Shown here one piece after another: positions 1-64,000 of a stretch of DNA of 64,000 bases (positions are counted from its first letter, which is position 1; the number at the start of each line of letters is the position of its first letter). Position numbers and translations under genes: made by a program. The stretch is from assembly GCA_018302765.1 (NCBI GenBank), contig JAGVZG010000002.1:47819-111818 (forward strand). The letters are read 5' to 3'. Under the pieces are notes generated by a model. The model saw nothing but the letters and a program-made list of their open reading frames with translations. It made no database searches and was not told where the DNA came from. This DNA comes from Candidatus Woesearchaeota archaeon (GTDB lineage: Archaea > Nanobdellota > Nanobdellia > SCGC-AAA011-G17 > GW2011-AR18).

Positions 1-2
1 GC

Positions 3-371
3 ATTGAATATGAAGGAACACCTTATGAAGCAATAACTCAGAGATGGACAAGTGAAGATAAAAAAGAAGGAATATCTTTAGTTTATACAGAAAGTCTACC
101 TCTGCACTATGTACGCAGAAGATTTATAGACGGAGAAACAGACAACTATGGAGATGCAAAATTTAGATTAACAAGTGAAAAAAAAGAGCTGCTTTCTTCA
201 CATCCATACTCCAGAATTGGTAAAGAATATGAAGACATAGATGACATGACTAGAAGAAGATCTAGAACTAAAGTTATATTGCCAGGAAATCCAAAAGCCA
301 GGAACAGTATTGCTGTACCTACATCAGTTACAAAAAGACAAAGAGAAGTTTTTGATTCACTAGTTAAATAA
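3..371 (+). CDS. hypothetical protein, 5'-truncated by window edge
   Basis: Manually translated open frame from position 3 (IEYEGTPYEAITQRW...EVFDSLVK) to TAA at 369-371; no motif recognised. Confidence 0.5.
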   Translation: MEYEGTPYEAITQRWTSEDKKEGISLVYTESLPLHYVRRRFIDGETDNYGDAKFRLTSEKKELLSSHPYSRIGKEYEDIDDMTRRRSRTKVILPGNPKARNSIAVPTSVTKRQREVFDSLVK

Positions 372-954
372 TTCTTAATAAATAAATAGCTAGGCCTGAA
401 AACAAAGGTATTGTAAGATTATCATTTACTACAAAGTTCTTATACCTTAATTCAATAGATTCTACTATCATACCTATTACTGCTCCAAAAAATGCTTCTT
501 TATAGTTTACAAAAATAACAGCACCGACAAAAGACAAAATAATTCCTGCTATGGTTCCTTCAATTAATTTCTTTTTGTTCAATGGGTGCTTAATTCTCCC
601 AAAATGTATTCCTATTAATGAACCAACAGCATCTCCTATTGATAAAATCATAATTGATGCGAGAGCTGTATTTTTTTCAAATAAAATTAAAGATAATAAA
701 CAACCAGCTATAAAATATATTGCACCATTGCCTGGCTTATTTTTCAAATCATCCTTTCTATCCATTTGTTTTAATAACCAGTAGAAAACAGGAATTTCAA
801 TTTTTTTATTTAGAAGTGAAGTTATTATTCCTAATATTAGAATTATTCCAAGAATTAATGAATTAAATATTCCTAAATCAACCAGTATTACTATAATCAA
901 GCCACATATTAAATGAAAAAGTTTTCTTTTAACTTCTAGTTCGTTAAACTGCAT
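364..954 (-). CDS. CTP-dependent polyprenol/dolichol kinase family membrane protein
   Basis: Multi-TM protein with RKLFH, SIGDAVGSLIG, KKLIEG and NDNLTIP motifs typical of dolichol/phytol kinases. Confidence 0.8.
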   Translation of the reverse strand: MQFNELEVKRKLFHLICGLIIVILVDLGIFNSLILGIILILGIITSLLNKKIEIPVFYWLLKQMDRKDDLKNKPGNGAIYFIAGCLLSLILFEKNTALASIMILSIGDAVGSLIGIHFGRIKHPLNKKKLIEGTIAGIILSFVGAVIFVNYKEAFFGAVIGMIVESIELRYKNFVVNDNLTIPLFSGLAIYLLRII

Positions 955-1003
955 GATTATATATTGATAAAAAATTATTTAAAAGTAACTTGTTTGTTTA
1001 CTA

Positions 1004-1453
1004 TTAATCTTTATTACGTTTTAATATACTCTCAAGACCGCTTCTTGCATTTCTTACATCGTTTCCTATAGAACTGCCACTTCTATAACCTTTTGCAGCT
1101 TCTATTCCAAGTTCAGCAGTCATTGCACCATCTAATAAAACACTGCCGAAATTTCCACTAGCAAAATTAGACAATGCAAAGTATCCATATAAAACTGCAC
1201 CAGTTACTTTGGCTAATCTTATGTATGGATTATGAGCTAAATCTGGATAAAAAAATATCTCAGTAAGCCTTTCACTACCACAAATAACAGCACCCCAAAA
1301 ATTAGCAACACTTGTTAACGGCCTTAATAATATATTTGCTCCATATAAAATACTTGGTCTAATAGTGTCGTCTTTAGTTGCTTTAACTAAATAGCCTCCT
1401 GTATTTTTAACATAATGACCTAAGTTTGTTCGTCTTTTTACAATTCTTGTCAT
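1004..1453 (-). CDS. hypothetical protein
   Basis: ORF track 1004..1513; start moved to ATG of MTRIVKRR; no motif. Confidence 0.5.
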   Translation of the reverse strand: MTRIVKRRTNLGHYVKNTGGYLVKATKDDTIRPSILYGANILLRPLTSVANFWGAVICGSERLTEIFFYPDLAHNPYIRLAKVTGAVLYGYFALSNFASGNFGSVLLDGAMTAELGIEAAKGYRSGSSIGNDVRNARSGLESILKRNKD

Positions 1454-1580
1454 AAAAAATATAATTATAGGACATTTATAAATGTTTTTATTATTACTAC
1501 TAAAAAGATACAATAATATTATTAATTTGTAACTCTTATGAAATAGTAACTTTTATATATAACTATGTTTTACAAAAAAG

Positions 1581-3257
1581 ATGGGGAAAAAATTTTATCT
1601 TTCATTATTTATAGTTTTCTTAATGGCATTAATGCTAAATTCTTTAATAGTTTCAGCAGCTCCTACAATAATAGATACTTGCACAATTATAGATAAACCT
1701 GGAGACTATGAACTTACAGCTGATATTATAGGTAATACTCTTATAAATCCTCTTATATTAAATCCATTTGGTGCAGGTTGGTTTTGCATTGGGATAGCTT
1801 CTTCAGACGTTAATTTGAATTGTAATGGGTATTCTATAGACAGATCAGGACCGGGTCTAACAGGTCTTCGGGGTCTAATGGGTATTTACTTAGCCCGCGA
1901 AAATGCCTTACCAAATGGAGGAATAAGTAATGTTTCAATTTCTAACTGCAAAGTGATAAATTATGAGGATGGTATTTATTTTGATGATGGTGTAAATCAT
2001 ACTCAAATTATAGGGAACACTGTTAAAAGTAATTATCGCGGTATTCTGGTTCAGGGTTCTCATAATACAATAAGTTATAATACTGTTAAAGGTAACTATG
2101 AGGTTGGCATTAGAATTTATGGCGGCACATATTCTCATAGTGTATTTAATACAGTAAGTCTTAATTCTATTTCTTGGACAGGGAGAAATAAACATGAACG
2201 TGGAAAGGGTATTTCCCTAGGGGGCGTTGGTGTAAATAAAACAAGCATTTATCTCAACAAAATTTATGATAATGTGTGGGGAATTTATGTAGCTGATGGG
2301 TCTTCTCATAACGATATTGGACTTAATGAAATTTATAAAAATGAAAGAGGGGTTTTTCTTAGAAGCATTTCACCATATTATTACAATACCGGCAATAATT
2401 TTCTTGAGAATTCAATAAGGGACAATGTGGAAGGTGTTTTTGTTCAAGATGGATTGAATGCCTTATTTCATAAAAATAAAGTTTATGGAAATGATTTTGG
2501 TTTTGCAATTGTTAAAGACATAACTAATAGTCATGGCGATGGGTGGTCTAGAGTAGGCCCTATTAGTGTTTCTCTAAAAGAAAATGAAATTTATAACAAC
2601 AAACAAGGTTTCAATGTTACAAGGGTTGCTCCTAGCGGTACAAATTCTTTATTTACTATGAGTGAGGATCATTTTTATAACAATGATAAAGATTTGGTTG
2701 TTGATAGTGGCAACTACGGTACTATAATTAATGACACTGCAACTGACATGACTAATAATTATAAAACTTATTTACTTTTAAATAAAGTTGTATTTGACAG
2801 CCCTCCTGGAAAAAGACATAAGTTTACTACACTTTCTATGTTAGAGGATTTAGATGAAATTATTTCAAGCCGTAAGAATGATTTTACTTATTCAATATCC
2901 TGGTCTAATCAACCAGCACCTACACCTATTGATTTTAAATCTTTTGCTGATAAATTTATTTCAGTTGAGACTACTAAAGGCAGTCCACAAATAGATAAAA
3001 TGGTATGGCATTGGAAAGACAGTGAAGTAGGCAATATTTACAAAGAAAATAGTTTTGATATTTATAACTATTTTTCCAGCTGGAATAAAATGCCAGCTAC
3101 CTTAGATATAACTACAAATACTTTAACTTTAAATAACTTAATTGAACCTCATGGTGTTTATGGTATTTTAGAATTCAGGTTGCCAAGAAGACCAGGTCCT
3201 TGTACGTTATCAAAACTATCTTCATCTGAGTGTATAAAAATTGAAGAAACTGTTTAA
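1581..3257 (+). CDS. secreted right-handed beta-helix (NosD/CASH-type) protein
   Basis: N-terminal signal/TM segment; CTIIDKPGDYELTADI start and repeated GI-x-(I/V)...N-x-I-x-x-N PbH1-like repeats. Confidence 0.75.
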   Translation: MGKKFYLSLFIVFLMALMLNSLIVSAAPTIIDTCTIIDKPGDYELTADIIGNTLINPLILNPFGAGWFCIGIASSDVNLNCNGYSIDRSGPGLTGLRGLMGIYLARENALPNGGISNVSISNCKVINYEDGIYFDDGVNHTQIIGNTVKSNYRGILVQGSHNTISYNTVKGNYEVGIRIYGGTYSHSVFNTVSLNSISWTGRNKHERGKGISLGGVGVNKTSIYLNKIYDNVWGIYVADGSSHNDIGLNEIYKNERGVFLRSISPYYYNTGNNFLENSIRDNVEGVFVQDGLNALFHKNKVYGNDFGFAIVKDITNSHGDGWSRVGPISVSLKENEIYNNKQGFNVTRVAPSGTNSLFTMSEDHFYNNDKDLVVDSGNYGTIINDTATDMTNNYKTYLLLNKVVFDSPPGKRHKFTTLSMLEDLDEIISSRKNDFTYSISWSNQPAPTPIDFKSFADKFISVETTKGSPQIDKMVWHWKDSEVGNIYKENSFDIYNYFSSWNKMPATLDITTNTLTLNNLIEPHGVYGILEFRLPRRPGPCTLSKLSSSECIKIEETV

Positions 3258-3307
3258 AGAATTCTGCATTAAAAATGTTTATATAATAATATTTCAATAT
3301 ATTTCTT

Positions 3308-5026
3308 ATGAAAAACCAAGAGGTGGCTGAAATACTTTTCAAAGTAGCTGATTTGCTAGAGTTGCAAGATGAGATAAGATTCAAATACTTGGCTTATAGA
3401 AAAGCAGCCCAAACAATAGAAAGATTATCCCAAGACATACTAGAGATTTATAAAAAAGGAGGAATAAAAGCATTAGAAGAAATACCTTCTATTGGCTCAG
3501 GAATAGCTGAAAAAATAGAAGAGATATTAAAAACTGGAAAATTAAATTATCTAGAAGAATTAAAAAGTAAAATTCCTATTGATGTTGATTCTTTAATGGG
3601 TGTAGAAGGTCTTGGATCAAAAAGAATAGGAACACTATATAAAAAACTAAAAATAAAAAACATTAAAGATTTAGAAGGAGCAGCAAAACAAGGAAAAATA
3701 AAAAACATTCCAGGATTTGGAACTAAAGTAGAAGAAAACATTCTAAAAGCAATTGAATTTTCTAGAACAGCTAAACAGAGGTTTGTATTAGGTTTTGTCT
3801 GGCCTACAATTCTAGAATTAGAAAAGAAAATTAAGTCTATTAAATATGTTCATAGAATTGAGATATGCGGCAGTGTTAGAAGAAGAAAGGAAACTATTGC
3901 AGACCTAGATATTTTAACAATAAGCAATAATCCTGTAAAAGTAATTGATACTTTTACTAAACTAGAGGAGGTAAAAAGAATATTAGCAAAAGGCGGTACA
4001 AAAAGCACAGTTATTTTAAGAAACAATATGCAGGTTGATCTAAGAGTTCTCCCAAAAGAAAGCTTTGGCGCTGCAATGCAATATTTTATAGGAGATAAAA
4101 ATCATAATGTAAAATTAAGAAGAATAGCAATTTCCAAAGGCTATAAACTCAGCGAATATGGCTTGTTCAAAGAAAAAAAAGCAATAGCTGCAGAAGATGA
4201 AGAAGAGATTTATAAATCTTTAGGATTAGATTATATTGAACCAGAAATGAGAGAGGATTCTGGAGAAATAGAATTGGCAATGAAGCATAAAATTCCAAAA
4301 TTAATTCAATTAAGTGATATAAAAGGAGATCTTCATATGCATACAAACCAAAGTGATGGCTTAAATACTATGGAAGAAATGATAGAAAAAGCAATTTCTT
4401 TAGGCAGAAAATATATTGCAATAAGCGATCATACTGGATTTTTACAAGTTGCTCATGGCTTAAATGAAAGGCAGTTATTAAAACAAAAAGAGAACACAGA
4501 AAAAATGAAGAAAAAATATGGCAATAAAATTACAGTTTTAAGCGGGTGCGAAGTAAACATTAAGGACAATGGAAAACCAGATATTAGAGACTCTATTTTA
4601 AAGCAGCTTGATGTTGTAACTGCAAGCATCCATACAGGATTTAAAGGCTCTGAAGAAAAAACCACTAAAAGGACAATTGCAGCAATGGAAAATCCAAATG
4701 TTGACATTATAGGACATCCAACAGGGAGAGTACTGCAAAAAAGAAACCCTTTTGCTATTAACTTAAATAATGTCTTTGAAAAGGCAAGAGAAACAGGAAC
4801 TTGTCTAGAGATAAATTCATTTCCTACTAGGCTAGATCTAAAAGACATTCATATTAAAGAAGCTATTAAAAATAAAATCAAATTAGTTATATCAACAGAC
4901 TCCCATGAAGTCTTGCATCAAGAATTTATGCAGTTTGGAGTTTGGCAGGCAAGAAGAGGCTGGGCAGAAGCTAAGAATATTCTAAATACTTTGCATCTAG
5001 ATAAATTTTTAAAAAATCTAAAATGA
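3308..5026 (+). CDS. polX: DNA polymerase X with C-terminal PHP domain
   Basis: HhH motifs (IPSIGSG, IPGFGTK), GSVRRRKETIADLD and QVDLR catalytic motifs, PHP motifs HMHT, SDH, GHPTGR, STDSH. Confidence 0.92.
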   Translation: MKNQEVAEILFKVADLLELQDEIRFKYLAYRKAAQTIERLSQDILEIYKKGGIKALEEIPSIGSGIAEKIEEILKTGKLNYLEELKSKIPIDVDSLMGVEGLGSKRIGTLYKKLKIKNIKDLEGAAKQGKIKNIPGFGTKVEENILKAIEFSRTAKQRFVLGFVWPTILELEKKIKSIKYVHRIEICGSVRRRKETIADLDILTISNNPVKVIDTFTKLEEVKRILAKGGTKSTVILRNNMQVDLRVLPKESFGAAMQYFIGDKNHNVKLRRIAISKGYKLSEYGLFKEKKAIAAEDEEEIYKSLGLDYIEPEMREDSGEIELAMKHKIPKLIQLSDIKGDLHMHTNQSDGLNTMEEMIEKAISLGRKYIAISDHTGFLQVAHGLNERQLLKQKENTEKMKKKYGNKITVLSGCEVNIKDNGKPDIRDSILKQLDVVTASIHTGFKGSEEKTTKRTIAAMENPNVDIIGHPTGRVLQKRNPFAINLNNVFEKARETGTCLEINSFPTRLDLKDIHIKEAIKNKIKLVISTDSHEVLHQEFMQFGVWQARRGWAEAKNILNTLHLDKFLKNLK

Positions 5027-5617
5027 CTAAGGTTTATGTCTACTTCTAAGTTTAGCAAACCATTTCTTAACGTCTCTTTGAATCTGGTCTTTATGGTCTG
5101 GATTTCTTATTTTTAATTCAACACCTTGGATTCTATGCTTAGACAAAGTAACTTCTACATTATTATAAGTGTATTTTCCATCTGCGCTTGAATATTTAGA
5201 CAAAACAATATTTGCCCTGTCTAATTCATAACCGGCTTGCTGCAATAGTGCTGTATGTATTCCTTTAAAATAATCAAAGCCATTGCTTAAATCTATATAA
5301 ACTTCAGCATCTCTTCCTCCAATAACCATAAGCTCTAATACTTTCTGTTCGTCTTTTCTGAAAGCCACTCTTCTATTAGCAGTAATTAGTCCACTTTTAT
5401 CATATTGAACTCTTTGTATAGCAAAAGGAATAATTCCCTGACTACAACATTCTTCTATGTATTGATCTACATAGTGTTTAGAAGCCCCAAGCAGAGGCAT
5501 TTCTATACCTTCAGCTACAAAAATGGCTTCTCCAGACAAAGGAGTTAGCCTTAAAGTTTTTAAAGTATCATAAAATAAGTCCTGCGAAACAATAGGTATT
5601 TTGTCTGAGTAAATCAT
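5027..5617 (-). CDS. hypothetical protein (weak resemblance to CYTH fold)
   Basis: 196-aa ORF; LLQQAGY and VEVTL...GVELKI segments loosely recall CYTH, but the ExExK motif is absent. Confidence 0.45.
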   Translation of the reverse strand: MIYSDKIPIVSQDLFYDTLKTLRLTPLSGEAIFVAEGIEMPLLGASKHYVDQYIEECCSQGIIPFAIQRVQYDKSGLITANRRVAFRKDEQKVLELMVIGGRDAEVYIDLSNGFDYFKGIHTALLQQAGYELDRANIVLSKYSSADGKYTYNNVEVTLSKHRIQGVELKIRNPDHKDQIQRDVKKWFAKLRSRHKP

Positions 5618-5785
5618 TTTTATTTATCCAAGGAAAAACTGGAAAATTAAATCACCCCTTATATATTATAATTAATGATAAAATTTTATAAATGTTTTTG
5701 TTTCTCTAGAATATTAAGTAAAATACTAAAATATCTATTATAAAATCATAATAAATTATATAAACCTAGTAAAAATTAAAATTGT

Positions 5786-6433
5786 ATGTATTATAAAGAT
5801 TTAGATTATTTAAAACAAGCTTATTCTCAGAGAAAAGAAATAATACAAAATAGATTAAAATATTTCAAAAGTGTCTGGAATGAAGACGAAAAAAGAATAT
5901 TTGCTGAATTATGCTTTTGCTTGTTGACACCGCAAAGCAAAGCAAAACTATGTGATGCTGCAATACAAAATCTAGTAAAAACAAACCTATTATTTACTGG
6001 AAAGGAACAGGACATTAAAGATTATCTAATAGGTGTAAGGTTTAATAATAATAAATCTAGGTATATTACTGAAGCGAGAAATATGTTTACTAAAGACGGT
6101 AAAATTTTTATAAAAGACAAGATTAAACAATTTGACAATGAGTTAGAACTTAGGAATTGGCTAGTGGAAAATGTTAATGGTATTGGATTGAAAGAGGCTG
6201 GGCATTTTATGCGCAATATAGGAATGTATGAAAATGTATCAATTTTAGACAGGCATATTTTAAAAAATTTACATAAACATGGTGTAATAGATGAAATTCC
6301 AAACCCTTTAACAAAAAAACAATACTTGGAAATAGAAGAAAAAATGAAATTATTTTGCAAAGAGGTTGGAATTGGTATTGAAGAAATAGACTTATTGTTC
6401 TGGTCAGAAGAGACAGGAGAAGTATTTAAGTAA
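5786..6433 (+). CDS. ogg: 8-oxoguanine DNA glycosylase/AP lyase (archaeal/Thermotoga Ogg type)
   Basis: ELCFCLLTPQS, RFNNNKSRYI, HhH GIGLKEAGHFMRNIG (catalytic Lys) and ILDRH (catalytic Asp). Confidence 0.9.
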   Translation: MYYKDLDYLKQAYSQRKEIIQNRLKYFKSVWNEDEKRIFAELCFCLLTPQSKAKLCDAAIQNLVKTNLLFTGKEQDIKDYLIGVRFNNNKSRYITEARNMFTKDGKIFIKDKIKQFDNELELRNWLVENVNGIGLKEAGHFMRNIGMYENVSILDRHILKNLHKHGVIDEIPNPLTKKQYLEIEEKMKLFCKEVGIGIEEIDLLFWSEETGEVFK

Positions 6434-7556
6434 AACTATTTATTGTTTTTATTAATTCATTTTCAAACCATTCTTCTTTATCAAATGGAACAAAACAACC
6501 AGCAGCAGTTTCGTGCCCACCACCTACACCAAGTTTAATTAAAATATTTCCAAGATTATAATCAGCTTTTTTTGTTCTTAATGAATATTTTATAACATTT
6601 TTATTAATATCTTTTCCTCTCATAGCAATAACAATACCATATTCAGATTCATCTAGCATAATACTAGAGAACTTGCTCATAAATCCACTTTTATGCATTC
6701 TTACATTATAAAATACCACATTACCTACTACTTTTTTATACTTGTCAAAATTTTTTCTTTCTTCATCAATTAAATTAGATAATGTTAGATAATTTTTATT
6801 TAAATATTTAACACTTGGGTTTTCTGAACCATTGATAAGTTCTTCAAATCTAAATTCCTTATTTTCTAAAATTAGTTTTATTAAACTCTCATTTCCTGTT
6901 TCTTCTTCAATAATAAAAGGAGCCCAAAACATCAAGCTTAAATCAAAAAATTTGGTTTTTTTATTTCCAGCATAATAAATATTATACCTGTCTAATTTAT
7001 TTTCCTTTACTAAATTAATAAGCTCTGGAAATAAATTTCTGTAATCTAAAACTACAGAATTAATTTTATTCCTGCAATTATCAACCAGGTAATCGCAAAC
7101 AGTACCTATAGCACTTATGTCTCTCCCAAATTTTACAGTTTCAGGCAATGCCATATAAACAATATCTGAAGTATTTACATTTGTTAAATTAGAACTTCTT
7201 GGGCTAAGATAAATAATTTCATCAAATTGTGTTAAATCTGTATATTGGATTGCATACCAATCAAAGGCAAGAATTTTTTGTATATTGTTTTTTCTTAATT
7301 CATCTATTTGTTCTTTTTTAAGCCCATTTCTATTACCTTTAAAATTTGGAATTTTCTTGTGATATAATCCGTAAATAATAACAGAAGTTATTCCATCTGG
7401 ATCTTCATCACTAATTATTAGATCATAGTCCTCAACCAAATATATCCTAACTATTTTATAAAATTCCTCTAAATTATGAGCAGTAATAACCCTAACATTA
7501 TTAAATTTATCAAATTCTACACTTAATTGATGGTGATCTACTATAACTAACTTCAT
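6426..7556 (-). CDS. DHH/DHHA1 family phosphoesterase (atypical motif order)
   Basis: DEDPDGITS (motif I), AFD (II), IGTVCD (IV), C-terminal SLR...GGGHETAAG; the only DHH tripeptide is at residues 7-9. Confidence 0.7.
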   Translation of the reverse strand: MKLVIVDHHQLSVEFDKFNNVRVITAHNLEEFYKIVRIYLVEDYDLIISDEDPDGITSVIIYGLYHKKIPNFKGNRNGLKKEQIDELRKNNIQKILAFDWYAIQYTDLTQFDEIIYLSPRSSNLTNVNTSDIVYMALPETVKFGRDISAIGTVCDYLVDNCRNKINSVVLDYRNLFPELINLVKENKLDRYNIYYAGNKKTKFFDLSLMFWAPFIIEEETGNESLIKLILENKEFRFEELINGSENPSVKYLNKNYLTLSNLIDEERKNFDKYKKVVGNVVFYNVRMHKSGFMSKFSSIMLDESEYGIVIAMRGKDINKNVIKYSLRTKKADYNLGNILIKLGVGGGHETAAGCFVPFDKEEWFENELIKTINSFT

Positions 7557-7693
7557 AAAATTTTAATTGAGTTTTAATATAAAAAACCTACTAAAATCAG
7601 AACAGTTTTAAATTTTGATAGAACATTATACTCATTTTTAAAATATATTTTAATCAATCTAAAAATTTAAAAGGATATATAGAAACCAAATTT

Positions 7694-8323
7694 ATGGGTT
7701 GGAATGAAGATTATAGTGTATATAAACATACTTATCTAGACGGCTTGTTATTGCTTGATGGTAACGTTTGTTTTAGTGATAGAGATTTGAGAAATGTCTA
7801 CATTCCAACTTTACAATTAATGAAAGTTCATGAAGATCATCCTATAAAACTTACTTACGGAGGAAGAATATCTCTAAAACCAGAAGGAGATGAAAGATTA
7901 ATAATGCAAATATGTAAAGATCCTGACCAAAATCTTTATGATGGTATTTCTATTTTATTTTGTCCTCCAAGTTATGATTTCCCAGAAGGTAAACAAAAAT
8001 TAGTTGCTAAACAGGGATTTGAATTTTCTGATAATACAAAAGGAGACTTAACAGTAGGTTATGCAGAAGGAAGGGAACTTCCACTTGGATGCGAAGGAAT
8101 AAATACTGTTGTTCAGATACTGCCACCAATTGTATATTCTTATATTGTAAATTTCCTGGGAAGCAAACCCACAATATTTTATTCAGAAAGATATTCTGAA
8201 AGTGGCTTCAAACCTTTAGGCAGAATAAATTTAGAAAAAGATCTTCTTGGTGTTTCAGACGTAACAACAGAGATGATTAAAAAATTAGAAGATAGATTCA
8301 AAATGCCTCTTTTAAAAAAATAA
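7694..8323 (+). CDS. hypothetical protein
   Basis: 209-aa ORF with plausible composition; no motif. Confidence 0.55.
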   Translation: MGWNEDYSVYKHTYLDGLLLLDGNVCFSDRDLRNVYIPTLQLMKVHEDHPIKLTYGGRISLKPEGDERLIMQICKDPDQNLYDGISILFCPPSYDFPEGKQKLVAKQGFEFSDNTKGDLTVGYAEGRELPLGCEGINTVVQILPPIVYSYIVNFLGSKPTIFYSERYSESGFKPLGRINLEKDLLGVSDVTTEMIKKLEDRFKMPLLKK

Positions 8324-8326
8324 ATC

Positions 8327-9181
8327 TTAAATTTTATTTCCTATCAACAGGTCTTCAATTTTTTCCAGGTCATTAATTCTATTTTCTATTGGCAGAGCAT
8401 TGCTGTGCAAATTCCAGAAAACTTTCTCTAGCCATTCCACCCATTCTTTGTCATAAATATTGTATATGAGGTAAACATCCTTATTAATTTCATTATCTTT
8501 ATAGTCACTTTTTTTCTTTTCATCCCTTAATCTAATAATTTTATCATCTATTACAAATCCCCTTAATGGCTGCTCAATATGCCTTACTTCTACAGCATCG
8601 TAGCCAATTAGATTATTAAGCTCCAAAATTTTTTTTATGTTTGCTATAGAAGCTATATCTACCCTACACAGGATTTTTATGTTAATTCTTTTTCTTGCTA
8701 GTTCTACAATAATATCAATCAATCTTTTTCCATTCTCTGTATTATTAATAAATGATATATTACCTGAGAAAATAAACAACTGTCTTGATGTATTTTTTAT
8801 AAGATCTATTAATTTTTGTTCATCTGCTTTGTCATTAGGCATAACAAAAGCGTCCTTTTTATTGTGGTCAACTAAACTATATATATCAAAAGGGTTGAAA
8901 TCCTGCTTTTTCTTCCCAGTTTTTATTTTATCTAGTAATATTTGCTGAGCTGTACTAGCTCTCATGCCTTCCAAATTAGCCCAATAAACAATCTTTAAAG
9001 CTCCTCTGGTACCACCTCTAAATGTTTTTATCTTAATTGTTCCATATTTTTCTATCATATAATTTAGATACTTGTCAGCTGTTACCCAGCTTACTTTTAG
9101 CAGTTCAGAAATTTCTTTAACAGCTCTGGGCTGTTTATAAACAAATTCATTGACTGCTTTTATAGCGTCAGGAGTAAGCAT
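8327..9181 (-). CDS. putative transcriptional regulator: N-terminal HTH plus TrmB/PLD-like C-terminal domain
   Basis: VKEISELLKVSWVTADKYL helix-turn-helix; IKILCR...PLRGFVIDDK resembles the TrmB effector/PLD-like fold. Confidence 0.6.
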   Translation of the reverse strand: MLTPDAIKAVNEFVYKQPRAVKEISELLKVSWVTADKYLNYMIEKYGTIKIKTFRGGTRGALKIVYWANLEGMRASTAQQILLDKIKTGKKKQDFNPFDIYSLVDHNKKDAFVMPNDKADEQKLIDLIKNTSRQLFIFSGNISFINNTENGKRLIDIIVELARKRINIKILCRVDIASIANIKKILELNNLIGYDAVEVRHIEQPLRGFVIDDKIIRLRDEKKKSDYKDNEINKDVYLIYNIYDKEWVEWLEKVFWNLHSNALPIENRINDLEKIEDLLIGNKI

Positions 9182-9258
9182 ATTATTCTAAAACTTAAAC
9201 ACTATATAAGTTTTTTGATGGTTAATTACTATATTTACTAAAACACTTACATACTTAT

Positions 9259-10212
9259 ATGGATTTAGCAGTATGTGACCAATATAAAAAAGTTAAATTA
9301 CAAGTACAAATACACACAAAAGAATTAACAGATTATTTGCACAGCATAGAACATTCTTTGCAATTATTAGAAGATACTAATAAAAGAAAAGATGTAACTT
9401 CTATTTTACTGGAGTTTACAAAAACGTCACAGTTATCTCTACTTGGAGATGAAGCTAAAACTTTAGATGTAGTACTAGAAAATTTACTGGATTTAAGAAG
9501 GGCTAAAAGACCGTTATATAAAAGGTTTAAAATAAAAGTAGGTGAAAAAATAAGAGATATATCTGTACCACAAAAATCATTAGAATTATTTCTTAAATAT
9601 TATGTTTCGCCACTTATAGATCATGCAAAGTGCCATGCTCAATCACATGGTGGTGAAGTGGGATGTACTCCAAAGTACAGCATTAAATCTATCTTACCTG
9701 TTGAATTTGTTTTGTCATTTGATCTTAAAGATGCTTATAAAAATATAGACTTGCAGTATATATTTGATTTTTATTATGATTTAATATTTGAAAAAACAAA
9801 AGACGTTGAGAAAAGCAAGCAAACTGCTGGATTTTTAGCTGGAGTATCAACTGTTTATTATGCAGATCGTGGATATGCACTTCCACAAGGATCACCAATA
9901 TGTTCAAAATTATTTAACAGAGTATTGCTTCCTATTGATAATTTACTATACAAATATTCTTTAGAAATCGGTCTGGATTATGTAAGATGGGTAGATGACT
10001 TTATTTTTAGCTCTAGTGATTGTGGTTTAACATTAGACAAATTTGTTAAAACTTTAGATATTGTCAGAAATTATTTTCCTATATCTGAGAATAAAACATA
10101 CTTTCAAAGAAAACATCCGGTATATCTTTTAGGACATAAAATTGTTGGCACAGATATAAGTGAGGCGACAACAGAGGAGTTGGAAACAAGACGCCAAATT
10201 AATTTATCATGA
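9259..10212 (+). CDS. reverse transcriptase, retron-like but atypical (WVDD)
   Basis: RT motifs in order: YKRFKIK...RDISVP, SHGG, FDLKDAYKNI, LPQGSPICSKLFN, YVRWVDDFIFS, ISENKT, VYLLG. Confidence 0.9.
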   Translation: MDLAVCDQYKKVKLQVQIHTKELTDYLHSIEHSLQLLEDTNKRKDVTSILLEFTKTSQLSLLGDEAKTLDVVLENLLDLRRAKRPLYKRFKIKVGEKIRDISVPQKSLELFLKYYVSPLIDHAKCHAQSHGGEVGCTPKYSIKSILPVEFVLSFDLKDAYKNIDLQYIFDFYYDLIFEKTKDVEKSKQTAGFLAGVSTVYYADRGYALPQGSPICSKLFNRVLLPIDNLLYKYSLEIGLDYVRWVDDFIFSSSDCGLTLDKFVKTLDIVRNYFPISENKTYFQRKHPVYLLGHKIVGTDISEATTEELETRRQINLS

Positions 10213-10258
10213 TATAATTAGATTAATCAGCCTATATGCAAATAGAACATGGATAAAT

Positions 10259-10582
10259 ATGAAAAGTAGAACTAATGATATAGAAAGCAAATATAGAGTT
10301 AAAAAATCATATTCACAAGTTAAACAAAACATAGAACTTTCTTATCTTAGAAGCTTGGATATTGATACAAAAATATTATTGTCTTTTTATCTATTTGGAG
10401 AAATCCCTCAAGTTTTAGTTGCTTTTATAGTAGGCGTTAAACAAGAAACTGTTTCTAGAAGTGTTAAAAGACTAAAGAAAGAAGGTAAAATAGAAACTAT
10501 TGGCAGAAAAAAACAACTATATGGAAGTGTTGCTAAAGATTACAAGATTGAACTAAGTGAACTATCTGCTTTATTAATATAA
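10259..10582 (+). CDS. winged helix-turn-helix protein (MarR-like)
   Basis: IPQVLVAFIVGVKQETVSRSVKRLKKEGKIE; ATG at 10259 chosen (ORF track opens at 10160). Confidence 0.65.
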   Translation: MKSRTNDIESKYRVKKSYSQVKQNIELSYLRSLDIDTKILLSFYLFGEIPQVLVAFIVGVKQETVSRSVKRLKKEGKIETIGRKKQLYGSVAKDYKIELSELSALLI

Positions 10583-10628
10583 AAATTAACAAAAACATTA
10601 AAATATCCAATAGATACTATATTTTACA

Positions 10629-12626
10629 ATGTTAATATTTACAAAAGAGGATTTATCATTAGACAAAGCCAAGGAAAAGGAGTGGATTATAACAAATGGC
10701 TTAGGAAGTTATTCCTCATCTACAGTTATTGGATTAAATACTAGAAAGTACCATGGATTGCTTGTTGCTGCATTAAAAAAACCATTAAATAGAAATCTGT
10801 TATTAAGCAAATTTGAGGAAGAGGTTATAATAGAAAACAGGTCTTACAAGTTAGGAATAAATAAATATCCTGAAGTTTATTACCCACAAGGCAATGATTA
10901 TTTAGAGGGTTTTGTATTTGGTATTTATCCTACTTTTAATTATAAAGTTGAAAATATAGACATAATAAAATCAATCTGCATGATTGCAAATAACAATGCA
11001 GTTGTTGTTTCTTATAAAATAATCTCAGAAAAACCATTTAGATTAAAAGTTATGCCATTAATTAATTGCAGGGAATTTCATAGTATTACTAAAGAACCAG
11101 GCTGGGTATTTAATCAATCAGCAGGGCAAAGAACAACAGTTATCAGGCCAAGCTATGAAGGATCTCCAGCAATAATTATGGGCTGTGATAAAGGCGTATA
11201 CAAACAAAAAGGCTTGTGGTTTTACAATATGGAGTATGAACAAGAAGTACTAAGGGGCTATGATTACACAGAAAATCATTTTTGTCCTGGAGAATTTATT
11301 GTTGATATAAAAAAAGGAAATAGCATTGTAAATTTTTTAGTTGTTGGGGACAATGCTGATGAAGCTTACATATCATTTGACAATTTATATTCTTCAGATG
11401 AGAAAGAATACAAAAAATTCTTTGAATATGAAATCAATAGGATAAAATCACTGGTAAAAACATGCTATTCTTTTAATAGTATAAAACAAGATGTTTTACT
11501 GCCTTACTTATTGCAGGCTTCAGATCAGTTTATAGTAAAAAATCCAACAACAGACAGCAAATCAGTAATTGCTGGTTATCATTGGTTTGATGATTATGGA
11601 AGAGACGCTCTTATTTCACTTCCAGGAATTTGTTTAACTACTGGAAGAATCAATGAAGCCAAGGAACTGCTACTGCATTATGCAAGGCAATGTAAGAATG
11701 GATTAATACCTAACAGAACAAAAGATAGTGGAGATGTAGAATATTCTTCAGTTGATACATCACTTTGGTTTATTTATGCAACTTACAAATTCTACAAATA
11801 CACAAATAATTTAGATTTTATAAGATTAAATCTGTGGAGTAAAATAAAGGAAATAATAAATTACTATAAATTTAGTACAGGTTTTGGAATTGAAATGAAG
11901 CAAGATGGTTTAATTTCTACAAATTCTGATTTACCTTTGACTTGGATGGATACAAAGTACACACTAAGGAAAGGTAAGTGTGTTGAGATAAATGCTTTAT
12001 GGTACAATGCATTAAAAATTTCAGAGCTATTTGCTAAAAGATTTAAAGAAGATTTTGAAGAATATTTAGTTATTAGCAACTTAGTAAAAAAATCATTTGG
12101 TGATAAATTCTGGAATCATGAAGAGAATTGTTTATATGACAGAATTGAAAATAATTTTAAGGATGCAAGTATAAGACCAAACCAGGTATTTGCTATTTCA
12201 TTACCATTTAGTATTTTAAATCTAAAAAAAGAATACTTTGTTGTTAAAAAAATTACAGAAGACCTGCTTACACCATATGGATTAAGAAGCTTAAGCAATA
12301 AAGACAAAAATTATATTGGGGTTTATAAAGGAAATCAAGAAGAAAGAGACAAAGCTTATCATAATGGGACTTCATGGGGCTGGCTATTAGGCCCTTATAT
12401 TACAGCTTATTTAAAAATTCATGACTATTCTAAAAAAGGAAAAGAAGAAGCAACTGAAAAAATAATAAAAAACATTGTGCATAGTTTGAAAGACTATGGC
12501 ATAGGAACCATTTCTGAAATATACGATGGAGATTTTCCTTATACTTCAAGAGGATGTATAAGCCAGGCTTGGAGCGTAGCTGAGATAACAAGGGCATATG
12601 TTGAAGATATATTAAAAAACCAGTAA
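10629..12626 (+). CDS. glycogen debranching enzyme (amylo-alpha-1,6-glucosidase, archaeal type)
   Basis: EWIITNGLGSYSS, RKYHGLL, IAGYHWFDDYGRD, TWMD, VEINALWYNAL, IRPNQ, AYHNGT, SQAWS. Confidence 0.9.
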   Translation: MLIFTKEDLSLDKAKEKEWIITNGLGSYSSSTVIGLNTRKYHGLLVAALKKPLNRNLLLSKFEEEVIIENRSYKLGINKYPEVYYPQGNDYLEGFVFGIYPTFNYKVENIDIIKSICMIANNNAVVVSYKIISEKPFRLKVMPLINCREFHSITKEPGWVFNQSAGQRTTVIRPSYEGSPAIIMGCDKGVYKQKGLWFYNMEYEQEVLRGYDYTENHFCPGEFIVDIKKGNSIVNFLVVGDNADEAYISFDNLYSSDEKEYKKFFEYEINRIKSLVKTCYSFNSIKQDVLLPYLLQASDQFIVKNPTTDSKSVIAGYHWFDDYGRDALISLPGICLTTGRINEAKELLLHYARQCKNGLIPNRTKDSGDVEYSSVDTSLWFIYATYKFYKYTNNLDFIRLNLWSKIKEIINYYKFSTGFGIEMKQDGLISTNSDLPLTWMDTKYTLRKGKCVEINALWYNALKISELFAKRFKEDFEEYLVISNLVKKSFGDKFWNHEENCLYDRIENNFKDASIRPNQVFAISLPFSILNLKKEYFVVKKITEDLLTPYGLRSLSNKDKNYIGVYKGNQEERDKAYHNGTSWGWLLGPYITAYLKIHDYSKKGKEEATEKIIKNIVHSLKDYGIGTISEIYDGDFPYTSRGCISQAWSVAEITRAYVEDILKNQ

Positions 12627-12788
12627 ACATAAGCTGTAATGTTAGCTACACCAAATAATATGGCAAAGCTAAATATAAATATAAGAATTAAAAAAAATAT
12701 TTATTGTCTTTTAGATACGTCCAATAAAACCTAATGCTGCCCACGAACAAATGCGAAAATTTAAATTATGAATAAATAACAAACAATT

Positions 12789-13280
12789 ATGTATGATCCA
12801 AAAAAAGCACACTATATTGTTGTAACAGGAATAATTATTAAACATGAAAAATTTTTAATTACAAAAAGAGCGCCAACTGAAAAAGCATTTCCAAACCAAT
12901 GGACTGTTCCGGGCGGGAAATTAGAATTAGATGACTACGCAAAAAGACCAAAAGACACTTCTGCCCATTGGTATAATATTTTTGAAGACTTGTTAAAAAG
13001 AGAAGTTATGGAAGAAGTTGGTTTGACTATGAAAAATATTCGTTATTTAACAAGTCTTTCATACATTCGTTCTGATAATATACCTACAATTATTGTTAGT
13101 CTTTTTGCTGACTACCATGAAGGAGAAGTTAAACTTTGTCCTGCCCTTACAGAATACGCTTGGGTAACTCTCAAAGAAGCAAAGAATTATGAATTAATTG
13201 AAGGCATATATGAAGAATTGGAAATGCTTGATAAAATCCTTAAAGGAAAAGAAGTTAGGGTTTGGCAAAAGAAAGAATAG
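12789..13280 (+). CDS. NUDIX hydrolase
   Basis: WTVPGGK...KREVMEEVGL Nudix box with an insertion. Confidence 0.85.
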   Translation: MYDPKKAHYIVVTGIIIKHEKFLITKRAPTEKAFPNQWTVPGGKLELDDYAKRPKDTSAHWYNIFEDLLKREVMEEVGLTMKNIRYLTSLSYIRSDNIPTIIVSLFADYHEGEVKLCPALTEYAWVTLKEAKNYELIEGIYEELEMLDKILKGKEVRVWQKKE

Positions 13281-13452
13281 GTGCATGTGTTTTTCACTCT
13301 AATTTAGTGCCATCGCTACTTGTTCACTTTGTTCGCACCGAAATTTTCTCATATGCAGTGTAGGAAAAGAAATTAACAAGAATTATATGTACTGCTTACT
13401 TAACAGCTCAAGTAAACAAAAACATTATATATAATCAGAAATTAATAATTTC

Positions 13453-14292
13453 ATGAGCATTGGAAGCTTAGCTAAAAAAGCAGGTTTAGGCTTATTATTA
13501 ATTTTTGGAGCGCCGGCTGTAGTTGCTGGAGGACTTAAGCTTGCAGAAATGTACTTAGCAAACTTAGACAAAAAAGACCAGGAAGCATTCAAAGCTGCAA
13601 TGGCTTCTTATGACAACGCTGTAGAAGCATATAACAGAAGCGACTATAGGGCTGCAAGAACACATTTAGAAAACACAAGAACTTTATTGAAAAGTCTTAG
13701 AATGGTTCAGGACAAAAAAACTATTGACAATTTTGTTAATATGTTGGATTGCATGGTAAATGCACAAGAGCAAATAGATAAAGAAAAATACAGAGAGGCA
13801 TTAGACTGGATAATTAAAGCTAAAGAATATTTAAAAGGTATAGAATTTTCAGACCTAACTAAGTATGACAATTTATACCAAAAACTAAGAGAATTAGAAA
13901 GACTTGTAGGAGAAGGTATAAAAGAAAAGAAAGTAGAAGAAAATATGAAAAAAGTTTCTCCATTGTATAAAAAAGCACTTGCTGCATTTAAAAAAAACAG
14001 ATTTAAGATAGCAATGGATTTTTCATATCAGGCATTAGTTATAATGAAAAAATCTAAAGTAGAAGATGATACTGGCTTAGTTAAAAAATTTGGTGATCTT
14101 GCTACGCTATGTAAATTAATACAGGAAAAAATAATACAAGGTAATTATGGAACTGCTATGAGGTGGGTTGAAGATGGAATAAGAATTGTAAATTCTGCAG
14201 GCTTTCCGGCAGATGACAAAGACATGATACTTGAAAAATTATTAGATTTCAGATCTACAATAGAATCTGCAGGAGCACGCGCAGAGCTTTAA
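13453..14292 (+). CDS. membrane-anchored helical-repeat (TPR-like) protein
   Basis: N-terminal hydrophobic helix; four similar helices (YNRSDYRAA, IDKEKYREA, FKKNRFKIA, IIQGNYGTA). Confidence 0.55.
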   Translation: MSIGSLAKKAGLGLLLIFGAPAVVAGGLKLAEMYLANLDKKDQEAFKAAMASYDNAVEAYNRSDYRAARTHLENTRTLLKSLRMVQDKKTIDNFVNMLDCMVNAQEQIDKEKYREALDWIIKAKEYLKGIEFSDLTKYDNLYQKLRELERLVGEGIKEKKVEENMKKVSPLYKKALAAFKKNRFKIAMDFSYQALVIMKKSKVEDDTGLVKKFGDLATLCKLIQEKIIQGNYGTAMRWVEDGIRIVNSAGFPADDKDMILEKLLDFRSTIESAGARAEL

Positions 14293-14312
14293 CAATATTT
14301 ATATACATATTA

Positions 14313-15128
14313 GTGGATTTAAATATAAAAAAGATGGTTAATATACAACATAAGATAAATGAATTATTAACAAATAATAAAGCATTATTTCTAGCGCTAG
14401 ACCAAGGTCTGGAACATGGCCCAAAAGATTTTAATCTTACAACAATAAATCCAGAATATGTCTTTAATTTAGCGAGAGATGAAAAATTTAATGCTATAAT
14501 ATTACAAAAAGGTTTAGCTATTAGATATCATGAAAACTACAGATATAAAATTCCATTAATCCTTAAATTAAATGGCAAAACAGGTTTAGGTCACAGAGAG
14601 CCTTATTCTCCACAGATATGCAGTGTGAAGAAAGCAGTGAAGCTAGGAGCTGATGCTGTTGGTTATACTATATATTTTGGTTCTCCTTACGAACCAGAAA
14701 TGTTTAAGGAATTTTCAAAAATTGAAGAAGAAGCACATGACTATGGATTGCCTGTTGTTTTATGGGCATATCCGAGAGGCTCTGGAGTAGAAGAAAGTAG
14801 TACTGACACTTTAGCTTATGCTGCAAGAGCTTCATTGGAACTTGGTGCTGACTTTATAAAAATAAAATACAACGGAGATTCAGAAGGCTATAAGTGGATT
14901 GTAAAAAGTTCTGGAAATTCAAAATTGTTTGCTGCTGGAGGTGAGAAAAAAGATGTAAAGGACTTTCTTTCTGATGTTTACAATGTTATGAAGGCTGGAG
15001 CATCTGGGGTTGCTATTGGAAGAAATGTATGGCAGTCTGAACATCCATTAAAGATATCTGATGCAGTAAAAGCAATTGTGTTTGGCAATAAAACTGTAGA
15101 ACAAGCCTTGAAGCTAATTAAAAAATGA
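14313..15128 (+). CDS. fba: fructose-bisphosphate aldolase class Ia (DhnA family)
   Basis: ALDQGLEHGP, KLNGKT, ELGADFIKIKY (Schiff-base Lys), IGRNVWQ; alternative ATG at 14334. Confidence 0.9.
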   Translation: MDLNIKKMVNIQHKINELLTNNKALFLALDQGLEHGPKDFNLTTINPEYVFNLARDEKFNAIILQKGLAIRYHENYRYKIPLILKLNGKTGLGHREPYSPQICSVKKAVKLGADAVGYTIYFGSPYEPEMFKEFSKIEEEAHDYGLPVVLWAYPRGSGVEESSTDTLAYAARASLELGADFIKIKYNGDSEGYKWIVKSSGNSKLFAAGGEKKDVKDFLSDVYNVMKAGASGVAIGRNVWQSEHPLKISDAVKAIVFGNKTVEQALKLIKK

Positions 15129-15568
15129 AAACATTTATTGGTGCAGATCATGCTGGTTTTAAGTTAAAGGAAAAATTAAAACCTTATTTAACTAAATTAA
15201 AATATCAAGTTATAGACTTTGGAAATAAGAAATATCAAGAAAATGATGACTACCCTATTTATGGAAATAGAGTAGCAAAAGCTGTGGCCAAAAATAAAAA
15301 TTCTTTTGGAATTCTAATCTGCGGATCTGGCCAAGGTGTTTGCATTGTAGCAAATAAAGTTAAAGGAATAAGAGCAGCATTAGCTGAAGATACAAGAGAT
15401 GCTTATTTAGCTAGAAGAGATGATAATTGTAATATAATATGTTTGCAGGGAAGATACACTAATTTAGACAAAGCAAAAATAATTGTAAAAATGTTTTTGG
15501 AAACTAAATTCAAAGCACTGAAAAGATACAAAAGAAGAATCAATGAGATTAAAAAATTGGAAAAATAA
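15125..15568 (+). CDS. rpiB: ribose-5-phosphate isomerase B
   Basis: GADHAG, DDYP, ICGSGQG, ANKVKGIRAA. Confidence 0.92.
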   Translation: MKTFIGADHAGFKLKEKLKPYLTKLKYQVIDFGNKKYQENDDYPIYGNRVAKAVAKNKNSFGILICGSGQGVCIVANKVKGIRAALAEDTRDAYLARRDDNCNIICLQGRYTNLDKAKIIVKMFLETKFKALKRYKRRINEIKKLEK

Positions 15569-15623
15569 TTGTGTTATATAAAATACGGTTGTTACATAAA
15601 AATAATAGTTGTAGGAAAAATAT

Positions 15624-16247
15624 ATGAAATACAAAATAATTCCAACATTGATATCAAAAAATCAAAATGAATTGGATGATTTAATTAATAAGTATGAAAA
15701 ACATTTTAATTATTTTCAAGTTGATATTATGGATGGAAAATTTGTGAAAAATAAAAGTAACTGGTTTAAATTTAAACTGCCTCAAAATCTTAAATATGAA
15801 GCACATTTAATGATAAATAATCCTGAAGAATGGATCAAGGAAAATTATAATCAATTTGATGTCTTAATTGTAAATTTTGAGAAAGTAAAAAAACCATTAG
15901 AATTGATTAAATTTGTAAAAAGCAAAAATAAGAAATTTGGTTTTGCTCTGAATCCTGAAACTCCCATTATGCTTGTTTTACCTTACTTAAAATATTTGGA
16001 TCACATTCTAATATTAACAGTACATCCTGGAATGTATGGGGCTAGATTTTTAATTAAAACTTTAAACAAAATAGAAAGCTTGAGAATGAATTATAAAGGT
16101 AATATAGAAGTTGATGGCCATATTAACCCTAAAACAATTAAATTATGCAAAAATAATGGAGCAAATTTATTTGCCATTGGTTCATTTTTAAAAAAAAGCA
16201 AAGATATGAAAAAATCAATTAAAGAAATAAATAATGCTTTAAGATAA
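15624..16247 (+). CDS. rpe: ribulose-phosphate 3-epimerase
   Basis: QVDIMDGKFV, EAHLM, ALNPETP, TVHPG, EVDG. Confidence 0.85.
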   Translation: MKYKIIPTLISKNQNELDDLINKYEKHFNYFQVDIMDGKFVKNKSNWFKFKLPQNLKYEAHLMINNPEEWIKENYNQFDVLIVNFEKVKKPLELIKFVKSKNKKFGFALNPETPIMLVLPYLKYLDHILILTVHPGMYGARFLIKTLNKIESLRMNYKGNIEVDGHINPKTIKLCKNNGANLFAIGSFLKKSKDMKKSIKEINNALR

Positions 16248-16283
16248 GTTTTAAATAAGTCTTATTATTATTTAAATTGAAAA

Positions 16284-18110
16284 ATGGTAATAATAAATCA
16301 ATTAAAATACGTTGCAAATATTCTTAGAAGGGATGTTCTTAAAATGACTACCAAAGCAGGAAGTGGCCATCCAACTACTTGCTTATCTTGCGCTGAAATT
16401 ATGTCAGTTTTATTTTTTAATGAGATGCAGTATGATATAAAGAATTCATTTAATCCAGACAATGATGAGTTTGTATTAAGCAAAGGCCATGCAGGCCCAA
16501 TATTATACTCATGTTTATATAGAACAGACTGCATAAATAAAGATTTGATGAGTTTAAGAGAATTTGAAAGCCCATATGAAGGACATCCATTGCCCAATTC
16601 ATTAAAATGGGTAAAAGTTGCAACTGGCTCTTTAGGTCAAGGTTTATCTATAGGCGTTGGAATGGCTTTAGCATCAAAATTACAAAAAAGAAAATTTAGA
16701 ACTTATGTTTTATTAGGTGATAGCGAATGTTCAGAAGGCTCTGTTTATGAAGCTGCAGAATTGGCTTCGCATTGTAAATTAAGCAATTTATGTGCAATAA
16801 TAGATGTAAATAGATTAGGACAAAGCGGAGAAACCATGCTAGGTCATAATTTAAATGCTTATAAAAAAAGATTTGAATCATTTGGATGGAATGCAATTAT
16901 TGTTAATGGTCATGATATAAAGGAAATTATAAAAGCATTCTCAAAAGCAAAAAAAGAAACAAAAAAACCAACAGTAATAATAGCTAAGACACTAAAAGGA
17001 AAAGGGGTTTCTTTTGTAGAAAACAAAGAAAGATGGCATGGAAAAGCACTAAATCAAGAACAACTTGAGCAAGCATTAGATGAAATACCAGATCCAGAAT
17101 TGCCTAAAATAAAAATAAAAAATCCAAAACAGATTAATGTTAGTTTTAAAAAAATAAATTCGCAAATAAAAACAAATTACAAATTAAATGAGATGGTTGC
17201 TACAAGAGAGGCATATGGAATGGCTTTGGTTAAATTAGCTAAATCAGATGACTGGGTTATTGCAACAGATGGTGAAGTAAAAAATTCCACATTTGCAGAA
17301 CTTTTAATTAAAGAAAAACCAAACAGATTTATTGAGGCTTATATAGCAGAGCAAAATATGATAGGCATGGCTCTAGGTTTATCTGTAAAAGGATTTAACG
17401 TATTTGCTTCTTCATTTGCCTGCTTCCTTTCTAGAGCGCATGATCAATTGAGAATGTCTGCTTTATCAAATTGCAATTTAACTTTCTGTGGCTCTCATGC
17501 AGGCATTTCTATAGGGGAAGATGGGCCATCACAAATGGGCTTGGAAGATATAGCAATGTTCAGATCTTTACCTAATAGCATTATATTATATCCTTCTGAT
17601 GCTGTTTCTGCAGAGAAATTAGTTGAATTGGCTTATAAAACTAAAGGATTAAAATACATCAGAACAACAAGACCAAAAACACAAATAATATACAATGATA
17701 ATGAAAAATTTGAAATTGGAAACTTTAAAGTTTTAAGATACTCAAATGAAGATAAATTAGTTATAGTTGGTGCTGGTATAACCTTACATGAGTCATTAAA
17801 GGCTTACAAATTATTAAAAGAAGGAGGAGTAAGTGTTGCTGTTGTAGATTGTTACTGTATTAAACCTTTTGACAGTAAGAAATTTTTAAGCTTAGTAAAA
17901 AAATCAGGAAATAAAGTTCTGGTTGTGGAAGACCACTATCAAGAAGGTGGAATTTCTGAGATGATAATGCATGAGCTATCTGAAATAAGTATTCCAGTAA
18001 AAAGTCTTGCTGTTAAAAAAATACCTCACTCTGGCAAACCAGATGTATTATTAAATAAATATGAAATAGATGCTGAAGCAATTGTTAAAACCGTCAAGAA
18101 TTTTATTTAA
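16284..18110 (+). CDS. tkt: transketolase (single chain)
   Basis: GSGHP, LSKGHA, TGSLGQG, GDSECSEGS ThDP motif, IAEQNM, GEDGPSQM. Confidence 0.95.
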   Translation: MVIINQLKYVANILRRDVLKMTTKAGSGHPTTCLSCAEIMSVLFFNEMQYDIKNSFNPDNDEFVLSKGHAGPILYSCLYRTDCINKDLMSLREFESPYEGHPLPNSLKWVKVATGSLGQGLSIGVGMALASKLQKRKFRTYVLLGDSECSEGSVYEAAELASHCKLSNLCAIIDVNRLGQSGETMLGHNLNAYKKRFESFGWNAIIVNGHDIKEIIKAFSKAKKETKKPTVIIAKTLKGKGVSFVENKERWHGKALNQEQLEQALDEIPDPELPKIKIKNPKQINVSFKKINSQIKTNYKLNEMVATREAYGMALVKLAKSDDWVIATDGEVKNSTFAELLIKEKPNRFIEAYIAEQNMIGMALGLSVKGFNVFASSFACFLSRAHDQLRMSALSNCNLTFCGSHAGISIGEDGPSQMGLEDIAMFRSLPNSIILYPSDAVSAEKLVELAYKTKGLKYIRTTRPKTQIIYNDNEKFEIGNFKVLRYSNEDKLVIVGAGITLHESLKAYKLLKEGGVSVAVVDCYCIKPFDSKKFLSLVKKSGNKVLVVEDHYQEGGISEMIMHELSEISIPVKSLAVKKIPHSGKPDVLLNKYEIDAEAIVKTVKNFI

Positions 18111-18580
18111 TCTCTACTCATGACGTATCTTTCATAAAGTCTGTCTATTAAAGTTTCAACTCTTTTCCTAACTGGTTCAGGCAGGCCTCTTAACTTTGTA
18201 GTTATAAGTTTTGGTTTAAATTTCTCTTTTCCCTTAGCAAGAATTTCTTCATCAGGTTCTAAATTAAATCCTTGTGGAAGCCTACTTACTAAAAATTCTC
18301 TTTGCGTTTCATTTAGTTTAAGTGCTTCAATATATAAACATAGAAATGTTCTATGTGGCTCAATACTGTCTAAGGCGGATTCCAGACTACTTGATGTAAT
18401 ATTGCGATTTTCAAAATAGTGTATATATGTTGATTGAAAAGTATTTGCACGTATTCTTGGGTATCTAGAGTGAATATATTTAGCTACTTCTCTTTGTGAA
18501 ATTCTATTTCTTAAATGTCTTAAAGTGTATAAATTACGAGCTATTCCCATTACGTATTGATATTTATCTTCATGACTCAT
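18107..18580 (-). CDS. putative XRE-like HTH protein
   Basis: LYTLRHLRNRISQREVAKYI...YIHYFEN resembles the Cro/C1 HTH; start moved to ATG of MSHEDKY. Confidence 0.5.
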   Translation of the reverse strand: MSHEDKYQYVMGIARNLYTLRHLRNRISQREVAKYIHSRYPRIRANTFQSTYIHYFENRNITSSSLESALDSIEPHRTFLCLYIEALKLNETQREFLVSRLPQGFNLEPDEEILAKGKEKFKPKLITTKLRGLPEPVRKRVETLIDRLYERYVMSRD

Positions 18581-18726
18581 ATAATACAAAGAGTAATTAT
18601 TTTTATAAATCTTATGGTAGTAACAAAACAAGCCTTGTAACATTCTTGCCTAAAAATTATAGTTATGCAGAAGATTTAACAAAGTTTATATATTTCTCAA
18701 TGTTTATCAATTAAAAAGAGGTAAAA

Positions 18727-19389
18727 ATGAAAATATTCTTAGACACAGCTAACATAGACGAAATAAGAAAAGCCTTCTCTTTGGGAGTATTAGACGGAGT
18801 AACAACAAATCCAAGTTTGGCTGCAAAAGAAAATAAAAATTTTGATCAATTAGTCAAAGAAATTCTAGAAGTGTTTAAAGGAACAGATGGTATAGTAAAC
18901 CTTGAAGTGGTTAGCGAAAAAGCAGATGATATGACAAGGGAAGGACTAAAATTAGCAAATATATCTAAAAATGTTGTTGTTAAAATTCCATGCATAGAAG
19001 AAGGGCTAAAGGCATGCAAGATACTATCAAAGGCAAAAGTAAGAGTCAATGTTACTCTATGTTTTTCAGCATCACAAGCACTATTAGCAGCTAAAAATGG
19101 TGCATATTTTATTAGTCCATTTATAGGAAGATTAGATGATCAGAATGATAATGGAATGCGTGTGGTAGAAGAAATAAAAAAAATTTACATGAATTATAGT
19201 TTTAAAACTCAGATTTTAGTAGCTAGTGTTAGAACTGCAAGACAGGTTGTGGAAGCAGCAGTGATTGGTGCTGATGTATGTACCGTACCATATGGTGTCT
19301 TTGAAAAACTTTACAAACATCCATTAACAGACATAGGACAAAAAAAATTCCTTGAAGACTGGTATAGTTACAAGGCAAGATTTAGATAA
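18727..19389 (+). CDS. tal: transaldolase (short FSA/TalC type)
   Basis: FLDTAN, GVTTNPS, VVKIP (Schiff-base Lys), SPFIGRLDD; GAGGT SD. Confidence 0.92.
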   Translation: MKIFLDTANIDEIRKAFSLGVLDGVTTNPSLAAKENKNFDQLVKEILEVFKGTDGIVNLEVVSEKADDMTREGLKLANISKNVVVKIPCIEEGLKACKILSKAKVRVNVTLCFSASQALLAAKNGAYFISPFIGRLDDQNDNGMRVVEEIKKIYMNYSFKTQILVASVRTARQVVEAAVIGADVCTVPYGVFEKLYKHPLTDIGQKKFLEDWYSYKARFR

Positions 19390-19390
19390 G

Positions 19391-20806
19391 ATGCAAAAAC
19401 ATGATGATTTTAATTTTGTAATATTTGGAGCAACTGGAGATCTTACAAAGAGAAAGCTTATTCCTGCATTATACAACTTGTATAAAAATAAATCATTAGG
19501 TGAAAATTTTATTGTTACATGCATTGCAAGAAAGGATTTTGATAATGAAAATTATTTAGAAGAACTAAAAAAATTCTACAAGAAGAACTTTAAAAATCTG
19601 GATGAAAAAATATGGAATAATTTAGCATCTCATATTTATTATTTCAGAAGCGAATTTAATGATGAAAGCAGATTATATGTTTTAAGCAATTTTCTTTCGA
19701 ACATGGAGAAAAAGCATGGTTTAAAGGAAAATAGGATTTATTATTTTGCAACTATGCCTGAAAATTACCAGAACTTAATTAATTTCATTAGGCAATACAA
19801 ACTGAATAATCAAAAAGAAGGATGGAAAAGAATTGTAATTGAAAAACCTTTTGGCTCTAGCTTGAATACAGCTAAAAATCTAAATAAGATATTAAAAAAA
19901 GCATTTGATGAAAAACAAATATTCAGGATTGATCATTACTTGGGCAAAGAAACAATAGAAAATATTTTAGTATTTAGGTTTACAAATACAATATTTGAAC
20001 CTGTATGGAACAGAAATTATATTGATCATATACAAATTACAGTAGCAGAAGATATTGACATACAAAATAGGGGCTCTTACTATGACAAAGCAGGAGCTGT
20101 TAGAGACATGATGCAGAATCACTTATTACAAATATTAAATATGGTTACAATGGACTGCCCTGGGGTTTTTGATGCTGAAAACATGAGGAGAGAAAAAACA
20201 AGATTACTGGAAAAAATAAAAGTTGAAGACTTTGCTTTCGGACAATATGAAGGATACAGGACTGAAGAAAAAGTTAATCAAAATTCGAATACTGAAACAT
20301 TTGCAGCTTTAAAGTTATTTATTAACAATTCAAGATGGAAAGGTGTTCCTTTTTACATAAGAACTGGCAAAAAATTGAAGAAACAAATGGCTCTAGTTTA
20401 TATAAAATTTAGAGACTTAAGATGCATTGCAAATCAAAGATTAAATATGTCTTCAAACGAATTAATAATACAGATACAGCCAGAACATCACATATACATT
20501 CATTTTAATATAAAAAAACCAGGTTTGACTATGGAAGTTGGCAGAGTGAATATGGATTTTTGTTATGAATGCATCTATGGAAATACAGCAGAATCATATG
20601 AAAAACTTATTGTTGATATGATGGAAGGAAATCTGACTCAGTTTACAAGCTGGGAAGAAACAAAAAATGCCTGGAAAATTGTTGATCCTGTAATAAAAAA
20701 ACTTCAAGCTGTAAATAATTTAGAAGTTTATAAATCTGGAAGCTGGGGTCCTGCTACTGCTGAGATACTGATTAATAAATATAAGAGATCTTGGTATTAT
20801 TACTAA
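19391..20806 (+). CDS. zwf: glucose-6-phosphate 1-dehydrogenase
   Basis: GATGDLTKRKLIPALY, EKPFG, RIDHYLGKE, DMMQNHLLQ, RWKGVPF; ATG 2 nt after the tal stop. Confidence 0.93.
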   Translation: MQKHDDFNFVIFGATGDLTKRKLIPALYNLYKNKSLGENFIVTCIARKDFDNENYLEELKKFYKKNFKNLDEKIWNNLASHIYYFRSEFNDESRLYVLSNFLSNMEKKHGLKENRIYYFATMPENYQNLINFIRQYKLNNQKEGWKRIVIEKPFGSSLNTAKNLNKILKKAFDEKQIFRIDHYLGKETIENILVFRFTNTIFEPVWNRNYIDHIQITVAEDIDIQNRGSYYDKAGAVRDMMQNHLLQILNMVTMDCPGVFDAENMRREKTRLLEKIKVEDFAFGQYEGYRTEEKVNQNSNTETFAALKLFINNSRWKGVPFYIRTGKKLKKQMALVYIKFRDLRCIANQRLNMSSNELIIQIQPEHHIYIHFNIKKPGLTMEVGRVNMDFCYECIYGNTAESYEKLIVDMMEGNLTQFTSWEETKNAWKIVDPVIKKLQAVNNLEVYKSGSWGPATAEILINKYKRSWYYY

Positions 20807-21430
20807 ATGAAAATATATGATATAAGTATGGAATTAAAAGAAGGAATGATTGTATATTCAAATAATACTGATTTTAAAATAAAGCAAGTTAATTTTATAC
20901 CAAATAGTAATACAAATGAGTCATTGCTGAGTTTTAGTACTCATACAGGAACTCATGTTGATTCTCCCAGACATATTAACAATAAAGGTAAAACAGTTGA
21001 TCAAATACCTTTAGGCAATCTAATCGGAAAATGCAGAGTTATTGATCTAACAAATATAATTTTTGAAATTAAAAAAGAAGACATTGTAAAATTTAAAATT
21101 AAAAGAAATGAAATAATATTACTTAAAACAAGAAATTCAAAATTCTTCAATAAATTCAATGAAAACTATATTCATTTAGGGTTTGATGCAGCAAAATACC
21201 TAGCACTTAAAAAAATTAGGTGCGTTGGTATAGATTACTTGAGTATTCAGAAATTCCATTCTGGGACACAGGAAGTACATAGAATTTTACTATCAAATAA
21301 TGTAGCCATTATTGAAGGCTTAGATTTAAGCAATGTAAATGCAGGAAATTATCAATTAGTATGTTTGCCATTAAGGTTAATCGGGACAGATGGCGCACCA
21401 GCCAGAGCTGTTTTAATAAAAAATTATTAA
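20807..21430 (+). CDS. cyclase family metal-dependent hydrolase (KynB/arylformamidase-like)
   Basis: HTGTHVDSPRH, GIDYLS, IIEGL, DGAPARA. Confidence 0.85.
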   Translation: MKIYDISMELKEGMIVYSNNTDFKIKQVNFIPNSNTNESLLSFSTHTGTHVDSPRHINNKGKTVDQIPLGNLIGKCRVIDLTNIIFEIKKEDIVKFKIKRNEIILLKTRNSKFFNKFNENYIHLGFDAAKYLALKKIRCVGIDYLSIQKFHSGTQEVHRILLSNNVAIIEGLDLSNVNAGNYQLVCLPLRLIGTDGAPARAVLIKNY

Positions 21431-21571
21431 ATATACTTTAAGAATTATATAATAATTGAAAGAAAATAATTTAAATTATAGATATTAAGTTTTTTCATGG
21501 CAGCTCTTGATAATGTAATAAGAACTGCACTAGCTGCAAGACAAATATAATTATTTTTAAAATTAATAATA

Positions 21572-22468
21572 CTATTTCCTCTCAAATTTATGCCCACCAA
21601 ATTCATTGCGAATGCTAGCAACAACTTTAGCTCTAAAAGTTTCCTTCTTTCTGGATTTAATTCTTTCAAGAATTGCCTGATGCAATTCAGGCATTTCAGA
21701 AAGTTTCTCTAAGTGCTTCATTTCTTCCTCAGTTTCGCCATGAGGAACAATACCTTTAACGTGCTTTAAACCTGGATCTTTTTTTAATGCATTATTCAAC
21801 CAATTTACTAACTTTGATTCAATAATGCTTTTATGAGAGTAAACTCTAGCTACTTCTTCAAGATTAAAACCAAATTTATTTTTATGGTTATTAAGTGCTT
21901 CAAATCCTTCTCCCAGTGCTTCTAACATTCCGTATTCTATACCATTGTGCACCATTTTTACAAAATGGCCTGCACCAGCATTTCCCATATATCCATAACT
22001 ATCTTTAACTGCTAAATTCCTAAACAAAAATTCTAATTGTTTGTATATATTTTTATCACCGCCAACCATCAGGCAAGCACCGTGCCTTGCACTTTCTAAT
22101 CCACCAGAAGTTCCAACATCAACAAAATTTATTCCATGCTCTTTTAATTTATTGTATCTTCTAATTGAATCTTTATAATAAGAATTTCCGCCATCAATTA
22201 TTATATCTCCTTTTGATAACAAAGAAATTAAGTCAGCTATTATAGAATCAACAGCACTTGAAGTTACCATAATCCAAATTATTTTTTTATTGGAAAGTTT
22301 ACTTACAAATTCATGCAAAGAATATGAAGGAATTGCACCTTTTTTTGACAATTCTCTAACTGGTTCTGGAGATCTATTATAAACAACAACCTTTTGTTTC
22401 TTATCTAATAAATTCATGACCATACGGGAACCCATTCTTCCCAAACCAATAAAACCAACAACAGCCAT
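21572..22468 (-). CDS. gnd: 6-phosphogluconate dehydrogenase, decarboxylating (short type)
   Basis: GLGRMG, DGGNS, DVGTSGG, GHFVKMVHNGIEYG, RNEFGGH. Confidence 0.92.
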   Translation of the reverse strand: MAVVGFIGLGRMGSRMVMNLLDKKQKVVVYNRSPEPVRELSKKGAIPSYSLHEFVSKLSNKKIIWIMVTSSAVDSIIADLISLLSKGDIIIDGGNSYYKDSIRRYNKLKEHGINFVDVGTSGGLESARHGACLMVGGDKNIYKQLEFLFRNLAVKDSYGYMGNAGAGHFVKMVHNGIEYGMLEALGEGFEALNNHKNKFGFNLEEVARVYSHKSIIESKLVNWLNNALKKDPGLKHVKGIVPHGETEEEMKHLEKLSEMPELHQAILERIKSRKKETFRAKVVASIRNEFGGHKFERK

Positions 22469-22484
22469 TTAATCACCAAAAACC

Positions 22485-22700
22485 TTACTTGAATTTTCCC
22501 TCTTTTGACAAACCTTCTATTGCAGCATTTAATTTATCTTCATATTTCTTTAAATCTCCAGCTAGTTCTCTATATATTGCTGCACATAAAGGATGACCTG
22601 CTTTTTCTGCATCTGGTACGTAATATTTTTCCAATCTATGTCTTAAAGGACATAAATGAATCAGAAGTTTTGCTTTGTTATAATTACAATTATCTTTCAT
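22485..22700 (-). CDS. small helical hypothetical protein
   Basis: 71 aa preceded by GAGGTG SD; 16 nt upstream of gnd. Confidence 0.6.
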   Translation of the reverse strand: MKDNCNYNKAKLLIHLCPLRHRLEKYYVPDAEKAGHPLCAAIYRELAGDLKKYEDKLNAAIEGLSKEGKFK

Positions 22701-22820
22701 AAATACCACCTCTTAATTATTATATATAGAATAAGTTTTTGTATATAAATCTTGGGTTTAAATTGTGAACAACCCAAAATTTAAATAGTCCCATAGTTTT
22801 AAAATTGTAAAAGAGGTAAA

Positions 22821-23777
22821 ATGTTTGACGTCATAACTGTGGGCTCTGCAACAAGAGACATATTCTTAGATGCTAGCTTTCTTAAGAAAAAACAAGATTA
22901 CTTATGTCTAGATTGCGGCTATAAATTTGATATAGAAAAACCATTTATTCAAACTGGTGGTGGAGCAACAAACACTGCAGTTTCATTTTCAAGACTTGGA
23001 ATAAAAACAGCAATATTAACCAAAGTAGGAAATGATGGCCCAGGTTACTCTGTAAAAAAAACGCTGCAGGATGAAAATGTAAATACGGGTTTTATTCAAA
23101 CAGATGATAAATTAGGTACAGCAATGTCTATAGTTATATGGAAAGAAAAAGACAGAACAATATTTACATACAGAGGTGCTTCAGAAAACATAAAATTAAA
23201 ACATTTTAATAAAATGAAAACAAAGTGGTTGTATATAACAGCATTGAGGGGAAATTCAATAAAAATGTTAAAAGACCTATTGGTTTATGCTCACAAAAAA
23301 GGAATAAAAGTAGCAATGAATCCAGGAAGCAAAGAACTAGAAATAAAGTCTTTATTCAAATATGTGAATATTTTATTGCTAAACAAAGAAGAATCTGAAA
23401 TTCTGTCTAAAAATTTTGAAAATATAAGAGAAATAATGATGTCAATTAATGATTTGGGCCCAAAAACAATTGCAGTAACAAATGGAAAAGAAAATGTATT
23501 TGTATTTAATAACAAAAAAATTTACTATGCTAAGCCTTATGATATAAAAATTAAAAGTACATTGGGAGCTGGAGATGCTTTTTGCTCTGGCTTTGTTGCT
23601 TCTATTATAAAAAACCAAAATGTGGAAGACGCAGTAAAATTAGGTTTGTTAAATTCATCATCAGTCATTCAGCATAAAGGGGCCAAAACAGGATTGTTGC
23701 ATATTAAAAATATAAATAATTATGAAAATAGATTAAATCAAAAATTGATTGTTCATAAGGAGGAATTAGATTTATGA
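22821..23777 (+). CDS. PfkB family carbohydrate kinase
   Basis: GGGATNTA, VGNDGPG, TLGAGDAF. Confidence 0.85.
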   Translation: MFDVITVGSATRDIFLDASFLKKKQDYLCLDCGYKFDIEKPFIQTGGGATNTAVSFSRLGIKTAILTKVGNDGPGYSVKKTLQDENVNTGFIQTDDKLGTAMSIVIWKEKDRTIFTYRGASENIKLKHFNKMKTKWLYITALRGNSIKMLKDLLVYAHKKGIKVAMNPGSKELEIKSLFKYVNILLLNKEESEILSKNFENIREIMMSINDLGPKTIAVTNGKENVFVFNNKKIYYAKPYDIKIKSTLGAGDAFCSGFVASIIKNQNVEDAVKLGLLNSSSVIQHKGAKTGLLHIKNINNYENRLNQKLIVHKEELDL

Positions 23778-24436
23778 TAAACTTGGAAAAAAATTCAGGT
23801 TTAAAACTATTTTATAATTTAAAAACAAGAAATTTGGTTTCTAAAACATTATTTATACCTAAAGTCGATATTAGGAATTTAAATGACATGAAAAATGTTT
23901 TAATGGATAAAGAAAGCAATGGTCCTAAAGAATTATATTACATGTATAGAAATATTCACATGCCTGAACATAGAGATATATTTAGTTTGCATGGTATGAG
24001 ATATGATATTACAGTAATGCCACCAGCATTTATAGGAAAGGAATTCAATAAAACAAAAGGGCATCATCACAAAGGTGTAGAAATATATGAGGTTCTTTAT
24101 GGAGAAGCGCTTTATATATTTGAAACCAAAAAATATTTTCTAGTCATACACGCAAAAGCAGGAACTAGAGTTTATGTTCCTTATGAAGCCTGGCATGTTA
24201 CTATTAATCACAGAAACAGGTTTTTAATAATGGCAAACTTAATGCCAGAAGGAGTTCCATCAAACTATAAAGATTTGGAAAAAAGACATGGAATGGCTTA
24301 TTATTATTTAAATGGCAATAGGTTTATACCAAATAAAAACTTTAGAAAACTTCCAAAAATAACAAAATTAAAGGCTAAAAGGTTTAAAGTTCCTATATAC
24401 TGGCAATTTATAAAATCTCCAGGTAAATTAAAATGA
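23774..24436 (+). CDS. cupin-type (archaeal) glucose-6-phosphate isomerase
   Basis: LYYMYR, RYDIT, TKGHHH, EIYEVLYG, WHVTIN, GMAYY. Confidence 0.8.
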   Translation: MINLEKNSGLKLFYNLKTRNLVSKTLFIPKVDIRNLNDMKNVLMDKESNGPKELYYMYRNIHMPEHRDIFSLHGMRYDITVMPPAFIGKEFNKTKGHHHKGVEIYEVLYGEALYIFETKKYFLVIHAKAGTRVYVPYEAWHVTINHRNRFLIMANLMPEGVPSNYKDLEKRHGMAYYYLNGNRFIPNKNFRKLPKITKLKAKRFKVPIYWQFIKSPGKLK

Positions 24437-25239
24437 AAGTAATAGGTGTAGATATTGGCGGGACAAAAATAGAAGCTGCACTAATAGAAAATGGTGTAGT
24501 AAAAAATATAAGCAGAGCAGAGACATTATCTTTTACTAATAAATACTTGATATTACAGAACATTGAACATTGCATATCAGAAGTATTTGTTCATGATGTT
24601 CAGGGAATTGGTATTGGAATTCCTGGCATTGCAGACAAATCTGGAAAAATATTGTTCATGTCGCATATCAAAAAGATTATTGGTGTAAATCTAAATGAAT
24701 TTATTAGTGAAAAATTTAATAAACCAACATCTATAGAGAATGATGCAAAGTGCTTTACACTTGCTGAATACCTATATGGAGCAGGAAAAGATCACTCTAA
24801 TGTTGTGGGCTTAATTCTTGGCACAGGAATAGGCGCAGGATTAATATTGGATGATAAATTATATAGAGGAACAGATGGTGGAGCTGGAGAACTAGGACAT
24901 AACTTGATATTCTTGAATAATAAAAAACTAGCTGAATTTGAAGAATTATGCAGTGCAAATGCTGTAATTAAAAAACAGAAAAAATTATCTAAGAATCTAA
25001 GCAAAGAATTCTATAAATATTTAGCTGTAAACATTGCAAACATAGTTAACATATTTAATCCTGAGATTATTGTAATTGGCGGTGGCCTAAGCAATTACTT
25101 AGATTATAAATTATTAAACAAGAAAGTTAAATCTTATTCTATACCTGTAAATAAGAATAGCTTTAAAATAGTAAAAAATAAGCTTGGTTCTGGATCTGGA
25201 TTAATCGGAGCTGCAGGTCTTGTTTCTTTTAATAAATAA
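24433..25239 (+). CDS. ROK family sugar kinase (probable glucokinase)
   Basis: DIGGTK, ENDAKC, LGTGIGAG, GELGH; the Cys Zn-loop is absent. Confidence 0.85.
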   Translation: MKVIGVDIGGTKIEAALIENGVVKNISRAETLSFTNKYLILQNIEHCISEVFVHDVQGIGIGIPGIADKSGKILFMSHIKKIIGVNLNEFISEKFNKPTSIENDAKCFTLAEYLYGAGKDHSNVVGLILGTGIGAGLILDDKLYRGTDGGAGELGHNLIFLNNKKLAEFEELCSANAVIKKQKKLSKNLSKEFYKYLAVNIANIVNIFNPEIIVIGGGLSNYLDYKLLNKKVKSYSIPVNKNSFKIVKNKLGSGSGLIGAAGLVSFNK

Positions 25240-25310
25240 ATTATGGAATATTTAAAGAACTTGCTTTCTGTATAAGAAAACTATAAAAATATGGTTCTAT
25301 CTATAATTTT

Positions 25311-26087
25311 ATGGGTTTTTTAGACAAGATAAAAAATTTATTTTCAGAACAGGAATTTCCTGTAAAGAGTGTTAGAAAGGCACCTGAAGAATCTAAAGAA
25401 GAAATTAAAACTGAAGAAGTTGCAGAAGAACATACTCAAGAAAAAAATGTTGCAGAACAAGATAAACCTATTGTAGAATTCAATCCTCAAGAGAAACAGG
25501 AATTATTAGATATTCTGGATTCTGCTAAAGTTGATATTAACAACCTGGCTTTAGATAAAATACAAAGTGAATCAGAAACTATAAGCAATTATGTCAAGGT
25601 TTTAATAAAAGACCTGGGACTACATCAAGATTTTAAAAATGAGAAAGAAAAACAAGAAGATGTGATAAAAGCAATAGGAAGCAAAGTAAGATTAATCAAC
25701 AATCATGGACTAGAATTAAAAAATCTTTTGGCAAATTTAGAGAACCATTATTATGATCCCATACTTAGTGCTCTAAAAAAGGTTAATAAGAAAACCAAGA
25801 AAGATGAAATTCAAAAATTAATTGATGATTTAGAAAAAGATCTTGAAATTGTTAAAATATTAGATACGCAAATAACAAAAGTTATTGGCTATAATGATCT
25901 ATTTAATCCTAATAAGAATCCTACTTATAAGGAAGATATAGAAAAAGAGGCTGTTAAAAGAGTTATTCATGGAGATTTGAATGAATTGCTTAGCAACATG
26001 CTAGTGGCTGTTACAGACAGAACTCTTAGTGTTAAGAATAAAATAGAAAAATCCAATACTTTAGAAAGTGCTAAAAGTTTGTTTTAA
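25311..26087 (+). CDS. hypothetical coiled-coil protein
   Basis: 258 aa, E/K-rich helical sequence. Confidence 0.55.
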   Translation: MGFLDKIKNLFSEQEFPVKSVRKAPEESKEEIKTEEVAEEHTQEKNVAEQDKPIVEFNPQEKQELLDILDSAKVDINNLALDKIQSESETISNYVKVLIKDLGLHQDFKNEKEKQEDVIKAIGSKVRLINNHGLELKNLLANLENHYYDPILSALKKVNKKTKKDEIQKLIDDLEKDLEIVKILDTQITKVIGYNDLFNPNKNPTYKEDIEKEAVKRVIHGDLNELLSNMLVAVTDRTLSVKNKIEKSNTLESAKSLF

Positions 26088-26129
26088 TATCATCCAAAGA
26101 CTTATATATTTTAGTGTGGTGGTAAGAAT

Positions 26130-26696
26130 ATGTTAAACAAATCAGAGTTTGAAGCTATAAGAAAAGAACTAAATGAGTTTGAAGCAAAAAGAGAAGAAAC
26201 AATACAAGTTTCTAGAGAAATAATAACTTTATCCAAACAAATTATTTATTCTGTTCATAGAGGTGACTTAAATGGCGCTTTAAAATTAATTAAAGATATT
26301 AAAAATAAAATAAAATTACTAGATAAAAGAAAAAATTATGACACAGGAATAAGTGGTGTTGCATTTCAGGAATATGTTGAAGCTATAACATTTTATGAAT
26401 TAATTAAAAATGAAAAATTGCCTACAAAGAAAGAATTAGATGTTGAAGTAGAAGCTTTTCTTAGTGGATTAGCTGACTTAACAGGAGAACTAGGAAGAAA
26501 GGCAGTTCACGATGCTATAAAAAAGGATTTCAAGAGTGTGTTAAGAATTAAAGAAGTAGTAGAGGATATTTATGGTGAATTCTTGAAATTTGATTTAAGA
26601 AACGGCGAATTAAGAAAAAAATCAGATGCAATTAAATGGAACCTAAACAAACTAGAAGACATGGTGTTTAGCTTGAACTTAAGTTCTAGAATGTAA
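26130..26696 (+). CDS. translin/TRAX family protein
   Basis: FQEYVEA, GLADLTGELGR, LRKKSD. Confidence 0.8.
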   Translation: MLNKSEFEAIRKELNEFEAKREETIQVSREIITLSKQIIYSVHRGDLNGALKLIKDIKNKIKLLDKRKNYDTGISGVAFQEYVEAITFYELIKNEKLPTKKELDVEVEAFLSGLADLTGELGRKAVHDAIKKDFKSVLRIKEVVEDIYGEFLKFDLRNGELRKKSDAIKWNLNKLEDMVFSLNLSSRM

Positions 26697-27320
26697 TTAT
26701 TCTTCAAATATTTTTTTAATCTCATCTAAAATTTTATGTAGTTTATCTAATTCTATGTCAAATTTTAAGAGATAATAACTTCTTCCAATACTTTTAGATT
26801 TTAAATGAACCAATTCTCTTGTTGCATTAATATCTTCTTCTAATATTAATCCTTTTATTGTATCTATACATTCTTCTGTTAATTTAATTAACAAATCCAA
26901 TTTGTCTTCTAATTTTAATACTTTTTCTAAAATATCTTTATATTGTATTGTTATATTCTTTTCACCTTTATATAATTTTTCAAGTTCTGGTTCTAATTTT
27001 TTTAATTTATTTTTTATAATATTAATTCTGACACTAACTTGTTTTTCTCCATCTAAAAGCCACTTTGCTGAAAGTAAAACATCTTGATATTTGTCATTTT
27101 TTATATTTTCTCTGATATCCTTATGCCATCTATTCATTTCCTGAACGTCTGAATGCACTCCTTTTATATCTTCAATAATAGAATCAATTCTTAATCTTTT
27201 TTTATATTCAGTTGTACCATCTAATTGTAAATATTTAAAATAAAGTGTTCCGCTTGTTGCTAAACTAGCTGCTAAAAATAAAATTCCTGCTTTTTTTCTA
27301 AAAAATTTTAATATGCTCAT
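26697..27320 (-). CDS. membrane-anchored coiled-coil protein
   Basis: N-terminal TM segment (AGILFLAASLATSGTLYF) then heptad-like helices; ATGA overlap with minD stop. Confidence 0.6.
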   Translation of the reverse strand: MSILKFFRKKAGILFLAASLATSGTLYFKYLQLDGTTEYKKRLRIDSIIEDIKGVHSDVQEMNRWHKDIRENIKNDKYQDVLLSAKWLLDGEKQVSVRINIIKNKLKKLEPELEKLYKGEKNITIQYKDILEKVLKLEDKLDLLIKLTEECIDTIKGLILEEDINATRELVHLKSKSIGRSYYLLKFDIELDKLHKILDEIKKIFEE

Positions 27321-28135
27321 TTATAATAAGCCAAACTCTTACTAAAATTATGGGTTGCTAATTTGCTGAAATCGTCTTTCAAGAACCCGACAACCTTCTG
27401 ATGCCATGGCGGTTCTTTGTAAGAAGCATTAACCATTTTGGCAGCCATACTCTTATAAGACAAAGAAACACTAGAATTTGGATTTATCATTGTTATTGGT
27501 TTAACCTTACTTAAAGCCTCTAAAACTCTGACATTATCTTGAATTATTCCAAGTAAGGGCACACCGCTTAGTCTTTCCATGTCTGCAGGTTTAAGCTCGA
27601 AGTCTTTGCCTCTTACTTTATTCAAAATCATGCCTTTAATTTTCATGTTTTTTTCTTTAGCAAGCTTTACAGCCCTTAGGGTTGTGCTTAAAGTTGGTAA
27701 ATCCGGAGTGCTTATTACATATAAGTCATCAGAAGCAGCAATTGTTGCCAACAATTCTTCATTTAATGTTGGAGAAGAATCTAATAAAACAACATCATAA
27801 TGGTTCTTTAACTGCTGGACTTTTTCCTTTAGCTTCAGGTAGTTTGAAGAACTAATGCTGCTTCCCAAACCTCCAGGGAGAACATGAAAACCAAATTCAT
27901 GCTCTTTCAGAGCGTCGTTCAACTTTGTTTTTCCAGTTAAAACTTCATGTACAGAATGCCTTCCGTTTATATTTCCCAGGTGCAAAGAAATGTTTGGAGA
28001 AGAAAAATTAGCATCAATAACAGCAACTTTTTTACCAAAGTCATGAGTTAAAACATAAGCTAGATTAACAACAGAAGTTGTCTTACCAACACCGCCTTTA
28101 ATTGAAATTATTCCTATTGATTTTCCTTTAATCAA
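27317..28135 (-). CDS. minD: MinD/ParA family ATPase
   Basis: Deviant Walker A KGGVGKTT, IDAN, LLDSSP, ILNKV, amphipathic C-terminal WHQKVVGFLK. Confidence 0.8.
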   Translation of the reverse strand: MIKGKSIGIISIKGGVGKTTSVVNLAYVLTHDFGKKVAVIDANFSSPNISLHLGNINGRHSVHEVLTGKTKLNDALKEHEFGFHVLPGGLGSSISSSNYLKLKEKVQQLKNHYDVVLLDSSPTLNEELLATIAASDDLYVISTPDLPTLSTTLRAVKLAKEKNMKIKGMILNKVRGKDFELKPADMERLSGVPLLGIIQDNVRVLEALSKVKPITMINPNSSVSLSYKSMAAKMVNASYKEPPWHQKVVGFLKDDFSKLATHNFSKSLAYYK

Positions 28136-28664
28136 ACTTATACACCTCTTTTAATCTCTGCATTATTTGATCTTTTGTCTCTGCTTTTATCTTCTTTATT
28201 TGGGCTTTATTAAGTTTTTCATTAGTCTCATTGACGCTTATATTCTTATTATTTTTAGTTTTAGTGACTGGCTTAGTGACTTTTTTTTGAAATATTGCAG
28301 GATCTAACATTGTAACCAAAAGCTTTTTTGCAGTTACATTTTTGACTTTTTCAAGAACATTTTCCCTTGGAATCTCATTCAGGATTGATAAGCTCTCTGC
28401 CTGCTCTATTTTAAACTTAAGGCAAAACAACATTGCTTCTTTTGTATTGCATTCTAACAGATCATCAGCTAATTTTTTATCCTGATGAACATCTCTAACC
28501 CAGTTATAGAAATCATTTTTGCTGTCGTTAACATGCTGAGAAAATAATTCATTCGGCAGATGCTTTAATACACTATATAATTCATTTATACCAGATACAC
28601 TTCTGCCGTCTGCTAGCCAAAATATTTTATCCTTTGGAACATTACTCAATATATCAACACCCAT
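28128..28664 (-). CDS. DUF5752-like domain protein with Lys-rich tail
   Basis: FWLADG...ELY...HVNDSKNDFYNWVRDV...LADDL; family name recalled, not verified. Confidence 0.6.
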   Translation of the reverse strand: MGVDILSNVPKDKIFWLADGRSVSGINELYSVLKHLPNELFSQHVNDSKNDFYNWVRDVHQDKKLADDLLECNTKEAMLFCLKFKIEQAESLSILNEIPRENVLEKVKNVTAKKLLVTMLDPAIFQKKVTKPVTKTKNNKNISVNETNEKLNKAQIKKIKAETKDQIMQRLKEVYKFD

Positions 28665-28668
28665 TTTT

Positions 28669-29028
28669 TTATTTTGCCAATTTCTTAATTATTTTCTCCA
28701 TTTTGTTATTAATATACTTATGCAAAGCCAGCTCAGTCTCCAACTTATTATTAAACTTCTTTAACTCATTAGCTAAGAAATCATCTCTAAAAACATCTTT
28801 AACCCAACTACTAAAATCATTCCTCATATCATTAACATGATGCCTAAATACATCTTCAGGTATTTTTTCTAAAGCATGCATGAGATCCTTCAGATCTTTT
28901 AGTTTCTCTCCATTTGCAAGGACAAAATGATACTTTTCCGGAGTTTCACCATAAACTTCCTTTGTGACCCAAATCTCAGCTCTTTCTTTTGGTCTAGAAA
29001 CAGATTTAATTTTTTTCATTTTAATCAC
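28669..29028 (-). CDS. DUF5752-like domain protein
   Basis: FVLANG...DLKDL...HHVNDMRNDFSSWVKDV...LANEL; paralogous to 28128..28664. Confidence 0.6.
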   Translation of the reverse strand: MIKMKKIKSVSRPKERAEIWVTKEVYGETPEKYHFVLANGEKLKDLKDLMHALEKIPEDVFRHHVNDMRNDFSSWVKDVFRDDFLANELKKFNNKLETELALHKYINNKMEKIIKKLAK

Positions 29029-30223
29029 CTCTTTTCTTGTCTTCCAATCTTAAATTTATATCATTTAGCACATTCATGAAAGTTATGAATGAATCATATG
29101 GACTATCATAAGGATTAAAATATTTATGCACATCCCCATCCGCAAACCACTTAGTGCACATATAATAAAAGTGGTCGCTTGTCTGCATTTTGCGCCAAGC
29201 TTCTACAAGGTGCTTATTGCTATTTTTCTTTATAATTTTTTCTACATTGTATAATTTCTGCAGAGCTTCCTGCTGCATTTTGTTTCCAAGCCAGGCAGAA
29301 GTGTCTCTTTCCAGATCAGCCCATGAAATAAAATGAGGAATATCTATCTCGTCTCTAACTTTGTAGCTGTCTGCAACTTCAGAAGGAGTCTTAAAATTAT
29401 TGTCTGGATTTTTGAGCAACTCTTCAGGAAGTTTACCCATAAAATCAAATATTCCTGTTTCATGCCACTGATGTTCTCCAAGAGTTTCATAATCCATAAA
29501 AAGATTAACGCATTCACCATTTCCATTTATTGCACTTATCCATTGCGCATATCTGTCAGCTGTTAGAGGCCATTCTTCCCAGCTTCTTTCAGAAAATCTA
29601 AATGCAATGTCATCAGACAGCTTATAATTCTTTAATAATAATTTTATACTGCAATTCTTAGGTCTGTAAACAAAATTTGGACTTTTCCAACCTAAAACTC
29701 TCTCCCATCCTTCTGCCAATATTGCCTTGTAGCCCATACCTTCTATAAACTGTGCAAGCTCATTATTATAAATTAATTCAGTATTTCTAAAAACCCTTGG
29801 TTTATAACTGAATATGTCATTAATTTTTTCTTTATGGAGATTAACCTGCTCTTTAAACTCTTTTTTTGAATACAAAAAAGCCAAAGAATGATAGTATGTT
29901 TCAGACAGCAACTCTACTCTTCCTGTGTCAACCAATTTTTTAAAAGAGTCAATTACTTCTGGATAATATTTTTCAAGTTGCTCTAAAACAGTTCCTGACA
30001 AAGAGTAGCTTAATTTAAATTCTGGATGTCTTTTTAATAAATCCAGCATTAATTTATTTGCAGGAAGGTAAGACTTATTGGCTACTTTTCTTAGTACTGC
30101 TTCATTATTTAGCTTTAAATGATGTTTTTCCTCAAAATAATCACTAGAGCCTATGTCAAAAATACTATACTTTCTTAATCTAAACGGCTGGTGCACTTGA
30201 AAATAAAAGCAGACACTTACCAT
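29021..30223 (-). CDS. glycoside hydrolase family 57 (alpha-amylase type)
   Basis: FQVHQP, ETYYHSL, RNTELIY (nucleophile Glu), FMDYETLGEH, SWAD, TSDHFYYM. Confidence 0.9.
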   Translation of the reverse strand: MVSVCFYFQVHQPFRLRKYSIFDIGSSDYFEEKHHLKLNNEAVLRKVANKSYLPANKLMLDLLKRHPEFKLSYSLSGTVLEQLEKYYPEVIDSFKKLVDTGRVELLSETYYHSLAFLYSKKEFKEQVNLHKEKINDIFSYKPRVFRNTELIYNNELAQFIEGMGYKAILAEGWERVLGWKSPNFVYRPKNCSIKLLLKNYKLSDDIAFRFSERSWEEWPLTADRYAQWISAINGNGECVNLFMDYETLGEHQWHETGIFDFMGKLPEELLKNPDNNFKTPSEVADSYKVRDEIDIPHFISWADLERDTSAWLGNKMQQEALQKLYNVEKIIKKNSNKHLVEAWRKMQTSDHFYYMCTKWFADGDVHKYFNPYDSPYDSFITFMNVLNDINLRLEDKKRGD

Positions 30224-31422
30224 TGTCTTGCCTCATTATAAACTGTTATAACTTTTTTTGCAGGCTCATCAAGATTAAACTTATTTACTTCATTAAAGCC
30301 ATTGTTTTTTAATTCTTGATATAATACTTTGTATTTAAGCACAGAAACTATTTTGTTTGATAATTCATTAACGTCCCAAAAATCAACTTTAAGACAGTGT
30401 TTCAAAACCTCTGAAACCCCTGACTGCTTAGATATTATAACAGGAACATTGTTTTTCAGAGCTTCAAGTGCAACAAGACCAAAAGGCTCAGAAACAGAAG
30501 GCATAACAAATACATCTGCCAACTTAAAGACTTTGTAGACATCTCTTTTGCTAAACCAGCCTGTAAAATTAAACCTGTCAATAATACCAAGTTCGATTGC
30601 CCTGTTAATAATTCTTGGAAGCATATCTCCGCTACCAACAACAACAAATCTTGTGTCTGGCTCGTATTTTAGAACTTGGCTGGCAGCCTCAACAAAATAA
30701 TCAGGCCCTTTCTGCAATGTAACTCTGCCAACAAACATTACTATTTTAGTATTAAATGGCTTCTTGACTTCTAAATGATAATCAGGATCTTCTTCTTCTA
30801 TTCCCCAATGCACAACAGAAATTTTATTTGGTTCTATTCCATACTTTGAGACTAGAGTGTTTTTAATTTTATTACTTATAGCAATTATCTTGTCTGCATT
30901 TTCAAACCCCATTCTTTCTATTTGATATTCTATTTCATTTGGTTTTAAACTAGATCTATCAAAAACAGTATTATGTATATGTATTATCAATGGCTTGCCA
31001 GAAATTTCTTTGGCATTCATTCCTGCCTGATACGTCATCCAATCATGACAATGAATAACATCATGGTCATATTGTGATGCTAGTTGTGCTGCAGCTATAG
31101 AATATCTAATAACTTCTATATACAAGTTGTGTCCATATAAATCCCTAAGCCCAGACTTTAATTTTGCAATTCTTTCTTCATAGCTTTCAAATGTTGAGTA
31201 CTGAGTCAAAGTAGAATTAACAGGTATAATTGTAATATTAGCAATTGTATTTGCTCCAACCAATTTCACAAATTCTACTTTTTGATCTTCTGGCAAATAA
31301 GGAACAACAAAAGTAATATCCAAGCCGTTTCTTGCAAGTCCTTTAGTCAAAGCATAGCAGGCTGTACCTAAACCACCAGAAGTATATGGTGGAAACTCCC
31401 AACCGAACATCAAAACTTTCAT
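30217..31422 (-). CDS. GT4 glycosyltransferase (putative glycogen synthase-like)
   Basis: FGWEFPP...GGLG, HCHDWMT, GRVTLQKG, PSVSEPFGLVALEA. Confidence 0.85.
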   Translation of the reverse strand: MKVLMFGWEFPPYTSGGLGTACYALTKGLARNGLDITFVVPYLPEDQKVEFVKLVGANTIANITIIPVNSTLTQYSTFESYEERIAKLKSGLRDLYGHNLYIEVIRYSIAAAQLASQYDHDVIHCHDWMTYQAGMNAKEISGKPLIIHIHNTVFDRSSLKPNEIEYQIERMGFENADKIIAISNKIKNTLVSKYGIEPNKISVVHWGIEEEDPDYHLEVKKPFNTKIVMFVGRVTLQKGPDYFVEAASQVLKYEPDTRFVVVGSGDMLPRIINRAIELGIIDRFNFTGWFSKRDVYKVFKLADVFVMPSVSEPFGLVALEALKNNVPVIISKQSGVSEVLKHCLKVDFWDVNELSNKIVSVLKYKVLYQELKNNGFNEVNKFNLDEPAKKVITVYNEARQW

Positions 31423-32078
31423 GTTTTCTTATCGCAATCTTTATAGTTCTCCGTTTTTAATTTTGCAACATGATTCTTGCCTTGAGTAGTTAGCTCAAAA
31501 ATCCTTACATATTCAGAGCTAAATATTTCAGAAACAAATTTTTTTCCTATTAAATATGTCAAGTGCTTCTCCACTGTCCTCCAGTTTATACCTGAGTCAG
31601 TTGAGATTTGGTTTATGGTTTTTTTATCTTCAGCTATAGTCAAAATTATTAAATCCCTAATAACATTAAACGTTCTTTTTGGTTCTCTTGATTCTGGCTG
31701 TATATCAATAGATAAATAACTTACTTTTCTTAATATATCTGCTTGCTGTATTATTATTGAAACACCAATTACCAGATCATTTTTATACAATGGATTTGTG
31801 TTTAATATTAAGTCTAGTTCATTGCCTTCTTTGTCTTGCTTTTGAGTTCTAAAAGTAATTGCTTCTTTATTTCTTGTTTTATTTAATATTGTTTCTAGCT
31901 CATAACTAAATTTGTTTTTCACTAACGGGTATAATTTTCCTAAAACTTCTTTTCCTTCATAACCAAATATATCTTCTGCAGCCTTATTCCAAAATATGAC
32001 GTTGCCGTCTAGATCTAAAGCTATTATTATTTCCTTTGAATTTTTTACTATGTTCAAAACCAAATTTTCATCATACAA
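31419..32078 (-). CDS. PAS domain plus winged-HTH transcriptional regulator
   Basis: IIALDLDGNVIFWNKAAEDIFGY (PAS); KTINQISTDSGINWRTVEKHLTYL (wHTH). Confidence 0.75.
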   Translation of the reverse strand: MYDENLVLNIVKNSKEIIIALDLDGNVIFWNKAAEDIFGYEGKEVLGKLYPLVKNKFSYELETILNKTRNKEAITFRTQKQDKEGNELDLILNTNPLYKNDLVIGVSIIIQQADILRKVSYLSIDIQPESREPKRTFNVIRDLIILTIAEDKKTINQISTDSGINWRTVEKHLTYLIGKKFVSEIFSSEYVRIFELTTQGKNHVAKLKTENYKDCDKKT

Positions 32079-32228
32079 TTAAACCACCTCTAACAGAATT
32101 CTTAATATTAAAGACAAATTTTCCCCTCATTTTTAACATAAAAATAACATTAAAGATGCTATATAAATATTTCTTTTAGGCATAAGTTATGTTTATTTTA
32201 CAGTAAATCTTATAATTAAAATTTTGTT

Positions 32229-32606
32229 TTAGCTTTTATGCTTTAGAATATTTCTAATGCCTCCAGCAGGATTCAAAATATCACCATTATACCTAGGAAT
32301 TATGTGCAATATTAAATGATCTACAGTTTTTCCAGCTGCTTTCCCTTCATTAACCCCTATATTATAGCCATGAACAGAGAACTGATCATCCAATGTTTTC
32401 TTTAACTCTTTTAATAAATTATGATAATCTAAAACTTCATCTTCTTTTAGATCGAAAAAATAAGTCACATGTCTTTTTGCTATTAGCAGACAGTGCCCTA
32501 AACTTACTGGATTTATATCATATATTGCATAGAATGACTTGGTTTGCTTTAGAATTATTGTTTTATCATTCTTTAATCTGCAGAATAAACATTCATCCTC
32601 TTTCAT
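32229..32606 (-). CDS. HIT family protein (degenerate triad)
   Basis: CLFC, NPVSLGHCLLI, YNIGVN.G..AG; triad reads HLILH instead of HxHxH. Confidence 0.8.
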   Translation of the reverse strand: MKEDECLFCRLKNDKTIILKQTKSFYAIYDINPVSLGHCLLIAKRHVTYFFDLKEDEVLDYHNLLKELKKTLDDQFSVHGYNIGVNEGKAAGKTVDHLILHIIPRYNGDILNPAGGIRNILKHKS

Positions 32607-32721
32607 AATTTTTGTCCTCTAATAGTTAAGAAAAATTAATATGAAATGAAGAATCTAATTATTTAATGTCTATTGATTTATCTTTAATAAACCTTTTAAA
32701 TATTTGCAAAGTACTGAGTTT

Positions 32722-33423
32722 ATGCAAGAAGGACTATATTTAAGAGACTGTTATTTGAAAGAATTTGATGCTATTATAGAAAATGTAAAAGATGAAAAAT
32801 ATATAATTTTAGACAAAACTGCTTTCTATCCAGTAAGTGGCGGCCAACCCCATGACACTGGAAATATTGTTTGCAATGATCAAGAATATAACATTGTGTT
32901 TGTTGGAAAATTTGATGGAAAAATTTCACATGAAATTGATAAAGAAGGGTTGAAAGAAGGTGACAAAGTTCGTTGTATTATTAACTGGAATAGAAGATAT
33001 AAATTAATGAGAATGCATACAGCAGCACATATCCTAGATAGTGTAATTCATAATGAAAGCGGCGCTATGTTTACAGGAAATCAATTAGGAGAAGATAAAA
33101 GTAGACTTGATTTTAATTTAGAGAAATTTGACAGAGAAAAGATGAAAAGTTATATTGAAAAAGCTAATGAAGAAATAAATAAAAATAAAGACGTGAAAAT
33201 AACTTTTATGCCAAAAGATGAGGCTGAAAAGCTATCTATGTTACTAGACTGGGATTATGGCGATATGAAAGAACTTAGAGTAATAGAAATTGAAGGCATA
33301 GATAAACAACCTTGCGGCGGAACACATGTTAAAAACACATCTGAGATAAAAAGAATAGAATTTGTTTCTGTAGAAAATAAAGGCCAAGGAAGAAAAAGAC
33401 TTTACTTTAAACTGTCTGAATAA
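32722..33423 (+). CDS. alaXM: AlaX-M (AlaXp) trans-editing aminoacyl-tRNA deacylase
   Basis: LYLRDCY, FYPVSGGQPHD, HTAAH and CGGTH Zn motifs; ATG at 32722. Confidence 0.88.
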   Translation: MQEGLYLRDCYLKEFDAIIENVKDEKYIILDKTAFYPVSGGQPHDTGNIVCNDQEYNIVFVGKFDGKISHEIDKEGLKEGDKVRCIINWNRRYKLMRMHTAAHILDSVIHNESGAMFTGNQLGEDKSRLDFNLEKFDREKMKSYIEKANEEINKNKDVKITFMPKDEAEKLSMLLDWDYGDMKELRVIEIEGIDKQPCGGTHVKNTSEIKRIEFVSVENKGQGRKRLYFKLSE

Positions 33424-33492
33424 GTTGTGATTTTATTGTAAAATTATAATTGACGTACATAAATCTTTATAAAATGAAATTCCAAGGTTTTT

Positions 33493-36294
33493 ATGATGTT
33501 AGCCAAAAACGTAAGAGATCTAGATTCTATAATTCTTAAAGATACATCTCCAACAAGTGCATTAAGAAAGAATATTGGTAGTTATTTATTTTATATGTAC
33601 ACCAGAGATGTAAATGAGGGATTAATCCCAAGAGAAGCTTCTTTGGCTTTTGCATATAATTCTAATGGCTTAAATTTTAATGTATTTTTAGATACAGAAA
33701 TAGTAACAACAGGTTCAATTGAAATACCTAATGAAGAAATTGTTAAATTATTATCTAGAAAAGATTTTACCTTAGAATATGAAACACTAACTGACAAACC
33801 TGAGAAGTTAAGAATAAAAAAAATAAATGGCAGAGATGTTTTTCCTAATTCTAGAGAATTTAAAATTGATGACCTTGCTCCTTTGGGAGAAGGGGTCTTT
33901 CTAACTAATGATCTTATTGATCTTATAAAACAAGCAAGCAGAAGTTCTGATAATATTGAAATAAAAAAATCTGAAAAAAGAAAAATAGAAGCTGCATTTA
34001 ATACAAGTTTAGGTTATTATTCAATTTCCCCTGGAGACGATCTAAGTGTAAAAGCTGCAAAGTTTTTGGCTAATTTGAAAATTGAAGGATTATATGAAGA
34101 TAATAAATTAGTGTTTAATGAAAAAAAATATTCATTGGATCATATGATTACTGCTGTTGAAGGCAAAGAAGCTATAGGTGTATCAATTAATGGCAGAGAT
34201 GCTGAAATAAGAAAAGTTGTTGATTTGGAAAAGAAAAGGGGATTATTCCATCCAATTGTTGTACTATATCATATTCGTATACCTGAAGGAAGATCTTACA
34301 GCAAGAAGGAAGATATAATGAAAGCATTATATCTAGATGACCTTGGATTGGAGGCAATGATAAAACAAGGAAAAATAAAAAAATATGGTTCTGGTATTAA
34401 AAAATTGGCAATTATGGAACAACAAATAAAATTATACCATGATATTTGGGAATGGCTTGCAAGTAATAATTACGATGTTCCAGTTATAGGACAAATTACA
34501 GAACCTACTCAGGTTCAAGAAGTTGTAGTAGATCTTAATCGTAACAAATTAATTTTAGCTGACAAAAATTTTAGTTCAATAGCAAGCATAGTTTCTAATG
34601 ATATTTATTCTATGCCTGTCGCAATTGCAGGAAAATATGGATTTCCTAAGTTAACAACGGCAAGACTGTTATTAAAAAGAGATCATGCTGAAATATATAC
34701 TCAAAATGGTTTAGTAGGAACATTTAGAATTTCAAGAGAAAAATTAGATCATTATGGTATTTTGCAAGTTTCTTATATTCCTTCACATATAACAAGTACA
34801 ATAAATATAGGTGATATTATTGGTATTAATAAAATAAGTGGTGAAGAACTTTTAGTTTCTGCAGCGCAAAGATTTGGGGATAGAGAATCTAGGACGTTAG
34901 TAGAAGGTAGTGACAGAAGCAACATAGTAACTGAAGATTTGGCTGCAGTACCAGAAGAATACAAGAAAAAACAAATTACAGGTAGAAGTAATATCTGTAG
35001 ATCTTTAGGGATAGGTGATGCTGACTTAGCTAAAAAAAGAGAAGAATTAATTGGGAAAAAATTATTATATAGAGGCGATGATGGTTCTCTTTATGTTCTT
35101 GAAAGTGACATACCAGAACTTAAGAAATATTTTGGAATATCTGAATTAGTAAAAATTGCTTCGGCACCTGTAAAATCTATTTTGCCTGAAAGAAAAGAAG
35201 AGAGAACAGAAATACCTAGAAATGAGAAAAAACAAATTTATGATATACATAAACATGTTAAAGTTGGAACTATTGCTTATGACTTTAGTGCTTTCTATAC
35301 TGGCGATAATGATAATCCACACAAAGTTGCATTTGGGGTTATTGCAAGAAACTTTATTAGATTGCTAAAACAATATGATGAAGAAAAAGACCGAGATCTT
35401 ATATTTGTAGAAAAAAAAGATGTTGGTAAAATTGCAGAAATATTTAATGGAAGAATTGGTTTTGATATTAGTGATAAATTATCACAAGGAATATTTGCAT
35501 TTTATTCACTTCCGTCTATAGAGAAGATAAATGTAACTAAAAACCATATTAAAATAGATTTTGTGCTTGGAAATCAAGGTTTACATGAAAGCAATAAGGA
35601 TTTTTACTTTGCGCGTTATCATCTTGCATTAACTCTAAAGGATAAAATTAAACTTGATGGAAGTATGTATCCTGTAATAGAAAAGTCTCATGAAGCAGAA
35701 TTATATACTGAGATTAGTAAGTATTTAGGAAAAGAAATTTTGCCAATAAGAGAAAATCGTGGCATAAAAGAAAGATCAAGAAACCATAATGGGAAAATAG
35801 AATATAGAAATGCAAAAGAAAATATTATTATAAATGGCAAAGAAGATATAAAAACAGAAATTGAAAATGGCAGGCGCCTAGATCAAAACCCTGGTAAAAA
35901 ACCAATAACAACACAACCAAATTATACTGCTGCTATCCTTCAAGGAATAGAAGCAATGGTATTAGGAGAAAAATTTTATTTAGGAATGTCTAAGAGAGCT
36001 TTTGGAGGAGTTCTAGAAAAGGATTATGGTACGGGTCTTAATAATTATGTAAATGGATTACATAGATATGCAGAAGAAGTATGGGGAATAAAAGAGACTG
36101 AAAGGGACAAAACAGAAGATATTGAAGTTGCAGTTAGAGAAATAAAAGATGAATTAAAATTAGATGAGGAGAGTGCCTTAAGAGTATTAACTGATGAATT
36201 AAAAATAAAAGATAGTGTTGTACCTAGAACAAATTTAATGATTTATATAGCAAGAGTAAAATATATTATGTCTAATAATGCAATAATTGTGTAA
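33493..36294 (+). CDS. large hypothetical protein (933 aa)
   Basis: Long uninterrupted ORF; no motif recognised. Confidence 0.65.
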   Translation: MMLAKNVRDLDSIILKDTSPTSALRKNIGSYLFYMYTRDVNEGLIPREASLAFAYNSNGLNFNVFLDTEIVTTGSIEIPNEEIVKLLSRKDFTLEYETLTDKPEKLRIKKINGRDVFPNSREFKIDDLAPLGEGVFLTNDLIDLIKQASRSSDNIEIKKSEKRKIEAAFNTSLGYYSISPGDDLSVKAAKFLANLKIEGLYEDNKLVFNEKKYSLDHMITAVEGKEAIGVSINGRDAEIRKVVDLEKKRGLFHPIVVLYHIRIPEGRSYSKKEDIMKALYLDDLGLEAMIKQGKIKKYGSGIKKLAIMEQQIKLYHDIWEWLASNNYDVPVIGQITEPTQVQEVVVDLNRNKLILADKNFSSIASIVSNDIYSMPVAIAGKYGFPKLTTARLLLKRDHAEIYTQNGLVGTFRISREKLDHYGILQVSYIPSHITSTINIGDIIGINKISGEELLVSAAQRFGDRESRTLVEGSDRSNIVTEDLAAVPEEYKKKQITGRSNICRSLGIGDADLAKKREELIGKKLLYRGDDGSLYVLESDIPELKKYFGISELVKIASAPVKSILPERKEERTEIPRNEKKQIYDIHKHVKVGTIAYDFSAFYTGDNDNPHKVAFGVIARNFIRLLKQYDEEKDRDLIFVEKKDVGKIAEIFNGRIGFDISDKLSQGIFAFYSLPSIEKINVTKNHIKIDFVLGNQGLHESNKDFYFARYHLALTLKDKIKLDGSMYPVIEKSHEAELYTEISKYLGKEILPIRENRGIKERSRNHNGKIEYRNAKENIIINGKEDIKTEIENGRRLDQNPGKKPITTQPNYTAAILQGIEAMVLGEKFYLGMSKRAFGGVLEKDYGTGLNNYVNGLHRYAEEVWGIKETERDKTEDIEVAVREIKDELKLDEESALRVLTDELKIKDSVVPRTNLMIYIARVKYIMSNNAIIV

Positions 36295-36442
36295 ATTCTA
36301 AAATTTTTTTTAATAATTTTTATTGAAGTACTAGGCTGAAATTATCTTAAATTACATATTACTACACAATAGAAACAACAAATATAAATAAGTATTTTTA
36401 AAACACAATAAATTATATAAAATAGCTTATAACTGTAAAATC

Positions 36443-37888
36443 ATGCAAAAAAAGGATTTAAAGGGTATAACAATAAAAAAAGATGATGACTTCTCTGAAT
36501 GGTATAGCCAACTATTGCAAAAAGCAGATTTGATAGAATACACAGATGTTTCAGGCTGCTATATTCTAAAACCCAGATCTTATGCTATATGGGAGATAGT
36601 TCAGACTTATTTAGACAAAAAATTCAAAGATTCAGGCGTAAAAAATGTTTATTTTCCATTATTCATACCAGAGCATCTGCTAACAAAAGAAGCAAAACAT
36701 TTTGCAGGCTTCACTCCAGAAGTTGCATGGGTTACAGAAGCAGGCAGTACAAAACTAAGTGAAAGACTAGCAATAAGACCAACTTCTGAAACAATAATGT
36801 ACAATGCTTATGCAAAATGGATTAGAAGCTATAAAGACCTGCCTTTAAGGCTAAATCAATGGTGTAACGTGGTCAGATGGGAATTTAAGCATAGCACGCC
36901 TTTTTTAAGATCCAGAGAATTCTTATGGCAAGAAGGCCATAGCGCATTTTCAACAAAGCAAGAAGCTGAGAAAGAAGCACTGGAAATGTTAAATTATTAT
37001 GCTGAAACATATGAAGATATGTATGCTGTTCCTGTAATAAAAGGAAGAAAATCCAAGAAAGAGAAATTTGCAGGGGCAGAATATACGTTAAGCATAGAAA
37101 CACTCCTACCTAATGGAAAGGCAATACAGTGCGCAACCAGCCATTACTTGGGTCAAAATTTTTCAGAAGCATTTAATATAAGATTTATAGACAAAGATGA
37201 AAAAACAAAGTTAGTTCACCAAAATTCATGGGGCTTTTCAACAAGATCAATAGGAATTATGCTAATGATGCATTCTGATGATAAAGGTCTTGTTATTCCG
37301 CCAAATGTTGCAGAGAATAAATTAGTTATTGTACCTATATTGATAGATAAAGAAAAAGAAAAAATACTAAAAGCCTGCAATGATGTCGCTAAATTGCTAA
37401 AAGAATTTAATCCAATAATTGATGATAGAGAAGAGTATACTCCGGGCTGGAAATTTAATGACTGGGAATTAAAAGGTATTCCACTAAGAATTGAGATTGG
37501 TCCTAAAGATATAGCAAAAGACAGTGTTGTTGTTGTTACAAGACATGACAATAAGAAATCATCTGTAAAAATAAAATCCTTAAAAAATGAAGTTGGCATT
37601 TCATTAGAAAAAATGCAGAAAGATTTATTTGAGAAGGCAAAAAAATATATTAAAAATAATATTATTGTAGTTAATAACTGGAAAGAATTTGAAAAAGCTG
37701 TAAAAGAAAAGAAGCTAGTAAAAGCGAACTGGTGCGATACTATGAATTGCGAAGAAGATATAAAGAATAAAAGCGATGGCGCAAAATCATTAGTAATCCC
37801 GTTAGACGAGCCTGAATTAAAAGGCAAGAGATGCTTTAATTGCGGTAAAGAAGCTTCTTTTGTCTGCTACTTTGGAAAGAGCTACTAA
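36443..37888 (+). CDS. proS: proline--tRNA ligase (archaeal/eukaryotic type)
   Basis: DFSEWY, IRPTSET, LNQWCNVVRWE, FLWQEGH, QNSWG, LRIEIGPKD, C-terminal Zn-binding Cys, ends KSY. Confidence 0.96.
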   Translation: MQKKDLKGITIKKDDDFSEWYSQLLQKADLIEYTDVSGCYILKPRSYAIWEIVQTYLDKKFKDSGVKNVYFPLFIPEHLLTKEAKHFAGFTPEVAWVTEAGSTKLSERLAIRPTSETIMYNAYAKWIRSYKDLPLRLNQWCNVVRWEFKHSTPFLRSREFLWQEGHSAFSTKQEAEKEALEMLNYYAETYEDMYAVPVIKGRKSKKEKFAGAEYTLSIETLLPNGKAIQCATSHYLGQNFSEAFNIRFIDKDEKTKLVHQNSWGFSTRSIGIMLMMHSDDKGLVIPPNVAENKLVIVPILIDKEKEKILKACNDVAKLLKEFNPIIDDREEYTPGWKFNDWELKGIPLRIEIGPKDIAKDSVVVVTRHDNKKSSVKIKSLKNEVGISLEKMQKDLFEKAKKYIKNNIIVVNNWKEFEKAVKEKKLVKANWCDTMNCEEDIKNKSDGAKSLVIPLDEPELKGKRCFNCGKEASFVCYFGKSY

Positions 37889-37944
37889 GAATACATAAAC
37901 TGAGCTTTAATAAAATTTAAATATTAATAAAATACCACTATTGT

Positions 37945-38394
37945 ATGGCAACACTTGATGATGCAGAAGGTTTTCTAGTTGGCGTTGAAAATACAGTAAA
38001 AGAACTGGGAGAAAAATACAACAGCAAACAAAGCGAAAGAGTGTTATCCAGTCATGTTTGGATGTCTGACTACATAGATGGCATGGTTAAGAACAAGGTA
38101 AATCGTTTAAGAGATGCTTTAACAACATTGAAGGATAAACATGTTGGAGAATTTAGATCAGTTACACAATTTGATGCTATAATAACTTTCTGTAATGACA
38201 TTAGCAAATTATTAAATGATATTAATACACTTTACAGAATGAGATCAAATTATGTAGATATAAAACTAAAATTTCAGTACAATCTTCCACAAATAGAAGA
38301 CAAAATAAAACATATGAGAAACAGATTTAATATAATAAAAGGACAGTTAACAAAAAAAACATTTGAGTATGAAGAAGATACTGACTGGTTCTAA
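37945..38394 (+). CDS. hypothetical protein
   Basis: 149-aa helical ORF; no motif. Confidence 0.5.
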   Translation: MATLDDAEGFLVGVENTVKELGEKYNSKQSERVLSSHVWMSDYIDGMVKNKVNRLRDALTTLKDKHVGEFRSVTQFDAIITFCNDISKLLNDINTLYRMRSNYVDIKLKFQYNLPQIEDKIKHMRNRFNIIKGQLTKKTFEYEEDTDWF

Positions 38395-38403
38395 GTGATT
38401 TTT

Positions 38404-39669
38404 ATGAAAAATTATGATGTAGTTATTGTTGGTTCAGGAGTCATAGGAACTTCTATAGCATATCATTTAAGTTCAAGATTGGGAACAGGAAAAGATATAT
38501 TATTATTAGACAAGGCATCAACATCTTGTCATGGAAACACTCAGAGAAGCGCAGCTAAAATTCGTGATACTGTTGCTTCACAAACCAATTTAGATCTTTG
38601 CAGATCATCTATTGAGGCTTACAAATATTATCAAGACTCGGGAGTCGATTTAGGTTTAAAATTTGAGGGCTATCTATGGTTAATGACTGATGATCAAAGA
38701 TCGAGAAATCAAACTTCAATAGATACAATGCTGCGTAATGGCGTAAATATAGAAATATTAGATGAATTTAGCATAACAAAATTATTACCAAACCTGAACT
38801 TAAAATTAGAAAAACGAACAAGAGAACTACTTAGATTAGAAGATATAACATGCGCTTTGTTTGGAAAAAATTGCGGTTCAATAGATCCTGAGTTACTTAC
38901 AAGATTTTATGAAAGAAGATTTTTAGAAATGGGTGGAAACAAATTGTACAACTGTGAAGTCAGGTCTTTGGTTTTTGACAAATCTGATGGAGAAACAAAT
39001 CATTTGCTTATGGACTTATCAAGAGTGCATGGTGTAATAACAGATAAAGGAAAAGTTTTAGCAGAAAATGTGGTTTTGGCAACTGGAGCTTATACTCAAT
39101 TTTTATTGGAAGGAAAACATGGCATTCATAGTGGCTTGAAGGGAACAAAGAAAAGACAGCTATATGAATTAGCAACTAAAGATTTCGATAGTATAAAGTG
39201 CATTAATAGTTATTTTCCATTTACTATACTTCCATACAAAGGAATTTATTTATATCTAATAAAAGAAGGAGAAGTTGTAGTTGGCTGTTCTGACAACGTA
39301 GGAAGACCATTTACATTAGAAAATGATCCTCAGCCAGAGCCACAGTTTTTTAGAAATTGTGTCATGCCCATACTAATAGAATATTTTCCTTTCTTAAGTA
39401 GAGCAATTGAGAAAGGTACAACAGCAGGAATGTACGACTATAGTGCTGAAGGCGCACCGAATATAGATGAAGTAATAAATGGTCTTGTTATTGCAAATGG
39501 TTCAAGTGGTAGAGGCATAATGACTGCAGATGCTATAGGAAGAATAACTGCATCTATGATACTTGGAGAAGAAGAAACAGAATTATTTGGCAGGAAAAAA
39601 TTTAATGTTAGCAAGTTAAGCATAGATCCAAAAAAAAGAAATGTTGAGCCTGAACTATTTAGTCTATGA
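38404..39669 (+). CDS. FAD-dependent oxidoreductase (DAO/sarcosine oxidase beta-like)
   Basis: VVIVGSGVIG, VVLATGAY, NGSSGRGIMTADAIG. Confidence 0.8.
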   Translation: MKNYDVVIVGSGVIGTSIAYHLSSRLGTGKDILLLDKASTSCHGNTQRSAAKIRDTVASQTNLDLCRSSIEAYKYYQDSGVDLGLKFEGYLWLMTDDQRSRNQTSIDTMLRNGVNIEILDEFSITKLLPNLNLKLEKRTRELLRLEDITCALFGKNCGSIDPELLTRFYERRFLEMGGNKLYNCEVRSLVFDKSDGETNHLLMDLSRVHGVITDKGKVLAENVVLATGAYTQFLLEGKHGIHSGLKGTKKRQLYELATKDFDSIKCINSYFPFTILPYKGIYLYLIKEGEVVVGCSDNVGRPFTLENDPQPEPQFFRNCVMPILIEYFPFLSRAIEKGTTAGMYDYSAEGAPNIDEVINGLVIANGSSGRGIMTADAIGRITASMILGEEETELFGRKKFNVSKLSIDPKKRNVEPELFSL

Positions 39670-39695
39670 ATTTTCTAAAAGCTTACTACATAATG

Positions 39696-40616
39696 CTATA
39701 TTTCCAAATGGTGTAAAGCAAATATAGAAGAAGATAAATCAGAAGTCTTAGAAACTATTGTTGATAATGAATTTAAAAGCTGTAATTCAAATTTATTTCT
39801 TGTATTTATATTATTCAATTTATTAAATAATTCTTCCTTTCTATCAACTAATGAATTTACCTTTTCAATTGAAAATTTGTACATTAATTCATAATAATCA
39901 TTAAAAAAACTATTAACTTCTTTGTATAAATCTAGAATATCTTTACTTATTTCATAATTATTCATGGACAGATTATTGCATATTGACTTGTATTCGTCTG
40001 CTATCTTTTCCAAATTCCAGATAATTGTAGTAATAAATAACTGCTTGTCTGGCTCTTTGTAAAACCCTTTGTTAATTAACCTAAGGCAAAAACTGGTTAA
40101 TTGATTGTTGCTCATCTCCAAATTAATCAATGATTTCAAGCTAGAAAATTGTGTTGAACTTATCATATCAAGGCTTGATGAAGCTAGAGAATTTGTAACT
40201 AAAAAGGCCCTTCTCAATGTATTATTAAATTCTGATTCTACTTCGTTAGCAATATTTTTTAAGACAGTTTTCTTTGATGTCTGTTCTATAACAATAAAAC
40301 CAAGCAATAGGTTCTTTATTAGGTCCTGTACAACATCATTTAATTTTGGCTTGCTATAAACTAAGGTAATTTCATCATAGCCTAATTTATGCAAGGCAGA
40401 AGCAGCGTATCTTAAGGTTCTTTCATTAAAGCCATCTATATCTATATTTATAGTCCTGACCTCGCTGCCGTTTTTAACAGGTTTAACCATAATATTATTT
40501 CCAAGCTCTTCTATGTCCAATTCGTCTCCTTTTTTTATATTAAAACGCTTTACCCAAGAATGTGGCAAAGACACAACAGAAGTTTTTCCTGCCAACTGTA
40601 TTACTTTTCTTTTCAT
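39696..40616 (-). CDS. AbrB-PhoU phosphate uptake regulator
   Basis: MKRKVIQLAGKTSVVSLPHSW (AbrB), GYDEI, LEKIADEY (PhoU). Confidence 0.8.
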   Translation of the reverse strand: MKRKVIQLAGKTSVVSLPHSWVKRFNIKKGDELDIEELGNNIMVKPVKNGSEVRTINIDIDGFNERTLRYAASALHKLGYDEITLVYSKPKLNDVVQDLIKNLLLGFIVIEQTSKKTVLKNIANEVESEFNNTLRRAFLVTNSLASSSLDMISSTQFSSLKSLINLEMSNNQLTSFCLRLINKGFYKEPDKQLFITTIIWNLEKIADEYKSICNNLSMNNYEISKDILDLYKEVNSFFNDYYELMYKFSIEKVNSLVDRKEELFNKLNNINTRNKFELQLLNSLSTIVSKTSDLSSSIFALHHLEI

Positions 40617-40732
40617 ATTTAAGATAAATAATTCATAAAGCTATAAACCTTACTGTATTATAAGGTATTATATAAATTATAAGAATCAATTATAAATATT
40701 TCAAAAAATATATAGTTTAGAGGTGGTTTAAA

Positions 40733-41194
40733 ATGATTGATAAAAAAGAAATGTTAATTTTAGCAAATTTAAGAAATAATGCAAGGGAAACCTTGACAAA
40801 GATGAGCAGAAAAACATCTATTCCTGTATCTACAATATTTGAAAAACTGAAGACCTATGAATCCGGCTTAATAAAAAAATACACCTCTTTAATAGATTTT
40901 ACAAAATTAGGATATAATACAAGAGCAACCATATTGGTAAAAACAACAAAAGAATACAGAGATAAATTAAGACAGCACCTATTATTAGATAAGTCATTAA
41001 ATAGTGTTTACAAAATAAACAATGGTTATGATTTCATGCTTGAAGGAATTTTCAGAGAAATTAAAGATGTAGAGCAATTTTTAGAAAAATTAGAAAATGA
41101 ATTTGGAATTACAGACAAGTATGTTTATTATATAGTTGATGAAATAAAGAAAGAAGATTTTCTAAGCAGCCCAGAATATGTAAAACTTATTTAA
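40733..41194 (+). CDS. Lrp/AsnC family regulator
   Basis: LILANLRNNARETLTKMSRKTSIPVSTIFEKLK; GAGGTG SD. Confidence 0.82.
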   Translation: MIDKKEMLILANLRNNARETLTKMSRKTSIPVSTIFEKLKTYESGLIKKYTSLIDFTKLGYNTRATILVKTTKEYRDKLRQHLLLDKSLNSVYKINNGYDFMLEGIFREIKDVEQFLEKLENEFGITDKYVYYIVDEIKKEDFLSSPEYVKLI

Positions 41195-42063
41195 TTTCTT
41201 TTTATTTGGATTAAATTTTCCTCATTATAATCTTCTAACTTTTTAACACCATAACAAATACCATAAAAGCTGCATTGGCCATCTTTCCACTTGCACCATG
41301 ACCCAGGATTTTTATCATAATCTTTTATATCGTTACTTTCAGTATTAAATTTAATTAATTCGCATTCTCTTCCAGCAGTATCTATTAGATCCTGAGAAAC
41401 ATCTATATATTTTTTAGTTCCGTGTCTTAAAAAATGAAGCCCGACTTTATTTGGCAGCTTGCCGAATTTTTCATTAAACATCAAAGAGTATATTGCTAGC
41501 TGCAGTTTGTAATCTTCTGTTATGTTATCTTTTGAACTTGTTTTGTAATCTATAATATAAACTTCGCCATTTATGTTAAGAATCGCATCAAGGTAACCAT
41601 GAACGTTGTGTTTTTCTGAATACAGATGAACTTCAGTTTGCGGCTTTAGTTTATTAAAAGCATCCTGAAAAGTTCCATCATTAATGAAAGAGCTTAAAGC
41701 AATTAGAAAATCCTCTATGAAATTCTGCAGCATATAAATGCTATTCTGATAGTAATTCCTTATTGTATTTTTATCGTTCTCCAAATTCAGCAAAGAAGGC
41801 AAAGCTTTTGTCCAAGAATTATTAAACAAATTAATTAATTCGTGTTTTAATATAAATTCATAATTACTCTTGTTTATGCTGCTTGTATCAATTTTGAAAA
41901 AATTTTCAAGTGCGTCATGAACTGCTTTTCCTGTTATAGTTGAAATGTTATCTTTCCTAGGAAGGTTTAATTTATAGCTGTAATAATATTTTCTTTTGCA
42001 TAAGTTATAAGTGTTGATACTTGATGGTGACTCTTGTCTTGTCATATTTCCTCTTTTTGTCAT
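41191..42063 (-). CDS. PD-(D/E)XK nuclease, RecB/Cas4-like (solo)
   Basis: SPSSINTYNLC, GKAVHDALE, GYLD, IIDYKT, QLAIY, three C-terminal Cys. Confidence 0.8.
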   Translation of the reverse strand: MTKRGNMTRQESPSSINTYNLCKRKYYYSYKLNLPRKDNISTITGKAVHDALENFFKIDTSSINKSNYEFILKHELINLFNNSWTKALPSLLNLENDKNTIRNYYQNSIYMLQNFIEDFLIALSSFINDGTFQDAFNKLKPQTEVHLYSEKHNVHGYLDAILNINGEVYIIDYKTSSKDNITEDYKLQLAIYSLMFNEKFGKLPNKVGLHFLRHGTKKYIDVSQDLIDTAGRECELIKFNTESNDIKDYDKNPGSWCKWKDGQCSFYGICYGVKKLEDYNEENLIQIKRN

Positions 42064-42153
42064 TAAAATTCAAACTAAATTATTAATTAAGCTTTCTATA
42101 TTAAAATAAACTTAAACGAAAGATATTTAATAAGTTTATTTCAGTAAATCTGC

Positions 42154-43059
42154 ATGAATACAAATTATTCTTACATGATAATTGCAACATTTAATATTTT
42201 AGTTATTATTTTTACAGCTTTTTATTCTTATAGGTTCAGAAAAAATTTGGATGAAATGCATAGCATGATGATAGGTATGACATTTGGACTGGTTTCTGGT
42301 TTGGTTGCATCAACATTGTTTGTAGTTCCCACAGGAAATTTTCTTTATGCTGTTATAATTGGAACTGTTGTAGGATTGGCTTTTGGAGTTCCTTTAGGAA
42401 AGCTTGGAAAACACCTGGGAATGATGGAAGGAATTATATCAGGACCTATGGGTGGAATGATGGGTGCAATGCTTGGTCAAATGACTAGACCTTTTAATAT
42501 TGAGATTTTTATTCCATTTTTTAATATTATATTTTTAATATCTATGATAGGAATTTCATATGCTATAAACTGCGGAGTTAATTACAATACAAAGAAAAAG
42601 AAAATATCTGAAAATTTTGTTTATGTTTGGTTTACTGTTTCTTTAATATTGGTAATATTAAGCATTTTACTTCCGTTTTCTTTACAAAGCTCTTCAAATT
42701 ATTCTAGTCAAGAAAGCAGTTTGCCAAGATATTTGCAAGAATTGACAAAAGAAGAGAAAGCTGAAACAGCGATAAGATATAATGGCTCAGGACAATATCA
42801 AGAAGTTAATCTGCTAATAACATCATCAAGATATTCTCCAAATATAATACTGGCTAAAAAAGATATGCCTCTAATAATAAATGTTAAAGCTGATACTGGT
42901 GCTGGATGCGGCAGGGAAATAATATTTCCAGACTTCGGCATAAACAAACTAATAAGGCCTGGTGGCTCAGACATAATTAAAATTAATCCTAATAAAGAAG
43001 GCACATTTAATTTTAGATGTTCAATGGATATGTTTCATGGAAAATTAATAGTATCTTAA
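42154..43059 (+). CDS. Met/Gly-rich membrane protein fused to a cupredoxin (CupA-like) domain
   Basis: About five to six TM helices with MHSMMIGM and GPMGGMMGAMLGQM; C-terminal GCG...FRCSMDMFHG. Confidence 0.7.
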   Translation: MNTNYSYMIIATFNILVIIFTAFYSYRFRKNLDEMHSMMIGMTFGLVSGLVASTLFVVPTGNFLYAVIIGTVVGLAFGVPLGKLGKHLGMMEGIISGPMGGMMGAMLGQMTRPFNIEIFIPFFNIIFLISMIGISYAINCGVNYNTKKKKISENFVYVWFTVSLILVILSILLPFSLQSSSNYSSQESSLPRYLQELTKEEKAETAIRYNGSGQYQEVNLLITSSRYSPNIILAKKDMPLIINVKADTGAGCGREIIFPDFGINKLIRPGGSDIIKINPNKEGTFNFRCSMDMFHGKLIVS

Positions 43060-43126
43060 ACTCATTATACAAAATATATTTAATAAAAAATATTAATTTA
43101 TAAATCCTGTAATAAATTGGTTTTGA

Positions 43127-43636
43127 ATGTTTATATACTTAAGAAATGTGGCTTTAGGATTGGTGTTATTATCTTGTAGTTCTGTGCCAAAGAAAGCAGA
43201 TAGTGCTTCTTTAGAGGCAGTTTGCAGTGAAATTATTGACAGAGCAATAGACTTTAGAGATCCTAATAGAGAAGATAAATTAGCTGGTTGCCAAGCATAT
43301 GTAGAATTTCAAGCTTACAAATCCCAAGCAGCCAGATCGTTGTTAAATTTAAACGTCCTCTACAGCAGTTTTATATCTAAAGATCTAAGATCTGTAGCTG
43401 CTATAATTTCTGGAAGCGATAAAATAGAGGATTATGATATGAAGTGCAGCAATTTTAAAGAAATTATATTGAGTGCTATACCAAAAATGGCAAAACAAAT
43501 TGTTACAGCTGAAACTAAATTAGAACTTATGCATCCAAAAGTAGGTGTAATATCAGAATATTTAGAGCAAAAGAGAAGACTACATAGAAGGGTTGAAGAG
43601 ATTAGAATTGGAATAAATGGTTATGAATGCCAATAA
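43127..43636 (+). CDS. putative lipoprotein
   Basis: Short signal peptide ending in LVLLSC lipobox-like motif. Confidence 0.5.
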   Translation: MFIYLRNVALGLVLLSCSSVPKKADSASLEAVCSEIIDRAIDFRDPNREDKLAGCQAYVEFQAYKSQAARSLLNLNVLYSSFISKDLRSVAAIISGSDKIEDYDMKCSNFKEIILSAIPKMAKQIVTAETKLELMHPKVGVISEYLEQKRRLHRRVEEIRIGINGYECQ

Positions 43637-43676
43637 TAATTAATTATATTCTTAATAAAAATTTTATATTAAAGTC

Positions 43677-43772
43677 CGCCGGCGACAGGATTTGAACCTG
43701 CAAGTCCTTTCGGACGGCAGTTTTCGAGATTCAGCAATTATTCTGCTGCCCTACCAATTAGGCGACGCCGGC
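43677..43772 (-). tRNA. tRNA-Ser(CGA) with a 13-nt intron; CCA not encoded
   Basis: Acceptor GCCGGCG/CGCCGGC, D arm GCCTAATTGGTAGGGC, anticodon loop CTCGAAA, long variable arm GTCC-GAAA-GGAC, T arm GCAGG-TTCAAAT-CCTGT, G73. Confidence 0.92.
43730..43742 (-). other. tRNA intron at position 30/31 (AAUAAUUGCUGAA)
   Basis: Removing it restores anticodon stem GCAGU/ACUGC; forms a bulge-helix-loop splice motif. Confidence 0.8.
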
Positions 43773-44062
43773 ATACTATTATTCTTAAAGTTAAACTTAT
43801 ATTTCTTTCTGAAATTATTAATTTATGAAGTTTGAAAAAACAAAGTTAAAAGCAAAATTATTAGGAACTTTTACATTTCTTAAATAATAGAATATAATGG
43901 TCTTGAAGTCTTTAACTTTACAAACTGGCGGATCTGCATGTTCTCTAAATTTGGCTACAAGTAATAATTATTCTCTTCTTATAGGAGTAATTTTGGTCTT
44001 ATCACTGCTTGGTTCTTGATTTTGCCACAAGATATTTAAATATATTATAACCAGTAATCTGT

Positions 44063-44785
44063 ATGTCACAAGATAGAATATTAAACTTATTAATGCAGAA
44101 AGATGAGATTACTTGGCAGACTATATTAAATGACTTAATAAAGTCTGGAGAGATAAATCCTTGGGATATTGATATTTCAATTTTAGCTAATAAATACATA
44201 GAAACTGTAAAAAAAATGCAGGAAGCTAATTTATTTATATCTGGCAAAGTTTTGCTTGCATCTGCAATACTGTTAAAAATAAAATCTGAAAAATTAATAA
44301 TTGAGGACATAGGAATACTAGATAATTTGATGTTTCCTGCCCCAATGGAAGAACTTGACCAGTTTATGGACCCACAGAGCAGAAGGATTATTCTGGACGT
44401 AGAACCAAGACTAACAATAAAGACACCTCAAGCAAGAAAGAAAAAAGTTCAGATTGATGACTTAATCAGCGCTTTAGAAAGGGCTTTGGAAGTTAATCAA
44501 AGAAGATTAATTAGAATAGCAGAAAGAAACAGGGTGCCTACTGATTTAATTATTCCTAAGAAGAGAATTGACATTGAAAAATTAATAATGGAAATATACA
44601 ATAAAATAAAGATTGTATTTGAGAAAAAACCAACATTAACATTTATAGACTTAGTTGCTAGTGATAAAAAAGAAGATAAAATATTTACATTCATTCCTTT
44701 ACTGCACCTATCCAACCAAGAAAAAATTGATTTGGATCAGAAAGAACATTTTGGAGACATAAATATTAAATTACTAGGCAAATAA
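44063..44785 (+). CDS. scpA: segregation and condensation protein A (kleisin)
   Basis: INPWDIDIS...Y, GKVLLASAILLKIKS, C-terminal TFIPLLHL...Q..F. Confidence 0.85.
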   Translation: MSQDRILNLLMQKDEITWQTILNDLIKSGEINPWDIDISILANKYIETVKKMQEANLFISGKVLLASAILLKIKSEKLIIEDIGILDNLMFPAPMEELDQFMDPQSRRIILDVEPRLTIKTPQARKKKVQIDDLISALERALEVNQRRLIRIAERNRVPTDLIIPKKRIDIEKLIMEIYNKIKIVFEKKPTLTFIDLVASDKKEDKIFTFIPLLHLSNQEKIDLDQKEHFGDINIKLLGK

Positions 44786-45601
44786 TTACAATTTCTTTAT
44801 ATTTTTATTGAAATAAGAATTAAATAAGAAAATCCTTAACCAAATATTGGCAACTATACGCACTATAACCAATAAAATAATAGGTATTATCAGAATTACA
44901 AATGGAGAGAAAAATGTAAATTCAACAATAATACTTAATACAAAATTTATTGCAAACATTATTAACCACGTGATGAATATATGTGTATAATTGTTTTTTG
45001 CATATTTAAAAGAGAGCTTTATTAATTCTATAGCAGAACTTAATTTAATTGTAGTCATTATAGGCTCAAGAAATAATAATCCGAACACCATAAAAAGCGA
45101 AGCAAGTATAATATAAATAAATAGAATTAAACCTAAAATAACAACTAACAATAATCCAAATAATTTGCTTATTAAAAATCCAAGAAAAATTATTAATCCT
45201 AAAATCAAAATGGGAATTAAAATTATTGAGAATTTTATCATCTGGACTTTAAAGTATAGATATGCATATTTCTTTATACCTTGCAATAGGTCTTTGTTTG
45301 TGGCTTTATAGTCTCTAGATACCAAATTTAACAAATTGATATACATTGCATTAATTACTGAAGTTAACAAAATTAACAATAAAATATCAATTAGACCTAT
45401 TGGTACTGCAAAATACAAAAATCTAATTAATTCCACTCGCGGATCTGGCAATAAACCTATGAACAAAAGAAATTCTAATAACATCATTATTAAAAAAACC
45501 AAACCCAATGCTATACTGTAAACTAATGGAAGAAATACAATAAGATTATTTTTCATACCCATCCAGCTTTTTTTAAGCAATAAATCATATTTTATTTTCA
45601 T
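44786..45601 (-). CDS. multi-pass membrane protein
   Basis: 271 aa with about six hydrophobic segments. Confidence 0.6.
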   Translation of the reverse strand: MKIKYDLLLKKSWMGMKNNLIVFLPLVYSIALGLVFLIMMLLEFLLFIGLLPDPRVELIRFLYFAVPIGLIDILLLILLTSVINAMYINLLNLVSRDYKATNKDLLQGIKKYAYLYFKVQMIKFSIILIPILILGLIIFLGFLISKLFGLLLVVILGLILFIYIILASLFMVFGLLFLEPIMTTIKLSSAIELIKLSFKYAKNNYTHIFITWLIMFAINFVLSIIVEFTFFSPFVILIIPIILLVIVRIVANIWLRIFLFNSYFNKNIKKL

Positions 45602-45727
45602 AGATTCTAGATTTTATTTAGAAGCATTATTTATATACATTTTGGCTTCTTAAAACAGTTAATCCAAAGCTTTAAATACAAACCTAGCAATTAAATAATT
45701 AATTAAACTAAAGGGAGGTTGTGATAA

Positions 45728-46120
45728 ATGGCGCTTGGTTTGGATGCATTATTGCCTTTATTGGCTGGATTTCTAATTGCCTTTGTAGTATTGATGATAA
45801 TTCTTTATGTTTACTCTGCATTGGTATTAATGGCAATAGCTAAGAGAACAAATACTCCAAATTCATGGCTTGCTTGGATACCAATAGCTAACATATATTT
45901 AATGACTCAGATTGCAGAAGTTCCAGGATGGGTAACGTTATCTATTTTGTTACCTTTTATACCGTTTGTTGGCGGATTGGCATTTTTAGCTGTGTTTATC
46001 TGGCTATGGTGGAAAATAGCAGAAGCAAGACATAGACCTGGATGGTGGGGTATACTAATAAGTTTAGTACCTGTTGTTAATTTAGTTCTCATAGGTATGC
46101 TTGCTTGGAGCAAAGAATAA
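45728..46120 (+). CDS. small membrane protein (DUF5684/DUF805-like)
   Basis: WLAWIPIANIY, GWWGILI; GGAGG SD; family name recalled. Confidence 0.65.
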   Translation: MALGLDALLPLLAGFLIAFVVLMIILYVYSALVLMAIAKRTNTPNSWLAWIPIANIYLMTQIAEVPGWVTLSILLPFIPFVGGLAFLAVFIWLWWKIAEARHRPGWWGILISLVPVVNLVLIGMLAWSKE

Positions 46121-46284
46121 TTTTCTTTTTTTATTTTTTAATATGAATATTTTTGTAAATATAAATACTTAAATCTGATTTTACTGTATATAACTTATGG
46201 ATATATATAAAAATTGCTTTTAAAAAAGAAGAACTTCCAATCTTAAGACAAAATTGTTTTTTAGCGCCAATATATCCAAGATTA

Positions 46285-46758
46285 TTGTCTTTAGATTTAA
46301 GGTTTGATCTTGATATTGCTTACAGTGTTTTTGAAAATGCTGCAGCAGAATGGTATGACTACCTTAGAAAATATGTTGGTGTTTTAGGTGAAGCAGAAGA
46401 ACGTTCTTATATAGAACGCGTTTTTATGTCCAGAAAATTATCAGTATTTTATGATAATGGTTTCTTAACTGTAGACCCGCCAGGTTTTTGGAAAGTAAAA
46501 GTAAAAAATCTAGAAAACGGCTTTCCTTCATTTCTATCTATTGACAATTATGTTGGAGAAAGTTTATATTTTGATAATGAAAATAATGCTTCTGTAGTTG
46601 TGCCTAAATTGATACTATTTAGAGAATATAGACACCCACAAAGAAATAATCATATTTATGCCTATCAACAAGATAATATAGAAGATTATCCAAGCACACT
46701 ATTTTTAAGAAATTGGGCAATACTTTGTGTAAATGAATGTCTAAAACAGATTTTCTAA
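46285..46758 (+). CDS. hypothetical protein
   Basis: 157-aa ORF with TTG start; no motif. Confidence 0.45.
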   Translation: MSLDLRFDLDIAYSVFENAAAEWYDYLRKYVGVLGEAEERSYIERVFMSRKLSVFYDNGFLTVDPPGFWKVKVKNLENGFPSFLSIDNYVGESLYFDNENNASVVVPKLILFREYRHPQRNNHIYAYQQDNIEDYPSTLFLRNWAILCVNECLKQIF

Positions 46759-48419
46759 GTTGTCTTTATTAACCTATAAAGCTCGGTTAAATTAATTTCT
46801 AATGCTGCCACTGGCATTTCCAAAGTAAAATTCTCAAGAACTTGTGGATGAATCTCTCCAATATAAACAATATCAACACTATTTACACTAATTCTTCCAA
46901 CTCTTCCTTGAATGAAGCTATTATGCTCTACTTCTTTTATTTCATATTTAAAATCCAGAGCTTTTGACAGTGCATCTAGCACTTGCTTTATTTCTGTGAA
47001 ATTGGACGTACTATGACATAATACAACAGCCAGCCTAATAGATTCATCAACACCATTATCATTTTCTGAATTGTATTTAAAGACATGCCCTGAGCTAAAT
47101 ATATTCTGCGGATATTCATTGTGCTTATTTTCCTTTAATATCTGCATTAATGTTGGTATGATCCATGCTCTTAATACGTCATAACCTTCACTTATGGAAT
47201 TTAGAAGTTCTACACATTTTATGTTTGTATTCATATGGCTTGTCTGGTTTTCTTTGCTGGTTAAATTATAAGTATGTGTCTCTAATAATCCAAGACTGAC
47301 TAAAATATTGGATACTTTTCTTCTGAAAACTTCAAATTTGTTTTCCTGAGCTATTGTTGCAACATTTGGTATTTCTGGTTTTAAGTTATTGTAACCATAA
47401 GCTATAGCCACGTCTTCAGCTAGATCTATCTGATGAATTATATCCGTCCTATATGGCGGAATTAATGCTGTAATATATTTTCCCTTTTTCTTTATTCCAT
47501 ATCCCATTTTTTCTAGAAGATTAGTTATCTCTGTGCTTTTAAGTTCAAGACCAATTTTTTTATTTATATAATTAATATTAATTTCTATTTTCTCAGGTTC
47601 CAAATTTGGAACATGGTAAATTTTTTTGCCGTAAATTAATTTTATGGAATAAATTCTGCCACCCATATCAGCCAGAGCTGAAACAAGTATGTTTAATGCA
47701 GTATTTATAGTTTTGAAATCAGTGCCTGTTGCCTCTACAAACACATCTTTTGTATCTTCTGTTATTTTACCAACGTCATGGGAATTTATTATTGGCGGCA
47801 TTGATATTATTGTATTCTTTGCATCAATAAATATCGGATATTTCTTCCATGTCTGAACCAAATGCTTGTATTTTATCCCTGTTGGATGCTTCTCTAATAT
47901 TTCATTAGCAGATAATACCTCTGGGTACTCTAAAGGCCTATATTTGATTTTTTCTGGAAATTCTGTTGTAAACCTAACTGGAAATTTTATTCTTTCCAGA
48001 GGGTAAATACCAAGACCACCTTTCTTTCTATTCCTCAAAAATGTCAGTCCTAATTTCTCTTGAATTTGAATTATTTCTCTTATTTTCTCATCATTAAGCC
48101 TTAAGTCCTTAACTACTGCTGCGACTGCGTAAGGATAATTTTCCAGAGTTTTTTCTACTTTAACAACATAGTTTGATTTATTTAAATTATATTTCTTAAG
48201 GCCTTTTGAAGTTCCCAAAAAAGTTGAAGCTGCTCTAGCCAGGCCGTATTCACTTAATAAATCAGGCCTGTTCGGAAAAACTTCAATAACTATTTCATCT
48301 TCTTTGATCTCTTCAACAGCAACACCCATCATTGATATTTTTTCTTCTATATCTTCATCTGATAATTTCCTTCCAATTAATTTCATGAATTCTTTTTTAT
48401 TGACATTTATTGTTGGCAT
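46755..48419 (-). CDS. pheT: phenylalanine--tRNA ligase beta subunit (archaeal type)
   Basis: PNRPDLLS, SMPPIINS, YRTDIIHQIDLAED, GEIHP. Confidence 0.95.
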   Translation of the reverse strand: MPTINVNKKEFMKLIGRKLSDEDIEEKISMMGVAVEEIKEDEIVIEVFPNRPDLLSEYGLARAASTFLGTSKGLKKYNLNKSNYVVKVEKTLENYPYAVAAVVKDLRLNDEKIREIIQIQEKLGLTFLRNRKKGGLGIYPLERIKFPVRFTTEFPEKIKYRPLEYPEVLSANEILEKHPTGIKYKHLVQTWKKYPIFIDAKNTIISMPPIINSHDVGKITEDTKDVFVEATGTDFKTINTALNILVSALADMGGRIYSIKLIYGKKIYHVPNLEPEKIEININYINKKIGLELKSTEITNLLEKMGYGIKKKGKYITALIPPYRTDIIHQIDLAEDVAIAYGYNNLKPEIPNVATIAQENKFEVFRRKVSNILVSLGLLETHTYNLTSKENQTSHMNTNIKCVELLNSISEGYDVLRAWIIPTLMQILKENKHNEYPQNIFSSGHVFKYNSENDNGVDESIRLAVVLCHSTSNFTEIKQVLDALSKALDFKYEIKEVEHNSFIQGRVGRISVNSVDIVYIGEIHPQVLENFTLEMPVAALEINLTELYRLIKTT

Positions 48420-48420
48420 A

Positions 48421-49974
48421 TTACATTGAAAATTCTTTTACCTCTCTTAAGTATTTTAAGTCATTCTTGTAAATTTCTCTTAAGTCATTTATTCCATAAT
48501 AACTTGTAATTATTCTTTCCATTCCCAAACCCCATGCTAAAACCGGACATTCAAATCCCAATAATGGCTTAGTAACTTCTGGTCTAAATATTCCAGAACC
48601 TCCAACTTCTACCCATTGCCTTTTTACAGGATTATATGCAAATATCTCAGCAGAAGGTTCTGTGTATCCAAAAAAACTTGGTTTTATTTTAACATCTGTA
48701 TAACCCATCTTTCTAAAAAATTCTTTTAAGTATCCTAGCAAATTTCTCAAGTTAGCATTTGGATCTACAACAATGCCTTCTACTTGATAGAATTCAAATA
48801 AGTGCTTCCAATCCAAAGCTTCATTTCTATAAACTTTGCCTACTGCAAAAAATTTATCTGGCAGATCTTGTTTTTTTAATTTGCTTAATGTTTTAGCACT
48901 TAAAACAGTAGTATGTGTTCTTAATAATAACTGCTTAGCAATTTCTGGCTTCCATTTATATCCCCATCCTTTGCTTCCAGTGTTATAACCATTTTCATGA
49001 ACTTTTTTTATTTTATTTGCTAATTCTTCTGGCAGTTTTCCCTTTGCCATTGTACCTTTGCTTCCTATAAAGAAAGTATCTTGCATCTCCCTTGCTGTGT
49101 GATCCTGCGGAACGAATAATGCATCTAGATCCCAAAAAGCCGTCTCTACAATATTTCCTGTAATTTCCTGAAATCCTAGATCTAGCCATATCTGCTTAAT
49201 ATATTCTATAGACTGATCAACAAAGTGCCTTTTGCCCCTATTTATTGATGGAACATTAATTTTAATGTCATAAGCCCTGAATTTTTTCTTTTTCCATTCT
49301 TTGTTTTTTATTACTTCATGAGTTAAAGATTCTATAACATTTAGATCTATTTTTTGCTTTATTAATTCCTTTCCTAAATCTGTTAGCATTATTATTCTTT
49401 CTTTATGAATATTTAGAGTTACTAATCCTCTAGATCTTAAGTTCTCAAATGCAGTTTTTTGTTCATCATTCAATTGATCAAATGTAAGATCTGTTTTATA
49501 ATAATTATTATGATTTGGGATTTGTATAAATAATTCTTCTTCAGGTGTTTTTTTGTTTACTAATTTTTTTCCATTTTCATTTAATCTTATTTTTAATGTT
49601 TTATCTTTTTGTATATCTATAGAAGCTTTCTTCTTTAGCAATCCAATTGTTGCATTAATTTCTGTGTCATTAAGCTTGGTTTTGTTTTTTAATTCTTCCA
49701 GTGTAGTTTCTTTGTCTGATAAGCTATTCAGGATTGTTCTTTCTGGAAGCTCCTTGTATACCTTAGCTTTTTCTGTTAGAGATATAGTTTTAACTTCTTT
49801 TGAATTTATTTTTACAACTTCTTTATTTTCTAGCCATTGCAAAGCACGCATAACTTCAACTTCCTGCAGACTTGAGTTTTTTACTAAATCATCAAAATTT
49901 ACATATTTGTTTAACAATGGAAGTACTTTTCTTTCTAGAGAATGCAACTTATCAACTAGCCCTTTTATGTCCAT
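48421..49974 (-). CDS. pheS: phenylalanine--tRNA ligase alpha subunit (archaeal type)
   Basis: FWDLDALFVPQDHTAR, LRTHTT, YRNE, FYQVEG, FGYTEPS, GLGMER. Confidence 0.95.
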   Translation of the reverse strand: MDIKGLVDKLHSLERKVLPLLNKYVNFDDLVKNSSLQEVEVMRALQWLENKEVVKINSKEVKTISLTEKAKVYKELPERTILNSLSDKETTLEELKNKTKLNDTEINATIGLLKKKASIDIQKDKTLKIRLNENGKKLVNKKTPEEELFIQIPNHNNYYKTDLTFDQLNDEQKTAFENLRSRGLVTLNIHKERIIMLTDLGKELIKQKIDLNVIESLTHEVIKNKEWKKKKFRAYDIKINVPSINRGKRHFVDQSIEYIKQIWLDLGFQEITGNIVETAFWDLDALFVPQDHTAREMQDTFFIGSKGTMAKGKLPEELANKIKKVHENGYNTGSKGWGYKWKPEIAKQLLLRTHTTVLSAKTLSKLKKQDLPDKFFAVGKVYRNEALDWKHLFEFYQVEGIVVDPNANLRNLLGYLKEFFRKMGYTDVKIKPSFFGYTEPSAEIFAYNPVKRQWVEVGGSGIFRPEVTKPLLGFECPVLAWGLGMERIITSYYGINDLREIYKNDLKYLREVKEFSM

Positions 49975-50004
49975 AAGGTCTTAAAAAATCAGAAACTTAT
50001 AAGT

Positions 50005-50514
50005 TTATTGGTCAACTTCCTCTATTAGTCTTGCAGTATCTATGTATTTTCTAAATAATAAATAATAACTATCTCCCCTTCTATCTCTTGCTTTAATTGT
50101 AAAACCCAATTTTTGATTATTTTTTGTATTTGCTATATTCCTTTCTCTTACTTCAGTATACAATTCTTTTATTCGATTTTTCTTTGCATACTCAATAGCA
50201 CTTTCAGTTAATCTTCTTGCTATGCCCCTGCGCCTATATTGTGGCTTTGTAAAAATTTCTTCTATAACCAATGCCTTTGTATACTCTGGATGATCTCTAT
50301 TTAATAAAGTATAGCCAGCTAATCTGTCATTTTCTTCTGCAACAAGCAATTCTATAGAACCATTATGAAGATGAGTAATTATTCCAGTCGTAATATTTCT
50401 AGACCTATTTAAATTACCATTAAGCAAATCACATTTACTCTCTTCTCTAGAAAAATCAACCATCATATCAACAATTTCATCTATGTCTTTATAACGCCAG
50501 CTGCGAATATTCAT
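50005..50514 (-). CDS. GNAT family N-acetyltransferase
   Basis: IFTKPQYRRRGIARRL acetyl-CoA motif A; N..N.KLGF. Confidence 0.8.
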   Translation of the reverse strand: MNIRSWRYKDIDEIVDMMVDFSREESKCDLLNGNLNRSRNITTGIITHLHNGSIELLVAEENDRLAGYTLLNRDHPEYTKALVIEEIFTKPQYRRRGIARRLTESAIEYAKKNRIKELYTEVRERNIANTKNNQKLGFTIKARDRRGDSYYLLFRKYIDTARLIEEVDQ

Positions 50515-50666
50515 TCTATAATTTTCACTAATATACCTAGCTACTTGCCTCCGGATTAAATTTATTATTAAAGAAAATAAAATATTTTTAAACTTATTGT
50601 TCTCTGATTTTAGTTGGGCAAGCTCCTGTTAAATAATTAGAAAATTCTAAGTCTGCAATCACCTAA

Positions 50667-51301
50667 TTATTTTCTAACCTTTACTGGACGTGACCCTAGA
50701 CTGGCATTCGAGTCAGTCGGATACCAGCCGCAGCCCAAGCCGACCCAGCCAGAATCAGCCCAGAACCCAGCGACAGCTCCTTCTCTTGGATTCCAATAAT
50801 ATAAATTACCATCAGTATTGTTTTGACGTGGCAATCCTTGTTGAGTTGCATGATCTAACCAATAATCTAAGTCTATTCCAGGTGTTTTATTGACTCTTAA
50901 ACAATCTTGTAATGGTTCTGTTACTTCTTCTGTAATTCCATCAGGTCTTATTTTATGATAAGTAACGTTCAAAGTCTTGCTAACTAATCCTGTCTTACTA
51001 AATTTCCCACCCAAAAATTCAGCTCTGTAAGGATATCTTTTAACCACAATACTATCAAAACCAATTTAGCTAAATAACTGCTTACCTTATTTCCATTGCC
51101 ATCATAAACCATATCACCACTTCTAAGCATTCTTAAAAATTTAGGAAACAATGGTAGCGGTAGCATAAAAGAATTTTCTAAACGCAAAGATTCATTAGTT
51201 CAGTCATAATTTTGCCCAAAATAAGCTAAAGGTAAAGAAACTAATAAATCTGGATGATCTTTTCCTCCCAATATCACAAAGTTCTCAAGTGATTGATCCA
51301 T
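50667..51301 (-). pseudogene. putative DGR target gene (C-terminal variable region), interrupted by an in-frame TGA and a 1-nt frameshift
   Basis: ATG at 51301 (MDQSLENF...), TGA at 51200-51202, frame change at the T4 tract 51057-51060, then ...GLP...YYWNP...AVAGFWADSGWVGLGCGWYPTDSNASLGSR. Confidence 0.7.
50688..50772 (-). repeat. DGR variable region-like repeat, copy 1
   Basis: 63/85 identical to 63916..64000; 53/85 G+C and only 9 A on the coding strand in an AT-rich genome. Confidence 0.75.
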
Positions 51302-51303
51302 TT

Positions 51304-52098
51304 TTACTTTTTATCCCAAACGTAATCAAACATTGTTCTTAATGCAGAAGAAAAAAATGGAGTATTTACCCAAATTCCCACGTCTGCGCTTTCATGAGTA
51401 TTTTTATCGTGATTAACCATAAACATTAAGTCTTTTCCATCAACTATGACAAATCTTGCATTTACATCAACATCTTTTACGTCTGCAAATTCAGACAATT
51501 CCTTGGCAGCTTCCTTTGATTTTTCTGTCTTTAGCGGGGCTGCAATCCTTATTTTAACTTTTTTATTGCTTAATTTCCTAAATGTGGTTTTCATACATTC
51601 AAGCTTTCTTACAATGCCATCAGTTGTAGTTGCTATAACAACTTCTTTTACTGCATTGTCTGCTAAATTCAATATATGATCATAAACATTATTTCTGCCT
51701 TTAAAACTACCAGCAATTGTGTTAGGATCTACGCTGTTTATTCCCTGAGTAAATAACAGGTTTAATTCATGAAAAACATCAGTAGTTTGAACTTCTTCTA
51801 TAGATTTTATTTCCCTTTCTGCCTTTTCTTGAACGTTCTTTTTAACCCTTTTAACTATTTCACTAGGAGATACAGCCAGGTACTTTATTGGCCTTCCTAA
51901 TTTCATTATGATAAATCCTTTTTTTTCCAAGCTTTCAAGAACGTCATAACTTCTGCTTCTTGGAACATTGCTCATATCACTAAGTTCGCCTGCTGTGGCA
52001 GTTCCTTTGCTAAGCAATGAAGTCCATACTTTTACTTCATAAATATTAAGATTAAACGTTGTTCTTAGCTTTTTTATTAAATCTTCATTTGCTACCAT
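51304..52098 (-). CDS. TrmB family transcriptional regulator
   Basis: LNIYEVKVW...ATAGELSDMSNVPRSRSYDVLESLEKKGF. Confidence 0.88.
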   Translation of the reverse strand: MVANEDLIKKLRTTFNLNIYEVKVWTSLLSKGTATAGELSDMSNVPRSRSYDVLESLEKKGFIIMKLGRPIKYLAVSPSEIVKRVKKNVQEKAEREIKSIEEVQTTDVFHELNLLFTQGINSVDPNTIAGSFKGRNNVYDHILNLADNAVKEVVIATTTDGIVRKLECMKTTFRKLSNKKVKIRIAAPLKTEKSKEAAKELSEFADVKDVDVNARFVIVDGKDLMFMVNHDKNTHESADVGIWVNTPFFSSALRTMFDYVWDKK

Positions 52099-52202
52099 TT
52101 TGCAACTACTTATTGGTAACGTAAAACCTATTTAAAGCTTTCGTTTGTTATCACTATATAGGGATCACTTAATTATAACTGAGAAAAACATTATTTGAGC
52201 AA

Positions 52203-53786
52203 TTACCTTTTAATCTCTGATTTTGCAAATTTTAAGCCCAGGTAACTAAGAACAAGCAATACCAAATTATATATAAACAGCTTTGTTATAAGAGTAATAA
52301 CCTTATCATAAGTAAAGCCCAAAATTAATATTTTCTTTAATAGCGCCTCAGATACAACAAAAGGATTGTACAATATAATTTCCTTGAGACGCAATGGTAT
52401 TGTTTCTAGCGGAAGTATTGTATTTGACAAGAATAAAGCAACAGCAATTATAACTAAAGATACTACACTTGCGCTTTCCTGAGATTTGGCAAAGTATCCT
52501 ATTGTTATGCCTAAAAGAATAAACATACTTGCAACAATAAAAAGCGGAATAACAGCATAGAGCATTGTTTCTAAGCTAAATCCTATTATTAATTTTAATA
52601 TTAAAGATATTACTACAAGATGAAATACTATTACAATTAAAGATGTTAGATAAGCACCTATAAGGAAGACACTTTTAGGAGTAGGAGTTATGGCATTTCT
52701 TAAGTAAGCATTTGACATTCTTTCGCTTAATACAAGATTAGAAGCAAGAAGCACACAAACAAACATAATTATCAATACTAAGAACGTAGAAAGGAATCTT
52801 CCTATGTGTGTTTCTTCAGTCTCTATTGTTTCAACGCTTGTCTTGATAGGACTTACTATACTTTCTGGATTAGTTACTGCTATATTGTTTATGTTGCCAA
52901 CAATCTTACCAATTGAATCCTTTAACAAAGTAGTTTGCACTATGTTATTATCTGCTGCTATAGGAAGTGTTGCTATATTGCCAGACAGCTCAGTTATCTT
53001 TGTTTTTGCAGCCAGCATCTGAGAAATTGTTGTATTAATCTGTGTTTCTATTGTTACTAATTTAGTATTTAAGCTCTGGACGTCTGAAGATGATATATTT
53101 GAAGAAGAATTTACTTTTGATATTTCATTCCTTAAGGCTACGGTATTAAAGCTGTCATAAGTAACTGTCAGATCAATAGCATTTGCGCTGCTTTGTAAAC
53201 TACCAGATGTTTCTTTTATCTTATTGCTATTTGAATTAATTATATTTAATAGTTCTGATCTCTTGTTAAGCTCGTCTTTTGTATTTGTCAGTTGTGTAAC
53301 AAGAACGTTTGTTAAGCTCAAACTTAGGTTCTCTGAAGTCTTGAGAATCTCTTTGTTTATGCTTGACATTATGTTATCAACAATATTAATTCTGGCTGGA
53401 TCAACATGAAATTCAATTGTGTTATTTGCGTTATTAGTTATCTGCATATTTGGAGAGAATATCAGGCAAGCATTAAGACTTCCTTCTTTAACGCCAGCAA
53501 TGCAATCTGTAGAATTGTCATTTTTTACAACAACGTAACCTTTTGCTTCAATTTTATCTATTACACTATTGCTTAATTCACTATAAGTTTTTGAATAAAC
53601 ACCTATATTTATGTCGTAAAAAGAGGAATTATTAAAAGCAAGCACAAGAAGAGACATTATAATTAATGGCCCTAGCATTATTGTGAATGCTGAGCTTTTA
53701 GAACGAAATACTGTTTTAAAATTCTTAATAAGAACAGCCCATATACTAATAAATAACTTGCCTGTGTTATTTCTTAGGTCTTTCAT
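52203..53786 (-). CDS. ABC-2 type transporter permease
   Basis: N-terminal TM, large extracellular helical region, C-terminal TM bundle with ER...R...TP motif. Confidence 0.8.
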   Translation of the reverse strand: MKDLRNNTGKLFISIWAVLIKNFKTVFRSKSSAFTIMLGPLIIMSLLVLAFNNSSFYDINIGVYSKTYSELSNSVIDKIEAKGYVVVKNDNSTDCIAGVKEGSLNACLIFSPNMQITNNANNTIEFHVDPARINIVDNIMSSINKEILKTSENLSLSLTNVLVTQLTNTKDELNKRSELLNIINSNSNKIKETSGSLQSSANAIDLTVTYDSFNTVALRNEISKVNSSSNISSSDVQSLNTKLVTIETQINTTISQMLAAKTKITELSGNIATLPIAADNNIVQTTLLKDSIGKIVGNINNIAVTNPESIVSPIKTSVETIETEETHIGRFLSTFLVLIIMFVCVLLASNLVLSERMSNAYLRNAITPTPKSVFLIGAYLTSLIVIVFHLVVISLILKLIIGFSLETMLYAVIPLFIVASMFILLGITIGYFAKSQESASVVSLVIIAVALFLSNTILPLETIPLRLKEIILYNPFVVSEALLKKILILGFTYDKVITLITKLFIYNLVLLVLSYLGLKFAKSEIKR

Positions 53787-53789
53787 TTT

Positions 53790-54722
53790 TTAATTTCTGC
53801 TATTTATATGCTCAAATATTACATCTAGTGATGGTTTTTTTATGTCTATATTAAGCAAATTATCATTACTATTACTATAATATTGATTGATTATTTTTAA
53901 TGTTGATTTTAGATCTTTTGTAAACAAATAAAGCGAATCTTCATGAGTATGGTGTTTTTTTATCAAGCCTGCAGTATTTAAACAATTAATCAAGTTTGCA
54001 TAATCCTGCAATTCTGTTTGAATTTTTATAAGTTTATGATTGGAGAAATTGACTTCCAGATTTTCAGGGCTGTCAAATGCAGCAGCTTTTTTATTATTTA
54101 ATATAAGAATCTTATTGCAAAGAGTCCTTATGTCTTCCAAAATATGAGACGATATTATTATTGTTGTTCCGCTGTCATTTACTTGTTTTATAAGATCAAT
54201 TATGTGCTTTCTCATTACATGATCCAGGTTTGCTGTAGGTTCATCTAACAATAATATTTCAGGATCGTGGATTAATGAGCATGCTATATCTAATCTTTTT
54301 TGCATTCCTACTGACAGGTTTCCTCCTAATACATGTCTTGCTTCTGTCAGTCCAAATGTTCTTAGAAGAATTTCTGTTCTTTCCTTGATATTATTGCCTG
54401 ACAAACCTGCAAGCCTTCCAAAATAAGAAATGTTTTCTATAATGTTTAATTTATTGTAAATAGAACTTTCCTGCACTGAGAAACCTATATTTTTTCTTAA
54501 GTCCAGATTCGACTTTGTTACGTCTTTAGATTTATAATAAATTTTTCCTGCTTCTGGTTTTATAAAACCTACCATTGTATTTAGTAAAGTTGTTTTGCCG
54601 CAACCGCTCTTTCCTATAACTCCAATTATTGAGCCTTCATCAACATCAAAATCAATGTTATCAAGAACGAGATGGTCTCCATACCTCTTAGTAAGTCCTT
54701 TCACCTCTAATATTTTTTGCAT
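53790..54722 (-). CDS. ABC transporter ATP-binding protein
   Basis: GKSGCGKT, LSVGMQKR, LLLDEP, SSH. Confidence 0.9.
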   Translation of the reverse strand: MQKILEVKGLTKRYGDHLVLDNIDFDVDEGSIIGVIGKSGCGKTTLLNTMVGFIKPEAGKIYYKSKDVTKSNLDLRKNIGFSVQESSIYNKLNIIENISYFGRLAGLSGNNIKERTEILLRTFGLTEARHVLGGNLSVGMQKRLDIACSLIHDPEILLLDEPTANLDHVMRKHIIDLIKQVNDSGTTIIISSHILEDIRTLCNKILILNNKKAAAFDSPENLEVNFSNHKLIKIQTELQDYANLINCLNTAGLIKKHHTHEDSLYLFTKDLKSTLKIINQYYSNSNDNLLNIDIKKPSLDVIFEHINSRN

Positions 54723-54804
54723 TGATTAATTAACATCAAGACTTATTTTTAAAGTTAACTGTCCAAATAAAAAGGCTTAAAAAATACAATAATTTGACTT
54801 TATT

Positions 54805-55653
54805 ATGAAGCATAATTTACGAGTTACATCAATCCTAATAATTTTGTTCTTAATGTCGCACGTATTGGGTCTTTTTGTCATAAAACATTACCTTCCAAAG
54901 GAAGAAAATCTGCCTTTGGGTATACAAAAACCAGAGTTTGAAGAGAGAACTTCTTATATTCCAATTATTATAGCGATATTTGCAGCAACTGTCATAGCTC
55001 TAGTACTTATAAAATTTGCAGCATTTAGAATATGGAAACTATGGTATTTAGCAAGCATTTTTATAACACTAATAATTTCATTTAATGCATTCATACCTGA
55101 AATGATTGCTTTATTTTTAGCAATAATATTTTCTCTGCTTAAAACATTCAGGAATGGTATTTTAATCCATAATTTTACAGAGATATTTGTTTATGGCGGT
55201 TTAGCAGCAATATTTGTACCTGTCCTAAGTGTATGGTCTATTTTTGTACTTCTTGTATTAATTTCAATTTATGATGTAATAGCTGTTTGGAAAACAAGAC
55301 ATATGATTTCTATGGCTAAATTTCAAATTAAATCAAAAATATTTGCTGGATTGTTTGTGCCTTACTCTACAAAAGTTCTAAGCAAAGGCTTAACTAAGAA
55401 AGGACAATACGGCAAAGAAATAAAAGTAAACGAAGCTGTACTTGGGGGAGGAGACATTGCCTTTCCTCTAATGTTTTCTGGAGTTATGTTGAAAATTTTT
55501 GGCTTTTCAGCTGCGATTATAACTTCTTTTACTGCAGCTCTCGCTTTAGCTATTTTATTTTTTATAGCTAAGAAAAAAAAGTTTTATCCTGCAATGCCTT
55601 TTATAACAACAGGCAGTCTAACTGGCTATTTCATAGTACTATTATTGTTTTGA
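54805..55653 (+). CDS. presenilin/signal peptide peptidase family aspartyl protease
   Basis: YD (ISIYDVIAVW), GGGD (LGGGDI) and PAMP motifs in a multi-TM protein. Confidence 0.88.
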   Translation: MKHNLRVTSILIILFLMSHVLGLFVIKHYLPKEENLPLGIQKPEFEERTSYIPIIIAIFAATVIALVLIKFAAFRIWKLWYLASIFITLIISFNAFIPEMIALFLAIIFSLLKTFRNGILIHNFTEIFVYGGLAAIFVPVLSVWSIFVLLVLISIYDVIAVWKTRHMISMAKFQIKSKIFAGLFVPYSTKVLSKGLTKKGQYGKEIKVNEAVLGGGDIAFPLMFSGVMLKIFGFSAAIITSFTAALALAILFFIAKKKKFYPAMPFITTGSLTGYFIVLLLF

Positions 55654-56154
55654 CCAGGCATGTATTGTTAGTACATTATAAGTTCCAATTGAACCATTAA
55701 TATCTGGACCTGTAATATCTGGCACTGTCAGCGTTATGTCTCTAATGTAAACATCCTTGTCTTTGGGAAGAGCAGTGTCAATAAATTTTTTATTTTGCTT
55801 TGATAGGTCTGATTCGGTTATTTTTGGATAGTAGTCACAACTTAATACTGTTGCATTGTAATTTATATTACATATTTCTATAGCATACTCCCAAGGGTGA
55901 GCTTCAACAGGAAATGATAGATAATCTATATATGTATTTATACAACTTGCATTGTTATTTATTACACACTGTCTAAATTTTGGATTATTCTGAACTTCTT
56001 TTAATACAGAATTTGTTGTTTGTTCTAAATTCGGAGGAATTTTAGAATTATCTTTTTGTTTTATTGGCGTTATTGATATTACAAATCCAAGAACTATTAT
56101 TATTGCAATTATTGCTTCCAATATTTTTAAAATCCCTTTTTTATTCATTACCAT
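55642..56154 (-). CDS. type IV pilin-like protein
   Basis: Class III signal-like MNKKG|ILKILEAIIAIIIV. Confidence 0.6.
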   Translation of the reverse strand: MVMNKKGILKILEAIIAIIIVLGFVISITPIKQKDNSKIPPNLEQTTNSVLKEVQNNPKFRQCVINNNASCINTYIDYLSFPVEAHPWEYAIEICNINYNATVLSCDYYPKITESDLSKQNKKFIDTALPKDKDVYIRDITLTVPDITGPDINGSIGTYNVLTIHAWSKQ

Positions 56155-57245
56155 GTTGCAATCCTCACCACAACAGGGACTCTAGTACTTTCTTCAGTCA
56201 GTATAAAACTGTTAAATTGCCTGATAAACACATTGGCATTTGGAGGCGGAGATATTTTTCCTGGAAATAATGCTGAAATATTTATTTGAGATCCTCCAAT
56301 AGGCAGGCTTTCTATCCTTATAGTAAAATCCCTAGATAATGGGAATTTCCACTTTTCTTTTATACAATCATAGCCTTTTGAACAGCCAGTTTCTAGTTCT
56401 GTCTGATTTAAAGTCAGAAAAGAAACCAGATCTATTCCTGATAATGTTTCTGTTACCCCCAGTTCATAAATTACAGGGCACTTTGATGCTACAGAACCCA
56501 TATAAGGCCAGTCACTTGAATCTTTTTTAGAGCATGCCAGATATCTTTTAACATTCTGAATTGTTATATTTGAAATATCAAAATTTATTGGCCTGTTAGA
56601 TGAACTAATAAGATATTTTGTTTTTAGCGGTTGTTTTGCAGTTGTATCTATAGGAGAATCTAAACGTGCAGGGATGCTTATCAAGCTGTCTGTTAAATTA
56701 TAAAGTATATCTCCTTCCCTATCAAAATCAGGAAGCTGGTAAAGCTCTCTTGTTTCGTCCAATAACTTCGGATCTATATCTTTGCATTTTTCTTCTTCTG
56801 TGCTACAAGCTATTTCAGATTTGTCCTTATTTTTATCTATGTTAAAATTTCCAGATAGTCTGTCATTTCTGTCTCTCTTTATGTAATATACTCTAATATT
56901 TATCTTGTCTTTTCCAGTAATTATTTTTGTAATGCCCTCAAAATCTGATGTCTGACAGCTACTAGAATCACACGAAATATTTATTTCTTTGCTTGCCAAA
57001 GTCACTACTGCTGGATTAGCTGTATTAGTTTCATTTGAAGGATACAAGAACAAAGGGGCTGTTGTTATTGACCATTCAGTATCATTATTAAAACCATCCT
57101 GAATTATATCAAGCAGTGTCTTGGAATCATACACTTTAGTTATTCCTGGCCTAAATATAACAAAAATAAAAACCACGCTTAACAAAAATAGACCTGTTCC
57201 AATTATCCAGTCTATTTCGTTACCTATGCCTCTTTTATTTAACAT
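56148..57245 (-). CDS. type IV pilin-like protein (long)
   Basis: Class III signal-like MLNKRG|IGNEIDWIIGTGLFLLSV. Confidence 0.55.
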   Translation of the reverse strand: MLNKRGIGNEIDWIIGTGLFLLSVVFIFVIFRPGITKVYDSKTLLDIIQDGFNNDTEWSITTAPLFLYPSNETNTANPAVVTLASKEINISCDSSSCQTSDFEGITKIITGKDKINIRVYYIKRDRNDRLSGNFNIDKNKDKSEIACSTEEEKCKDIDPKLLDETRELYQLPDFDREGDILYNLTDSLISIPARLDSPIDTTAKQPLKTKYLISSSNRPINFDISNITIQNVKRYLACSKKDSSDWPYMGSVASKCPVIYELGVTETLSGIDLVSFLTLNQTELETGCSKGYDCIKEKWKFPLSRDFTIRIESLPIGGSQINISALFPGKISPPPNANVFIRQFNSFILTEESTRVPVVVRIATW

Positions 57246-58167
57246 TATTATCTTTCTTCATAAAGTAGTAAGGAATTAATAAAATTAGTGATTGCTGAGG
57301 TTTTACTATTCCTGCAGCAGTAGTTATTATCAGATAACCTCCTATAACCATTATTAATGAATGCTTCAAGCCAGACTTGTAATCGCCTTCTGCAAATTTT
57401 CCAAGCATCAAGCCTGCAAATAAACCCTGAACTATTATTGTGGCTATGAATATTGAATCAAATGATATAGTACTCCCTCCACCCAGACCACTTATACCAA
57501 TAGTACCCAAACCTTGGCCCAATTCCCCACCTACAGTACCTAACTTAGGAATAAGATATACTTGAAGCACTATCATGATAAACACAAAGAAAAAATAAAT
57601 TATGTAACCTTGTATTGTCTGAGTATATGCATTGCTTTTTCTTTCTTCTTTTATTTTTTTAATCTCAAGAACAGAGCCCGTAACTGCCTCTAAAACAGAA
57701 CCAATATCTCCTCCACTTTCTTCAGCTTCTATAACTATTGCAATAGATCTTTTAACTACTGAATTATCTGTATCATTTGCAAATATTGTCAAGGCATCAT
57801 GCAAAGTATAGCCCCACTCAATTTGGCGCGCAAGTTTCTGGACATATGGCGTTAATGACCCGTAATTAACATTTGAGACATGAAGAATTGCTTGAGGTAT
57901 TGTTGCTCCAGACCTAACTGTTTCTACTAAGCTCCTAACAAATTCCAGGAATTTTGTTTCAAGCTCTTTTTGCCTTTTATTTTCTTCCATAAAATCTATT
58001 ATAAAAGCAATAGAACCTATAAGAGCACCTATAACAATAATCGGGCTAAAATACCAAACTTTTGGACCAATTGGAGATTTGAAACTAAAGAAAAATATTA
58101 TATCGATTATTACAATAACTATTCCTAAAATTAGACTTATGTAGTGTTTTATTTTAAGTCCCATCAT
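57235..58167 (-). CDS. TadC/GspF-type pilus platform protein
   Basis: FLEFVRSL...G, EAEESGGD; ATG at 58167 overlaps the upstream stop (ATGA). Confidence 0.8.
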   Translation of the reverse strand: MMGLKIKHYISLILGIVIVIIDIIFFFSFKSPIGPKVWYFSPIIVIGALIGSIAFIIDFMEENKRQKELETKFLEFVRSLVETVRSGATIPQAILHVSNVNYGSLTPYVQKLARQIEWGYTLHDALTIFANDTDNSVVKRSIAIVIEAEESGGDIGSVLEAVTGSVLEIKKIKEERKSNAYTQTIQGYIIYFFFVFIMIVLQVYLIPKLGTVGGELGQGLGTIGISGLGGGSTISFDSIFIATIIVQGLFAGLMLGKFAEGDYKSGLKHSLIMVIGGYLIITTAAGIVKPQQSLILLIPYYFMKKDNNVK

Positions 58168-59573
58168 ACTCCTTTTTGAGATATATTTACAAATACCATA
58201 AAACCTATGTTTAGCAAAGGCAATACTCCAAGTATTGATATCCAAGCTATTGTGACTACGCTTAGTCCGCCTAGATTTCCTCCTATTGAATTTATTATTG
58301 CCAATGTAACCAATAAAAGCAAAGGCGAGGCAATTAGTATTGCTGTGTAAACTTCTGAATACGTAGCTAAAGCTTCAACTTGTTTCTTTCTGTCTAACCT
58401 ATAAGTATTTAATGCGTCATATGATTTTTCCTTTAAGTAACTTCTTAAATCTCCTCCAGTTTCTATTGTTGAAATCATACCATTGAGCAATTCCTTAAAC
58501 TCTGGGCTTGGAGTTGTAGCTGCAACATTCTTTAAAGCATTTGTTAGATTATAACCAAATAAGTTTACATAATTCAGAATTTTTTTAATTTCTTTTTTTA
58601 ATTCAGGATATTCGTCAGAATCAGCTATTAATTCAAATATACTCATTGGATTTGCACCACTGCCAGCAACTGCACTCATGTGTACCAATGCAAATGGAAG
58701 TTCCAGTTTTATATTGCTTCTCTTGCCACCAATTAAACTTGAAGGATAAAAATAAAATCCAATGAAAGTCAAAATCATTCCTGCAAAAGATACCAATACT
58801 AACTTAAGTACACTAAGCTTAAATGCAAAATTCAAAGCCAAAAAAAACAAAAATATTCCTGGCAATGACAAAATTGTAAAAAATAACATCATACTTACAT
58901 AAGTTCTAGACAACAGTTCCATTTCAACCATCTTAAAATTATTAAACATAGGCTCGAAAAATTTCGGGTATTTTGTAACCAAAGCATCTGCATATTTTTT
59001 CATATACTTATTTGCTATTTCACCTACCTTGCTTGGTCTGTATATGCTGTAGTCTTGCTTTTCTATAGTAGTTTTTATTTTCCCTTTTTCTTTTTCTTTT
59101 TGCAGCTTTACGAATCTTTTCAGTTCCTCTTTTTTTATATTCAGTTCTTTTATGAATCTCTTTTTTTCTTCCTTAGTCAAATTTCTAAATTTTTTTGATT
59201 CAAAATCAGAAACTTCTTCTGGTTGCTGCAATGCTATTTTTGGCGTCTCCCTTTCCTTTGGCATAGTTACCTGTGGCTTTGGTAAAACCAATGGCTTCTC
59301 TATTTTTTCTATCTTGCTAGTTTGCTGCTTTTTCTGCAATGCCTGTAGCGGATTAATTATTTTATATATATTTGCGCTTTCACTATCTATTTTTGCCAAA
59401 AGATTTTTTCTCTTTAACAGTAGGTCATTTAATTGCTTTTTTTGAATTTGCGATAGAGATTTCACTTTTTTAAGCAAAGCCACTTGATTGTCTATTACTT
59501 TTATATTTTCTATTAAATCAAGTATATTCTTAGCACTATTAACTATTTCATTTGGCATTTTTTTCTTGCTCAA
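58164..59573 (-). CDS. TadB/GspF-type pilus platform protein with charged N-terminal extension
   Basis: ELPFALVHMSAVAGSG, YVNLFG, IETGGDL. Confidence 0.8.
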   Translation of the reverse strand: MSKKKMPNEIVNSAKNILDLIENIKVIDNQVALLKKVKSLSQIQKKQLNDLLLKRKNLLAKIDSESANIYKIINPLQALQKKQQTSKIEKIEKPLVLPKPQVTMPKERETPKIALQQPEEVSDFESKKFRNLTKEEKKRFIKELNIKKEELKRFVKLQKEKEKGKIKTTIEKQDYSIYRPSKVGEIANKYMKKYADALVTKYPKFFEPMFNNFKMVEMELLSRTYVSMMLFFTILSLPGIFLFFLALNFAFKLSVLKLVLVSFAGMILTFIGFYFYPSSLIGGKRSNIKLELPFALVHMSAVAGSGANPMSIFELIADSDEYPELKKEIKKILNYVNLFGYNLTNALKNVAATTPSPEFKELLNGMISTIETGGDLRSYLKEKSYDALNTYRLDRKKQVEALATYSEVYTAILIASPLLLLVTLAIINSIGGNLGGLSVVTIAWISILGVLPLLNIGFMVFVNISQKGV

Positions 59574-59751
59574 CTATTTTGTGTAATGATGCTAGAAGGT
59601 ATAAAAATTGGTTTTTGAAGTTCTTAATATGTATTTCATATTTTTCTGCTTCTTCTGTTGAAGCAGTTTTTTTCTTGTTTAACAATTTTTCATAATTTTG
59701 CGCTACTTCTAATAATATTTCTGCATTCTGTTTTAATATTGCTATACTCAT
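59548..59751 (-). CDS. small hypothetical protein in pilus operon
   Basis: 67 aa, overlapping both neighbours. Confidence 0.5.
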   Translation of the reverse strand: MSIAILKQNAEILLEVAQNYEKLLNKKKTASTEEAEKYEIHIKNFKNQFLYLLASLHKIVEQEKNAK

Positions 59752-62700
59752 ATTATTCCAAACCTCTTTAATACTATTTCCGGAGACTTATAATATTCAT
59801 GTATTACTGCCTGAACTTGCTTAAATCCTATAATGCCTCTTCTGTATAATTCTTTAATAAGCCTGGTCCTTATCTTAAATTCATTGAGAACTTGTTCTTT
59901 TGTAAACCCATAATGCATTGATATTTTTTCAAATACCTTGCTATTTGGATTAAATAAAAAAGTATCTGTTTTTGGATTCCATTTGAATACATTATTTGTT
60001 ACTTCCCCACCTAAGCCTTCTTTTACTTCAACTACTTCATCAACGCTTGCTACTTTTCTTACTTCCTTTCCTTTTATTTTGCTTTGAGACATTACAACAA
60101 CAGCAGATAATGTTTCAATTAAAGATCCTGACAGATTAATTGGCTCTGTTTCTAATCTTTTGATTAACGTACCTACATCTTCTGCATGCATAGTTGCCAT
60201 ACCAGGATGCCCTGAATTATGTAATAAAACCAAGCCAAATCCACCTATAAAGTTCTGGTTATAAGGTATTGATATGTCATAAACATATTCAGGTTTATCT
60301 AAATGTAAAACTTCTATACTTCTTACTTTATCACAATATAAATCACCTAATAAATTTTTATCAACAATTCCTTTAGTAATATTACATGTTTTACCTATTG
60401 GTTTTACATATTTTAATAATTCCTCTTTTTTATAATTTGCATAAAAATTTATTTCGTAATCAGTTGTTTTTCTTCCATCTCTATTTCTTTTTGAAATAGA
60501 AGCCACTATTCCATAAACTAATAATAATTGTGCTACCCCATTAGCAAGACTTTTTGAAGTTGTATAATAACTAATTCCTTTGTCTCTTAAATTACCATCA
60601 CCACAATATAATGCACTTAAAAAAATACCAATTCTCTTTTTATCTAATCCAAAGATAAAATCTGGAATTAATTTTTCTAGTTTTGTTTTGCAATATTTTT
60701 TTATAAATTCATAAATTATTTTATTATTAAATGACAATTCTATTGCTTCTCCATAACCGCCGTCTATAATTCTTCTTGATGGCTTTCTATTTACCAATTT
60801 TACAATACATTCTTCCATATTTTTTAACACTTCTTCATTACCATTATATAATTCAATTCTATAACATCTTCTACTTGTATTCAAAGAACCTTCAGATAAA
60901 TAATAACCTAATAATTTTAATAAATAATCATCAATTTCTAAAAATGGTTCTCTTTTTTCACTCATTCCATCATATTTTATTTCTAATTTATCAATATTAT
61001 AACCAATACATGCTTCCTTCATCAATTTAAAGAATTTTTCTGCTTTCAATGCATTAGGTTTAGAAACTATCCCCTGAGAGCAATAATCGGTTATGCTCTT
61101 GCAATTTACTATAACATTAGATTGATAATATCCTAATTTATGTAATGCTTCTTTTATAAGTTCAGGAGCATATATTCTTAGATTAGGAAGCCATTCTAAT
61201 AAATTTATTTTTTCTATATTATTGTATCCACATGGAATATTTGCAGGTATTATTATATTACTTCCAATAACTAGTTCTTCTCCTTTAATTTCTTTTATCT
61301 CTTGATTTTCAAAAGTAAATACTGAGTGGTCTGCTGTAATTGTAATTTCTCTTCCAGTTCTCGTTTTTATTTTGTATAAAATATTTCTTTTTGGATGTTT
61401 TATCCAAGATTTTATCGGTAATATTTCACATTTCTTCTCTTTAATATTATAAGTAATTGCTTTTAATTTTGTTATGTCTTCATTTTCTAAATTTTTTATT
61501 TTTATTCTTAATGGTCTATTTTCCTTTATTATTAATATCTCTTCATCTCCTCTTACTGAAGCAAATGCTTGAAATAGTACAAATGCTTCTTTGCCTCTAA
61601 CTTCACCTACAATAATATAATCTGGTCTTTGTCTGAAGCTTGCTCTAAGAAGATCAAATAGACTTACTTCCCCATATCTTTGGCCTACCAAGTTTGTCAA
61701 ACCTACGCCGGCTCTAGCAACACTCGGCAACCAGTTTTCATGCTCTAATTGTAATTCTCTCGTGTCTTCAATGCTTACGACTCTTGCTTGTGGGGGAATA
61801 AAGAAAGCAAGAGTATTAATAAAAGAGGTTTTGCCACTACCAGTTCCGCCAATAACCATCATGCTATTTTCATATTCTACTGCCATCCATAAGTAGGCAT
61901 AAATTTCTGCACTGCAAGTACCTTTTATCATTAACTGTATCGGGCTCCATGGTTCTTTTGTAAAACGCCTGATACTCATAGTTGGCCCTCGTGTAGTTAC
62001 ATCTGTTGAGTAAGTTGCTTGGACTCTATCACCGCCTGGTAAACTTCCGTCTAACAATGGTTCAGCATAACTAATATATCTTCCGCATTTCTGTGCTAAT
62101 TTTTCAACAAAGGCAGCTAATTTGTGTATGTCTTTGTAAACCAAATTAGTTCTTATATTTCTATATTTTCTATGAACAATATATATAGGTGTGTTTATTC
62201 CATTACATTCTATATCTTCTACAAAGTAATCATTCATTAAAGGCTCTAATTCATTTAAACCAACAAAGTCCCTGTAAATATAATACATTATTTTAACAAA
62301 TGACTCTGTAGACAATTCTATGGAAAGTTCTGTGAGAAGCACTCTAATATTTTTTTCAAGATAAACTAGAATAGTATTTTTATCACTTACACTTATAAAA
62401 CTTAAATTAATTAATTCTTTAATTCCTTCTTCCAAAGTCTCTAGAATTTTCTCTTCTTTGTCTGTTAATTGCGGCTCTTCTATTTCGTAAACTAATTCTG
62501 TTTCTTTTTGATCCCATCTGATTCTAGCAAATGCATAAGGTGGTATTAAAGGATATTTGACGTCAATAGTTCTTTGATCTTTGGCTTCTGGCAAACTTGG
62601 GATTGTTGGCTGCTCTATTTTGAAAAAAAGTTTTGCATCTTTATTTATATTGTTTGTAGTATTCTCTTCCTTTACTTGTTGTTTAGAGTCTTGTTGTGGC

Positions 62701-62777
62701 ACTGGAAGAGCTGGCTGTATAGGCTTCTGCTCTTCATTTTTAGAACTATCTTTTTTTAATGAACTAAATAATCCCAT
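59748..62777 (-). CDS. VirB11/FlaI/TadA-type secretion ATPase containing an intein
   Basis: Walker A GGTGSGKT, IEDTREL, RQRPDYIIVGEVRG, SGH...TMHA split by a 448-aa insertion. Confidence 0.9.
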   Translation of the reverse strand: MGLFSSLKKDSSKNEEQKPIQPALPVPQQDSKQQVKEENTTNNINKDAKLFFKIEQPTIPSLPEAKDQRTIDVKYPLIPPYAFARIRWDQKETELVYEIEEPQLTDKEEKILETLEEGIKELINLSFISVSDKNTILVYLEKNIRVLLTELSIELSTESFVKIMYYIYRDFVGLNELEPLMNDYFVEDIECNGINTPIYIVHRKYRNIRTNLVYKDIHKLAAFVEKLAQKCGRYISYAEPLLDGSLPGGDRVQATYSTDVTTRGPTMSIRRFTKEPWSPIQLMIKGTCSAEIYAYLWMAVEYENSMMVIGGTGSGKTSFINTLAFFIPPQARVVSIEDTRELQLEHENWLPSVARAGVGLTNLVGQRYGEVSLFDLLRASFRQRPDYIIVGEVRGKEAFVLFQAFASVRGDEEILIIKENRPLRIKIKNLENEDITKLKAITYNIKEKKCEILPIKSWIKHPKRNILYKIKTRTGREITITADHSVFTFENQEIKEIKGEELVIGSNIIIPANIPCGYNNIEKINLLEWLPNLRIYAPELIKEALHKLGYYQSNVIVNCKSITDYCSQGIVSKPNALKAEKFFKLMKEACIGYNIDKLEIKYDGMSEKREPFLEIDDYLLKLLGYYLSEGSLNTSRRCYRIELYNGNEEVLKNMEECIVKLVNRKPSRRIIDGGYGEAIELSFNNKIIYEFIKKYCKTKLEKLIPDFIFGLDKKRIGIFLSALYCGDGNLRDKGISYYTTSKSLANGVAQLLLVYGIVASISKRNRDGRKTTDYEINFYANYKKEELLKYVKPIGKTCNITKGIVDKNLLGDLYCDKVRSIEVLHLDKPEYVYDISIPYNQNFIGGFGLVLLHNSGHPGMATMHAEDVGTLIKRLETEPINLSGSLIETLSAVVVMSQSKIKGKEVRKVASVDEVVEVKEGLGGEVTNNVFKWNPKTDTFLFNPNSKVFEKISMHYGFTKEQVLNEFKIRTRLIKELYRRGIIGFKQVQAVIHEYYKSPEIVLKRFGII
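60216..61559 (-). mobile_element. intein (448 aa) with LAGLIDADG homing endonuclease
   Basis: Starts SVRGDEEI, block B TADHSVF, LLGYYLSEG and FLSALYCGDG, ends VYDISIP...LLHN followed by Ser+1; extein joins as LFQAFA|SGHPG. Confidence 0.9.
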
Positions 62778-63006
62778 ATTACCTCTTTTATTCTTATATT
62801 AAAGTATATATTTTTATTTATTAATTTAACCTTATTGTTAAGTCAAGTTTTTGTTAAATTTTTACTTAATTTATAATAATATACCCATAAGTAAGACATA
62901 TTATAATATTTAGTATAAGAACTATTTTTGATTTTATGATTAATAACTATTTATTAGTAGTAAATAATAGAAACCTTTTAATACTTATTATCAATGGATT
63001 CTTTAT

Positions 63007-63819
63007 ATGATAAATCTAGAAGTAGAACTAAATGAAGGATTTAGAAGAATTAAAGACAGAGGATGGCTTCATAATTCCTCAACTAGCCATATTCACACCA
63101 ATGACATAAACCTTGGCAGCGCAATTGAAACTGCAAGATATCGTATTAATCTTATTGATGGTCTGTTAATTAAACCAACAGTAGGGATTATTGTTGGAAC
63201 TGGTGGACTATTATCTATATGTCCTGAATTGCCAGTAGATATTTGGCTAGTTTGTGATAATAATAAATTTGTTTTAGATTGGGTTGATCAAGCTAAGTAT
63301 GCAACAAGAATTGCGACAAGATTAGATGATTATTTAAGGATTGTATATGTTGAAAATCTGCAAGCAACCCAAGGTTATGCTGAAAGTGGTTTAAGGAACG
63401 AAAAAATAAGTTTAGGAAAATACCACCTAACTAAAGATGAAGACAGATTTCAACTTGTAAAACAATCTGCTAGACATATTTCTATTGTCAGATGTGAAGG
63501 AGATTTAAGAGATAAAAAATTTTCAAGAGAATTTGGAGAAATATTAAAGAAACAAAGACTAAGTATATCTTTTGCAAATTTAACAAATGTCTATGAACAT
63601 GCACCAGGAATATATGAAAGTTTACCAAATCTTCCATTTAGAGATTGCGCAGTTTTTATATGGTCCAACAGGACATTTGGTAAATTTTTAGAAAGTGAAG
63701 TTATATATGGACTAGATAATTATTTAATGCATGCAGGAGCAGCTTATGCTCAATTCATTAATGGTTTTAAAAATCCACCAGCTCTAAAAAAATTCTTACA
63801 AACTCATATATATAAATAA
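63007..63819 (+). CDS. hypothetical protein (possible Rossmann/SAM-binding-like fold)
   Basis: IIVGTGG followed by LVCD; no firm assignment. Confidence 0.5.
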   Translation: MINLEVELNEGFRRIKDRGWLHNSSTSHIHTNDINLGSAIETARYRINLIDGLLIKPTVGIIVGTGGLLSICPELPVDIWLVCDNNKFVLDWVDQAKYATRIATRLDDYLRIVYVENLQATQGYAESGLRNEKISLGKYHLTKDEDRFQLVKQSARHISIVRCEGDLRDKKFSREFGEILKKQRLSISFANLTNVYEHAPGIYESLPNLPFRDCAVFIWSNRTFGKFLESEVIYGLDNYLMHAGAAYAQFINGFKNPPALKKFLQTHIYK

Positions 63820-63861
63820 TATATAAAAAATTTTAAATATTGTAGCTAAAGAAAAATTATG

Positions 63862-64000
63862 TTATTTGTATTTATTATTTTTTAGCAATAAACTATTGCC
63901 TAAAATTTTTGCGCGACGTACTCCGAGATCGTCATTCGAGCTAGTCGGATTCCAGTCGCAGAACAGGTGAACACAATAAGAATCAGCCCAGAACCTAGCG
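63862..64000 (-). CDS. 3' end of a second putative DGR target gene (5' part beyond window)
   Basis: Manual translation ARFWADSYCVHLFCDWNPTSSNDDLGVRRAKILGNSLLLKNNKYK-stop. Confidence 0.7.
   Translation of the reverse strand, partial: ARFWADSYCVHLFCDWNPTSSNDDLGVRRAKILGNSLLLKNNKYK
63916..64000 (-). repeat. DGR variable region-like repeat, copy 2 (may extend past window edge)
   Basis: 63/85 identical to 50688..50772; 43/85 G+C. Confidence 0.75.

What the first reader, a model, noticed from the sequence alone, without database searches (positions are those of the whole stretch)
9259..10212. Atypical stand-alone reverse transcriptase (WVDD, no thumb) in a DPANN-like genome
Seen: full RT palm with LPQGSP and RWVDD instead of YADD. 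The retron NAxxH position reads SIKSI and the VTG position reads YLLG. The ORF stops about 25 aa after that, so there is essentially no thumb, and there is an 80-aa N-terminal extension. Known: LPQGxP is the retron/group II pattern, whereas DGR RTs typically have PIGNLTSQ; retrons need an msr-msd RNA. Inference: an unclassified RT lineage, possibly a defence or regulatory retroelement using an unknown template or protein priming.
Basis: partly seen in the sequence, partly recalled or inferred. Interest (0 to 1): 0.8.

Follow-up and report, generated by a model that had tools for sequence, protein, structure and literature searches.

The report
Thumbless retron-like reverse transcriptase, DPANN archaea
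This is an intact gene for a stripped-down reverse transcriptase from a small, apparently undescribed family found only in tiny DPANN archaea; it is related to bacterial retron enzymes but lacks their thumb domain, their RNA partner and their effector, so how it makes DNA is unknown.

Summary
The ORF at 9259-10212 (+, 317 aa) is real. It belongs to a discrete family of about 70 sequence clusters, all short, seen only in Woese-, Pace- and Nanoarchaeota and present in 5 of 151 genomes of its order.

Retron reverse transcriptases are the nearest relatives by profile and by fold (Ec86 E 2e-22; Z 19-21). The family still lies outside all described retron types. It scores at most 69 bits on retron models where true retron RTs score 200-480, and it sits on the longest stem in the tree.

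Two confident models show fingers and palm only, with no thumb. The short C-terminus is family-wide, so this is not a truncated pseudogene. Catalytic residues are invariant. No conserved neighbouring ncRNA or effector exists, and the downstream wHTH ORF is an orphan.

In this clade the RT always lies divergent from a TrmB-like regulator gene (13 of 13 loci), sharing a conserved 77-nt promoter region.

This copy alone lacks the family-invariant histidine (H145I), the conserved W136 and the C-terminal YxxW motif, so it may be impaired.

Earlier reports of this scan describe what appears to be the same family in other DPANN genomes.

The parts
9259..10212 (+). Reverse transcriptase gene, 317 aa. 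It has fingers and palm only. Motif A is D155, motif B is LPQGSP 208-213, motif C is RWVDD 243-247, the motif D lysine is K279, and the primer-grip hairpin is YLLG 289-292. There is no thumb.
   Evidence: invariant catalytic columns
9679..9693 (+). SIKSI (residues 141-145), the position that aligns with the retron region X 'NAxxH' motif. The family has S[IL]xxH, and this copy alone has I in place of the invariant H. The nearby C136 replaces the family W.
   Evidence: alignment to Ec86 NATPH; 60 of 60 others have H; 54 of 60 have W
9182..9258 (.). A 77-nt divergent promoter region shared by c1 and the RT. It holds a conserved block TTAAACACTATATAAGTTTTTTGAT...TAAAACACTTAYATA just before the RT ATG, and it has no significant RNA structure.
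   Evidence: conserved in the window, L002, L031, L009 and L030, and duplicated before the next gene in L030; the composite motif is unique in the genome; fold z = -1.05 and +0.29
8327..9181 (-). c1: a 284-aa protein with a winged helix and a TrmB/PLD-like C-terminal domain, a probable transcription regulator. It is divergently paired with the RT in every locus of this RT clade.
   Evidence: 13 of 13 clade-A loci; 39 of 151 genomes; TrmB-like neighbours; lead only
10259..10582 (+). An orphan wHTH ORF of 107 aa from the ATG (140 aa from the GTG at 10160, which would overlap the RT 3' end in another frame). It is adjacent to the RT but not a conserved partner.
   Evidence: frame; the downstream genes of other loci are non-homologous; no match in 26 genomes of the taxonomic family

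Best explanation
SHOWN. The gene encodes an intact polymerase with a reverse-transcriptase fold. It belongs to a small, discrete family restricted to DPANN archaea. Its closest relatives are bacterial retron RTs, but it lies outside every described retron type. The whole family consists of fingers and palm only: the protein ends shortly after the primer-grip hairpin, followed by a short or disordered tail instead of a thumb. Motif C is RW[VGI]DD. All catalytic residues are invariant, as is the aromatic residue at the steric-gate position, and the gene is under moderate purifying selection. It is a patchy accessory gene that has stayed at fixed chromosomal sites. In this clade it is always divergent from a TrmB-like wHTH regulator gene, with a conserved 77-nt shared promoter. 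There is no conserved adjacent non-coding RNA and no conserved effector gene.

INFERRED. It is a stand-alone DNA polymerase that uses dNTPs, and its transcription is set by the neighbouring regulator. Without a thumb it probably makes only short DNA products. Its template and primer would be supplied from elsewhere: an RNA encoded at another locus, its own transcript, or none at all. The biological role is most likely an accessory, defence-like or stress-linked function rather than housekeeping.

THIS COPY. It has lost the family-invariant histidine (H145I), the conserved W136 (now C) and the C-terminal YxxW motif, so it may be weakened or altered in function.
For: Identity: Pfam RVT_1. The best PADLOC and NCBIfam hits are retron RTs. 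Profile against PDB: Ec86 2e-22, then Ec67, Ec83, Ec78 and Eco8, with group II, DRT2 and AbiK at about 1e-8. Foldseek and VIA put retron RTs on top (Z 19-21, rmsd 2.7-3.2, about 232 residues aligned).

Discrete clade: 73 representatives at E<=1e-30, all about 290-411 aa, followed by a sharp drop in score. The tree gives one split with SH-aLRT 100 and a stem of about 1.2 substitutions per site against a median of 0.12.

Thumbless: model 41-307 aligns to Ec86 21-260. The median tail after the LLG glycine is 41 aa, and the long tails are acidic. The model of the longest-tailed member shows only low-confidence turns and disorder after the hairpin.

Active site: R99, D155, G211, R221, R243, D246, D247 and K279 are invariant in 61 sequences.

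Selection: dN/dS is 0.32-0.34, against 0.04-0.06 for c1.

Distribution: 5 of 151 genomes of the order, and only DPANN record titles.

No ncRNA: the flanks are 77 nt upstream and at most about 47 nt downstream. There is no Rfam hit, no meaningful repeats, no fold signal, and only promoter-like conservation in the flanks of 19 loci.

No effector: the downstream genes are non-homologous or housekeeping.

c1 linkage: 13 of 13 clade-A loci. All 5 RT genomes have c1, against a base rate of 39 of 151.

Copy-specific losses.
Against: No product, template or phenotype has been observed, so the mechanism is inference. An ncRNA that overlaps coding sequence or lies elsewhere in the genome cannot be excluded. 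The TrmB-like assignment of c1 rests on weak Pfam hints and lead-level atlas matches (TM about 0.5). The RT-c1 linkage could be inherited synteny rather than regulation. The patchy distribution fits an accessory role, but the loci are not defence islands: the neighbours are repair, replication and translation genes. The losses of H145, W136 and the tail motif could mean that this copy no longer works.
Confidence: 0.6

Rival explanations
1. It is a canonical retron: the RT reverse-transcribes an adjacent msr-msd RNA into msDNA and works with the downstream wHTH protein as its effector, as in the HTH-associated retron types VI and IX.
For: Retron RTs are the nearest relatives. The family keeps the most conserved residue of each retron motif, the H of NAxxH and the G of VTG (criteria from PMC7736814). 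A wHTH ORF follows the RT in this genome.
Against: There is no non-coding space for an msr-msd next to the gene in any of 19 loci, and no Rfam hit, inverted repeats or fold signal. The thumb that holds the ncRNA SL-1 handle in retrons (PMC12475279) is absent. The wHTH ORF is an orphan, not found in 26 related genomes or in other RT loci. Scores are far below retron family thresholds (67 against 235 bits; at most 69 against 200-480 bits). This copy lacks even the histidine.
Confidence: 0.06
2. It is a template-independent or protein-primed DNA polymerase, working like AbiK, Abi-P2 or DRT4. On a trigger it makes random or homopolymeric ssDNA, possibly primed from its own flexible C-terminal tail.
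For: Prokaryotic RTs that lack a canonical thumb (AbiA, AbiK, Abi-P2, DRT4) synthesise DNA without a template (bioRxiv 10.64898/2026.10.27.754916). This is a single-gene unit with no ncRNA. Most members have a flexible tail with a conserved aromatic [YF]-x-x-W motif.
Against: Abi and DRT4 enzymes replace the thumb with a large helical lobe, which is absent here. Sequence and fold similarity to Abi and DRT enzymes is much weaker than to retrons. The tail tyrosine is not conserved in the second clade, and this copy lacks the motif altogether.
Confidence: 0.15
3. In this genome the gene is a decaying relic: the frame is still open, but the copy is functionally dead or dying.
For: It is the only one of 61 members without the invariant H145. 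It also has W136C and the shortest tail, without YxxW. Constraint is relaxed (dN/dS about 0.3 against about 0.05 for the neighbour). A related genome carries a frameshifted copy (G149/L031, 229+67 aa). The gene has been lost from most related genomes.
Against: The 317-codon frame is intact in a 29% GC genome where stop codons arise easily. All catalytic residues are retained. The promoter block is conserved. dN/dS is well below 1.
Confidence: 0.2
4. It is a domesticated cellular RT with a role in DNA repair or replication, in the manner of the group II-like G2L4 RT.
For: It sits at fixed chromosomal positions among PolX, Ogg, a RecJ-like DHH protein and RNase T-like exonuclease genes (clade A), or Kae1, MCM and RFC (clade B). 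Its inheritance looks vertical, with RT and c1 identities falling together.
Against: It is present in only about 3% of genomes of the order. In these tiny genomes most neighbours are informational genes anyway. There is no operon link to the repair genes.
Confidence: 0.08

Closest known systems
Bacterial retron reverse transcriptases (Ec86/Eco1, Ec67/Eco2, Ec78/Eco7, Ec83, Eco8; Mestre types I-XIII)
   Same: They are the best match by profile (Ec86 2e-22) and by fold (Z 19-21). They share the LPQG(S/A)P motif B, a histidine at the region X position in the family, a glycine at the region Y position, and a compact size of about 300 aa.
   Different: The family has no thumb (Ec86 residues 261-320 are unmatched). 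Motif C is RWxDD instead of YADD, region X reads S[IL]xxH instead of NAxxH, and region Y reads LLG instead of VTG. It has no contiguous msr-msd and no conserved effector. It is archaeal (DPANN) only. Scores are at most 69 bits on retron models where real retron RTs score 200-480. It forms a separate clade on a long stem.
Abi/UG thumbless RTs (AbiK, AbiA, Abi-P2, DRT4)
   Same: They lack a canonical thumb and are single-gene units without a neighbouring effector.
   Different: Those enzymes carry a large C-terminal helical lobe in place of the thumb, and this family has nothing there. Similarity is weak: AbiK 1e-7 by profile and AbiA Z 14.9.
DGR reverse transcriptases of DPANN archaea
   Same: They occur in the same hosts, and this very genome has two DGR-type RT genes.
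   Different: DGR RTs carry (I/L)GNLTSQ and YVDD and have a thumb. This RT has LPQGSP and RWVDD, and DGR structures match it less well than retron RTs do (Z 15 against 19-21).

Membership tests
Reverse transcriptase superfamily (Pfam RVT_1) | Score above the curated cut-off, with the catalytic Asp of motif A and the DD of motif C | tested here: met
   41 bits against a cut-off of 29.6. D155, D246 and D247 are invariant in 61 sequences.
Retron | RT scores as a retron RT on curated models | tested here: not met
   NCBIfam retron_St85_RT scores 67 bits against a cut-off of 235. The best PADLOC retron model scores 69 bits, while the nearest true retron RTs score 200-480 bits on the same models.
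Retron | Region X NAxxH motif (H most conserved; PMC7736814) | tested here: not met
   This copy reads SIKSI. The family reads S[IL]xxH, with H in 60 of 60 other members, so only the H is shared at family level.
Retron | Region Y VTG triplet in RT7 (G most conserved) | tested here: not met
   It reads LLG, and only the G is shared (G292 is nearly invariant).
Retron | Contiguous msr-msd ncRNA with flanking inverted repeats | tested here: not met
   The flanks are 77 nt upstream and at most about 47 nt downstream. There is no Rfam hit, no significant repeats and no fold signal. No non-coding block is conserved across 19 loci other than a promoter-like one. An RNA that overlaps coding sequence or lies elsewhere is not excluded.
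Retron | Thumb domain that anchors the ncRNA handle | tested here: not met
   The model ends where Ec86 residue 260 aligns. The long-tailed member has a disordered tail.
Retron | Conserved associated effector gene or fused domain | tested here: not met
   The downstream genes are non-homologous, orphan or housekeeping.
Group II intron RT/maturase | Score on TIGR04416, and an X/maturase (thumb) domain | tested here: not met
   17.9 bits against a cut-off of 300. There is no domain after the palm.
DRT/UG-Abi RTs | Score on DRT or Abi models, and a C-terminal helical lobe | tested here: not met
   Drt2 scores 24 bits against a cut-off of 390. No UG or Abi model appears among the top PADLOC hits. 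There is no C-terminal lobe.
DGR RT | (I/L)GxxxSQ motif in RT4 | tested here: not met
   It reads LPQGSPICSKLFN. The genome's two other RTs do carry GMPLGNLTSQ.

The most novel reading that the evidence does not exclude
The family is a new class of archaeal RT system: a retron-derived polymerase core without a thumb, switched by a ligand-sensing TrmB-like regulator. It would make DNA by a mode not yet described, for instance with the substrate held by a partner or an oligomer in trans, or with priming anchored on its conserved aromatic C-terminal tail. It could be the first RT-based accessory or defence function specific to DPANN archaea other than DGRs.
Probability: 0.25. Interest if true: 0.8.

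Novelty: new variant of a known kind. Interest (0 to 1): 0.55.

Why it matters
Every well-studied prokaryotic RT has either a thumb or a large domain in its place to hold the primer-template. A conserved, catalytically intact family with neither raises the question of how a bare fingers-palm core can synthesise DNA at all. It would also widen the retron-related radiation into archaea, where apart from DGRs and group II introns almost nothing is known about RT function. At about 300 aa it would be one of the smallest RT cores, which is of possible interest for engineering. For this specific gene the interest is lower, because it has lost three family-conserved features.

Tried and rejected
1. 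Hidden thumb by frameshift into the overlapping 10160..10582 frame: rejected. The three-frame translation and the family alignment show that the RT frame stays correct through the conserved EE motif. The alternative frame is an orphan wHTH, and an 'RSW' in that frame overlaps the conserved EELE codons and is coincidental.

2. TGA read-through: a TAG follows two codons later.

3. RT-wHTH two-gene module: rejected.

4. c1 as an RT-specific partner or a thumb supplied in trans: rejected. c1 occurs in at least 1783 clusters and in 39 of 151 genomes, mostly without the RT.

5. c2 (a metallophosphoesterase) and the clade-B neighbours DUF192 and Kae1 as partners: judged to be synteny only.

6. Downstream genes as variable effectors: no PADLOC defence hit. 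One is a borderline M78/IrrE peptidase and one is eIF2-gamma.

7. ncRNA searches (Rfam, repeats, folding) gave nothing. A hairpin over the RT start codon (141-nt window, z = -2.33) is not clearly conserved.

8. The bacterial promoter and terminator scan was uninformative for an archaeon.

9. The protein atlas gave only generic RT clusters.

11. An exact 'empty site' comparison failed, because RT-less relatives have other genes beside c1.

12. Literature searches found no description of this clade in the held library.

Full report
OBSERVATION

The ORF 9259..10212 (+) encodes 317 aa. It contains SIKSI (141-145), LPQGSP (208-213), RWVDD (243-247) and YLLG (289-292), and it stops 25 residues after G292. 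It passes the Pfam RVT_1 cut-off (41 against 29.6 bits).

An ORF in another frame (10160..10582) overlaps the 3' end. Three-frame translation and the family alignment show that this is not a frameshifted continuation of the RT. It is a small wHTH protein, probably starting at ATG 10259.

FAMILY

A word-indexed search found ten homologues of 321-391 aa in Woesearchaeota and Nanoarchaeota MAGs. An exhaustive profile search found 73 representatives at E<=1e-30, all about 290-411 aa. Scores then drop sharply to generic RT hits near 1e-20. Genome-collection hits carry only Woese-, Pace- and Nanoarchaeota titles. The one contig labelled 'Patescibacteria' (L043) matches the query at the same coordinates, identity and E-value as the Woesearchaeota contig L042, so it is probably a mis-binned copy of the same contig.

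The family was found in 5 of 151 genomes sampled from the window's order, and in 3 of 91 high-quality ones. Both other genomes of the same genus have it. The own genome (1.02 Mb, 28 contigs) has a single copy.

RELATION TO KNOWN RT CLASSES

The best PADLOC hits are retron RT models of several types (III-A, II-A, X, IX, VI) at 1e-17 to 1e-20 and at most 69 bits, with no one type standing out. NCBIfam gives retron_St85_RT 67 bits against a cut-off of 235, Drt2 24 against 390, and group II 18 against 300.

A family profile against PDB sequences ranks retron RTs first (Ec86 2e-22, then Ec67, Ec83, Ec78, Kva2, Eco8). Group II RTs, DRT2 and AbiK follow at about 1e-8.

The nearest non-family proteins in the exhaustive search are genuine retron RTs, scoring 200-480 bits on the same PADLOC models. 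In a maximum-likelihood tree of 41 family rows and 69 such neighbours, the family is one side of a split with SH-aLRT 100. The stem is about 1.2 substitutions per site, the longest internal branch in the tree, against a median of 0.12. So the family is the sister of, or a very divergent offshoot from, the retron RT radiation, and it belongs to no described type.

Mestre et al. (PMC7736814) name H as the most conserved residue of NAxxH and G as the most conserved residue of VTG. The family keeps exactly these two residues (S[IL]xxH and LLG) and nothing more of either motif.

STRUCTURE

The AF2 model of the window protein is confident (pLDDT 92.9, pTM 0.90). Foldseek and VIA place retron RTs on top: Eco2 Z 21.0, and Ec86 Z 20.1 with rmsd 3.1 over 232 residues. 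Group II, G2L4, DRT2 and DGR RTs score Z about 15.

Model residues 41-307 align to Ec86 residues 21-260, so the last ~60 residues of Ec86, the thumb, have no counterpart. The true N-terminal extension over retron RTs is about 20-45 aa rather than 80.

Across 61 members the tail after the LLG glycine is 25-63 aa long, with a median of 41. The long tails are acidic. A model of the longest-tailed member, P0011 (pLDDT 83), shows one short helix after the hairpin, then two low-confidence turns and disorder. Thumblessness is therefore a family trait, and the pseudogene-by-truncation reading is refuted.

CATALYTIC COMPETENCE AND SELECTION

R99, D155, G211, R221, R243, D246, D247 and K279 are invariant in 61 sequences. 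The aromatic residue at the steric-gate position (DLxxA[FY]) is kept, which from established RT knowledge points to dNTP use.

dN/dS is 0.32-0.34 for the RT and 0.04-0.06 for the neighbouring c1 gene in the same genome pairs. That is purifying but relaxed selection, as is common for accessory genes. One related genome (G149/L031) has a frameshifted copy.

THIS COPY IS ODD

The window protein is the only one of 61 without the histidine (H145I; 60 of 60 others have H). It has C in place of the conserved W136 (54 of 60 have W). It has the shortest tail and lacks the C-terminal [YF]-x-x-W motif that most members carry. P0001 is the same sequence and adds nothing independent.

CONTEXT

Nineteen non-redundant loci were compared.

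Clade A, which includes the window, always has c1 (window 8327..9181, minus strand) upstream on the opposite strand. This holds in 13 of 13 loci, with gaps of 77-1951 nt, and the two genes are directly adjacent in most. The far flank of c1 varies, with at least 6 different genes.

Clade B has an extra N-terminal AYFxGPWLP motif and lies between DUF192 and Kae1 instead.

c1 is a conserved family of about 278 aa with no Pfam assignment. It was found in 39 of 151 genomes of the order, including all five with the RT. Its nearest named neighbours by features and by structure are TrmB-type regulators with a PLD-like effector domain (lead-level evidence only).

The 77-nt c1-RT spacer carries a conserved TATA-containing block, TTAAACACTATATAAGTTTTTTGAT...TAAAACACTTAYATA. 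The block is unique in the genome and conserved in five loci, and in L030 it is duplicated in front of the gene after the RT. This is the layout of a regulator and its divergent target. Regulation itself is inferred and has not been shown.

NO ncRNA AND NO EFFECTOR

There is no Rfam match in 7500-11000. Repeats there are only AT-rich noise. The intergenic folds are unremarkable, with z = -1.05, +0.29 and +1.23. Across the loci the upstream spacers are short and promoter-like, and the next gene starts within a few to about 60 nt of the RT stop.

The gene after the RT differs from locus to locus: the orphan wHTH here, a borderline M78/IrrE peptidase in L002, eIF2-gamma in L033, and unknowns elsewhere. 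None matches a PADLOC defence model convincingly. The wHTH ORF has no match in 26 other genomes of the taxonomic family.

In retrons the thumb holds the ncRNA SL-1 handle (PMC12475279), so losing the thumb fits with the absence of a contiguous msr-msd.

MECHANISM

What is shown is an intact, conserved fingers-palm polymerase core. It has no thumb, no neighbouring RNA and no neighbouring effector, and it sits at a fixed site beside a probable regulator.

I infer a stand-alone, transcriptionally regulated DNA polymerase of low processivity, whose template and primer come from elsewhere or are not needed.

Among prokaryotic RTs without a canonical thumb, AbiK, AbiA, Abi-P2 and DRT4 synthesise DNA without a template, but they carry a helical lobe in the thumb's place. 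This family has nothing there, so neither the retron mode nor the Abi mode can simply be transferred. The patchy distribution argues for an accessory role. The absence of defence-island context and the fixed chromosomal position argue against a mobile defence cassette.

NOVELTY

No paper in the held library describes this clade. The 2021 review counts retrons as 4% of archaeal RTs and DGRs as about 80% of DPANN RTs (PMC8632793). The 2026 SPIRE retron survey does not mention archaea and states that its threshold under-represents divergent lineages (PMC13712802).

Earlier follow-up reports of this scan (e1-3764472, e1-4805012, e1-3537001) describe lone, compact, retron-related RTs confined to DPANN archaea in other genomes. 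This is very probably the same family, although I could not compare the sequences.

New in this report: the structural demonstration of thumblessness in two members, the strict c1 linkage of one clade, the conserved promoter block, the C-terminal motif, and the loss of the invariant histidine in this copy.

LIMITS

The tree lacks outgroups from other RT classes.

Noticed in passing
G000:C26:677-1594 (L052:677-1594, +) and G000:C10:88629-89468 (L053:2130-2969, -): The same 1.02-Mb genome has two further RT genes, both DGR-type (GMPLGNLTSQ, YVDDF). The C10 copy lacks the N-terminal half of the RT and has about 100 extra C-terminal residues. The C26 copy lies near a contig start. I did not look for template or variable repeats.
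   Followed up: partly
window 8327-9181 (-): c1 is a strongly conserved (dN/dS about 0.05) but patchy DPANN protein family of about 278 aa with no Pfam family. It occurs in at least 1783 clusters and in 39 of 151 genomes of the order, sometimes in two copies. It has a winged helix and a TrmB/PLD-like C-terminal domain, with invariant FSGN.S, IK..CR.D and P.R motifs.
   Followed up: partly
C-termini of family proteins (alignment A3); absent from window 10135-10209: Most family members end in a conserved [YF]-x-x-W motif about 40 aa after the LLG glycine. Clade-B members continue with an acidic tail that ends in F, reminiscent of short partner-docking tails such as the bacterial SSB C-terminus. 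Its function is unknown.
   Followed up: partly
L030:5891-6020 and L030:4860-4935: In a same-genus genome the ~60-nt promoter/leader block that precedes the RT is duplicated in front of the unrelated 145-aa gene after the RT, and a 182-aa ORF separates c1 from the RT.
   Followed up: partly
L031:2647-3466 (= G149:C27): The RT copy in a related genome is split by a frameshift into pieces of 229 and 67 aa. It is either a pseudogene or an assembly error.
   Followed up: no
window 9246-9282: A 9-bp hairpin spans the RT start codon (a 141-nt window folds with z = -2.33; 1 of 200 shuffles fold as well). In L002 only about 5 bp look pairable, so conservation is doubtful.
   Followed up: partly
L002:6969-7397 (+): The gene that starts 2 nt after the RT stop in the closest homologous locus is a 142-aa HExxH protein. 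It is a borderline match to the M78/IrrE peptidase family (22 bits, equal to the cut-off) and a weak match to CapP. This type often pairs with HTH repressors that control mobile or defence genes.
   Followed up: partly
L004:4264-4737 and L004:5714-5899; L007:5738-5896: Clade-B loci carry a free-standing 157-aa ORF with only a PolX 'DNA_pol_B_thumb' domain about 1.3 kb upstream of the RT. They also carry a small, lysine-rich ORF of 52-61 aa immediately upstream. Neither was examined further.
   Followed up: no
window 6426-7556 (-), 5786-6433 (+), 10629-12626 (+), 12789-13280 (+): The neighbours of the locus are ordinary cellular genes: a DHH/DHHA1 RecJ-like protein, an Ogg-type glycosylase, a glycogen debranching enzyme and a Nudix hydrolase. 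GC content is flat at about 0.29-0.30, with no sign of an island.
   Followed up: partly

What the first reader, a model, noticed from the sequence alone, without database searches (positions are those of the whole stretch)
50688..64000. Two dispersed DGR-like variable regions: multi-target diversification acting in trans
Seen: 50688-50772 and 63916-64000 (both minus strand, both at gene 3' ends) match at 63/85 nt with no gaps. 17 of 22 mismatches are at codon positions 1-2, mostly in NNC/NNT codons (ggc/cac, ggc/ttc, ggc/gac, tat/aat, gac/agc, gcc/gac, agt/gat), while tgc, ccg act, tcg aat and cgt are invariant. Both are GC-rich; copy 1 has one A in its first 49 nt and four GGC codons. Known: DGRs mutate template-repeat adenines, so AAC/AAT codons vary at positions 1-2, and are reported in DPANN. 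Inference: a template resembling ...aac ytg aac tgc aac ngg aat ccg act aac tcg aat aac aat cta gga... lies elsewhere and diversifies at least two remote paralogous targets. A few C/T differences suggest two related templates or drift.
Basis: partly seen in the sequence, partly recalled or inferred. Interest (0 to 1): 0.85.

Follow-up and report, generated by a model that had tools for sequence, protein, structure and literature searches.

The report
Orphan DGR variable regions, archaeal genome
The two look-alike stretches are the tail ends of two related lectin-fold genes that carry the scars of a targeted-hypermutation system (a DGR). The only template for that system in this small groundwater archaeon's genome writes three other genes, not these two, so these look like leftovers rather than live targets.

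Summary
Window 50688-50772 and 63916-64000 (both minus strand, both gene 3' ends) match at 63/85 without gaps. Both are strongly depleted in adenine.

- Both stretches belong to a family of at least 7 C-type-lectin-fold DGR target loci.
- The genome has a real DGR on another contig, C26: a template repeat (TR) followed by a reverse transcriptase (RT). Its TR fits three other variable regions (VRs; C26, C11, C24) with 10-15 adenine mismatches and 0-1 non-adenine mismatches.
- The two window copies show 8 and 13 non-adenine mismatches to that TR, 7 of them shared. That TR did not write them.
- I found no fitting template in the genome, 200 relatives, GTDB genomes, IMG/VR or JGI metagenomes.
- VR1 lies in a truncated, frameshifted pseudogene.
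- VR2 lies in an intact gene present in two copies with identical VRs.
- Both are unchanged in every public assembly I could read.
- A second RT (C10) is a broken remnant. The intact-looking RT carries a premature TGA.

Best reading (about 0.7): these are orphan, fossil VRs written by template variants that are now lost. DGRs with several remote targets are already known in DPANN archaea, so interest is low to moderate. Other first readers in this scan had already flagged DGR pieces of this genome on other contigs.

The parts
50688..50776 (-). VR1: variable-region-like tract, homologous to the template repeat TR1 on contig C26. It is adenine-depleted and has 8 non-adenine mismatches to TR1.
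50667..51047 (-). 126-codon open frame holding VR1. It corresponds only to the last ~100 residues (261-356) of full-length family members.
   Evidence: no Pfam hit
51056..51307 (-). Decayed upstream part of the same gene. It corresponds to homologue residues 145-233, lies in a different frame and has an internal stop. The N-terminal ~144 residues are absent, and the TrmB gene abuts at 51304.
   Evidence: tblastn of the intact VR2 protein against the window; for TrmB
63916..64000 (-). VR2: variable-region-like tract cut by the contig end. It is identical over 99 nt to the start of contig C12 and has 13-14 non-adenine mismatches to TR1.
63862..64000 (-). Last 45 codons plus the TAA stop of the VR2 gene. 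The full gene (369 aa) is seen in other assemblies, e.g. L052:208-1317.
63902..63921 (-). 20-nt block directly 3' of the variable part. It is identical to the block following the three TR1-matched VRs (C11, C24, C26) and the C12 copy. It is not conserved after VR1.

Best explanation
The two stretches are orphan ('fossil') variable regions of a diversity-generating retroelement (DGR). They end two paralogues of a C-type-lectin-fold protein family that DGRs diversify in this archaeal order. In a DGR, an error-prone reverse transcriptase copies a template-repeat RNA, misincorporates opposite adenines, and the cDNA overwrites the variable region.

Shown here:
- The family has the lectin fold.
- The genome holds one DGR (TR at C26:366-445, RT at C26:527-1594) whose template fits three other paralogues by adenine-only changes.
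- The two window copies carry adenine depletion and differ mainly at template-adenine columns. They also carry 8 and 13-14 non-adenine differences from that template, 7 of them shared.
- VR1 is in a pseudogene.
- VR2 is in a duplicated intact gene with identical VRs.

Inferred:
- Both were written in the past by template variants that no longer exist in this genome. Their non-adenine states occur in templates of related DGRs.
- They have not been rewritten since.
- DGR cassettes turn over in this lineage and leave such relics behind.
For: 1. A-tolerant scan of the whole 1.02-Mb genome. TR1 on C26 fits the VRs on C11, C24 and the C26 start with 14/0, 10/1 and 15/0 adenine/non-adenine mismatches in 72 nt. 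VR1 gives 16/8 and VR2 gives 11/13.
2. The RT next to TR1 has RVT_1 (E 2.4e-20) with the GNLTSQ and YVDD motifs.
3. An AlphaFold model of the intact paralogue has pLDDT 86. Its domain 142-359 matches the DGR variable protein TaqVP best (Z 9.3, 188 residues aligned), then many C-type lectins, AvpA (5ioo) and TvpA (2y3c).
4. Adenine depletion in both copies, and differences concentrated at template-A columns.
5. All 8 non-A differences of VR1 from TR1, and 11 of 14 for VR2, are states present in TRs of related DGRs. No known TR fits either copy.
6. VR1's gene lacks ~144 N-terminal residues and has a frameshift and an internal stop.
7. The VR2 gene occurs with two upstream and two downstream contexts. 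Its VR is identical in all of them and in all 7 cluster members that reach it. VR1 is identical in every version that reaches it, on 38 contigs.
8. A second RT (C10:88629-89592) is 5'-truncated and frameshifted.
9. The same-genus genome G156 has no DGR RT match at E <= 1e-20. It keeps a target-like gene directly upstream of thioredoxin, where this genome has VR-TR-RT-thioredoxin.
Against: - No read-level data were available. Assemblies give consensus sequences, so low-frequency VR variants would be invisible. The three VRs that do fit TR1 are equally static across assemblies, so stasis does not separate live from dead targets.
- The genome is in 28 contigs broken at 99-nt repeats.
- VR2 keeps the same 20-nt 3' block as the TR1-matched VRs and sits in intact genes. 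It may therefore still be competent for homing.
Confidence: 0.7

Rival explanations
1. VR1 and/or VR2 are live targets of a second DGR whose template and RT are missing from this 28-contig assembly. The cassette could sit in an unbinned contig, a virus or a plasmid.
For: - The DGR signature is strong.
- VR2 genes are intact and keep the conserved 3' block.
- About 43% of genomes in the order carry DGR RTs, several per genome in some.
- Related samples hold another intact RT, 84% identical, with its own TR.
Against: - No fitting TR was found in the genome at 84-nt or 36-nt resolution, in 41 loci of relatives, or in four pattern scans.
- The two VR2 copies are identical to each other and across samples.
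- VR1's gene is broken.
- VR1 and VR2 differ at several columns that are non-adenine in every known TR, so one common template is unlikely.
Confidence: 0.15
2. The two stretches were never diversified by a DGR. Their similarity is plain paralogy, and the variable positions reflect ordinary divergence of a ligand-binding loop on a conserved lectin scaffold.
For: - The genes are paralogues with 64% nt identity upstream.
- The codon-position bias is not significantly different from the flanking sequence.
- An intact paralogue on C9 has an A-rich, unmutated-looking equivalent.
- Lectin-fold homologues outside DGRs are reported in Woesearchaeota (PMC5006420).
Against: - Adenine depletion with P about 1e-7 in a ~40% A coding context.
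- 10 of 16 VR1/VR2 differences fall on the columns that are A in all related templates (Fisher p=0.0013 against TR1).
- Sister paralogues in the same genome are textbook adenine-only matches to a TR.
Confidence: 0.08
3. TR1 on C26 does template VR1 and VR2, but with low fidelity, so non-adenine substitutions arise during reverse transcription or integration.
For: Non-A-to-N differences occur in 23% of DGRs, with up to 11 in one target, and are frequent in the CPR/DPANN set (PMC5758913).
Against: - Seven of the non-A differences are shared by VR1 and VR2, so they are inherited rather than independent errors.
- The same TR writes three other VRs with 0-1 non-A mismatches.
- The non-A differences are spread along the whole VR, so partial replacement does not explain them.
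Confidence: 0.04

Closest known systems
DGRs of DPANN archaea and CPR bacteria from groundwater (Paul et al. 2015 and 2017, cited from my own knowledge; referred to in PMC5758913 and PMC8421398), and the archaeal variable protein AvpA (PDB 5ioo; PMC5006420)
   Same: - Small groundwater DPANN-type genome.
- RT with GNLTSQ/YVDD directly after a short TR.
- No avd-sized ORF at the locus.
- Lectin-fold targets with the VR at the 3' end.
- AAY-rich template.
- DGR RTs in 87 of 201 genomes of the order.
   Different: - The two window copies have no matching template.
- One is a pseudogene and the other a duplicated gene with identical VRs.
- The target family has no Pfam model. Structurally it resembles AvpA no more than ordinary C-type lectins (Z 7.1 against 7-9).
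Treponema denticola DGR with seven remote TvpA-type targets, and other DGRs with non-adjacent targets (PMC5758913)
   Same: One TR/RT serves several paralogous lectin-fold genes at remote loci. Here TR1 serves the C26 VR in cis and the C11 and C24 VRs in trans.
   Different: Remote targets are assigned only when differences are A-to-N with minor exceptions (PMC5758913). VR1 and VR2 fail that criterion.
Thermus aquaticus variable protein TaqVP (PDB 5vf4)
   Same: It is the best structural match of the family's C-terminal domain (Z 9.3, rmsd 4.2, 188 residues aligned).
   Different: 8% sequence identity, a bacterial host and a different N-terminal part.

Membership tests
DGR (whole system, in this genome) | DGR-type reverse transcriptase next to a template repeat | tested here: met
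   C26:527-1594 has RVT_1 (E 2.4e-20) with GNLTSQ and YVDD. The TR ends about 80 nt upstream. It lies outside the window and carries one in-frame TGA at codon 49.
DGR (whole system, in this genome) | TR/VR pairs that differ only at template adenines | tested here: met
   C11 14 A / 0 non-A; C24 10/1; C26 start 15/0, all in 72 nt.
Current target (VR) of the genome's DGR: window VR1 and VR2 | Differences from the TR restricted to adenines (minor exceptions allowed) | tested here: not met
   VR1 has 8 and VR2 has 13-14 non-adenine mismatches to TR1. No other TR examined does better than 8 and 9.
Current target (VR) of the genome's DGR: window VR1 and VR2 | VR at the 3' end of an intact target ORF | tested here: inconclusive
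   Both lie at 3' ends. VR1's gene is truncated and frameshifted. VR2's gene is intact in other assemblies.
Current target (VR) of the genome's DGR: window VR1 and VR2 | Sequence variation of the VR within or between populations | tested here: inconclusive
   No variant was seen among 7 VR2 proteins and 3 VR1 proteins from dozens of contigs. Assemblies are consensus sequences, and no reads were available.
DGR variable proteins with C-type lectin fold | CLec fold with the VR on the C-terminal strands | tested here: met
   The model of paralogue P0002 (pLDDT 86) has its C-domain matching TaqVP (Z 9.3), C-type lectins (Z 7-8.8), AvpA and TvpA (Z 7.1). Foldseek on the whole model gave nothing below E 0.01. 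The fold was tested on the family, not on VR1's fragment.
DGR (whole system) | Accessory protein Avd | tested here: not met
   There is no ORF of 60 aa or more between the VR and the RT on C26, and the gene after the RT is a thioredoxin. From my own recollection of Paul et al. 2017, which I did not check here, Avd is not universal and many DPANN/CPR DGRs lack it.

The most novel reading that the evidence does not exclude
VR1 and/or VR2 are still rewritten by a template carried on a separate replicon (a virus, a plasmid or a partner organism's element) that is absent from the binned genome. That would be DGR targeting across replicons in a DPANN archaeon.
Probability: 0.06. Interest if true: 0.7.

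Novelty: new member of a known kind. Interest (0 to 1): 0.3.

Why it matters
- It is a worked example showing that a DGR-like signature in a gene tail does not prove a live target. Membership needs the adenine-only test against a real template.
- It suggests that DGR cassettes in these tiny archaea are gained, broken and lost. This genome has one RT with a premature stop and one RT remnant, and the sister species has none.
- The lectin-fold targets persist as fixed genes or pseudogenes that preserve older template states.
- That is useful for annotation and for estimating how often DPANN DGRs are really active. It does not reveal a new mechanism.

Tried and rejected
- Second template in the genome. 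A-tolerant scans with 84-nt and 36-nt windows found only TR1, the VRs themselves and a paralogue on C9.
- C9 paralogue as donor. It was rejected by inspection of the alignments, which show mismatches at C9's non-adenine positions along the whole tract. These were not counted.
- RT remnant on C10 as the partner of a lost template for VR1/VR2. Its intact orthologues (540-566 aa, with a C-terminal extension) show no TR of this family within their loci. It probably served another target family.
- Templates of related DGRs (L024, L030, L032, L038, L048, L049, L053). None fits; the minimum is 8-9 non-A mismatches.
- Pattern scans. The first pattern gave 0 hits in metagenomes, 0 in viral contigs and 1 in genomes, which was the VR2 gene itself in another bin. 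The second pattern gave 1 metagenome hit (a TR of another organism, RT 60% identical) and 0 viral hits.
- Pfam on the target proteins gave no hit.
- Foldseek against PDB on the full model gave nothing significant.
- Codon-position bias as evidence was not significant.
- Alternative genetic code to explain the TGA in the RT was rejected. TGA closes 86 of 471 long frames.
Full report
**Observation**
- The two stretches are real. Window 50688-50772 and 63916-64000 (both read on the minus strand) match at 63 of 85 positions without gaps.
- The next best ungapped match of copy 1 in the window is 38/85.
- 17 of the 22 mismatches are at codon positions 1-2. Copy 1 has a single A in its first 49 nt and four GGC codons.
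- Both lie at the 3' ends of minus-strand frames. One is a 126-codon ORF (50667-51047). The other is a frame cut by the end of the window, with its stop at 63862-63864.
- The window is G000:C5:47819-111818, so its end is a contig end.
- The codon-position bias alone is not distinctive. The paralogous 132 nt upstream give 29:18 against 17:5 (p=0.28).
- Adenine depletion is distinctive: 6/68 and 11/68 A against 38% and 44% in the rest of each gene.

**A real DGR elsewhere in the genome**
- I laid out the 1.02-Mb, 28-contig, ~30% GC genome. I scanned it for any stretch that differs from a VR only where the stretch itself has A.
- This found a template repeat at C26:366-445. An RT gene follows it at C26:527-1594, with RVT_1, GNLTSQ and YVDD.
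- About 270 nt upstream, at the very start of the contig, lies a VR at a gene's 3' end.
- Over 72 aligned nt, the VRs at the C26 start, C11:~915-1020 and C24 (minus strand) differ from this TR at 15, 14 and 10 adenines and at 0, 0 and 1 other positions.
- DGR-type RT matches occur only on C26 and C10. The C11 and C24 VRs are therefore remote targets. Multi-target action in trans is real for this element, at least historically.

**The window's copies are not written by that template**
- VR1 has 16 adenine and 8 non-adenine mismatches to TR1. VR2 has 11 and 13 (14 in the full-length gene from another assembly).
- Seven non-adenine differences are shared by VR1 and VR2. They are spread along the whole tract, so they are inherited states. 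They are not RT errors or partial replacement.
- VR1 and VR2 still behave like DGR products. In the first 72 nt, 10 of their 16 mutual differences fall on columns that are A in TR1 and in six TRs of related DGRs. Enrichment at TR1 adenines is significant (14/29 against 7/51, p=0.0013).
- All 8 non-A differences of VR1, and 11 of 14 for VR2, are bases found at the same column in templates of related DGRs.
- No single template fits. The minimum is 8 non-A mismatches for VR1 and 9 for VR2.

**Search for the missing template**
- Finer scans of the genome with 36-nt windows found nothing new except a paralogue on C9. Inspection of the alignments shows C9 mismatching both copies at non-adenine positions, so it is not a donor.
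- A second RT on C10:88629-89592 lacks about 145 N-terminal residues and is frameshifted. Its intact orthologues in relatives are longer enzymes whose loci hold no TR of this family.
- An intact RT that is 84% identical to RT1, from a related sample, has its own TR. That TR does not fit either.
- Two degenerate patterns built from the invariant parts of VR1/VR2 were scanned against JGI metagenomes, IMG/VR and GTDB genomes. They returned only the VR2 gene itself in another bin (L052) and one TR of a different organism (L053; RT 60% identical; 9 non-A mismatches to VR2).

**What the genes are**
- tblastn shows a family of at least 7 loci: C9 (intact, 360 aa), C11, C24, the C26 start, VR1, and two VR2 copies.
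- The family has about 47 clusters in public data, all unnamed, and no Pfam domain.
- An AlphaFold model of the C9 paralogue has pLDDT 86, with the C-terminal domain above 90. That domain matches the DGR variable protein TaqVP best (Z 9.3), then many C-type lectins, AvpA and TvpA.
- VR1's gene is a wreck. Only homologue residues 261-356 are in the open frame. Residues 145-233 lie in another frame with an internal stop. The first ~144 residues are gone, with TrmB abutting. Its 3' flank has also diverged from the 20-nt block shared by all other VRs.

**VR2 is duplicated and static**
- The VR2 gene is intact (369 or 359 aa) but missing from the bin.
- The end of C5 and the start of C12 share exactly 99 nt. 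Shared 99-nt ends recur at contig ends across the assembly, which I take to be the assembler's word size.
- Other assemblies join the gene to two upstream contexts (C23 end, C16 start) and two downstream contexts (C5, C12), in all four combinations.
- So there are two copies whose ~1.1 kb, including the VR, are identical.
- All 7 cluster members that reach the VR share it. VR1 is identical in the three versions that reach it, seen on 38 contigs.
- The three TR1-matched VRs are equally fixed across assemblies. Stasis alone therefore cannot separate live from dead targets.

**State of the DGR**
- RT1 has an in-frame TGA at codon 49. It is also present in an independent assembly. Homologues have Q, S or K at this site.
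- TGA closes 86 of 471 long frames in this genome, so it is an ordinary stop.
- The same-genus genome G156 has no DGR RT match at E <= 1e-20. It has a target-like gene directly followed by thioredoxin, where this genome has VR-TR-RT-thioredoxin.
- Together with the C10 remnant, this points to gain, decay and loss of cassettes, with their targets left behind.

**Comparison with what is known**
- DGRs are abundant in DPANN and especially in Woesearchaeota (PMC8421398; 87 of 201 genomes of the order here).
- Several targets and remote targets are documented, and they are assigned only on A-to-N differences (PMC5758913).
- Archaeal variable proteins use the lectin fold, and lectin-fold homologues without a DGR exist in Woesearchaeota (PMC5006420).
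- The system is therefore a member of a known kind. The window's two copies fail the defining test for current targets.

**Verdict**
- These are fossil VRs (confidence about 0.7). An unassembled second template remains possible (about 0.15).
- The organism label (Woesearchaeota-type DPANN) rests on the names of the nearest homologues and on earlier notes of this scan. It does not rest on a marker analysis of my own.

Noticed in passing
L005:671-673 (G000:C26): The only full-length DGR RT of the genome has one in-frame TGA at codon 49. An independent assembly has it too. Close homologues have Q, S or K there. Either the RT was recently inactivated or it depends on read-through.
   Followed up: partly
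G000:C10:88629-89592 (-) (L010/L012): A remnant of a second DGR-type RT. It lacks about 145 N-terminal residues, has a frameshift, and carries a C-terminal extension seen in 540-566-aa orthologues of relatives. It sits directly after a MoxR-like ATPase gene, in the same frame behind that gene's TGA stop.
   Followed up: partly
L042:1363-2442 (-) (G000:C9:17862-18941): An intact paralogue (360 aa) whose VR-equivalent is A-rich and looks unmutated. It may never have been diversified, and it shows what the scaffold looks like without DGR action.
   Followed up: partly
L059 (G156:C6:25910-29689): The sister species has a target-like gene directly followed by thioredoxin, with no TR or RT between. 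This genome has VR-TR-RT-thioredoxin at the same place. The cassette was inserted or deleted at a fixed site.
   Followed up: partly
L053:257-1583: In a related metagenomic DGR the template lies inside the 3' end of a 233-aa target-like ORF that ends 2 nt before the RT start. The template is therefore itself a gene-tail copy.
   Followed up: no
window 59748-62777 (-): A PilB/T2SSE-type ATPase interrupted by an intein with a LAGLIDADG homing endonuclease domain (Pfam). A similar intein-bearing ATPase precedes one VR2 gene copy (L054).
   Followed up: no
G000 contig ends: Many of the 28 contigs end in shared 99-nt words. The three TR1-target genes and the two VR2 genes are near-identical repeats that break the assembly. 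Protein clusters show body/VR chimaeras (P0060, P0061) that may be assembly artefacts or recombination.
   Followed up: partly
G000:C24:7773-8929 (-): In this bin the C24 target gene carries a frameshift just upstream of the VR; read from the sequences, it looks like a deletion of about 10 nt. Other assemblies give an intact 385-aa protein with the same VR (P0003).
   Followed up: partly
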